Source: the human T2T-CHM13v2.0 reference genome, Homo sapiens. From it: a stretch of 64,000 nt of DNA. Positions 1-64,000 of this stretch are shown here, piece after piece (positions within the stretch are counted from its first letter, which is position 1; each line of letters opens with the position of its first letter). The notes beneath the pieces are model-generated. The model was not told the origin of the DNA. It saw only the letters and a program-made list of their open reading frames with translations, and did not search any database. The translations under genes and the position numbers were made by a program. Where the stretch lies: the NCBI RefSeq assembly GCF_009914755.1, contig NC_060934.1; one strand, given 5' to 3'.

Positions 1-154
1 TTACAGGCACATGCCACCATGCCTGTCTAATTTATTTGTATTTTTAGTAGAGACAGGGTTTCACTATGTTGTCCAGGCTGGTCTCCAACTCCTGGTCTCA
101 TGCGATTCGGCCTCCCAAAGTGCTGTGATTACAGGCGTGAGCCACCGTGCCTGG
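1..154 (-). mobile_element. Alu (cut by the window edge)
   Basis: Reverse-complement Alu left arm. Confidence 0.9.
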
Positions 155-156
155 TG

Positions 157-158
<2 letters not shown>

Positions 159-196
<38 letters not shown>
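159..196. repeat. (CA)n microsatellite
   Basis: Direct reading. Confidence 0.95.
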
Positions 197-198
<2 letters not shown>

Positions 199-951
199 TT
201 TTTAGATCTCAGGCAGCAAGTAAACATGTATATCTTGATTTCTTTTTGAGGTGGTTTTGTTATAAAGTGACGGTAGTAGGAGCCTGTCTTGTTTATTGTT
301 GATTAGATTGCTGATAAAAAATAGCAGAGTTAGTTTAATTAGCAGTTTTAGTAATAAGCACCATGAAAGTTTATTTAAGCTTTTTAAGTCATCAACTAAG
401 GATTCTTAGGCAGGGCTCATTATAAATTGTGAAGAGGGAAGCCTCACTATTAATGGTCTTCTGTTCTGCCATTTCATGCATATTATCTTGTATAAAAAGC
501 GCTTACTATATGATCGTATTTATTTTAAGATATGCCCTATCATGTTATTTGAAGGACAGTTATTAAATATGTTATGGTGTTGAATGAATATAGTGCTGAT
601 GACTACACGTATAGATCTTTTATTGCTCTGGGAATGAATGAAATTTTGTATTTTAAGAATTTTTTGTGGTGGTTGAGTGGATGCTAGATTAAAAAACACG
701 TTTAGTCAAACTTGTTTAGCTTTAATATTTAGAAGTATGTAAATACTATTTGGATTTTACTTTTCGCATATATAAGTTTAATATAACTTGAGTTTTTGCT
801 GTCAAGCTTGAATCTGTTTTTACATTTTGTTTTTAATAACTGAGATTTACTGGTCATCTACAAAGTAAGCACACTAAATGAAGGAAACATACTGTAAGTT
901 TATTATTAGACATGCTTGCTTGGCTTGGGAATATTTGGGAAAGGACTTTAA

Positions 952-1354
<403 letters not shown>

Positions 1355-1470
1355 CCTCTTTTAAAATTTTTATGTTCAGTAGAGTTGTCTTGAAAATATG
1401 CCTAGCATGTTTTTAGTGTTGCATTGAAAGGTAACGCTCATAATCAAGTCAGACATTAGTATTTTTAAAA

Positions 1471-1679
1471 CAGACAGTTCCCAATTTGAAATGGTTTGAA
1501 TTACGATTTTTAGACTGTACACTGGTATGAAAACTATGCATTTATTGTGCTTCTAGATTTACCATGGAGTTATGTCAGGATAAACTTTTCGTAAGTTGAA
1601 AATATTGTAAGTTGAAAGCACATTTTTAACAGGATATTTTCAGCTTATGATGGGGTTATTGTAAGGTGAGGAGCATCTG
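1471..1679. mobile_element. Tigger-family MITE (MER47-like)
   Basis: cag...gaggagcatctg|ta end; ttatgatggggtta and cgtaagttgaaaatattgtaagttgaaa motifs. Confidence 0.6.
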
Positions 1680-1811
1680 TATTGTATATTATGAGCTAAA
1701 TTTTGGTGATACTGTTCATAAGATATACATTGAACCACTTTCTTTCTGAATTCTTTTATCTGCCTTCATTCTGGCACATATTTTTCTTTTTTTTTAAATT
1801 TACAATTTTAA

Positions 1812-2670
<859 letters not shown>

Positions 2671-3250
2671 CAAGAATTTAATTTTTTAAAAGTAGGTGAG
2701 CGAGGTGTGCCTGTTGTGTTGAACCGACCTCCGCCCCCCCCACCCCGCCCCCGCCCCCAATCCCACTGGCGCCACGAGGGAGATGGCAGGGGCAGGGAGG
2801 TCTACTGGGATTCCACACCCCTGCCTCCCATGCACTGCCCATGGGCGTAAAGGAGAGACGAGGGGCCCGTGGGGTGAAAGAGAAGACCAGTTTCATTTCC
2901 CATGAATGTGGGTCCCTCTTCTGTCGTGACTCAGGCCTGGTCCACCGCATTGATCCTGGCATCTGTTTCTCTTTGTGTATTTAAAAATACTATTTATCGA
3001 AGTATAAATAAGTGATATTGTTATTTTATATTTAATATTAAATACTGTGGTATCCAAATTATTTAAAAATGAAATAACTTAATTTACAACTTCATATGGT
3101 TTTAGGAAAAATTTAAAAATATATAGCCTTTGCTTTTCAGAGAAGCTCTGTGTGATTCAAGCTGTATTAGCACTGGTTAGGTACTAACTGTAGTGCGAGC
3201 AAGGAGAGAAGAAAAGTTAATGGTGAAATATGGCTTCGAATAAGGGATAG

Positions 3251-3590
3251 TTTGTTTTTTCTTGTTTCTTTTGTTTTTCCTTTTTTTTTTTTTTTTTTTT
3301 TGAGATGAAGTATCGCTCTGTTACGCAGGCTGGGGTGCAGTGGCACCACCATAGCTCACTGCAGCCTTGATCTCCGTGGCTCAAGGGATCCTCCTCCCTC
3401 AGCCTCCTGAGTAGCTGGGACTACCAGCGTATGCCACTATGCCGGCCAATTTTTTTTTTTTTTTTTTTAAATTTGTAGAGACGAGGTCTCCCTATGTTGC
3501 CTAGGCTGGTCTCTAACACCTGCGTAGAAGCAATTCTGCCTTGGCCTCCCAAAGTGCTGGGATTACAGGCGTTAGCCACCACCCAGGCTG
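3251..3590 (-). mobile_element. AluJ-like
   Basis: atagctcactgcagccttga; ctcaagggatcctcc. Confidence 0.88.
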
Positions 3591-3776
3591 ATTAAAGGAT
3601 GTTTCTGCAAAAATTGAAAATTTGGTATATATTTTAAAAGGAACCAGAGCATATATTTAAAATCAATTAAAGCTGTGCCTATCAGGATTAAATTCAGTCA
3701 CTAAGAGTTCAAATTGTGAATTATTATTTTTGTAGAATGCCTTCTAATATTTGTTATGCCTGTTAATGTTAGTTAA

Positions 3777-4701
3777 TGTTGATTAGTAAAAGGAAAGCAT
3801 GCTGCTGTTCTATAAGTTCACTTTTGGCAACAAACGTGTGGGTTATTTTCTACACCAATTAATCACCCAATTCTCTGTGGACACCAAGTGGGTATCCTAC
3901 AATTCAGTTCTGATATTACCCAGAGTTAGTGCAGATCCCATAGATACTGGGTCCCACGAGACTGCCCCCACTTCAGAGGCCAGTTGCAAGTCCCAGATTG
4001 TCACCTGTACTTTTCACCAACTGGTTATAAATTGGGGGTTCCACACAACCTTCTCCTTAGATTAGGTAATTTGCTAGAATAGCTCACAGAACTCCAGAAC
4101 ACTATTTTTTATTACTTATGTATTGTGAAGGATACAGCTCAGGAACAGCTGGATGGAAGAGACACATAGGACAAGTTATGGGGAGGTAGGTAGAGCTTCC
4201 ATGCCCTCTCCAGGTGCTCCACCCACACAGCATCGGTTGTGTTCACTGATCAGGAAGCTCTTAGAACTTCATTGTTAAGATTTTTTCTGGAGGTTTCCCA
4301 TTATGTAGGCACAATTTATTAAATCGTTGGTCATTGGTGATTGAATTCAACCTCCAGCCCTTCACCCCTCAACAGAGGTACCGGGGTAGGACTTAAGGTT
4401 CCAAATCTCTGATCACATGGTTGGTTCCTCTGGTGATCAGCGTCTATCCTCCAAGATTTACCTTATTAGTGTAAACTCAAGTATGGTTGAAAGGGGCTTA
4501 TTATGAGCACTAGGGGAATTCAAAGAGTTTTACAAGCTCTGTGCCAGGAATCTGAGAATAAGACCAAATATTATAACAAAAAATGCTCTTATCACCCCAT
4601 CACTCAGGACATCAAAGGATTTTTAGAAGTTCTGTGCCAGAAACTGGGGGCAGAGATCAAATATACACACAAAGACACACACACTTATTATATATGTCAC
4701 A
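3777..4701 (-). mobile_element. MER21-family LTR (MER21C-like)
   Basis: gactgcccccacttcag, ggggttccacacaacc, tgtgccaggaa..agaccaaata motifs; ends tgtcaca. Confidence 0.7.
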
Positions 4702-5048
4702 ACTGTAAAATAGAGTTTTATTTTCCTTCAGTAACACAAGTGATACATAGAATGAACAGTTGATTTGACTAGTCAGAATCACTAGGAATAATCTTTAATA
4801 AGGAAGTCATTGCTGTCAAAGGACTCTATTTGTTTTTTTCTAACTCTTTTTATACTTGTTAGAAAGTTTTAAAAGCACCAACCTCACTTCTATCCCACTC
4901 AATCTGAAAACTTTTAAAAAGCCCTCTAAGAATTGTGAAGCTGTGTTTTCACAGAGAGTTTAAATGACTTGTTCGAAGGTCAGTGATTTGCAGTAACTGA
5001 TAGTGGTTAGAAGAAAATGGAGTTATGTTGACTTTTAATCTATGGTTC

Positions 5049-7506
5049 TTTTTTTTTAATAGATTTTTTTAGTTTTATTGAAATCTTACATGAACAGGAA
5101 ATTGGAAATACAATCACATCAAAGAACAAATTGTCATGGCTTTTGACGTTTAAGCCAAACAAATTTTGTAGGGCAGATTTCAAAATGGTGTGAAGTTATA
5201 ACAATTTAAAAACACAGTTAACCTACTTCTAAAAATGCAAAACATACGATCATAGGTTATTTTCAGTATAAGAAAACTTAAATGTGTTTGCTTTAATTTC
5301 TTAAAACTACTAAGACATAGCACTAGCTTGTATTTTTATTTACAGCATACTCCATACTCCTATGTAATCTATCCTAGATCCAAAAAAATGAAATTCTTCA
5401 AAACCACAGGTTCTGCAAAATCATGACTTAACAGTGTGTTCAGCTTGTTTTGAAGCTAAAATGAAGCCCGAAATGATAAAAACATAACTCCCAGAATAAG
5501 GGAACTCTGTAAGCCCAATAATGTCCAAGAGCATTTATGAAAAGAGGAAAAATAAAAAGGCCTGAGTATATATACACAATAGTGATTTCTTCAGCCCAAT
5601 ACAAATGGCAGCAAATTGCTACTTAAAGATGAAACAGTTAAACAAAATTTTTTTTGAAGAATGTAGATCTAGAGCCAGTCGTATCTTGCCATTATCATTT
5701 TCAAGCCCTTACTTGTCTGCTTCCACTGTTGCCCATAAGTATCCTGATAAAATTCCTGGTTGTCATTATTGTAACCATAGTTACCAGAATAGTCACCACC
5801 TTGCTGAAGCGGCTGCTGAGCGATGGGTTGAGAGACCCAGTTCTGTTGTTTGTTGGTCTGACGATGCTTGGAATCAGGTTGGTTGTAAGCATCTGCCTTC
5901 TCTTGCGTCCTACATTGTCCCCTGATTGCCCTGAGATCCACGGGAACCACGGCCACGGCCTCTCTGCTGTTGTGCAGGACCCCCTCTGCCACCCCTACAG
6001 CCTCGTGGTGGTCCCAAAGGTGCCCCCTTTTGTGAATAGCCAGCTCTACCTCTTGGAGGTGGTGCTCCCCTCCCCCTTGGTGGTGGTGAAGCACCCTGCC
6101 CTCCCCTTCCTCCTCTTCCTCTTACTGCATAGCCACCATCATAGCCATAGTAGGGAATCTTCGTAACCTCCTTGATAGATGTGGTAATCATAACTGTAGT
6201 AATCTTCATGCCATAGTAATCTGGAGGTTAGCCATATCCACCTCTCCCCCAACCTCTAATCGGAAGCGGCATGCGAGGAGGAGGGTGTAGTGATAATCTT
6301 CATATGCAGTGCTTCTGGAGGCCTGTCTAGCAGCTTGGCGCTCTTTCCTTTTCTTGTCTGGTGCCTTGGCTAAGACTATTTCAAGTTCTTCCCCTTCTGT
6401 TTCTTTGCCATTCATTTCATCCATAGCCATAACAGCTGCTCGTCTGTCTTCAGAATGAACAAATGCATAATCTTTCAACTTATTTACTCTTTGGAGTTCT
6501 CCAAATTCAGAAAATGACTTTTCCAATATTTCGTCTGTGCCCAAGTTTCTCACAAAGAATACTTTTACCTTAGCCATGACTTCTGGATATGGTTCTTCAC
6601 AGGGTCAGCCCATTCAACTGTAACTACATTTCCCCATACTTTTACTTTTCCAGCATCTGGCTTGTACTGCTGACTTGTGATCCTCACATTTAAGGAAGCA
6701 GAACCCCCATTTCTTCTTTTTGTCATCAGGTTGATCATAGAGAATGACGTCCACCAAACCCTCTGTGACTTTACTGAATTCTTCCAGAGTGTTTTCTTTA
6801 GTCTTATTCTTCAGAATGGATCCAACAAAAGTCTGTTGTTTGCCACAGAAATGCGCACTCCATGTTGTTTACCAGGGCGAATTTCATAGCTGTCACAGTT
6901 TCACAGCTTCCTGTGCAGCTTCCTTTCCACAGAAAGTGGTAAATGCCTACCCTCTATTCTGACCAGACAGTGGATCTATGATAAGACGTAGATCCCAAAT
7001 GGGACTGGCCTTCTCAAAAAGGGGCACCAACTCATCCTCATATACATCTCTTGGTATTTTACCTACAAACACCTCTGTTCCAATTCTAGGTTGCACACCA
7101 GAGTACACACTGTTTGGTGGAGGCCCACCATACTTCCTCTGTCCTGTGGTTACATTCAGAGTATAATCATTTCTCTCAAGCAAGGCCTTGATCTTCACTT
7201 CATCAGGTCCCTTTGTGGACTCTTGCACCTAGCTCCCCTGTTTCTCTCTCTGCCTGTAGGTCTTCATAACTCCACATAAAAATGCACTTTTGTTCTGAAC
7301 ATGTGATAAGTCACTTTCCTTGAACTGCTGTAGTACAGACAGAGCTCCTTCTTTATTAAATTCCCTGAGAGCATCAATTGCTCTTTCATCAAGATCGATA
7401 CAAGCTATCAATCCAGGGCAGAGCAGGGGCTGGTGGCTGGGCCCGTGAGAACCAGTGCAAGGCATTTTGAAAATGACTAGAAATCTCGCACGCGTGCCAC
7501 CCCCCA
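5049..7506 (-). pseudogene. HNRNPRP1: Processed pseudogene of HNRNPR (hnRNP R), antisense to MLLT10
   Basis: Minus-strand ORF fragments give DERAIDALREF, RRM1-3 pieces, the RGG box and the QDTYGQQWK end. Intronless, with frameshifts and an in-frame TAG at 7229-7231. AATAAA at 5074-5079 (- strand), A-tail remnant at 5049-5057, and an imperfect TSD aatctatggttctt (5037-5050) / agtctatgattctt (7507-7520). The symbol is recalled. Confidence 0.93.
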
Positions 7507-7520
7507 AGTCTATGATTCTT

Positions 7521-7775
7521 ATGTTTACATGGCAAAGAAGCTGAAGGGGAAGCAGGTACGTGTGCAGAACGGGAGACCAAACATGAGAGGCAGCCTTCTA
7601 ATCTATTCCTGCAAGAATCAACCCAGCCTCATGAAAGCTGCATTAATACATTCATGAGGGTAGTAGTCCCGTAACCCAAACGCCTTTTAATGGCCCCATC
7701 AGCTCTCAATAGTGTCACATTGGCAAATTTCAACATGAGTTTTGGCAGGAACACACCACACTTAAACCATAGAAT
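7521..7775 (-). mobile_element. MaLR LTR fragment (MST/MLT1A-like)
   Basis: cattaatacattcatgaggg..ttcaacatgagttttgg..aaaccatag motifs. Confidence 0.6.
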
Positions 7776-9367
7776 AGGATTACTCACCTCTTTGAAGAGA
7801 GCTAGACTACTTTCTTCAGTGGCCCTCAAAGGAATAAAACTCTCAGTCATATCATTGGAATGACTTCTCTTTGTCTTTGTAAAAGTTTTCTAGCATTGAG
7901 AGTTACCTGGTACCTGCCCTTTTTGTGTACTTTCCTTTTGGAATTTTGTGCTCAAGTTGAACCTTTCAGCATCTGTATATGTGAAGAGTTAAGAGAGGAC
8001 AGGTCTTTTCAGGAACATCAGTTTAGAATGTGAGGGTGTGTTGGGTGAGACTGAAGAGTATGGTAACATGAGACTAGCTAAGAAGAGGCTAGTTTATGAA
8101 GAATTTATAAGCAGTTAGAGTTTTAGACTTCGTCCTTGGGCATTGAGCCAGGCAGCCAGTAGGATTAATTTTTTTTTTTAAACTTTTGGTTTTTTCAATA
8201 GTTTCAAACTTAAAGTTGCAAAAATACTACAAATAATAATGCTGTACTACTCACTCATTCCAAAAATGTTAACATTTTACCATATTAATGTTACCATGTC
8301 CTTCGCTCTACCCTCCTTTGCTATCTCTCTCACTCTCTTTCTCCTCTACTCTCTGTAGAATCTTTCTGAACCATTGCAGGGTAAATTACAAATAACAATG
8401 CCTCTTTAGCCCAAGTACTAAAGTGTATAGTTTTAATTAAAAGGGGAATTTCCTAAACAATTACAGTACAGTGATCAAAATCAATAAATTAATATTGTTA
8501 CAGATTATTATCTAATCTACAGATCATATTCAAATTGCAGCCACTGATGTCATCTACACCAAAGGGGGAAACATTTTTCTCTTCCATGTCCAGGATCCAA
8601 TCCAAGATCACAAGTTGCATTTAGCTGTCATGTCTATTCAGTATTTCCCAGTTTGGAATATGTCCTCATTCATTGTCTTTTGTGACCTTGACATCTCTTA
8701 AAGTCCTATTTCAGGTTATCTGAGGTATTGCCTTCTGTCTTTCTTAGGTCTTAAAAAAGGGGTTTGTAGCCATACTCTTTTTTAAATCTTCATACAGCTG
8801 TTTTCTAACAGTGGCCTAGATTTTATCTTTCTCTGGGAGCCATTCTTTGATTTGAGCATTGTTTGCTATCTGCAGAGACTGGAAATTTTTAAAACCAGCA
8901 AGTCTTGGCTCTTTTTTTTTGGTCAATAGTCTTTTCATTAACTTATTTCTGTACTCCTGCTTTTTACTATAAACAGTAAGAAATAATTAGACTGCATCTT
9001 CCACCGAATACCTAGAAATCTCCTTGTTAAATTATGCAACTCATTAAATACATTTTCTATTTTTCATGTTACCACAGGCAAGGTTGTGCCTAAACTTTCA
9101 GTTACTAATTATGAAGTATTCAGCTTCTTCCAATTTTCAGTTACCTTTTTCTCACTTTGGTTTAAGCCTTTAGTAGCAGCCTGCTAAGGGCCATGAGGTT
9201 TCTAGTGACAATCTCTTCATTGCTCATCAAGCTTTTGCTGATATTCTCCTGCAAGTCCTGTCAGCTTCTGCCTACTACCTGATTCCAAGCAGCGCCTGCA
9301 TTTTCAGGTTTTATTGTATGGGAACATCCGTCTCCTGGTAACAGATAACCAGGAGTAATCTGTAAAT

Positions 9368-10620
9368 CTGTGTTAGTTAACTATTGTAGTATAGCAATTT
9401 ACCCTGAAATATATTGGCTTAAAACTGCAATAAACATTTATAGTCTCACAGCTTCAGTGGGTCAGGAATTTGGATTTAGTGTCTATTATCAGATTGCCTT
9501 CATGTTGTCTTTGATTATAGTCATTTAAAGGCCAGACTAAAGCTGAAGGATGCTCTCTCTTTTTTTTTTTTTTTTTTTTTTGAGACGGAGTCTAGCTCTG
9601 TCACCCAGGCTGGAGTACAGGTGTGCAATCTTGGCTCAGACTCACTACAATCTCCACCTCCCAGGTTCAAGCAGTTCTCCCGCCTCAGCCTCCCGAGTAG
9701 CTGGGATTACGGGCTTTTGCCACGACGCCCAGCTAATTTTTGTATTTTTAGTAGAGATGGGGTTTTGCCATGTCGGTCAGGCTGGTTTCAACTCCTGACC
9801 TCAGGTGATCTGCCTGCCTTGGCCTCCCAAAGTGCTGGGATTACAGGCATGAACCACTGTGCCCTGCCTTTTTTTTTTTTTTTTTTTTTTTTGACACAGA
9901 GTCTCGCTCTGTCTCCCAGGCTGGAGTGCGGTGACATGATCTTGGCTCACTGTAACCTCTGCTCCCAAGTTCACAAGTTCAAGCGATTGCCTCAGCCTCC
10001 GCATTAGCTGGGACTACAGGTGTGTGCCACCATGCCCGGCTAAGTTTTGTATTTTTAGTGGAGACGGGGTTTCACCATGTTGGCCAGGCTGGTCTTGAAC
10101 TTGTGACCTCAGGTGATTGCCCACCTTGGCCTCCCAAAGTGCTGGGATTACAGGAGCTGCCACACCCAGCCGCTGGAGGATATTCTCTAAGATGACTTAC
10201 TCACATGGTTGACAGTTTGGTGGCTGCCTTTTTTTTTTTGCTGCATGAATTTTTTCTTAGGGCCTTTTGAGTGCCATGTGACATGGCACCTAGCTTTTCC
10301 CATACGGACTGCTCTAAGAGCAACCCAAAAGCTGCCATGTTTTTTATAGCCTGGCCTCGGAAGTCACACGGTATCATTTTCTTTTTCTGACTAAATGTCT
10401 TATTTATTTTTTTAATTTATTTGTCTTTTTATTTGTTTTATTTGTTTTTAAGGTTTTTTTGAGGTAAGAATAGATAACATAACATTTGCCATTTTAACCA
10501 CTTTGATGGCATATTGTTATTTTTACTCTCTATTGGATGCATAGGTAAGCCTGTTCAGTACGGGTAGGCACTGCACAGGTACAAAGATCATTGGGGGCAT
10601 GGAGGCTTTCTACCACACCT
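9368..10620 (-). mobile_element. MLT1-family LTR split by two Alus, with MaLR-internal-like sequence to its left (about 8750-9340)
   Basis: ggcttaaaac..tctcacagcttcagtgggtcaggaatttgg; cctcggaagtcacac; ctaccaca end. Confidence 0.5.
9560..10171 (-). mobile_element. Two tandem AluS elements (9560-9868, 9869-10171)
   Basis: Two dimers with T-tails. Confidence 0.9.
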
Positions 10621-10952
10621 TGAGATTTAGGCACATATCCTGTTTCTTATTAAATTTTCACCCACAAGTTTTAGCATTCACTGATGAGTCTAGCCTGAAA
10701 TAAATAATAGTTGACAAAAGGTAATTTTCTAATTGTATCATTGTCAATAGTGGGGAAGGGTGGAGTCTACAGAGGAAATAAAAGAGTAGGTTGAGTAGTA
10801 GAAGGATAAATGTTATGTTCTTTGGATTTAGCACCAAGGAAGTCATTGAAGAGGAGTTTCAATGTAGAGTTTCAATATATTTATTGGTAGATAAAGTGGG
10901 TGTGAGGAAGTACAGGTAGTGAGAGTACTTAACTCTTAAGAATCTCAGATTT

Positions 10953-11110
10953 GCTGGGCTTGCGTGTATAGTCCCAGCTGCTGGAGCGCTGATGTGGGAG
11001 TATCTCTTGAGATCAGGAGTTAAAGGCTGCAGTGAGCTATGATCATGCCATTGCATTCTAGCCTTGACAACAGAATGAGACCTCATCTCTTAAAACAAAA
11101 AATTAAAAAA
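10953..11110 (+). mobile_element. FLAM/Alu monomer with a clear TSD (aagaatctcagattt)
   Basis: TSD at about 10938 and 11109. Confidence 0.85.
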
Positions 11111-11558
11111 GAATCTCAGATTTGAAGACAAAAGGGAGGAGGCAGGAAAAATGATACTATGTCTTCTTCTGTTTTGGTGGGGAAGAAAGAAGAGAAGCAT
11201 GTAGGTGAATAACTAGGTCACCTGGGTAGTAGAGCAAAGAAACTAGATGTGGGTTGAACCCTATCAGAGATATTGCTAGGCAGATTGGGTATACAAATAA
11301 GGAGGCCAAGTGCGTTATTTTCAAAAGTGTTTAAAATAATGGATCATGAGATTGAGGTGGGATAATAGATGTAGTGGAACTAGGGAAGGGCTGGAACATA
11401 GAGTTACAGGAGATATTGGAGCATGGGCCTAGAGGGCTCAGTAAGGTTCAAGAATAAGTATAGTAAGAGTGTGAATTAACTGCAAGGTTATGAAGAAAGA
11501 GTAGATCATTGTGGTTTAATATTTCATTGGGATATGTTGGGTGATGGCAGCTTCCAGG

Positions 11559-11946
11559 TGTTGGAAGACAGTTCTCCATGGTTCTCACATTTATACACAT
11601 CTTGTGAGTGGCAGCCCTGACTGCCTTTGTTCTTTTCAAGGTTGTTTATGTTGTTTATATAGCAAGCAAACAGCCTTGGAAAACAGAGGCACTATCATTC
11701 AAATTTCTCCTGTAATTCAGTCCACTGTGTGTATAAATGTCATCTTGCCCCAGGTCACCCTGTCAGAATGGGGAACTTAGGCAAATGCTAACAGTCTGGC
11801 TTTTGCTATTGCCACGAGTATTAAAGTCCTCTGTGTCCAATGCAGGAGTCTTGTGTCATCTTCTACCAGCATCTATGAAACTGTGGTGAACTAACTTGTC
11901 ACTTTACAAGTACAGTAAGATCTTAGACTCTTTGTAGTTTTTGACA
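11559..11946 (+). mobile_element. Solo ERVL-type LTR (MER54/MER74-like)
   Basis: TGTTGGAAGACAGTTCTCCATGG start, attaaagtcc polyA-like region, ...TTTGACA end. Confidence 0.6.
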
Positions 11947-12156
11947 CCAAGATGTGGTTTTAGGCATACTGAAGGAGAGTCTGAATGAAAGCCATTGAAA
12001 TTGAGAATATTTGAGGACTGTGCGAGTTGTTCATACAGTTGGCCTTAACTCGCTAGCACACCCACCCACTCTTGTGGTCCAGGGATGTTGGGATACTGTG
12101 GTTCAAGGTCTTACCAAGATCACATGTAGCAGGAAAGAGTTGCCTAAAGAAAAGTA

Positions 12157-12525
<369 letters not shown>

Positions 12526-12605
12526 TTAAGATGAACTATGTCTGACTACGAAGTCCCTGGAATTTTTTTTTTTTTTAAATACATCTTTCTGCCTTTACTG
12601 GAGGC

Positions 12606-12990
12606 TGTATTAGTCCATTCTCACACTGCTATAAATGAGAATGAGTAATTTAGTAGGAAGAAAAGAGATTTAGTTGACCCACAGTTCTGCAGGCTGTACA
12701 GGAAGCATGGCTGGGAGGCCTCAGGAAACTTACAATCATGTCAGAAGGCGACGAGGAAATAAACACATCTTTACCATGGTGGAGCAGGAGAGAGAAAATG
12801 AAGAGGGAAAGTTTGAAACTGCTACATACTTTCAAACAACCAGATCTGGTGAGAACTCTTATCAGGAGAACAGCAAGGGGGAAGTCTGCCCCCATGATTC
12901 AGTCACCCCACCATCAGGTTCCCCCCCCAACACTTGCAGATTACAGTTCAACATGAGATTTAGGTGAGGACACAGAGCCAAACGATATCA
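12606..12990 (-). mobile_element. MaLR solo LTR (MSTA/THE1D-like)
   Basis: tgtattagtccattctcacactgctataaa ... aaacgatatca; TSD gaggc/gaggt. Confidence 0.85.
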
Positions 12991-14548
12991 GAGGTAAGAA
13001 TCATATCCCCTTTGAAAGTTAGATAAATCTGTATTACAACTTGAAGAGTTTTTTTTTTGGTTTTTTTTTTTTTTGGTTTTAGTACAAATGGTGAAGTTTT
13101 CACATGTTCTCAAAAGAATGCTAATACAGAATATGCCTTATCAATCCTCTGTTCTGTTCCAGGAAGCTATTATTTAACTGAGTAGTATTTGGGAGAATAA
13201 ATTTTGAAGACCTGCTTGCTTAAATAAATAACTTGTTAAAAGAAGATAAAAAGTGAAAGTAGATGTGAATAGTCTTTTTGAAATTTAGCTTGAATTCAGA
13301 TGTTGAAGACAAACAGTAATATAGTGTGCATCAATTAATTGGCATGTCCATGAAATAGAATGTTATGGCTAACTGAATTGGCTGAGGATTAACTTTATTT
13401 AATAGAGTTATTTTTTGCAACTTGTAAGGTTGAGATTGCATGTAATGCAAAGACTCATGTTTAATTCATGTAGGTGTTTAGAATTTTATTCCAGCTATCT
13501 AATTATAGCATCATGGAGATGAAGTAATGATAGCCTATTGTTTTCCATTAATAATATAAATATTTATTAATGTATTTATCACCTGTGGCAAATGACCTAG
13601 TTTTCATTTCCATTTTTATAGATGAAGAATTAGGGACATGAAGGTTTAATTAGATTTGATAAATGTTTACAAAGCGTCTACTCAATTCGAGACACCATGC
13701 TCAATCCTTGGGAAAACAGAATTTAAAAATCTGGAGAGTCACAATCAATATTGAACAGTTTGTTTAAAGTTTTGTATTTGGGGGCATAACACCAGTAGAA
13801 TCCGGTTTATTTTTTAAAACTTTTCTGCTCCTTTCTATGGCCTCTCTTTTGTATTTTTTCAGAAATGTAGCTATAAGCAGTGAGAGTGTTATAGTAGATA
13901 GATCTGACTTATCTGAGAAGCCATTTAACTGTGGTATATAATCTAATCTCCTACTGATTGTAGGATGCACCTTCATTTTATGTGCCACTAAGAAAAAATC
14001 ATGCCAAGTAAACTATGACACAGCAGTATTATAATACATAACCTGATTTTAGAGATTTATTTAAATAAATAAATCTCTTAGGATCTATTAAACATGGCAT
14101 GTCAAAGAACTTAGAGTTCCTTTTAACTCTTTCAGGTGTTGCATATACAGTTAAAAGATGTGTATATGATTGTTCATCACTATGGTAGCTCATATTTAGA
14201 AACCATGTAAATTGCCCGTAACAGATGAATAAATTATGGCACATCTGTAAAAATGGGGCATTATGTTGTGTCTCAGTTTCTTCATCTGCATCAAGTTGAT
14301 TTTAGTGCTTACCTCATAGAGTTTTTAAAACTAAATTAGTTAGTACATGTAAAATGTCCTGGCACATATTAACTGAAAACCTGGTTGTTTAGACAGAAAA
14401 CACAGGAGCATCTTAGTTATTAACCAACATTATTATTGTAACACTTATGATTTAGAATCATGATTTAGAAGACTAATGAAGTGCAAAGATGTTTTTAATA
14501 TAAGTGAAAGATACATAGTGTATTCCCAGTTTTGGTTAGGAGATTTTT

Positions 14549-14823
14549 AGGCCAGGCATAGTGGCTTATGCATGTAATCCCAGCTCTTTGGGAGGCCAAG
14601 GCGGGTCTAAGAGTTGGAGACCAGCCTGGGCAACATGGCAAGAAGCCATCTCTACAAAAAATATAAAAATAAGCTGGGCATGGTGGTATGCACTTCTAGT
14701 AGTCCCAGCTACTTAGGAGGCTGAGGTGGGAGGATTGCTTGAGCCCAGGAAGTCGAGGCCACAAAAGCTGAGATTGTGCCACCGCACTCCTGCCTGGATG
14801 ACAGAGACCCTGTCTCAAAAAAA
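14549..14823 (+). mobile_element. AluJ-like
   Basis: ggaggattgcttgagcccagg. Confidence 0.88.
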
Positions 14824-14829
14824 TTATTA

Positions 14830-16140
14830 TGGATTCATTTGAGAATTAGTTTTTCACATTGTGATGCTTCCTCTCTACACAGTTAGGAATGTATCACCTA
14901 AGAAGTTGATTCTATATAGCCACAATGTAATTAGCTTAGGAAATTTAACATTAATATAATACTATTAAAAAACATATAATCCATAACCAAGCATCTCGTT
15001 GTTCGAGCAGTGTCCTAATTGATAGCCAGTTTAAGAAGAAATTGATGTAGAAGTCAAGTATCAAACGTTGCATTTAGTTGTTGTCTCTTTAGTCTCCTTT
15101 AATCTAAAATAGTCCCAGCACTTTGGGAAGCCAAGGTGGGTGGATCACTTGAGGTCAGGAGTTCGAGACCAGCCTGGCCAATATGGTGAAATCCAATCAC
15201 TACTAAAAATACAAAAACTAGCCGAGTGACGTGGCTCGTGCCTGTAATCCCAGCTACTTGGGAGGTTCAGGCAGGAGAATCACTTGAACCCAGGAGGCAG
15301 GGGTTTCAGGGAGCCGAGATCACACCCAGCCTGGGTGACACAGCGAGACTCAGTCTCAAAAAATAAAACAGTTACCAGGATTTTCTACCTTTCATGACAT
15401 TGACATTTTCTTGAGTTCAGACTAGTTGTTTTGCAGTGTTGCTCAGCTGGGATTTGTCTGATTTGTTTCCTCCTGAAAAGATTCATGTTAAGCATATTTG
15501 ATGGAAATACCACGTAGATGATGTCTTGTTCTCAGTGCATTGTATCAAGGGACATATGATATTAGTTTATCCCATCATCCGTGATACTAAATTTGATCCC
15601 TTGGTTAAGGTGTCGTCTACCAGATCTACTGTGAAGCTTTCATTTCCCTGTGAGATATTACTTGAGGCTTTGAAATTTCTGTTCCCCAATAGTCTTTCAT
15701 GCAGTGTGTTTAATATATCCATTGATGATCTTTGCCTGAATCTGTTGTAACTTTGGTGGTAATAATGTGATGATTTTCTGTTTCTATCAATGCTTCCATA
15801 TTTATTTCTTGGCATGCTTTGGTTATGAAGAACTTCATCTGTCCATCCAAACATCCATCCATTCACTAATCTCTCCAGTATCGAGTAGACTCAAGTTTAT
15901 TTTTTTAAGTTCACTGTGTTACGTAATTCCTGTTATTATTCATCTTAATGCTCAGATTGTCCCACATTTGGCCAATGGGAGTCCTTCAACTTGGCACTTG
16001 TGCCCTTTTGAAATTTTTCAACAGTTTATAAAAATTTCCTTAATTTCTAGTAAAACAGATGCTGTAGGCTTATCTTGTCTTCTTTTCTGCCCCAGACCTT
16101 GAATCAGCTCATTTTCTAACACTGGTTTCTTTTAGTGGAG
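14830..16140 (-). mobile_element. Old L1ME/MC-type 3' region interrupted by an Alu
   Basis: ttgcatttagttgt..gtctctttagtctcctttaatct; tgctcagattgtcccacatttggccaatggga. A similar fragment lies at about 8170-8700. Confidence 0.6.
15112..15365 (+). mobile_element. 5'-truncated AluS
   Basis: Starts at tcccagcactttggg. Confidence 0.88.
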
Positions 16141-16499
16141 GTAGCATATCTACTTGGAGTGTGTCTCTGTCCTAGAATGGACCCTTCAGCAGTTTGAGAG
16201 ATCATACCAGTCCTTCTTACTGTGTACCCCATGCGCTTACCTGTTACTGGCCAGTGCAGAACTCTTCCTGGTTTCAGCTGCGTTTCTCAAATTGGCTCTC
16301 AGTGCTTTCCAGTAAGTACTGTTGACTAAATATTTAGTGCTTTTCTTGTCACTTCCTTCTTCCTCATGAATGCTGTTACCATGTGGGCCTTGTAACTCTT
16401 TTCCTTACCTCCTTGTATTTTGGGGTTGATGGTGATGCTTTTACACTTGGTTTTGTTGTGTTATTCCATGAGTTTTTAGTTTTATTATCTATTTGCTTT

Positions 16500-17885
<1,386 letters not shown>

Positions 17886-17919
17886 CTTTTTTTTTTAAAC
17901 CCTGAGTGTCAGGTGTGAG

Positions 17920-20253
17920 GTAGTAGAAGAAAGGTAGTGTTGTTGACAGCTTGTGAGTACTTAACTAATTCTTGTTGCATTCACTATAATATGGTAGTTG
18001 TGTATACATTTATAGGCAATTAGGAATAGGGAACAGAATCAGCAGATACTAACGGAGTTAGAGATGTTTGCTGAAGTCATGGAAAGCCATCATTACTTTT
18101 TTCTTCCTTCCTCATAAGGCCTTAGTGGGTGTGGCGTTCAGTTTCAGTAAGAACTCTGTAGCAAGCTAATAGCTCCTTTTCAAAAAGGATGCACTTAATA
18201 GCCATGTCATTGGGGCATCAAGTCCAAATCTCCAGTGGGTGCCTGTGGGTGGAGGCTTTTTTGCCAGAGGATTCAGTTGGCAAAATCATAATTCATAGAA
18301 ACATGTAGCTTAAAAGCATAATGAGGCCTGTGGGGTTCCAAAGGTAGACAATGTGCTTCAGCTTCCTACCTAGCTTCCAACACAGTGTGTGGGTTTTGGG
18401 CTACTCTCATAGGATGCATATTTACAGGATAGCTGACATTTAAAGGAAAAGCAGAACGTTGAAGTGAGTGTCATAGAGCCCCTGTTATTTAAAGAGTTCA
18501 GTAAGGTGTTCAGCCTGTTTTTCGATGGTGGGATTCTGAAGAGACCCCACCATCCTTGACTGCCAGAGGAATCTGGCGTTGTGAATCTGTTCCTATACTT
18601 TCCAGAAACTTGTTGAGCAGGTCTTTGAAATTTATTGGAGTTTCCACCAACTGTGCTGACAGAGGAGATAACATTACAGAGCTATTGAGACTGAGGCTTC
18701 TAATTTACCAGCTAATAGTGAGAGCTTTGAAAATCACAGGGTAGAGGTACTGAGTCCTGACATACCTATTTGTGGCAAGTGGCAAGGGAGTTTAGGTCAC
18801 CCCTCTGGGAAAGCACTTCAGACATATTGGAGGGCTTTGACACATGGATGTAAACTGATCTTGATCCTTAGGTATGAGTGTTATGGCAAAGAGGCATTAG
18901 AAATGTCCAGAACAACCTACCAAGTACCATCAGTGTGTAGTGGATTTAGTCTGTAACAGCTGGGGCTATAAGAGCAATAACTAAACTCACTTGGCGCTAA
19001 TTCACTGTTAGCTTCCTGCTCTTACTAGCCTTTTTTCACTGGCCTTGCAGGGCTTTTGTGTTGAGATATTGCATCTCTTCCTACCCCTGGTACCTTTGAG
19101 TCCTTTATCGAAGCTGTGGCTTCCCTTTGTCCTTCTGGAATCCTATGCTGTTTCTGTTGGACCACCCAGGAAAGAGACATGGTTTGGAGAGTGATTTACA
19201 TGTCTCATTAGCATTTCTACGTGCTGCTCTTCTTGGTGGGGAGAATACCTTTTGCACTTATGGATGGGTAAAGATAAGCATATAATACAGGGGATGGCAA
19301 ACTTTTCCTCTAAAGGACCAGATAGTAAATATTTTGGGCTTTGTGGACCGCATTTAGTCTCTATCATATATTCTTCTTTTTGGTGGGGGGAGGGGGGCGG
19401 GGGCACTAAGGAATATTTTAAAGATGCAACATTACTCTTAGCTTAGGTATCATAATTTGCTGACTTCTGATATAACATATCATTTCCTCTTATACCTTCA
19501 GATGTCCAGGCAGTAGTGAACATACAGTTTAATTCCCCAAAGACCCCACCTACAAAGTCATGTTAGCTTCCTTACCCCCTGAGAATCCTGCCCACTGAAT
19601 CCTGGGATCTTTTCCTTTCATGGGTCCAGGTGGGATAGTGATCTGGGTGCCTGTATCCAACAGAGTCTTAAAAACTTGTGTTTTCTGGCTGAGCACGGTG
19701 GCTTATGCCTGTAATCCCAACATTTTGAGAGGCTGAGGTGGGAGGACTGCTTGAGCCCAGGAGCGTGAGACCCCATCACTATTTAAAAAAATAAATCGTG
19801 TCTTTTCCTCTCCTCAAATTCCATAGCATACTTGGATGACTACATGTGGCCATTGAGGCCTCTTGGGGATAGGGAGTGCACATCCCCATCTCTAATTATT
19901 TTTCTTCTTAAAGCACTGAGGTCACCTAATTGTTACAGTGGGGTAGAAATGAAGCTGACTGCCAGATTGGTGAGGAAGTCCTCTCCACCTAACCAGAGTA
20001 GGCTAGCTGCCAGCACAGCATCCTTGGGCAGCTCTGTTTAAACATAGTTTCTGGTGCTTAGCCTACAGCCACCTCTTCAGTTTCTCCTCATTATTCAGGC
20101 AATAAAATGAAGACCCATTAACTGCCTAGTTGACCGTACAATTTTTCATTTTTCGACTTTCCTCAGATCCCATTAATTGGCCTGTGAGGCCTTTAATTTT
20201 CCTCTTCTAAATAGCCATACCCCTAACAGCATTATATTCTCTCATCACCAAAC
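17920..20253 (-). mobile_element. Degraded ERVL-class internal region (gag-pro-pol remnants)
   Basis: Minus strand 19645-19672 encodes FKTLLDTGT (aspartyl-protease DTG motif); about 18128-18237 encodes ..FEKELLACYRVLTETERH (ERVL pol-like); PBS-like TGGTG next to the LTR end at about 20250. Interrupted by MER58 and FLAM. Confidence 0.7.
19288..19470. mobile_element. MER58A-like hAT MITE
   Basis: caggggatggcaaactt..ccagatagtaaatattttgggctttg. Confidence 0.7.
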
Positions 20254-20274
20254 TGTCAAGAACTATGAAAGAGG

Positions 20275-21526
20275 TGGAATAGAAAAAACAAACAGTTTCT
20301 CCTGCTGTAATCTCACAATACAGAATGCTTCTGTGACCCATAAATGTATGGGGATTTCTCCCCACCAAGCAAGCTGTCAGTTTTGCAGCAGACATCATCT
20401 GCGTTTGGACACTATCCACCTGGAGATGGCATCAGATTACACAGGTTGGGAACTCAGTCCCACAGGACTGAGCCTCACTTTTGATGCTGATTCTAAGCCC
20501 CAGGTGCTTCTGTTCAACTGACTGTGACTTGGGGTTCCCACAGCCCCCTCCTTGGGTTGGATTAGTTTGCTAGAGTGGCTCACAGAACTGAGGGAAACCC
20601 TTACTTATGTTTATTGGTTTATTATGAAGGATATTACGAAGTATACAGATGAAGAGATGAATAGTGTGAAGTATGTCACTGGGTAGGGAGGCAGAGCTTC
20701 CCCATCCTCTTGGGCCTTTGTTATACCGAGTTCACTGGACAGGCATGACTGAAGCATGGACACCTGTGTAGAAATGTGATTGGACAAAGGTATGATCGAA
20801 CACTAATAGACTGAGTAGGGAAACCCAAGCAGGCCTGTATGTTCACACGCTTCTTGGCCTCTCTGTGCAGCATTATTTTCTTCTGGGTATTGGGGCAGAA
20901 CCCCTTCTGAAATGGGGGTTTTATGACCCACAATCAGACAAGGTAGGTCAGAGAATTTCTTTATGTCCAGCTCCATGATAGAAAAGTAGGGGAAGTTTAG
21001 AGCATATTTTTAGTTTTCATGGCCTGTCTTGGGGAGAAAAAGGAGGGCAGGAAAGGTCCGAAAGAGAGAGATTCTGTTTTCTGAGGCCTAAAGCACCCCA
21101 TTATAACAAAGGACTGTCATTTCACCTTTGTTACTCTGCCGCTGTTCTGAAGCTGCATCAGGAACCAAGGACAAAAGGCCAAATACTTTAACAAAAGATA
21201 CGCCTGTTTTTTTAGTTACTTAAAAAATGGCAAGGACTTTGGGAGTTTTGACCCAGGGACTGTGGACAAAACCAATATATGTATACATATATATTATATA
21301 TAATATCAAATATTATTATATAATATTTATATATTATATTATATTATATATTATATATTATGTAATATAAATATTTGTATTACATAATATATATTATATT
21401 GTATTATATATAATATATATTATATAATATATATGTATACATATATTGGTGTATATATTACATAAAATATATATACACACACATATATGTGTGTGTGTAT
21501 ATATATGTATATATCATAATATCACA
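20275..21526 (-). mobile_element. MER21-family LTR containing an expanded AT-rich tract
   Basis: Recognised MER21 motifs (gcttctgtgacc..atggggatttctccccacc; ggggttcccacagccccctcc); TG...CA ends with 4-bp TSD gagg/gaag. Confidence 0.75.
21271..21520. repeat. AT-rich (TA)n-like low-complexity tract with palindromic organisation
   Basis: Direct reading; 21271-21300 is the exact reverse complement of 21421-21450. Confidence 0.95.
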
Positions 21527-23195
21527 GAAGTCTATCATTTGATCTTACTTGTAAAGTAGCTAATTAAGAGATGCAACTTCTGGGTCAAGAGATAGACAAC
21601 TTATTACTTAGAGCAATAGCTGTAACCAGAGTATCAGTAATTTTTGGTCATTTCCCAAGCCCAGTTCCCATAGGGCACTGCAAAGAAGGCCAGATAAAAT
21701 CTGTTTGTGCTGTGTGTTGCATTACAGGAGAGGAGCCCTGAGCTTAGGGCACCTGAATCTTCTGTAATAGACAGTAAGCATAGCTGACCTTTGCTTTCTG
21801 TCTTCTGAGGCTATTCACTATATGAGCAACCTTGAAAAGATAATCCAGAATAATGGGTTGCCATTGCCTAACTCAAAAGACATGCAGAAATAAGAGAGAC
21901 TTGTGTAGCATGGTTTCCTGACACATGAATAGTTCTCAAATTATGATTGACTTTACACAATGTTTTTGATTCACAGCTAAGTCCAAAAGAGGTGTCCTTG
22001 ATTGACAAACAAATTCTTCCAAGTTGTGAATCAGGGGCTTAGGTTTCTTCCATCTTGTGACTGCCTTCTTTAAAATGCTGCCTCTATGGCTTTAATGCTT
22101 ATTTTTGTTATCCATGTAAAAGGAATCAGTGTGGATACTAGAAATTTGGGGCTATTAAGGACCAGGCCTAGAGGTGACACACATCATTTTCATTCAGACT
22201 ACGTTGATTGGAACCCAGTGCACTGGCTGCATGTAACTGCAAAGGATGCTGGGAAATGTCTAGTTACCTGCCAAATAAAAAGAAATGAGTTTGGCGAATA
22301 GGCTGTCTCTACCTCATTTTAGCCCATTCTTGTTAATTTGTATGTAATTACAGAGAATGACAGAAGACAGAGCATTTAAAAAATGAAAGTTAAAAAACAA
22401 AATCCCACTCCATATCTCCCATTGAGAAATAGCCATCACTTACTACTAAGTAAATATCACAGATTTTTTCTATGCATAGAGACATAGATACATACATAAA
22501 AAGGATAATTAGAGAAAAATTATTAAATTGAGTGAAACCTACTGATGTTTTAAACACCAAAGGCAGATTTATTTGGCTGTATAGATGGAAAAGAAAGAGA
22601 CCCTGTCTGTATAGAAGAACAACAGCAACAAAACATAGCTGAATGTGTGGTGCGTGCCTATAGTCACAGCTACTCCGGAGGCTGAGGTGGGAGGATGCCT
22701 TGAGCCTGGAGTTTGAGGCTGCAGTGAGCTATGATCATACCACTGCACTCCAGCCTGGGTGGCAGAATGAGACCAAAAAAACTTTTTTCCCCCCTTACCA
22801 CAAGAAATATTATTTCCTCAAAGATACCTTTAAGTTTAATAATAGAAATTACAAAAGCAAACAAGACGTTGAAGAGGTAAGACTGTCTTTCTAGTTGGGG
22901 TGCTTTTAGCTCTAAGTGATGGAATACTCAAATCAGAGTGGCTGAAGCAATTGGAAATTTATTACTTCATGTAAGATCAGATGCTAGGCTTTTCTAAGAT
23001 TGGTTAATTTAACAGTAGCCAATTCAGCTGTGGCAGAGCATTGTTGACTTTCATGTGATTTTTTTGGCTTTTGCAGTCATGGTTGCCAGGACACTGCAGT
23101 TGTTCTGAGGATCATGGTCTAACACTTGAGCATCTAAAGGCAGGAAGGGAATACCTCTTAAGAATGAGGAGAACAGCTAGAAAATTTCAATTTCT

Positions 23196-23819
<624 letters not shown>

Positions 23820-24104
23820 CTATTTTATTATCCTGATTGAAACCTATTCCAGGCCTAAAGCAGTCAGTGGCTAAAGAGAATCAATTTCTCTTAATTACCT
23901 TGGACTCATCCATGTTCACCTCTGGGCTGGGGAATAGATACACTTTTATGAGGACATGAGAAGGTGATCATGAATTTTCTTAAGAAATCAGGACTTTGTC
24001 AGCAAGAAAGATGTTTATGTCTAGTCACTATTTGGCAGACTTATGTTTTGTTTTAATTACATGTGTCAGATTTTATATTGAGCTCCTACAGTGAAGGCTG
24101 CTAG

Positions 24105-24608
<504 letters not shown>

Positions 24609-25779
24609 TAAGTTCATTGTTCCTCTTAAATTGGCTGAATTTTATTCACTTTTTTCAATAATAAGTTCTTAGGACTTGTGTTCTCTGATTTCTTTCATAA
24701 TGGAGAACATTTCCTTTTGCCTTAATTTTTGAACTGTATCTTGGCTGTATATAATATTGTTGGGTCACACTTTATTTCTTCTAAAAACTTAATGGTCCTG
24801 GAATATTGCTGTGGAGATGACTAACGACACCTCCCTCTCCCTGTATTCTGCTAAGTTTAACTACAGTAAGTCTTGGTGCTACACAGTCTGTAACAGAATT
24901 GTTCAGAATTTTTTTTTTCCATTTTCATTTTGTGGAATTTTATGTTTGAATATACCTTCTGTTCCCCATTCATTGAATTCTCTGCTTCAGGGATACACGT
25001 TATCTTATGTTTGATTATCTCTGTTTTTTATACCTGTCAGATGTGGTCTGCCTGCTTTAGTATCTTTTTTAAAATTTGCATTACTGTGATTATTTCAAGC
25101 CTTTCTTTTAACACTTTAACAATTCTTGGCAATGTGTATTTTCCTTGCTGTTTCTATTTTGTTTACTAATTCTGTAATGATACCGTTTTAGTCTTAACCT
25201 TATTACTTTGGTTATCTCCCTTCTTACCTTTTCCTATTTTATCATCTCATTCTTGAGCTTTGTTTGAACTCATGTTATATTTTTTATTTGGCATGGGGAC
25301 AGTTTTGAGAAATATTTTCATACTCAGTTATGTATGCTTCTAGGTTGTGATATTTGGCTATCTCATGCACATTAGACTCTGTATTATTTTTTGCCTGTAG
25401 TTTCTTTGCCATACAGTTTTTAAAATGTTGTTTATGCTTGGGAGGCTCACTTTTGACACTTATTCCATTATAATTTACGTAATTTTTTGAATATTTTCTC
25501 GTTTTTGAGACGATGGTTTAAGGGCTATGTATTTTGCATTTTTCTGAAGCCTGTGGGAATGAGGGGTGCAGTATAGAAGCTTGGGAGGAGGGGCGCAGTA
25601 TAAGAGCTTGGCTTAGGGCAGTATGCACTTTTTGGTAGAACTCCAGGCTGGGCTCTCCTTTTTAACACAGTGCATTATTAAATGTCTTGCACCAGGTTCT
25701 ATATATCTCAAGTGTTTGGGTGTATTTTAGTCTTATGGGGAATACCCTAGGATTCTATTTTATTTTTTATTTTAATTGT

Positions 25780-26058
25780 AATTTTTTGAGACACGGTCTC
25801 ACTCTGTCCCCCAAGCTGGAGTGCAGTGGCATGATCATGGCTCACTGCAGCCTCCACCTCTTGGGTCCTCCGCCTCAACCTCCCAGTAGCTAAGACTACA
25901 AATTTGCACCACCACACCCAACTCATTTTTTTGCTTTTTGTGGAGATGGGTTGTCATTGTGTTGCCCAGGCTGATGTCCAACTCCTGGCCTCAAGTGATT
26001 CTCTCACCTAGGCCTCCCAAAGCACTAGAATTACAGGGGAGAGCCACTGCACCGGGCC
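25780..26058 (-). mobile_element. AluJ-like
   Basis: Alu consensus; ccctaggatt occurs on both sides. Confidence 0.85.
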
Positions 26059-27050
26059 CCCTAGGATTTTATGTAGTTAGTTCTTAGCCTTGATTCTTTA
26101 CTTCCAGTTAGCACCTCTTCACTTTTCTTCCTCTCGCCTTCAGTTTTTCCTGTTTCTTCCCTGAAGCTAGTACTACTCTTTAGGCAGAAAAAGTAGTTTA
26201 GTAGGTAGGAACATATAAAATCACCTCTCTTCAGATTTGGGACTTTCGGTTATATTCTCAGAATTTTTGGGAATTAAGGGGTAGGATTAAGAGCTGAATC
26301 CTGTAGCTCAGTCTAGGGCAATTTCTACTATAGAATCTAGTTTACTCCTTGACAGTTTTTGTTTAATGCATGAATATCTGCCCCTGCTTCCCATTTTGGT
26401 TGCTTTTGGGGATCATTTGGTTGGTTGTTTTTTAACTGGTTTCTGTTCATTTGTTTTCTACATTGGGAAAATCTGTGATGTGATTTCAGCTTTCTCTTAA
26501 GCATTTTAAGATCCATGTTTACTTAAAATTTGTTTGCTTTATATTTGTAATGATATTTTGTGTTATTTGAATATAGGCACTCTTACTAGAAATTTGTTCT
26601 ATTTCAGTGTAAAGAATTGAGTCATATTAAAATAACTCACATGTTCTTTTTCTTTCTTATGTTATGCCTAAATATTAATTTCTAGTATTGGGCTTTCTGA
26701 TGAACTTGTCTTGATGATTAGTGATAATGAAATTCTTTCTTATATGTTAGCAAATCTTTTTAATAATTTACTCTAGAGTTTTCCTGAGAGGTAACTTCAA
26801 GCTCAGTATTGCATTCTTTGTAAAATTCACTTTCTGATTTGTCCCAGACATTTCTGTCTATGGTTCACAGATTACATACGTACTCTTCAAAACTCTGAAT
26901 TCCTCTTGGCCTTAAGATATGAACTTACAAGTATTATCTTCACTGCTCCTTTAAATAGTCCTATACCTGTTCTAGTTTGAAAACTGAAACATTGGACCTG
27001 TCTCTTGGTTGTTTGTCTTGCACTAAACTTAAGTTAAAAACTCCTGCATA

Positions 27051-27357
27051 GGCTGGGTGTGGTGGCTCACACCTGTAATCCCAGCACTTTGGGAGGCCGA
27101 GGCAGGCAGATCACTTGAGGCCCGGAGTTCGAGACCAGCCTGGCCAACATGATGAAATCCCGTCTCTACTAAAAATACAAAAGTTAGCCAGACATGGTGG
27201 TACACACCTGTAATCCCAGCTACGTGGATGGCTGTAGGCATGATAATTGCTTGAACCTGGGAGGCGGAGGTTGCAGGGAGTTGAGATCACACCACCGCAC
27301 TACAGCCTGGCAACAGAGTGAGACTGTATCCCAAAAAAGAAAACAAAAACAAAAAAA
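27051..27357 (+). mobile_element. AluS
   Basis: Alu consensus with A-rich tail. Confidence 0.9.
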
Positions 27358-27953
27358 CCCCTCTCCTGTATAACTGTCTTTAGCTTCTTTACGGGGAAAG
27401 CAGTTCATTCTGGAACTAAACCCAGTTTAACATTTAGGTTCATTACGGAGAGCAAATGATGCTGCATTGATTTCCTTGAAACTATTTGGTAATGTTATTA
27501 TTATAAACGTTTCTCTCCCTTTTGTTTCTGTCCTTTCTTTCTTTTTTTCCCCTTGCTCTTGATTTTCATCATGGGTGCCTTACCTACTTTCTTTAAATTT
27601 TGAAAACTTTTTTTTTTTAGGTTTTGGTTATGTTTTTTTGGGGGGGTAGATAAGAGTCTACCTTGTGCTTGTTTAAGCCATACCTTTCTGTAAAAAAAAT
27701 AAACAGAATTTTTCTCACACGGCTATTTTAAGGATTGAGATATCATGTGTATTCATAAAATATAAACTTTTACAGTTCTGATTTTGTATTGCTAATTATA
27801 CATACTGATTCAACTGAGAGTGACGTTGGCTGTCTTGACCTAACAAGCAGTGAAGATAATACTTGTAAGTTCATATCTTCAGGCCAAGGGGAATTCACAG
27901 TTCTGAAGAGTACATATGTAATCTGTGAACTACACACAAAGCTCATCTGTTAA

Positions 27954-28283
<330 letters not shown>

Positions 28284-29807
28284 ATCTGTGACTTATTTTA
28301 ATGGCCATTATATGCTTGCATAATGATTTTTTTTCAAGCACACCTCTGTTGTTGAACAAGTTGTTTACATTTTTCTCCCCATTGCAAATAGAAGTATGAT
28401 AAACTGTATTTAAATCTTTGTACACCTTGTTAGATGTGAAATTACTAGGTCACATGGTATGAGTATTTTTATAGTTTCTAACTCTTGTTTTAAAAATTGT
28501 CAGCTTGGCTCAGTAGTGTGTGCCAATAGTCCCAGATATTTGGGAGGCTAAGGCAGAAGGATCCTTTGAGCCCAGGACTTCAAGGCCAGCCTGGGGAAAA
28601 TAGCAAGACCCAGTCTCTTTAAGAACAAAAATAAGTGTTCTTTATATGTTTACATTTTCTCTAGTAATGTATGCAAGTGCTCATTTCCCTAGGCAGTTAT
28701 TAGATCTTGTCATTAAAAACAAAACCCAACAACTTTGGTCACTATATAGGAGAAAAATACTACCTTTAGTTGTTTTAATACTTGGGTTGCATGTTTCTGT
28801 TGCTGTTTACTGGCTCTTTTTTTTTGCGGGGGGCGGGGGGATTGCCCAGTCATGTCCAATGGCGTATGTATTTTCTTATTTATTAAAAAATTTAAACAGA
28901 ATTAAAATACAGAATTTTTAATTTTACCGTCTTCCCAGTTTGGTTTTTGTTTTTTAATGATTTGTTTTTTAATTTGCATAGCTAAGTCTGTGTTTTCCCT
29001 TTCTGTTTTTTTTATTTTTTGGGGGGGAGGTTAGAAAAGTCTTTCCTTCCTTAAAGTCAGATACTTTAAAAATACTTTCTAGCTGACTTTGATGTTATTT
29101 TAATTTTTACTTAACCCTTTAACCCATCTGGATTTTGTTTTATTTTGTCTAAGATATTTTCCCCTAAATTATTAACCAGTTCTAGTACCATTATTAAGTA
29201 ATTTTAGTCTTTGCCTTCTGATTTGGAACCTCCTCTTTATCATATACTAAATTTTCATATATAATTGACTCTTTTCCTGGGTTTTCCCTTTCTTAATCTG
29301 TTTAAATCAACATATGTTTTTAGTGACAGTCATTAGACTTCTTTGATTCACATTTGATAGGCTGTTCATATGGATATAAGCCATGCACAGTGTGTTCCAG
29401 TGAACACTTGTAATGCTCATTGCAGGATACATTTCTTGATGTATCACAGAGGACCAGAGTTCTTTATTGTTCCATGATTTGCTTTGTATGATTTTTTTAC
29501 ATCTCTATATTGTATGTTTTCACACATGTACATGTGTATTTTTTGCCTTTTACTCTCATTTGTTTTGCAAGTTGTTAGGGTTTGTTTGTTTACTTTTTTG
29601 TTATTCAGGATCATTCACCATTAAATTATCTCAGCTCTTATAACCTTGAAGAACAAAGCCCAGAATGGGAAGTAGAATATATAGAGTAAAGGAGGATAGA
29701 AAGGCTTCTTAATTATCTTTGTAGGGAGAAAAACATTGATATAACACTTAAAGACCAGGATCATTTCAACTTCATAGACTAGAGTGTATAAATTTGTTAT
29801 TTTGGTG

Positions 29808-30172
29808 TGTGTAGTTGCCCATTTTCATACTGCTATGAAGAAATACACGAGACTGGGTAATTTTATAGAAAAAGAGGTTTAATGGTCTCACAGTTGCACA
29901 TGGCTGGGGAGGCCTCACAATTATGGCAGAAGGCGAAGGAGGAGTAAAGGCAAGTCTTACGTGGCGGCAGGCAGGAGACAATGTGCAGGGGAACTGCCCT
30001 TTATAAAACCATCAGCTCTCATGAGATTTATTCACTATCATGAGAACAGCACAGGAAAAACCCACCCCTATGATTCAATTACCTCCTACCAGGTCCCTCC
30101 CATGACACGTGGGGATTATGGGATCCACAATTCAAGATGAGATTTGGGTGAAGACACAGCCAAACCATATCA
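29808..30172 (-). mobile_element. THE1-type MaLR solo LTR
   Basis: gagactgggtaatt..ggggaggcctcacaattatggcagaaggcgaagg..caaaccatatca. Confidence 0.85.
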
Positions 30173-30224
30173 ATGTATTAACTTACAAAAATCCTAATAT
30201 TGTTATTTTAGTTTTTTTAAATAA

Positions 30225-30532
<308 letters not shown>

Positions 30533-30554
30533 TAGCTCCCATGACCCAATCGTG

Positions 30555-31075
30555 TATTCTAGTCTGGTTTCAGTTACACTGTTGCTTTAAACCACTCCAC
30601 GACTTTTAGTGGCTTATTAAGCGGTGGGCTCAGCAGGGATGATTTATCTTTCTTCCATGTGGTATCTGTCGGGTTTACTCATGAGGATTCATTAAGCTGG
30701 TGGCTAGCTGGGTGTTCAGTGTTGGTCTTATTCACATGTCTGGCGCCAGGCGCTGCTGGCTATAGGCTAGAGTACCTCAGTTCACCCTGTGATGTCATTC
30801 TCCATTTGGCCTCTCTATGAGTAGAGTGTGGAATGATTCTTTACATGGTGGCTGATAACTGAGGTGGCAGAGGTGGAAGCCATGAAGACTTCTTAAACCT
30901 CCAGGTTCTTGAGCTTATACACCATCACTTCTGCCACATCCTGTTGAGTAACACAAGTCATAAGGTTAACCCAGGTTCAAGGGAGTGGAGAAGAGGATGT
31001 CTTAGGATGAGAAGAGCAGTGATAACCCGTTGCAGAGAATATGGCATGATTCTTTGGGGAGTCATTATCTGCCAC
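30555..31075 (-). mobile_element. MLT1-family LTR (old)
   Basis: catcacttctgccacatcctgttg..caagtcataagg..ccaggttcaaggga motifs. Confidence 0.55.
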
Positions 31076-31149
31076 AATCAAAATAACTTTAGGATAAAAA
31101 TGTTTCCTAAAAAGTCTGAATTAGAAGCATCATTGGGTGGGAAGATAGC

Positions 31150-31511
<362 letters not shown>

Positions 31512-32138
31512 TTACATTTACTGTTGCTGAAGTACTGACAGTGCAGCCTGAAAATATCTTACGTACTTAGATCAGGAATTAAAAGCAGAAAAAATGGCAG
31601 TATTTTGGGGGTATTAAAGTAAAACATCTGTCTTTAATTTGTATGCATTGTGTTCTGCTTGTATGTAAACCTTTTTAGGATGACAGAGATACCAATCTTT
31701 CATGGCTTGAAAAGATTAAGGGCCCTCAATGGTCTGATTTAAGCTTCATGAGAAATAAACAAATTCGATGAACTCTTTAAATAGTAAATTTCACACCCAA
31801 TACTGTTTCATAATGTAGTGATTCAAACAACAGAACATTTTGGTTAAAATTATCTGACATTAAGTTGGACTTCCAATATGTAATTAATTTTTTATTTTAT
31901 TGAATTCCTTTTTATATTTAGCTCATCAGTTTTAGCACTTTATAGCACACCCTAACTTTATCTAAATTTTTTTGTTAGAGATAACTAATTCATCTATTTT
32001 TTTGAGTAAACCCAGGAAATAATTTTTTGCTGGAGTTTCTGTGCCTCTAGTTTCTGGAGAAATTCTCATGCATGGTAGAGGAAAATCTGGTACTGTTCAG
32101 ATGTGAAGTGCTATGTAAACTTTAAAGTACTATTTTAA

Positions 32139-32487
<349 letters not shown>

Positions 32488-32790
32488 GTATTTGGTGTTT
32501 TTAAGGAGAAAAAGTGTATATTTTGCTGAATGTAAATGTAGCAAATAATTACAGACTTCAGTTGTTTATTAGTATTATTTTAGGCTTATCAAGAATAAAA
32601 AAGCTGAACTTACCTAAAAAGAAACTCACACTAGTATTACTTGTTTATAAAACAACACAATGATCAGAGGAAGTGATTTTTGACAGAAGTATTTGTTAAT
32701 GTTTTAAATTACTAGTTATAAAAAAATCTCTGTTGCATATATGGGGTTATAGTTAAATTAAAATTGGATTTTACTTATATTCGTTTTTAG

Positions 32791-32886
32791 AAATATAAAG
32801 AGAAGGACAAACACAAACAGAAACACAAGAAGCAGCCAGAACCATCACCTGCATTGGTTCCATCCTTGACTGTTACTACAGAAAAA
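32791..32886 (+). CDS. MLLT10: MLLT10/AF10 internal coding exon (about exon 9), 96 nt, phase 0-0, KYKEKDKHKQKHKKQPEPSPALVPSLTVTTEK
   Basis: tcgtttttag|AAATAT acceptor and GAAAAA|gtaagt donor; 32 open codons matching recalled AF10 sequence; in frame with the next exon. Too short for the ORF track. Confidence 0.95.
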
Positions 32887-32972
32887 GTAAGTTTTAAGTA
32901 TCATATTTTGTTTTATGTAATAAGTAGTTATTGTGCTGATTTTCACCTCTAAAAACTGTTTTCATTCCCTAA

Positions 32973-33330
<358 letters not shown>

Positions 33331-33699
33331 TGAATTCTCATTTCTTACCTTATTCTACCTTCTGTTTATTCTGTGCTTGTCTCCAAAGCCTGTTGTTAAG
33401 TAAGGATAACAAGTGGGAACCATCATTGAGACAGAGAATTTTGGCTGTGGGTGGACTTCATTCATCTGAGATTTTGAATTCTGGCCTTGCCACTTACTGA
33501 TTGAGTGTTTAGGTTAATTAACCTTGGTTAACTCAATTATATCATTTGTAAAGTGGGGGAAATTATTAATGAAATGGAATGACAGAATATGTGTAAAGCA
33601 ATTAGAACAGTATTTGGTTCATAGTGAGAATTAGTAAATATTAAGTAGTATTAGGATTATTATCTTGTGGTTAATATGAAAACAGAGGGAGACTGGGAC

Positions 33700-36410
33700 A
33701 GAATAAATAAGTTGGGAAGTGCAGTAGGAGATGAGTCTAGGGTGAGGGACCCATTATGCAAAGCTGTATAAACCAGTGTAAGGACTTTGTGTTTAGTTTG
33801 ATCGAAAAGTGAGCTACTGGAGGTTTCTGAATTGAGATGTAACGTGGTCTGACTTAGGTTTTGAAAGGACCTCTGGCTGCTTTGTTTTGGACAGGCTGTG
33901 GAAAGTCAGAATGGAAGCAGGGAGGCCATTAGCAAGGTATGCAATCGTCCAGAGAGAGATGGTGGTAAAAACAGAGGTAGTGATAGGTGATCAGATTCTG
34001 AATACATACAAAGCCCACCTGACTTTCTTACAGATAAGTTAGAGGCATATGAGAAAGAGAGGATCCATGGATGATTCCAAAGATTTTGGGTCAGATCACT
34101 AGAAGGTATAGAGTCACTGTTAACAAAGAGGGGAAAGACTGTGGGCATAGCAGGTTGAGGGGAAAGAAAGGAATTCAGTTTGGGATGTGGTTTTAGTTTT
34201 CTATTGCAGTTGAAATTACTACAGTATACCAGTTTAAAACAACATAAACTTACTAGTCGTTCTGTAGGCCAGAAGTCTGGGTGGACTCAGCTGTTTCCTC
34301 TAATTAGGGTCTCTCAAGGCCAAAATCAAGGTGTTGGATGGTCTGGGTTCTTATCTGAAAGAATCTGTTTCTACCGTTCGTCAGGTTATTGGCAGAATGA
34401 ATCTGCTTATATGCTTGGTCAGGTTATTGGCAAAATTTGGTTCCTTGTGATTGGTTGTAGGACTGAGGTGCCCACTTCTTTGCTGCCTGTCAGGTGGGGA
34501 TCAGCCCTTGGCTTCTAGAGCCTCTTTTTGTTTCCTTGTGCCATTGTCAGATGATCCCCTCCATCTCATAGGTAGCAATGGCATGTTGAATTCCTCTTAC
34601 ACTTGGAATTTTTTTTTGCATCTCTTTTGCTTTTAGTTGGAGAAAGTTCTCTCTTTAAGCTCATGTGATTAGATTGGGTCTACCTGGAAAGTCCAAGATA
34701 ACGTCCCTATTTTAAAATCCTTAAGTTTAATTACATCTGCAAAGCCCCTTTTGCCATGTAATATAACATATTCACAGGTTTCAGGGATTAGAATGTGGAC
34801 ATCTTGGTTGAGGGGTGCTATCCTGCCTACCACAGATACGTTGGCGTTGAGATGTATCTATTAATATTAGACATCTGAGTAGATATGCTGACTAGCCAGT
34901 TGGATAACTAGTCTGGTATTCAGAAAAGAGGTCTCAACTTTGGATATTAAATGTGGGAATTATATGCATATGGAGTTATTTAAAGCCACAAGACTGAATG
35001 ATACCACTAAGGGAGAAGTGAGTGCAGGTAGAGAAATAGGCCTTAGGAGGCTCAGGACCTCCTGTGTCGAAAGATCTGGAAGAGGAGGTACAACCGACAA
35101 AGGAGACTGAGAAGAGGCTAGAGTTTGGAAGAAAACTAACAGGATGTGGTATGCTGGAAGCCAAGTTAAAGAAAGGTGGGGATAAGTGAACTGTGTCATA
35201 TATTAAGGACTAGCCCTTTTAGTCATTTGGAGGTCATTACTGACCTTGAACAGTTTTAAAGTACTGATTGAGGCAAAAGCCTGATTGGAGTGCTTTATAG
35301 AGAGAATGGGGGAGAAAAGTCAGACAGTGTGTGTAAATGAGGAGCTTTGCTATGAAGAGGAGCAGAAGAATAGGTTAGGGAAGTGGAGATAATGAAGGGT
35401 ATTTTAAAAATAAGATAAATAATAGGATGTTAGGTACACTAATAGGAATGATTCAGTAGAGAGGAGGAATAATGAAATGATAGAAAAGACAGAAATATTG
35501 CTACAGTGATGTCCCCTAGAATATGAGAAGGGATGGGATTTTGGGGAAAATATCTTGTGATAAATCCAGACGTTTTTTGGTAAAGTAAGAAGCAATGCTT
35601 TTAGTTGTGACGATTTGAGGAGTATTAGAGATTTGAGTGAAGAAAAAAAGGCATGAGATGGTTAACTATAATAATGCAAAAGAAAATTTCCACAATGTTT
35701 ACTATGATTTCTGGGTAGTCACAGTGTTCCACCTGAAGGTTCATGGGCAAGACTTAAAGGTGAGGCAGATTTACACAGCTTTTTGTTTTTCTCTATTCTT
35801 GTCCATCTCTATGGACGTGGGCACAGAGTAGGGTTTGGTCAGGTTGTTATTTTACCATCTGAATACAGCGAATGAGTGAGGGTAAATGCCAGGGGGGTTA
35901 TAATGATGGATCATTATATTTAAACCCAGTGGGTAGGGAAATGAGGACAATAGATGAGGGATAGTATATACTGGTTCATGGTTTCTGGTGAAATTAAGGG
36001 ATTGTTGAAGGCTGCGCATGGTGGCTCATGCCTGTAGTTTCAGTACTTTGGGAGGCTGAGGCAGGAGGATTGCTTGAGCCCAGGAGTTTGAGACCAGCCT
36101 GGGCAACTCAGTAAGACCTCAAAGATTGTTGGAGTAGTAAAGAGTGAATTAGAAATATGAAGTGGTATTTAAGAGTAGGATATATGAAATGGAGATTATT
36201 GAGGGTTTGAGATTATTTAATCATATCAGAATCTAGGATGTGATCAGGGCATGAGGGGCTGCTGTAGGGCAGAAGACAAGATCATTGGAAGAGAGGCTGT
36301 CAAGGAACAGAGAGACTGGAGGTTATAAAAGATTGTCTAGATGTATACTGAATTCTCTAAGAAGTAAAATAACAGTAGTGTTGAAGACTGACAGTAATGT
36401 AGGTACTAAG
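33700..36410. mobile_element. L2-derived purine-rich region with nested MLT1 and FLAM
   Basis: ggtctgacttaggttttgaaagga, ccagagagagatggtgg, aaagccacaagactgaatga motifs. Confidence 0.6.
34187..34834 (-). mobile_element. MLT1C/D-like MaLR LTR inserted in L2
   Basis: taaaacaaca..aattacatctgcaaagcccc..cctgcctaccaca. Confidence 0.7.
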
Positions 36411-36412
36411 GT

Positions 36413-36745
36413 AGTGGTTGGCAAGCTTTTTCTGTCAGGGGCTGAATACTAAGTATTTTAGGTTTTGTAGGCCATACTGGCTCTTTTTAATACTCAGACC
36501 TTTGTTGCTGTAGAACAGAGTAGCCATAGACAATTTGTAAACAAGCGGATGTGGCAGTGTTCCAGCAAAACTTTATTTATGGACACTGGAACTTAAATTT
36601 CATAGAATAGTTTTCACGTGTTATGAAATAGTCTTCTTTTGATTTTTTTTTAAAAAGCCATTTAAACGTATTAAAATCATTCTTAGCTGTTGAGCTATAC
36701 AAAAACAGGTGGATGACTAGAGGGCCTGTAGTTTGCTGTATCCTA
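36413..36745. mobile_element. MER58B-like hAT MITE
   Basis: tggcaagctttttctgt..agccatagacaat..aaaactttatttatggacactg..gtagtttgctg. Confidence 0.75.
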
Positions 36746-38229
36746 CCCTAATGATGAGACCTAATGGTTGCTAATGTCTGGTAACTTGAGATTTTTTTGC
36801 TGAAAGGTTTTAGAGAGTTGTAGAATTAACATTGAGGAATGAGGAAACCTACCTCATCTCCATACCCAGTGATACAAGAGCTGTGGGAGCAAAGTAACGT
36901 TGAGATAGCTACAGAGTAAACAGTGGGTTTCAGGGTCGATCTAAGTTTTTGTTGGAACAAGAATCAGAGGAGATGTTCAGAGAAAAGGATGGGGTACATT
37001 GCACCTTGTTCTCGGAGCACAGTGGAAGGCTTTCAGCTGTTGAAGGAGGGGTGGCAGGTGTGGACATAATAGGGGAGGTTCACAACCGTGTAGGGATGAG
37101 GCAGGTGAGGATGGACCAGGAGTCTTTTGATGACTGACATAAAAACAGGGAGAAAGTCATTATCCGATTGACCCTGGTAGACTTCAGGCAAATAAGATGA
37201 GGCCTTGAGTGTTTGAAGAGGTTGGGTAGAGAGGTAGTATGGGCTTCTTCTTGATCCTGATGGCTGGTAGAAGCCTTCAGTCATAGGTTCCTTTTTGGGG
37301 AACGGTGTCATTTTACATTGGTTCACCACACTCTTATCTTCTCTTGATGGAAAGATAGGGATAGGTCAGGGAAAGAAAGGCTGTTTTACCCAGAACTTTA
37401 GGGTTCCTTCTAGACTATATGGGTTTTTAAAAATTATTGATATATCGTAGTTGTACATATTTTGGAGGTACATGTAATATTTTGATACATGTACACAATG
37501 TGTAGACTCCATGGTTGATGATGGTAGAGCACACTTAAATTGAAAGTCAAGGGAACTTTAATTCACTACTGTAATTTTTAAATGTCTGTATCATGTAGTG
37601 TTTGCACAGTTTTAACCTTAGTTTACCATCTCTTACTCCTTAGTAAAAAATTCCGTTTCATTTATTTCTTTATTAACTTAGATTATACTGCCTTATATTT
37701 TTTAGTGCACTTTTTCTGTGACTAACCTTTAACCCTTTTGCATATAAATGTTTTAAAACTAGAAATTAGCAACAAGTATCTACTTCAATATTATGTTATT
37801 AATGTGGTATCACTATCACCTTTTAAATATTGCAACTATAATTTACTAGTGTAATATTTTCACACAAATCTTTGGTAACGATGGTAGTGGACCACCGGTG
37901 ATACATAAGCATTGTTCACTAAGATTGTTATCAGAGGGAGTAAAAGTGTAAGTGTCTTTTCCAGAAGCCATAGCTCTTTGTTTCTATGATTGGGGGATTT
38001 TGGTTCTTAGGTAAAAGATGATTAGATGGAACACATAGGATTCTGTGTCTGCAAGAACTTGATGTACGGAGTCCTTTAATATGACAAAACAAGTAGAGAC
38101 AGCTTATGTTTTTAGGAAAGTGTGGTTACTCCCCTGATTTCCCCAATTTATAGTCTTTCTGAGCACTTCAAACTAGTTTCCTTCTTCCCATGGTAGAAGA
38201 GGATATTGCCAAGGAAAAAAAGGGGAGAT

Positions 38230-38613
<384 letters not shown>

Positions 38614-39801
38614 TTATAAGCCACAGTTCTCTTTTTAAATTGACAAATTGAACCTCACAGCTTGTTAAAAGCAATCTTTAACACATTACCTTTCATTATT
38701 ATTAGAAGACTTAGTTGTTTCTCAGCGTCATTATAAATAGCTCACAATTTTTAGTTGTTTGAATTTTGAGGTAATTTAGCTTTTAAAGTACAGCTTTTGT
38801 TTGTTTTAAGGAAGGTTTTCGTGCACCAGAGATACGTGATCAGGTTTTTGTCTCTTTCTCTTTGCAGCATTTTTTAAAAGAGGATAAAGGAGAACCTAAT
38901 TTTAAGTAAATCCTTTCAATTAGCTGTTAAATTTTGTACTGATTTTTAAGACTTTCAGGAGAAAATTTTTGGTAAAATAAGTTAATTTTTATGTGTAATT
39001 TAAAAATTTTAATGTTTCTTTAAGGATCATCTTTTAAAGAAATCTTTAGAACTTTGAAGTTATAATGAAATCCAAGTGGAGATTTAATCTTTTTTATTGT
39101 CACTTTATCTCTCTGTTCTTTCCTTGTATTTTTACAACACAATACAATTATATTTAAAAGTTAAGCTTTTTTAAAAAGTAAATTTAATTTTGAAGGAAAT
39201 ACACACAATCTTAGGATCATAAGGTATTCAGAAGTCTAATATATCATAAATATATTATACACGATACATTGCACATATTTAAAATAGAAACATTGATAAC
39301 ATTTTGACATATGTACACATTAGTGAAACTACCACCACAATCACAGGCAACAGTTTCCTTGTGACTTCTTTTAATCTCCTTCTCCCTGAGTTCACATCCT
39401 TCCCCAAGCAACTACTGATCTGCTTTTTGTCAGTTTAAATTAGTTTGAATTTTCTGTAATGTTAAAAAATGGAAACATATAGTATGTATGCTTTTTCTGT
39501 CTGGCATCTTTCAGCATAATTATTTTAAGATTTTTTCTTGTTGTATGTTTTAATAGTTCATTTTTTGGCTAACCACAATTGTGTGTATGGATATACTATA
39601 ATTAGCTTATCCATTCAACAATTGATGGACATTCAGGTTGTTTTTAGTTTTGGGCTGTTACAAATAAAGCTACTATAAATATTGTATAAATCTTATAAGA
39701 TATATGTTTTTATTTCTCTTGCATGAATACCAAGGAGTGGAATGGTTGGGCCACATGGTAGGTGTGGCTCACCATGGTAGGTATATGCTTTTTTTGTATG
39801 T

Positions 39802-40085
39802 GTGACGGAGTCTCGCTCTGTCGCCCAGGCTGGAGTGCAGTGGTGCAATCTTGGCTCACTGCAGCCTCTGCCTCTTGGGTTAATGCATTCTCCTGCCTCA
39901 GCCTCCCGAGTAACTGGGACTACAGGCGCCTACCACCATGCCCGGCTAATTTTTTTGTATTTTTTTAGTAGAGATGGGGTTTCGCCGTGTTAGCTAGGAT
40001 GGTCTCAATCTCTGGACCTCGTGATCCGCCCTCCTAGGCCTCCCAAAGTGCTGGGATTACAGGCATGAGCCACCGTGCTTAGCTG
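39802..40085 (-). mobile_element. AluY/Sc-like within L1
   Basis: Alu consensus. Confidence 0.88.
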
Positions 40086-40331
40086 GTATCTTTTTATGTG
40101 CATATTTGTTATTTGTTATTTTTGGTGAAGTGTTTATTAAGCTCTCCCCACCACCTGCTTTTTTTTTATTGGCTTGTTTTGTTGTTATTGACTTTTGTGA
40201 GAGTATGTATTCTGGATGCAGGTCCTTTGTCAGATACATATTTGCAGATACTTATCTCACTCTGTGGCTTATATTTTCATTCTTTTAATCTTTTGAAGAG
40301 CAGACATTCTTTATGAAATTTAGTTTATGAA

Positions 40332-41033
40332 TTTTTTTGTGTTTTCTTTTACAAGCTTTTAAAACTATAATTCAGGAGTATATAGTCACACAGCCCAGAC
40401 TGGTTAGCCAAATCTAAAATAAACTGGCTTCTTATCACAACTAATGTGTGAACATTGCAACCCTTCTTCTCTCCAGAATGACCATAAAAAAAGTTACTGT
40501 AGAGAAACAGAAACCTAGGTTTGAGGCAAAACGTAAAAACCAAAGGAAAAATAGCAATTCAGTGGTTCGTTGGTGAAAGCAGGAAAGTTTGTGCCCTTCA
40601 CTGGGCTACTTTGCTCTTCTTACTCTTAATCTTTTTTTTTTTTTTTTGAGACGGATTCTCGCTTTGTTGGCAGGGTTGGAGTGCAGTGGTGTGATCTCGG
40701 CTCACTGCAGTCTTTGCCTCCTGGGTTCAAGGGATTCTCATGCCTCACCCTCCCGAGTAGCTGGAATTATAGGTGCCCACCACCACGCCTGGCTGATTCT
40801 TGTATTTTTAGTAGAGATAAGGTTTAACCATGTTGGCCAGGCTGGTCTCAAACTCCTGAGCTCAGGTGATCCACCCGCCTTGGCCTCCCAAAGTGCTGGG
40901 ATTACAGGTGAGCCACAATGCCTGGCCTTAGTCTTGCTCTTTTTGTTCCTCTTCTTCAGTCCATCCATGTTAGACCTCAATAGGTTTGAACAAACCATCT
41001 ATTCGTTTCTTTGGAGCTTACCACAGTGATGAT
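40332..41033 (-). pseudogene. 5'-truncated processed pseudogene of SRP14, interrupted by an Alu (40632-40927)
   Basis: Minus strand reads [11 protein letters not shown]/(frameshift)/[23 protein letters not shown][Alu]KSKKSKVAQ*, against recalled SRP14 [39 protein letters not shown]. It is followed by an SRP14-like 3'UTR (tttcctgctttcaccaa..ccactgaattgctatt...tatatactcctg) and an A-rich tail near 40332-40350. Confidence 0.88.
40632..40927 (-). mobile_element. AluS inserted into the SRP14 pseudogene
   Basis: Alu consensus; TSD ttaatct(t)/ttagtctt. Confidence 0.92.
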
Positions 41034-41105
41034 TGTTCCTTGCTAGTGTATAAAAATCCTGTTGAAATTTCTGTGTTTATTTTGTATCCTGCCACCTTGC
41101 TTAAA

Positions 41106-42010
<905 letters not shown>

Positions 42011-42755
42011 GATTATTGTTCTTCTATCTTCTTTTCTAATATATTCATTCAGTGCGATAAATTCCTCTTTAAATGCTGCTTTCCCAGCATCTGACAAATT
42101 TTTATGTTTTATTTTCATTTAGTTCCATATATTTTAAAATTTCTCTTTATATTTCTTCTTTTACTTATATGTTGTTTAGAAGTGTCTTGTTTAATCTCCA
42201 TGTGTTTTTGGATTTATGGCCACCTTTCTGGTATTGATTTCTGGTTTAATTTCACTGTGGTCTGAGAGAGCAAGGCACACTGTATGATTTCTATTCTTTA
42301 AAATTTGTTAAGGTGTGTTTTATGGTCTAGAATGTGGTCCATCTTGGTTAATGTTCCATGTAAGCTGGAGAATAGAAGAATGTGTCATCTGCTGTTGTTG
42401 GACGAAGTAGTCTACAGATGTCAATTATATACAGTTGATTGATAGTACTGTTGAGCTCAACTGTGTCCTTAACTGATTTTCTCACTAGTGTATCTGTTAA
42501 TTTCTGGCTGCAGTATCAATTTCTATCAGTTTTTGCTTCATATATTTTGACTTCTTTTGTTAGTCACATACACATTAAGGATTGTTATGTCTTTTTGAAG
42601 TATTAACACCTTTATCTTATTTTATTACTCTCTTTAGTCCTGATAACTTTCTTTGCTCTGAGTCTGTTCTGTTCATAATATAGTATTTCTGCTTTTTGAA
42701 AATTAGCATTAGCACAGTATACCTTTCTCCATTTCCTTTTTATTTATTTACTTTT

Positions 42756-42858
42756 ATATGGAACGCTTCACGAATTTGCGTGTCACTCTTGCACAGGGGT
42801 CCTACTAATCTTCTCTGTATCATTCTAATTTTTGTATGTGTGCTGCCAAAGTGAGCAC
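42756..42858 (-). pseudogene. U6 snRNA retropseudogene (RNU6-type) inserted in an old L1
   Basis: The reverse complement is a near full-length U6 (GTGCTCACTTTGGCAGCACA...ACAGAGAAGATTAG...CGCAAATTCGTGAAGCGTTCCATAT) with several substitutions, an A-rich tail at about 42740-42755 and TSD atttccttt (42731-42739 / 42860-42868). Confidence 0.93.
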
Positions 42859-44494
42859 GATTTCCTTTAAACTCTACATGTCTTTATATTTAAAGTAGGT
42901 TTCCTGTAGACAACATGTAGTTGCTGCTTGGTTTTGGATCTGTGACAATCTTTATTTTTTAATTGGGGTATTTAGACCATTGCCATTTAAGGTGATTATT
43001 GATATAATTGGGTTAATATCTACCATATTTATTATTATTTTTCATTTTTAAATTTTTGTTACTGTTTTTGTCATTCACAGCTTTTGTGGTTTTTATTGAG
43101 TATTTTATATGATTGCATTTTCTTGTCTTTTTTTTCACCCTCTCATCACACTTTAAGTGTTTTATTTCACTGTCTGCTTGATTGCATGTTTTCTGAGGCA
43201 AATTCAGATATCATTCTTACACTTAGTGCCTGTGTGGGTAAGGTGTTTTCTTCTGGCTTCCTTCGTGGATTTTAATCTTTGAGCATGGAGGTGTACTTCC
43301 CTTACCCCCTCCTTTTTTTGCATTTATCTTGTTTGGCATCCTCTAAGTTTCTTTGATAGCTGGTTTGGCTACTGCCATTTATTCGAGGGGAAGTTTTTGG
43401 ACGTTATGATTTCAAATATTGCTTCTTCTCTTTTCTTCTCTTCCCTGTATTCCCATTTTAACTATGTCATGTGTTTTGTATATGTCCCAGCATTCATGGA
43501 TATTTTGTTTGCTTTTGTTTTCCAGTCTTTTTTCTCTTTCCTTTTCAATTTTGGAAGTTTTTATTGTCATATCCTCAAGCTTAGAGATTTTTTTCTTGAG
43601 TTGTGTCCCACTCTGCTGATGATTCCATCAAAGACATTCTTCATTTCTGTTTGTTTTTGATCTCTCTGGCATTTCTGATTTGCTTTCATTATGCATATGT
43701 TCTTGCATGTTGTCTACCTTTTCCATTAAATTCCTTATCATATTAATTATAGATTTCAAAAATTATTGGTCTCATAATTCCAACATTCCTGCCATGTCTG
43801 ACTTGGTTTCTGATGGTTTTTCACTTTATTTAAACTGTATTTTTTGCCTTTTGTGTTGTTGTTTCAAGTTGAACATTATATCCTGGCAAAGGGAACTGCA
43901 CTATAAATAGGCCTTTAGTTAACGTGCTAGTGAATTGTGGGGAACAGGAGATCTTATATTTCTATAATTAGGTTTCAGTCTTTAGGTGAACCTCTACCCC
44001 TGGAATGTGAACTGCATAGGGGCTTCTTAGTTATTTTTTTCTCCCTCAAGTGGGACAGGATGATGGTTAGAGTCGCCTGAGGTTGTACATTTCCCTTCCC
44101 TAGGTTAGTTAGGCTCTGACAAAAACCTCCACAGGTTAGGATCTGGTTAAATAGTTAAATAGCAGGCCTTGTTAGGAAAAAGAAAGCTCTGGTTATTTCA
44201 AAATGGTTCCTTTTCCCCCTTTATTGGAGGGATCTCTGGGGGACTCTGTCTCCGGTATTCACTCTGTGGGCCTGCTAGAGGTCCTAGAGGTAAAATTCAC
44301 AAAAGTGTGAGGGTCCCCCAAGACCAGGTCCCCCTGGAGGTTTTCTTTTTCGGGCTTGTTCACACTGTGCCTCCAGCAGTATCAACTAAAATAGTTCAGG
44401 TTTTCTTTCCCTGGTACTGGTTCCTGCAGAGGTTTCAGCTGCTGGATTTGCTTAAGTAAGTTGTAAGTCTCTCTGTGCACTGATTTGTCTTTCC

Positions 44495-44965
<471 letters not shown>

Positions 44966-45319
44966 CCCCCAATTTTTTGTTTAGCAGTTTGCCCTGTGAC
45001 CTCTCAATTCACTGATATAAGAGTTGGTGATTTTCAGTTTGTTGAGTTTTGTGTTTGTTTTAGGGCAGAGCAAAGACTTCTCTCTGCTCCTTATATGCTC
45101 AACGAGAAACCAGAATTCCTAGTATAGGCATTTAATGATATAAACTTCCCTCTTAAGTAGGGCTTTATGAATTTTGATATGTTGTGTTTTCATTTTTATT
45201 TAGTTAAAAAATGCTTTGTATGGTTTTCCTTTTCTTCTTTGACCTATGAGTTACTTAAAAGTGTGTTATTTAGTTTAGAAATATTTGGATATTCACTTTG
45301 TTACTGATTTCTAATTTAA

Positions 45320-47790
<2,471 letters not shown>

Positions 47791-50700
47791 AAATAATGGA
47801 ACAAGTCTTTATTGTTTACCATTTTTACTGTATTTGTCTGTTACTCCTTCCTTATCTCTTTTCACAGTTTCAGTTATCTTCAGTCAACTGCGGTCTGAAA
47901 AATATTGAATAGAAAATTCCAGAAATAAATACATTATAATTTGCACACTGTTTTGAGTGGTGTGATGAGAAATTTCACATCATCATCATCTCTCTGTACT
48001 ATATTTACTATTAGCAATGAACATTTCTAATGCTCTTCCTTCTTTTTGGTATATTCACATTTCATTTATTATTTGTCTGAAATAGTTCTTTTAGCATTTA
48101 TTGTAGTGTTGGTCTGCTAGTGATTAGTTCTTTCTGCTTTTATATCCAAAAAAGCCTTTATTTTGTATTTGTTTTAGAAAGATATTTTATAATAGCTGCC
48201 TGTGGAATTCTAAGTTGACAGTTTTTTCTTTTAGTACTCTCCTGTTTTCTAGATCGAATGTTTTCAGGGAAGATTTTGCTTTCATTCTTAATCTTTGTTT
48301 TTGGAGTGTAAGACATCCTTAAAAAGAAAAAAGAAAAGCCTGGTTTCTTGTAACATTTCCTCTTTATCATTGGTTTTTAAAGATAAGCAATTTGATAATG
48401 AACTGAGTTCATTTACTTTTCTTCATATTTATTTTTCTTGGGGTTACTTGAGGTTCTTAAACTGTGGGGGTTTTTTTTTTTTCATCAATTTTATAATTTT
48501 TCCTACTATTATTTCTTCAGTTTTGTGGGGATTTTTTGTTCGTTTGTTTTGATCCTCCCATTCTTTTTGAGTATTCTAGTAGCATGTAAATTAGGCTACT
48601 TAAGGTTGTTCTACAGCTCACTGTTTTTTTTTTAATGTACTCATTCTTTTGGTGATTTATGTTGGGTAGTTTACATGTTGTAGTCTCAAGGTTGGCTTGG
48701 TACAAAGTTTGTGGTTTTTATGGGACACTTGAATAGTACATTATTTTATTTTAATATTTTAACCAGCACATTATGTTTTCTAATGGTTGAAGGCATAGCA
48801 CTTGCCATCACCAATGCAGATGACAGAGCCTTGTAGACTAATCTGAGGCAACCATACCTTTTGTAAATAATCATAGCTGCTGTTTCTTTGGTTACTTGTT
48901 ATAGAGTCATTGTTTAATTTTGGATCTAGTTTTAAATTTTTGTTTGAAGTAAATAATTTTTGTTTCCACTTAATGCTATTGTATAGGTATATTGGTGTTG
49001 CAGCTTATCTTAGGACTAATAGTTGGCCATGAAATAAAAATGACGTGTATTCTGAATTAGCCTTTTAAAAGATTAAGTTGCCCGTAAATCACAATGTAGA
49101 ACAAAGTATGCAGTACTTCAGAGACTCTCAGTACAGCCAAATATCTAGTTTTATCTCCAGTAGAAAACAACAACAACAAAAAAAGAACTTACATTTTTCA
49201 GTAGAGCACCAAATGAAGTAGTTGGCATTTTGTGGTCCAATTTACATTAAAAATAAGTATTATTATATACAAGAATTACACTCAGAGCAGTGAGATGTTC
49301 ATACTATGATAGACATTTAGAATACAAAAGTGAGGAAACAAGATTTTGTGAATTTAGTCTTGGGCTTACTCATAGTGTGTCTTTCAGCCATCTCCCACCT
49401 CCCTCTGGTCTCCTTTTACCTGTCTTCGATTTTGAGTTGATCATTGTATGTTTATAATGGAATTCCCTAGTGCCATATTGTCCCAACAGCACATTATGGA
49501 ACAAGTACTTTTAAAATCATTTTTAAACCTGGAATTAAAATAGATGTTTCTCTTTGAATGAACCCTGCATTGCCTTAGTTAGTGTCATTATGTGTAATTT
49601 AAAAATTGTTAACATCTAAAGCTAAAATTCATTTTTTTCACATTAAGTCTGATTATGTTCTGAAACGTAGGTTTGGACATTTAAAAAATGTTCAGTTACA
49701 GTTTTAATATGATTTTTTGTCACTGAAGTTTGATTGTTTTATTCATTGCTCTCTTTGTAATACTGTTTCTTCCAAATGTCATGTTTTCATGGGTTTTTAT
49801 GGACAGATTTATACTTGAGGGTTTGATCAAGGGTGTTCTGTTAAATAAGTGGGAAAAATGACCATCTCTAATGTAGATTGTCATGTGGAAGTGAATAGCG
49901 TATTTCCATTTGTAGTACTCTACCCAATTTTCTCTCCATTCTTTATTTGATACATGAGCAAAAATACATGAGTGAAGAACACCACTGTGTTTTCTTAGAT
50001 GACTTTTAAACTTCACTAGGTCATGCAAGGATCAGATGTGAGAGGAATGGAGAACCTCAGGATCAACTCAAGTAATTGGAAAAAGTATTTGAAAAATGAG
50101 GTGGGGTGGTTTCCAAATTGACCTGCCCAGCATGGAAAAGGTTCATATTTCTAAAGTAAGCCATGAAGTTTCATCAGCTTAAATGTAATTGGTTTGTAAA
50201 ATGGGATTTTTTTTTTCCTTTTAAACTTACTTTGAAACGTTTGTTCTTGTTTGTGGATTGTAGTTTGTTAGAATAGTGGAGTACTTTGTTTTTATGAAAT
50301 ATTTCTTCTATTTAATGATGAATATCTGTTATTGGCACTGAGATGATGGGGGCTGGGGATGGCAACAGGGTGACAGAAAAGCAGCAAGATTTGGTTTTCC
50401 AAACACTTAATTTCTTCTCTTATTCCTCTTTTTGAAATTGTTTTTGCTAAAAATGCCAGCCATTTTGAAACTTTATTTTATTGTCATGTTCTCGTTTTTC
50501 ATATTCATCTGATTGTTTGTGTTGAGTGGTGGCTGTATGTGGGAAAATTCACTTTTGCATATTTTCAGATTTTTTTCATTTTTATAGCAGAGATTTTAGA
50601 TAGATACAATAAAAAAGTATTAACTTATCCAACAAAAATTTAGTGCCGATTATGTAGCAAGCACTTAGTGAACTTTATGCTGTGCATGCCTCAGATACTT

Positions 50701-51551
50701 TAGTGAACTTAATGGCAACATCAAAATCTTTGCCCTTATGGACTTTATAAACCTTTGATTTCAAAACATGGTGATTAATGTGCATCTGGTATAATACACT
50801 TTCATGTAGTCATTTTATTCACCATTATTTGGGTATACCTTGTATTAAAAATGACTGCTAAAACTGGAAACTATACAAGTCTTCATCTTTTTACCTTAAC
50901 AAATGCAGATCAAGGGAATGATTGAGAACCATTTTTAGGGATAGTTATAAAATCTTACCTTTGCGATATATAACTTTTTCCTCAACATAACAATTGGAAA
51001 AATGATTTCTGTTTCAAATCTTTCTGTTTTTTTTTGCAAAGGGGCCCTCACCTGGTTTCCTTCAAAAGTTTTGCTCTGTCCTCCGCTAGCCTTATAAACT
51101 CATGGATATGGTCCTCTAATGGATTTGTAGCACCTTAGTTCCCTTATTGTCACCTTCCTGTGTTGAATACTAAAGCTTATTTTAATTTCATGTCTAGGAA
51201 GTGTAGACATTGTTAAAAAAAAATGATGTTGCTTGACAAATGAGTATCTTCAGTATTACTGTGTCACTTCATAAATATAACTAATACATACTTTTACTAG
51301 TTGTTGCAATTTGATCCTGAAACAGCCATCTTTAAATTATGTAGGCTTTTTCTTTTCTTTTCTTTTTTTAAAAGTAATTATAATAGACTTAAATTGTTTT
51401 TGGATGATTTTCTTAGGTGAACTGACTTATTTTTAGAACAGAAACTTTGTGTTTATTCTGCAAGTTCTTCTTATTAATGTGGCACCCATTGTTTTCTGTA
51501 ACTAAAATGTAATCAACTCTTTTTCCTTCCCTTTTTGAATCAAAATGTTAG

Positions 51552-51807
51552 ACTTATACAAGCACTAGCAACAACTCTATATCTGGATCATTGAAGCGCT
51601 TGGAAGATACTACTGCACGATTTACAAATGCAAATTTCCAGGAAGTCTCTGCACACACCTCTAGTGGAAAAGATGTTTCAGAGACTAGAGGGTCAGAGGG
51701 CAAAGGGAAGAAATCTTCAGCTCACAGCTCAGGTCAAAGGGGAAGAAAGCCTGGTGGTGGAAGAAATCCAGGAACAACTGTGTCAGCAGCTAGCCCTTTT
51801 CCTCAAG
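51552..51807 (+). CDS. MLLT10: MLLT10 coding exon (about exon 10), 256 nt, phase 0-1, TYTSTSNNSISGSLKRLEDTTARF...AASPFPQ(G)
   Basis: atgttag|ACTTAT acceptor, CCTCAAG|gtatta donor; overlaps ORF 51591..51872; peptide matches AF10. Confidence 0.96.
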
Positions 51808-52134
51808 GTATTAGTGATGTTTTAGTTAAAATACTTGTGTTTAAGATGGTTAATAATAGTTATGCTTTGTAAAATAATTGGTTTGTTTTTGAACTTATAA
51901 CTAATGGATGTTCTAGATTATTATATGATTAGTTGCTTTAGTAAGATTACTTTAAAGATAGTGTTTCCTATTAAATTTTTTTAATAGGGACTTTTTCTTT
52001 CCTTTTATAATATGATTTGTGCTTCCAGAGTTGAATTGTAATTTTAATGTTTAACTAGATATGGAATAATGCTTAAAATTGGGGAGAAAAATAATAAAAG
52101 CTGGAGCTTTGCTTTGAGTTCTGTAGAACAGTCC

Positions 52135-53711
<1,577 letters not shown>

Positions 53712-54455
53712 TAAGTTTCTTATATCTTAGAATGGTATGGTGGGGTACTCATGTTCTTTAAAGAAAGAATAAGCAGTGATGGCTGATTTCTTTATGAAGT
53801 TCCATGAAAATTGGATTGGGAGAATGTGAGATATAGATTAGATTCCATATGATCATTATTTTGTCAAATCCATTTTCTATTATGGTAGATTCAGCTGAAC
53901 AATAACAATCACTAGTATGTCTTAAAGTTAAAACTTAGAACTCATAACCTAGGAAACTTCTTAAGTTCTTATTGTATATTGGGAACATTTTCAATCATAC
54001 CTTCAATATTCAAAAAAGAAGTTCCCCTAGACATTTAGAGTCAGATTATAGTCTTGTTAGGTCTTCTTGCATGACTGTGGAAAGGAGACTACTGTTCTGT
54101 AGTCCTTCCTCAGGCATACATGAGGTGTTTGGGGGAGAATTGCGGAATGTTGCTGTGGCAAAAGGTAGGTGAAATAAAGCGCATCTTATATCTTAATAAT
54201 TATTTAAGTAATAGCTTGCAATTCCACAGTAAACATTTAATACCATCTATAAAATGACACATGTTTTTAAAGGTAATTTTGGGGATAAATTTGACAAGTC
54301 TTAATATACGAATGTCCTAAGTGTTGTAGTTAATTTTTTTAAACTCTTCTCTTTAATGATTATATCATGTCTGCTGCTTATGGGAACTTTAGCATCCAAT
54401 TTTTCTGTCCCCCCCACCCCCCAACTTTTTTTTTTTTTTTTTTTTTAAACTACAG

Positions 54456-55025
54456 GCAGTTTTTCAGGAACTCCAGGCAGTGTAAAGTCATCTTCTGGAA
54501 GTTCAGTGCAGTCTCCCCAGGATTTCCTGAGCTTTACAGACTCAGATCTGCGTAATGACAGTTACTCTCACTCCCAACAGTCATCAGCAACCAAAGATGT
54601 ACATAAAGGAGAGTCTGGAAGCCAGGAAGGGGGGGTAAATAGTTTTAGTACCTTAATTGGCCTCCCTTCAACCTCAGCTGTTACTTCACAGCCTAAAAGC
54701 TTTGAAAATTCACCTGGAGATTTGGGTAATTCCAGCCTTCCTACAGCAGGATATAAGCGGGCTCAAACTTCTGGCATAGAAGAAGAAACTGTAAAGGAAA
54801 AGAAAAGGAAAGGAAATAAACAAAGTAAGCATGGGCCTGGCAGACCCAAAGGAAACAAAAATCAAGAGAATGTTTCTCATCTCTCAGTTTCTTCTGCTTC
54901 ACCAACATCATCTGTAGCATCAGCTGCAGGAAGCATAACAAGCTCTAGTCTGCAGAAATCTCCTACATTGCTCAGGAATGGAAGTTTACAGAGCCTCAGT
55001 GTTGGCTCATCTCCAGTTGGTTCAG
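54456..55025 (+). CDS. MLLT10: MLLT10 coding exon (about exon 11), 570 nt, phase 1-1; Ser-rich region with basic NLS-like KEKKRKGNK and AT-hook GPGRPKGNK
   Basis: T21-aaactacag|GCAGT acceptor, TTCAG|gtaggg donor; ORF 54506..55114 covers it and runs into the intron. Confidence 0.96.
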
Positions 55026-56345
55026 GTAGGGGTTTGCCTATTATTATTTTTCTCCTTCACTCCCACCACCTCCCTTCTTCTGTCCCAAAACGTTTTCAAC
55101 TGTTGTTACGATAATACTTGAAATTAATAAATGACATTTAATTAAAGTGAAATTTCTCAGTTTTTAAATTTTCTAATGGAAAATACAAAAATATCTTAAA
55201 GTCTTAGATGATTTGGTGTTTGGGAAAGATGTTCGGCACTAATTTGATTTTACTTAATTAAATGTAGGCTAAACAATCTATTGGTCATTCATTACTTACA
55301 AAACACTTAGAATTTATTTCCTATTTTTGTTTCACCTGCACAGTATTTTTTTTTTAATGCAGAATTTATATTTAGGGTGTGAGAGTTTTTACCCTTTGGT
55401 TTTTGTTTTGTTTTGAGCTCCCTTTCTCTAAACTTCAATTTTAGTAATCATTTTCTAAACGACTCCTCACACAGATACTACTTGAATTACCCTATCCTGA
55501 GACATTTTTATATCAGTGATAAATGATTTTAATTTATGGAATCCAGCAGTCACATTTTATTTCAGGAGATATCTGAAATGATTTAATTGTGTTTTCAAAT
55601 ATACTTCATGATTTTACCATTCTTTTTATTATAAGACAAGTGAGTTGATATACATTGTTATTCACACTATTGGGATGTTTCTGTAACTTGCAATTTGTAT
55701 TATGAATGTTATTTTCAGTTTTTAAAAATTTCTTCAAAATGCAATGCATGTTTTTAGACAGACCCTTAACAGTTGATGTTAACTGAAATGTCAGCATTTA
55801 TCTTTTAAATTTCATCTTGAATTTAAGATAAATGGTTTTCAATAAATGTTGAAACCTTTCTTCTAGTTTTAGATTTCTGATTGTTGAAATAACAAGAATT
55901 TAGGTAAGATAAATTATTATGGATTGTATTTGTTCTATTAGTTGGTGGCAAGGGTAGGTAGGAAATGGTATGGAAAAATGATACAATTTAATGAAGAATG
56001 TTCATGTTTATTTTATAAATACAAAATTTTAGATTGTTTTAATAGTTGTGAATACACAGTAGTAACTTCAATAAACAAACATAAGAAAGACCAGTCCAAG
56101 AGAGAGAATATCATATGTAAAGGTCAGATGTGAGAAATAGTAACAATAACTGTGATTTGTTATGTGCCAGTTCTGTTAATATTTATTTTCTCATTTAACA
56201 ACAGTTATGAGATGTCCTCATTTTACAGCTGGTAACACTGAGGCTTTGAAAGGTGAAATAAGATACCCAAGATCACATAGCCAGGAGTTTCTTTGTATTC
56301 AGAAATGAGTGGAATCTCTAGATGCATTAAGGATGGTTCTAGAGC

Positions 56346-56568
56346 AGGATTTATCAATCTTAGCGTTATTGACAATTTGGATGGGACAAGTCTTCATGTG
56401 TTACCCTGTGTATTGCAGGATATTTACCAGAATCCCCAGTCCCTGCCCCCTACAGGCCAAGAGCATCATCACACTCTCCCTTCCTACAGTGGGAATAAAA
56501 AATGTCTCCAAACATTGTTTAATGTGTTAAATGTGTCCAGAGGACTAAAACTACCTCTGGTTGAGGCT
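56346..56568. mobile_element. MER20-like hAT MITE
   Basis: tattgacaatttgg..tgcaggatatttaccagaatccc..aaaatgtctccaaacattg..ctggttgag. Confidence 0.7.
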
Positions 56569-57239
56569 CACTATTTTAGAGGGGGAAAATACATGTAAAT
56601 TGTAGTGAGAAAGAAGTTCATAGAAAAGGTTTAAATACATTGCATATTTGAATGTATGCTTTTATTTATATGTTTCCTTTGAAACTAGAAGGGCTTAGCA
56701 GTAAGCCCCCTTGTCACAAAAAGTACCTTTAGACAAATTTAGTCAAAAAATTGAATTTCTCTTCATTTTTAGCAAGAGGCGTAGTAATCAATCACATGAG
56801 TACCTTACTGAGAAAATAAAGCCTAGATTTGCTTTTGTGGGGAGACCTCTTTACTGATTTTCTGTAGTTTTGAAGCATAGTCTGGGAATTCCTGAATTTC
56901 AGAAATTACATTGGAATGCTTATTTGAAACACATCTTCAAATTAATAAAATTAAGATATTGATTTACATCCCTGAAAATATTTTCCTATCTGTTACAGAT
57001 TTGGGGAGATGTTAGGTGTGAGGAATAGTGTTCCTCATAGGATGGTTGCTTTCAGAGGGCAGTGTTTGTGGTACTCCTGTGGCAGAAAAAAAGAATTCGT
57101 TTCTCTTACCTTACCATTAGGTAAACATAGTAATTTAGGGGGAAATTCTTGTAAGTATTAGTTCACAAAAATAAATGACCTAAGAAATTTATCTGCCAAT
57201 AAATTTTTAAAACGTTGTGTTTAAAAATTACTCTGGGGC

Positions 57240-57874
<635 letters not shown>

Positions 57875-58471
57875 TTAAAGCTATAATCATGGAATAAGAT
57901 TATTGAAAACTCTTTGAGATATATTCTTTAGTTTTATGTATGTTAATAAACATTTTAGGACTTAGTGCAGAACATTTATTGACAATAGTAAAAAGCGTAT
58001 CCTTATCTAGAAGAGGCTTGGCTTCATGTGCTGCTTTAATCATAGTAAGTTAAGAATTGCTAACTGCTGATGAACACTTAGTATGTGCCACACACTGTGT
58101 TAAGCAGTTAATAAGCATTAAGTGTTATTACTCATTATATAGGACAAGAAACTGAGACAGAATTCTCTTAGGTTTTAAGTGATGGAGATATGCATTTTCC
58201 CTGGGTCCAGAGCCATTTAATTAGACAGCTCAACAGATGTTTGCTGATGAGGGTCTAACACCACACTAGTGTAATGTCAGTCATACTTTAAGCAAAGAGA
58301 TCCCTGAACAAATTTGAACCAATAATTTAACTTTCAGCAATAGTGTTTCTTATTGGTATGAAAAGTTAATTTTTCCTTTGGACTAATTTGAAATTGAGAA
58401 ATCATTTAGTAATTGTGACAACAAGAAGCTTCCCCCCATATAATAAATAAGTAGGAAGGAGAAAATGTATA

Positions 58472-58814
58472 CAGTCATCCTTTGGCATCCATGGGGACTT
58501 GGTTCCAGGACCTCCTGCAAATAAATACCCAAGTCCAAGATGCTCAAGTTCCTGTTATAAAACGTCATAGTATTTTCATATAACCTATGCACATCTTCCT
58601 GTGTACTTAAATCATTCTTTTCTAGATTTCTTATAATACCTAGTATCATGTAAATGCTATGCAAATAGTTGTTATACTATATTGCTTAGGGAATCATGAC
58701 AGGAAAAAAAGTCTGTACACATTCAGTACAGACTCAATTTTTTCCTCCAAATATTTTCTATACAAGGGTGTTGAATCCCCAGATGTGGAATCCCACAGAC
58801 ACAGAAGACAACTG
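58472..58814. mobile_element. MER2 (Tigger family)
   Basis: ta|cagtcatcc...gacaactg|ta: TIRs and TA TSD; ggttccaggacc and ctcaagttcc..taaaa motifs. Confidence 0.8.
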
Positions 58815-59187
58815 TATTATGTATTACATCATCACAAGTTGTTTTTCATGATGCTGTTTTTAAAAGATTGACTTTCTTGAATGACAGGTCGATAATTTAG
58901 TAATGTCGAAGATGACCTTTGTAAGCACCTGTTGTTTAAACTATAACATTCACTATAATACTAACTCCTGAGGCTAGGGGCTGTTTCTGACATACACCAC
59001 TGTATCCCCACTGCCAGCACAGTGCTTTGGACATAGTAAACGTTAAACATTATTTTAAGAAATGAATGAATACCATTAGTTGTCTCGTGAGTGTATGTCA
59101 TGTGGTTAGAAGTATGCTGTATGATTTTGTACTTCCCCTCTGAGTGTTTATAGCTAAGCTGTAAGACATATTACTTTATTTGTAAAG

Positions 59188-59493
59188 CTTTTCTTTTCTT
59201 TTCTTTTCTTTTTTGAGCTGGAGTCTTGCTCTATTGACCAGGCTAGAGTGTAGTGGCCTGATCTCAGCTCACTGCCACCTCTGCCTCCCGAGTTAAAGCA
59301 GTTCCCCTGCCTCAGCCTCCCTAGTAGCTGGGACTACAGGTGCGCGCCACCACACTCAGCTAATTTTTGTATTTTTAATAGAGACAGGGTTTCACCATGT
59401 TGGCCAGGACAGTCTCCATCTCTTGACCTCATGATCCACCTGCCTCAGCCTCGCAAAATGCTGGGATTACAGGTGTGAGCCACTGGGCCCAGC
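59188..59493 (-). mobile_element. AluS(c)-like
   Basis: Alu consensus; TSD taaagcttttc. Confidence 0.9.
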
Positions 59494-60578
59494 TATTTTT
59501 AAAGCTTTTCATGTAGTATTTATTTTGCCAGTTTATGATGAAAAGTATTATTAAGTTGGAAAAGATCATGGAGAGGTTGAATTGTACTTTGAAGTAGGCA
59601 GAAGACGAAGGCCAATATTACCTGAAAAGAAAGTAAAGGTCTGTTTGAGGGAAAAGCCTAATAAGAACAGGAAGCTTGTATTTGTGGCACTGTGAAGGTG
59701 ATGTTTATAGGGTAGGATGGGTTCATTGAGAGATTAATGCCAGACTGAAGAAATCAAACTGATAGGCTAATGATCTTTTTCTTAAAATAACTATTCTGGC
59801 TAGTTACCATTATGAAAGAATTTCATTAATGGAAAAGAAAAAAAATGCTATCTCATTCAGCTTGGCAATGCTAATATAATCTCTTATTTGAGTACGTTTA
59901 AGTTTCTTAGGAACTCTTTAGTTACTCTCTCATTTGATCCTTGGAACAGCCTTGTGAAATAGGACAGCTCCTCTTGATGTTGTTATTTCTCCTTTACAAC
60001 TAGGATGTAAAGCAGGAGTAGAGTCAGGTTCTAATGTGATTCCCTCTTGAAATTATTGGCTAAAAGCATCAGTTTTAATAGTAATCAAAATTCTCTCATG
60101 ACATGTTCAAATTGTAGCAGAGTACATTTTTTCTGGGAACTGTAGATCAAATTAGAGTAGAAGCCTAGAAAACACCTATAAAATGTTTGATTCAGAGTTC
60201 AGATTCTAAAATTTGTATTATGGATTGAAGTGTGTCCTGATAAATGGCCTGTTTTATAGTGACTTGTACAAAATGGAAAATTAGTGTGTTTCTAAAAGTG
60301 ATTTCTAAGAGTTTTAAGTTTGGGGCTTATAGGTTTTGTTGGTTTTTTGACTGAACTCTTTCCTACGTACATTTTTTTGGGTTCTGAACAGTTAGGCACG
60401 AGGTCTTTTGAAACATCAAAAACAGTTTTGGAAGAGTTGACAATCTGTCCTTTCCTCTTCGCTATTTATCTTCACCACATTACAAAAATTTGATTTACTA
60501 AAGTGAAAGTTGAGAACATCTTTTTCTTCACTAAAACCATCTTGTTATTTTCTCTGAGAAAAGTCTGATATTCATTAA

Positions 60579-60703
60579 CCCATTTATGCTGGAGGTTGCG
60601 CTTTTTTGTGTGTGAAAAATCAGACCTTGGTGATGACCTTGAGCAGTAGGATATAAATAACTCCCACAAGCTTAGGTTCCAGTAATGGAACACGAGGCAT
60701 AAA
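60579..60703 (-). mobile_element. MER85 (piggyBac/PGBD3-derived MITE)
   Basis: TTAA (60575-60578) followed by the CCCATTTATGC terminal repeat; internal gagcagtaggatataaataactcccaca and palindrome gttccagtaatggaac; the other TIR ends at ggcataaa and lacks its terminal tggg/TTAA. Confidence 0.85.
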
Positions 60704-60777
60704 GAACTCAAATTGCAAGGGGTTGATGGTTTAGCATTCACTTCCTTTCTTGGGGCATACTGTGTCCTTTCAAAGTA

Positions 60778-60970
60778 CAGGTTGAGTAACCTTTATTAAA
60801 AATTCTTGAGACCATAGTATTTGGAATTTCAGATTTTTGGGAGATTTTGGAATACTTGCATTATATATACTTACCAGGTGAGCATCACTAATCTGAAAAT
60901 CTGAAATCCAAAATGCACCAATGAGCATGAGAGTCATGGGCGCACTCAAAAAGTTTTGGATTTTGGGGCT
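60778..60970. mobile_element. Tigger4/MER46-like fragment
   Basis: ta|caggttgagta..ctgaaaatctgaaatccaaaatgc. Confidence 0.7.
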
Positions 60971-61289
60971 ATGTTTTTGGTTAAATAATATCCAAGGAAT
61001 TCCCAGTTATCCCTCCTTTAAAAAAATTTTTGCCAACAGTGTTAGCCATAAGGGAATATCAGTTGTTTCCAGGATTAGCAAACCCAGGTCCTTTGAGTCA
61101 CAGCCTTGGTCCTAGTTTTATCAATTATTTTTCCCTCAGAAAGCCATATAGAAATTAATTTCTCATATTCTGAGCAGATTTTGCTTTTATTAGTGTTTTA
61201 TTCCTTGTTCTCTGCACCCTCTGCTTGTTCTTCTCGTTTGGGTGGAATAAAAGAGTAAGGGTAATAATGTCTTATTCATTTGTTATCTT

Positions 61290-62061
61290 TCTCTTTTCTT
61301 TTTTTCTTTTCTTTTTTTTTGAGACCAAGTCTTGCTCTGTCGCCCAGGCTGTAGTGCGATGGTGCAATCTCGGCTCACTGAAACCACTGTTTGTTCAAGC
61401 GATTCTTGTGCCTCAGCCTCCCAAGTAGCTCGGATTACAGGCACGTGCCACCATGCCCGGCTAATTTTTGTATTTTTAGTAGAGACGGGGTTTCGCCTTA
61501 TTGGGCAGGCTGGTCTCAAACTCCTGACCTCAAGTGCCCGCCTTGGCCTCTCAAAGTGCTGGGATTACAGGCATGAGCCACCACACCCAGCCATCTTTCT
61601 CAAAAATGAATGGTTCAAGATAGTGAGCTGAATATAACTTAATGAGTTTTATGCTGCTATATAAGTCATAATATATTTATGGTCATATATCAACTAAATT
61701 ATCATACTTAAATTGTGATTTCCATGTGAAAATAGTATTCAAATGTTTTTGGTAAGCTCTTCCCATCTAATGAATGACCTAGACCTAGCGTGGTGGCTCA
61801 CGTCGGTAATCCCAGCACTTTGGGAGGTCAAGGCAGGCAGATCACTTGAGGTCAGGAGTTCCAGACCAACCTGGCCAACATGGTGAAACCCTGTCTCTAC
61901 TAAAGATACAAAAATTAGCCAGGCATGGTGGCATGCACCTGTAGTCCCAGCTATTTGGGAGGCTGAGGTGGGAGGATCACTTGAACCCAGTGAGCCGAGC
62001 TTGCGCCACTGCACTCCATCCTGGGCAACAGAGTGAGACTTTGTCTCAAAAAAAAAAAAAA
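61290..62061. mobile_element. Inverted Alu pair: (-) 61290-61592 and (+) 61781-62061
   Basis: Alu consensus matches in opposite orientations. Confidence 0.9.
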
Positions 62062-62423
62062 GATCTAAAGCACATTAATGTATCATGTTGCGAATCATAC
62101 TTTCTCCCATTAATGAAGCCTTTTATTCTCAGACACTTGTTATACAGATTCATTTGTAAGCCCTTATGTCTTTTCCTCACTCTTTGTAATAACACAGATA
62201 CATTCCACACACTCCCATTAAGATTTGTGAGAATTCTATCCTGTTTGGTTCTCCCCCTCATGTCCCAATTATTAGCTTATAATTTTTGTTTTTGAAGTTC
62301 TAGGTGGCCTACTTAACTACACTTTTAGGTGAATTTCCCTCCATTTTTCTGGCCTATCTCTTTTTTTACCCTTGAGTCACTGGCAATTTCTTCACTGATT
62401 TCCTTTTTCCTTCCTCTCAACAG

Positions 62424-62468
62424 AAATTTCCATGCAGTATCGGCATGATGGAGCTTGCCCAACAACTA
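62424..62468 (+). CDS. MLLT10: MLLT10 small coding exon (about exon 12), 45 nt, phase 1-1, (E)ISMQYRHDGACPTT
   Basis: Long pyrimidine tract ...ctcaacag|AAATTT and AACTA|gtaagt; frame continuous with the previous exon. Confidence 0.92.
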
Positions 62469-63316
62469 GTAAGTTGTCAAACTGGGTTGATAACCCGGGC
62501 CTTTTGTCTCCTCTAGTGCTCTTTCTAGTATGTTATGCCACCTCGGAACCTCTAAATTTTAATATTCCAAAATGCAAGTTTTTCTTAATTGAACAGATAC
62601 TTTTCTCCTGCAAAGATAATGTACTGCTTTGTCTTGTTATAGATCCATATTACAGTCAAGTTGTGTACAAATTTTAATTATTGTTGGTCTTTTAATATGG
62701 TGCTTTTGTTGCAGAATTGTGACTTCACCTCCTTCTTGAAATAATGTGTTTATTTTTTTAACATTTTGTTTTCTATTCTTAATATAATTTTTCAATATTT
62801 GTATATTTGCACTAGGTGGTTTTTTTCATTAAGTCTTCTACATGTGTTGAGGCTTTCTTATACTGAAGTCTAGGAAATGAGAATATTTGATAGGGTTAGA
62901 TGATATAATGAGGTTTTTCTTTATAATAAATATTGTTAAGTGTGCCCTAAGGCAGATTTACCTATATAGATTTGCATCCTACAGTGACTCACTTTTAGCA
63001 AGACATTACGTTGACATAAATGTCTTTTAAAAAGTGATTTGAAATACATATTTATTACTAAGGAAATTATTGTCGTTATGACAATATACCTTAACATATC
63101 TCAATTTAGTTGGTAATATGTTGGCAAGTGGAATACAATATTTAAAAATTTATACCATGTAAAAATGGAGCCAAGCTTGCAGTTTTAATGATTCAAACAA
63201 TGATATATGATAGACTTACTGAAATTTTATTATACTAATTCAGTGTATGGCTATGTATTTCTTTTGTGTGTTTGAGAATGATCTTAACCTGAAGTCCTTT
63301 TTTCCTTACTTAAAAG

Positions 63317-63349
63317 CGTTCTCAGAGTTGCTGAATGCAATACACAACG
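63317..63349 (+). CDS. MLLT10: MLLT10 microexon (about exon 13), 33 nt, phase 1-1, (T)FSELLNAIHN
   Basis: tttttccttacttaaaag|CGTTC acceptor and AACG|gtaagt donor; peptide matches recalled AF10. Confidence 0.88.
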
Positions 63350-64000
63350 GTAAGTTTTATTAGAATCTTCTCTAGTGGTTCGTTTATCACAAAGGTTGCC
63401 TTTTGTAGAGAATCTCGATTGAAAGCTAGCATGTTCTATTGATTAGATGAAATCCAGTGCTGCAGTGAGTCAATTGTTCAGCACCTTAGTGAAAAATTTT
63501 TGTAGATTGCCAATAAGAGGCTGATAGGTCAATATGGTTCATCAGTTTGGCTTTTATTGTTTCTTTTTAAGGCAAAATGATAATAGTGTTTTAAGTTTCT
63601 GAAAGTCTTTTTATTTTTACAAATGGTTTTTCTAGTTCTTTTGAGATCTCTCTTGCCAGTGCAGGTAATTATTGGTACCTAGGGGAAGAATTTGCTTGGA
63701 ATGTGAATTTTATTTTTTAGGGTTTGGGTTTATTAATATATAGAATACTTTAATTATTTTACCCCTGTATTCCACATAGTGAATAAATGGAAGATAGTCT
63801 TTTAAATTACATCTGGTTTGGGACCAGGTTTTTTACAGTGGAGTTGTATCTTTTGCTGCATTGGGTTCTGAAATCAGCATATCAGGCAAATACTATCTTT
63901 GTAATGTAATTATAGTGAAGATTATTCTTGCAAAAAATGTTTGAAGGTTTCTTCAGTTTCCCCAAAGAACATTCCTTAATCCTTTGATGTTCAAAAATTC

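What the first reader, a model, noticed from the sequence alone, without database searches (positions are those of the whole stretch)
40332..41033. Hidden SRP14 retro-fossil lacking the poly-alanine tail, itself split by an Alu
Seen: removing the Alu and one TSD copy gives ATG GAT GGA CTG AAG AAG AGG AAC AAA AAG AGC AAG ACT AAG AGT AAG AAG AGC AAA GTA GCC CAG TGA = [22 protein letters not shown], followed by an SRP14-like 3'UTR and A-tail. Established: human SRP14 ends KKTK plus a long Ala/Thr-rich GCA-repeat tail that expanded in anthropoids, non-primate SRP14 ends roughly KSKKSKPAQ, and SRP9/14 binds Alu RNA and is needed for Alu retrotransposition. Inference: this copy preserves the pre-expansion allele and predates the AluS that landed a few codons from the future expansion site. 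It offers a relative clock for SRP14 tail evolution versus Alu amplification, and being short, split and buried in L1 it may be unannotated.
Basis: partly seen in the sequence, partly recalled or inferred. Interest (0 to 1): 0.8.

Follow-up and report, generated by a model that had tools for sequence, protein, structure and literature searches.

The report
Ancient SRP14 pseudogene split by Alu
A dead, truncated reverse-transcribed copy of the SRP14 gene, made long before monkeys and apes arose and later interrupted by an Alu element, lies in an intron of MLLT10; it is real but ordinary, one of at least eight such copies in this genome.

Summary
Window 41033-40332 (minus strand) is a 5'-truncated, intron-less SRP14 copy. 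It runs from codon 67 to the stop, followed by about 250 nt of 3'UTR and a decayed A-tail. It has a 7-nt frameshifting deletion and is split after codon 104 by an Alu.

The Alu's target-site duplication is best read as 18 bp (15 of 18 identical), which restores an indel-free match to the parent gene and a tail of non-primate length ending K-S-K-V-A-Q-stop.

The copy is very old: K2P to the parent is 0.23-0.28. It sits in the basal trio of eight retrocopies found in this genome, outside a clade with 98-100% support that holds the parent. Its short tail is therefore the ancestral state, not a secondary loss.

That makes it a poor clock, because it says only what dog and mouse SRP14 already say. 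None of the seven tail-bearing retrocopies has the long tract. The younger chr17 and chr12 copies (three Ala) and the chr11 copy (contracted tract) bracket the expansion better.

The Alu's position fits an A-rich lysine-codon target and the local Alu density (22-30% chance of a hit). Interest is low.

The parts
40927..41033 (-). 5' piece of the SRP14 retrocopy: codons I67 to K104 of the parent. It spans the exon 3/4 and 4/5 junctions with no intron. A 7-nt deletion after codon 77 shifts the frame.
   Evidence: Parent exon map; alignments; PDB match E 1.4e-6; whole-genome match E 2.7e-17.
40927..40944 (-). 5' copy of the Alu's target-site duplication (AAAAAGAGCAAGACTAAG), covering codons 99-104.
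   Evidence: Identical at 15 of 18 positions to 40636-40619. Both copies share a G that the parent lacks.
40648..40926 (-). Alu body, a dimeric 7SL-derived SINE in the same orientation as the SRP14 copy.
   Evidence: 49 matching stretches in the window, 33 of them 250 nt or longer. Divergence from the local majority consensus is 14.1% at all sites and 10.0% at non-CpG sites. Two sub-threshold Metazoa_SRP matches on the minus strand.
40637..40647 (-). Alu A-tail. The boundary with the A-run of the duplication cannot be fixed.
   Evidence: Read directly.
40619..40636 (-). 3' copy of the Alu's target-site duplication (AAAAAGATTAAGAGTAAG).
40598..40618 (-). End of the SRP14 coding region: AAG AGC AAA GTA GCC CAG TGA, giving K105 S K V A Q and a stop. 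Only two codons stand where the parent has a 28-codon Ala/Thr/Pro tract.
   Evidence: The tail has the same length as the 110-residue SRP14 chains in the PDB.
40351..40597 (-). SRP14 3'UTR, ending about 45 nt short of the parent's distal poly(A) site and just after the position of an internal ATTAAA.
   Evidence: Alignments; own-genome search with identity 73-77% to the other copies.
40332..40350 (-). Decayed poly(A) tail of the retrocopy.
   Evidence: Read directly. Homology to the host repeat resumes at 40331.
41034..41099 (-). Upstream flank: an old dispersed repeat, L1-like by recall, in the same orientation as the retrocopy.
   Evidence: Colinear with the downstream flank in 2 of 11 related loci.
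40085..40331 (-). Downstream flank: the same old dispersed repeat, resuming about 0.7-0.8 kb further along the repeat.
   Evidence: 280 first-look candidates in the genome; 40 were scored, 39 of them elsewhere at 68-83% identity. Spacing.

Best explanation
This is an inert, very old processed pseudogene of SRP14.

How it arose (inferred steps):
- An SRP14 mRNA, polyadenylated at a proximal ATTAAA site, was reverse-transcribed and inserted, probably by the L1 machinery. The target was an older L1-like repeat in what is now an MLLT10 intron, antisense to MLLT10.
- Only the 3' 390 nt or so survive, from codon 67 onward. About 0.75 kb of the host repeat is missing at the junction, and no flanking duplication is visible.
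- At that time SRP14 still had the short mammalian tail: two codons between K107 and Q, and a TGA stop.
- Much later an S-type Alu inserted into the A-rich lysine-codon stretch and duplicated 18 bp (codons 99-104).

Shown directly: homology, intron loss, A-tails, the duplication and the nesting order.
Inferred: the mechanism of insertion and the absolute ages.

The sequence has no function. Its short tail is simply the ancestral state.
For: Homology:
- PDB SRP14 match at E 1.4e-6.
- Genome-wide DNA matches at E 3.0e-33 and 2.7e-17.

Processed origin:
- The copy is colinear across the parent's exon 3/4 and 4/5 junctions.
- An A-rich tail follows the UTR.
- The second chr11 copy ends at the same proximal site.

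Age:
- K2P to the parent is 0.275 (361 sites) or 0.233 (360 sites, corrected construct).
- For comparison, K2P is 0.021-0.026, 0.064-0.079 and 0.134-0.144 for the chr11, chr17/chr12 and chr1 copies.
- ML trees exclude the window copy from the clade (chr1,(chr17,chr12,(parent,chr11))) with support 98/97, 99/98 and 100/99.
- The TGA stop and the 12-nt UTR segment are shared with the old copies.

18-bp duplication:
- 15 of 18 positions are identical.
- It restores exactly the 18 nt found in 4 of 4 intact comparators. The tail then aligns to the parent without any indel except the repeat tract.
- The site just upstream of the duplication reads AC|AAAAAG, close to the recalled L1 endonuclease preference.

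Alu:
-.

Host repeat:
-.
Against: - No target-site duplication of the retrocopy itself was found, so classical L1-mediated insertion is inferred rather than shown.
- The order within the basal trio (window, chr3, chr7) is unresolved, with support 32-63.
- Distance and branch length depend on the alignment. The end branch is 0.125 against 0.17-0.18.
- Conversion to years rests on recalled substitution rates.
- Pfam gave no match for the two short window fragments (0 families each). The SRP14 domain model ends near residue 93, so the protein-level support is the PDB phmmer match alone.
- The region is low-complexity (AAG/AAA), so a 15-of-18 repeat is less improbable there than in random sequence.
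- The Alu subfamily and the L1 identity come from recall, not from a repeat library.
Confidence: 0.9

Rival explanations
1. The Alu duplicated only about 9 bp (AAGACTAAG / AAGATTAAG), and the pre-insertion copy carried two extra codons (AGT AAG) relative to other SRP14 sequences.
For: The 9-bp pair matches at 8 of 9 positions and also abuts the Alu ends, because the A-run hides the true start of the duplication.
Against: - It needs a 6-nt insertion that 4 of 4 intact comparators lack. Parent, chr17, chr12 and chr11 copies all have 18 nt.
- The implied cleavage site (GC|AAGA) is a poor match to the recalled endonuclease preference.
- The extra AGT AAG is itself explained as the diverged copy of ACT AAG within the 18-bp duplication.
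Confidence: 0.12
2. The copy derives from a post-expansion SRP14 mRNA and lost the Ala/Thr tract secondarily, by slippage or through the Alu insertion.
For: Secondary contraction does happen in this family. The chr11 copy is 97.5-98% identical to the parent yet keeps only six tail codons, including an ACA interruption typical of the expanded tract.
Against: - The window copy lies outside the clade with 98-100% support that holds the parent and the younger copies.
- It is 20-23% divergent from the parent.
- It has the TGA stop and the 12-nt UTR segment of the old copies.
- The Alu has both duplication copies, and the sequence from K105 to the stop continues intact, so nothing was deleted at the tract site.
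Confidence: 0.03
3. The 5' truncation and the missing 0.75 kb or so of host repeat come from one later genomic deletion. That deletion removed the front of a once longer retrocopy, its 5' duplication and the adjacent repeat. It was not a truncation or target-site deletion at the moment of insertion.
For: - No flanking duplication of the retrocopy was found.
- In 2 of 11 related repeat loci the two flank segments lie about 716 and 811 nt apart net of Alus.
- The junction is abrupt.
Against: Nothing here separates the two alternatives. Truncation at insertion with loss of target DNA is also a known outcome of L1-mediated integration (recalled). Only 2 loci could be used for the spacing.
Confidence: 0.4

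Closest known systems
Named SRP14 processed pseudogenes: SRP14P3 (between KAT7 and TAC4 on chr17, passage in PMC10045734) and SRP14P2 (listed beside SMCO4, passage in PMC8169753). My matching of these names to loci L002 and L007 rests on those neighbouring genes and is an inference.
   Same: Intron-less copies of the same parent mRNA, each with a 3'UTR and an A-tail, and none with the long GCA tract.
   Different: They are full-length and young: K2P to the parent is 0.064-0.070 and 0.021-0.026. The window copy is 5'-truncated, frameshifted, split by an Alu, three to ten times more divergent, and ends at the proximal poly(A) site.
Retropseudogenes used as archives of a source gene's past states: BC200 pseudogenes, Kuryshev et al. 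2001 (seen only as reference-list entries).
   Same: Dated dead copies record earlier sequence states of a gene tied to Alu biology.
   Different: In the searches I ran, I found no paper that does this for the SRP14 tail. The window copy is the least informative member of such a series.
Anthropoid GCA-repeat extension of SRP14: Chang et al. 1995 (not held; known to me from a passage in the review PMC11581171, and from recall).
   Same: The tract site is the one that carries just two codons in the window copy.
   Different: That work compared living species. The window copy predates the event and shows only the ancestral state.

Membership tests
Processed pseudogene (retrocopy) of SRP14 | Sequence homology to SRP14 mRNA in both coding region and 3'UTR | tested here: met
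Processed pseudogene (retrocopy) of SRP14 | Introns absent across exon junctions of the parent | tested here: met
   The exon 3/4 and 4/5 junctions are contiguous in the window copy.
Processed pseudogene (retrocopy) of SRP14 | Poly(A) tail at the mRNA 3' end | tested here: met
   A 19-nt A-rich run at 40350-40332 follows the position of an internal ATTAAA. The second chr11 copy ends at the same place.
Processed pseudogene (retrocopy) of SRP14 | Flanking target-site duplication | tested here: not met
   None seen at the junctions. Instead about 0.7-0.8 kb of the host repeat is missing. This weakens only the claim about how it inserted.
Processed pseudogene (retrocopy) of SRP14 | Disabled reading frame | tested here: met
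   5' truncation at codon 67, a 7-nt deletion and the Alu insertion.
Pfam SRP14 (PF02290) | Match to the family profile above the cut-off | tested here: inconclusive
   0 families for the 24-aa and 21-aa window fragments. The chr17 copy used as positive control scored E 6.6e-21. The fragments are too short and lie mostly past the end of the model.
Alu (dimeric 7SL-derived SINE) | Two 7SL-related monomers, an A-tail and a flanking duplication | tested here: met
   Two Metazoa_SRP matches of 35.6 and 29.5 bits, below the gathering score of 70, as expected for an Alu. An A-run and a 15-of-18 duplication. 49 related stretches in the window.
AluS subfamily | Subfamily-diagnostic positions | not testable with these tools
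   No repeat library was available. The S-type call rests on recalled diagnostic positions. The element's 10.0% non-CpG divergence lies between the main local cluster (0.038-0.097, 25 of the 33 elements) and the four oldest elements (0.147-0.164).

The most novel reading that the evidence does not exclude
Taken together, the eight SRP14 retrocopies in the human genome form a dated archive of the growth of the tail:
- Two codons with a TGA stop in the oldest copies (window, chr1, chr3, chr7).
- Exactly three GCA with a TAA stop in two independent copies of intermediate age (chr17 and chr12, end branches 0.038-0.063).
- The 28-codon tract today, with a contracted remnant in the youngest copy (chr11, end branch 0.014-0.023).

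The Alu nested in the window copy has about 0.10 non-CpG divergence, and its two duplication copies differ at 3 of 18 positions. It therefore looks older than the three-GCA copies. If so, S-type Alu amplification was already under way while SRP14 still had a tail of three alanines or fewer. The expansion would then have followed the onset of the Alu burst rather than preceding it.
Probability: 0.3. Interest if true: 0.45.

Novelty: new member of a known kind. Interest (0 to 1): 0.2.

Why it matters
By itself it matters little. It is a dead gene fragment in an intron, of a kind present in thousands of copies. Its ancestral tail repeats what non-primate SRP14 sequences already show.

Its modest value is twofold. 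It appears to be missing from RefSeq. And it is the oldest-class member of a small series of SRP14 retrocopies. Dated across primate genomes, that series could order the growth of the Alu-binding protein's alanine tail against the waves of Alu amplification.

Tried and rejected
- Chang et al. 1995 (PMC230438) and Bovia et al. 1995 (PMC301205): not held. The species distribution of the tract therefore comes from review passages and recall.
- Pfam on the two window fragments: 0 families.
- Literature search for SRP14P1-P5: 5 papers. One was a false match to SRP14 P124A (checked) and a second, PMC3823927 (5 occurrences of 'srp14p1'), was not opened. Only SRP14P1, P2 and P3 occur as names, and none is tied to chr10.
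- Search for 'SRP14' plus 'retrocop': 1 paper, with a single mention of SRP14; seen as a listing only. I therefore found no printed use of SRP14 retrocopies as a record of the tail. This covers only that library.
- Error in my first 'model A' construct (reused): it kept one AAG too many because of a wrong anchor. One search exposed the error. rebuilt the construct strictly by coordinates. The topology was unchanged. K2P fell from 0.275 to 0.233 and the end branch from 0.17-0.18 to 0.125.
- Possible distal poly(A) signal: MAFFT aligned ...CATAAAGAATGTCTGC at 40316-40300 to the parent's distal poly(A) region. I rejected this because the same stretch aligns to the host repeat in two related loci.
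- Orthology in other mammals, Dfam/RepeatMasker classification and GENCODE or retrocopy catalogues could not be consulted with these tools.

Full report
**1. What is in the sequence**

Read on the minus strand, the stretch 41033-40332 has three parts.

- 107 nt at 41033-40927 translate, in two frames, to SRP14-like peptide.
- An Alu follows. Its body is 40926-40648, then comes a run of 16 A and a G.
- After the Alu the sequence reads ATT AAG AGT AAG AAG AGC AAA GTA GCC CAG TGA. About 250 nt of non-coding sequence follow, and then a 19-nt A-rich run that ends at 40332.

The 24-residue translation of 40998-40927 matches SRP14 chains in the PDB at residues 81-104. The best E-value is 1.4e-6, with 9 distinct sequences at E up to 1. 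Pfam found nothing for the 24-aa and 21-aa fragments, which are short and lie largely past the end of the model. The chr17 copy served as positive control and scored E 6.6e-21 for PF02290.

**2. Parent gene and sister copies**

I searched the window's own assembly with the 3'UTR piece and then with a near-parent retrocopy. This found the following.

- The parent gene on contig 15, matched exon by exon.
- Retrocopies on contigs 1, 3, 7, 12 and 17, and two on contig 11.
- The window's own two pieces, at E 3.0e-33 and 2.7e-17.

That makes eight retrocopies in all. This is a lower bound, as the tool itself notes.

I mapped the parent's five exons with two full-length retrocopies and checked the splice sites. 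The spliced parent translates to 136 residues with a 28-codon Ala/Thr/Pro tract.

In the alignments the window copy starts at codon I67, the last codons of exon 3. It runs without introns through exon 4 into exon 5.

Its 3'UTR stops about 45 nt before the parent's distal poly(A) site, shortly after the position of an internal ATTAAA. The second chr11 copy ends at the same place, which points to a proximal polyadenylation site.

MAFFT had aligned a stretch downstream of the A-run to the distal poly(A) region. That stretch belongs to the host repeat.

**3. The Alu and its duplication**

The insert matches 49 other stretches of the window, 33 of them 250 nt or longer. Alu-like sequence makes up 18% of the window. 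The insert also gives two sub-threshold matches to the 7SL RNA family on the minus strand, one for each monomer.

Two readings of the target-site duplication are possible, because the A-run hides where it starts.

- The alternative is 18 bp, 40944-40927 against 40636-40619, with 15 of 18 identical.

The 18-bp reading leaves exactly 18 nt between AAAAAG and AAAGTA. That equals the 18 nt in the parent, chr17, chr12 and chr11 copies, 4 of 4 intact comparators.

With the 18-bp reading the whole tail aligns to the parent codon for codon, apart from the repeat tract. It has the same length as the 110-residue SRP14 chains in the PDB, whose tails read ...KKRDKKSKSKKSKPA and ...KKRDKKNKSKKSKPA. I recall these chains as dog and mouse.

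My first script construct for this model kept one AAG too many. One search exposed the error and one search corrected it.

**4. Age and placement**

Kimura two-parameter (K2P) distances to the parent over the window-homologous columns:

| Copy | K2P to parent |
|---|---|
| chr11 | 0.021-0.026 |
| chr17 | 0.064-0.070 |
| chr12 | 0.070-0.079 |
| chr1 | 0.134-0.144 |
| chr3 | 0.256-0.279 |
| window | 0.233-0.275 |
| chr7 | 0.296-0.308 |

I ran three ML trees, on 388 columns, on 682 columns, and on the corrected construct. All three recover (chr1,(chr17,chr12,(parent,chr11))) with support 98/97, 99/98 and 100/99. The window, chr3 and chr7 copies stay outside this clade in an unresolved basal group.

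The window copy's own branch is 0.125-0.18 substitutions per site.

Two discrete characters agree with the trees.

- The old copies of the window, chr1 and chr7 have a TGA stop where the parent, chr17, chr12 and chr11 have TAA.
- All copies except chr11 and the parent keep a 12-nt UTR segment.

Using recalled neutral rates for the human lineage, 0.13-0.18 corresponds roughly to the age of the primate-rodent split. That is certainly older than anthropoids, but the figure in years is inference only.

The nested Alu is 14.1% divergent from the local majority consensus at all sites and 10.0% at non-CpG sites. Its duplication copies differ at 3 of 18 positions. It therefore arrived when the retrocopy was already about half to three-quarters of its present age. 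The S-type label rests on recalled diagnostic positions.

**5. Host and mode of insertion**

Both flanks belong to an old dispersed repeat. The first look found 280 candidates, of which 40 were scored, 39 of them elsewhere in the genome at 68-83% identity. By recall this is the ORF2 region of an L1.

In 2 of 11 related loci both flank segments occur in the same order and orientation. Net of nested Alus they lie about 716 and 811 nt apart. The other 9 loci lacked the upstream segment.

So about 0.75 kb of the host repeat is missing exactly where the retrocopy sits, and no duplication flanks the retrocopy. Either the insertion itself truncated the cDNA and deleted target DNA, or one later deletion removed the front of the copy together with the adjacent repeat. 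I cannot separate these two alternatives.

**6.

The copy does preserve a pre-expansion tail and does predate the Alu.

Secondary loss is excluded for this copy by its placement and by the intact sequence around the tract site. It is nevertheless a real phenomenon in this family. The chr11 copy is 97.5-98% identical to the parent, yet it keeps only six tail codons, including an ACA interruption of the expanded tract.

The clock idea fails for this copy. A fossil of this age can only show the state that dog-type and mouse-type SRP14 already show. None of the seven retrocopies that cover the tail has the long tract.

The Alu lying 9 nt from the future repeat site has an ordinary explanation. The lysine codons make an A-rich target. 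At 33-49 Alu stretches per 52.5 kb of non-Alu sequence, a target of about 388 nt has a 22-30% chance of being hit (my arithmetic). A second SRP14 copy, on chr11, is also split by an Alu.

**7. Novelty**

RefSeq lists nothing here, according to the hub's table. I could not consult GENCODE or the retrocopy catalogues.

The literature searches found the names SRP14P1, P2 and P3 only in gene lists. They found no paper that uses SRP14 retrocopies to trace the tail. That statement covers only the held library.

The bolder reading treats the eight copies as an archive of the tail: two codons, then three GCA in two independent copies, then the long tract. On this reading the nested S-type Alu looks older than the three-GCA copies. 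It is not excluded, but it rests on a few hundred sites and on comparing different classes of sequence.

Noticed in passing
L002:1198-1527 (contig 17, about 50.66 Mb; matched by me to SRP14P3): This retrocopy keeps an open 110-codon SRP14 frame ending K-A-A-A-Q-stop despite about 9% coding divergence from the parent. It scores E 6.6e-21 for PF02290. Many of the changes are amino-acid replacements, so the open frame may be chance.
   Followed up: partly
L007 (contig 11, about 93.45 Mb; matched by me to SRP14P2): The youngest retrocopy is 98% identical to the parent's 3'UTR, yet its tail is only A-A-T-A-A-Q. That equals the last six codons of the parent's tract. This indicates an internal 69-nt loss within the GCA/ACA repeat, either during or after retroposition.
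   Followed up: partly
L019/L020 (contig 11, about 73.78 Mb): An eighth SRP14 retrocopy that covers only the 3'UTR. It is split by an antisense Alu flanked by a duplication of about 14 nt, and it ends at the same proximal poly(A) site as the window copy. K2P to the parent is 0.142.
   Followed up: partly
L009 (contig 15, parent SRP14 gene): In this assembly the parent gene encodes Ala at residue 124. This is the P124A variant that PMC10984872 (passages) reports at about 92% population frequency (rs7535).
   Followed up: no
L004 and L019 (contig 1 and contig 11): These two copies share CACTGAATTTCC just after the stop, where the other copies read differently. Their distance to each other (0.149) is no smaller than their distances to the parent. 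The shared motif may therefore be a past state of the parent rather than a sign that one copy derives from the other.
   Followed up: partly
window 40744-40795 (-), 40663-40727 (+), 41133-41181 (+): Sub-threshold Rfam matches to mir-1268 and mir-3135 lie inside Alu elements, at 32-44 bits against gathering scores of 80-83. They reflect the Alu-derived nature of those families, not microRNA genes.
   Followed up: no
window 39804-40073, 41122-41385, 41455-41734: Three more Alus lie within 700 nt of the retrocopy. The host repeat here is cut into short pieces. The element at 41122-41385 is among the four most diverged of 33, at 14.7% non-CpG divergence.
   Followed up: no
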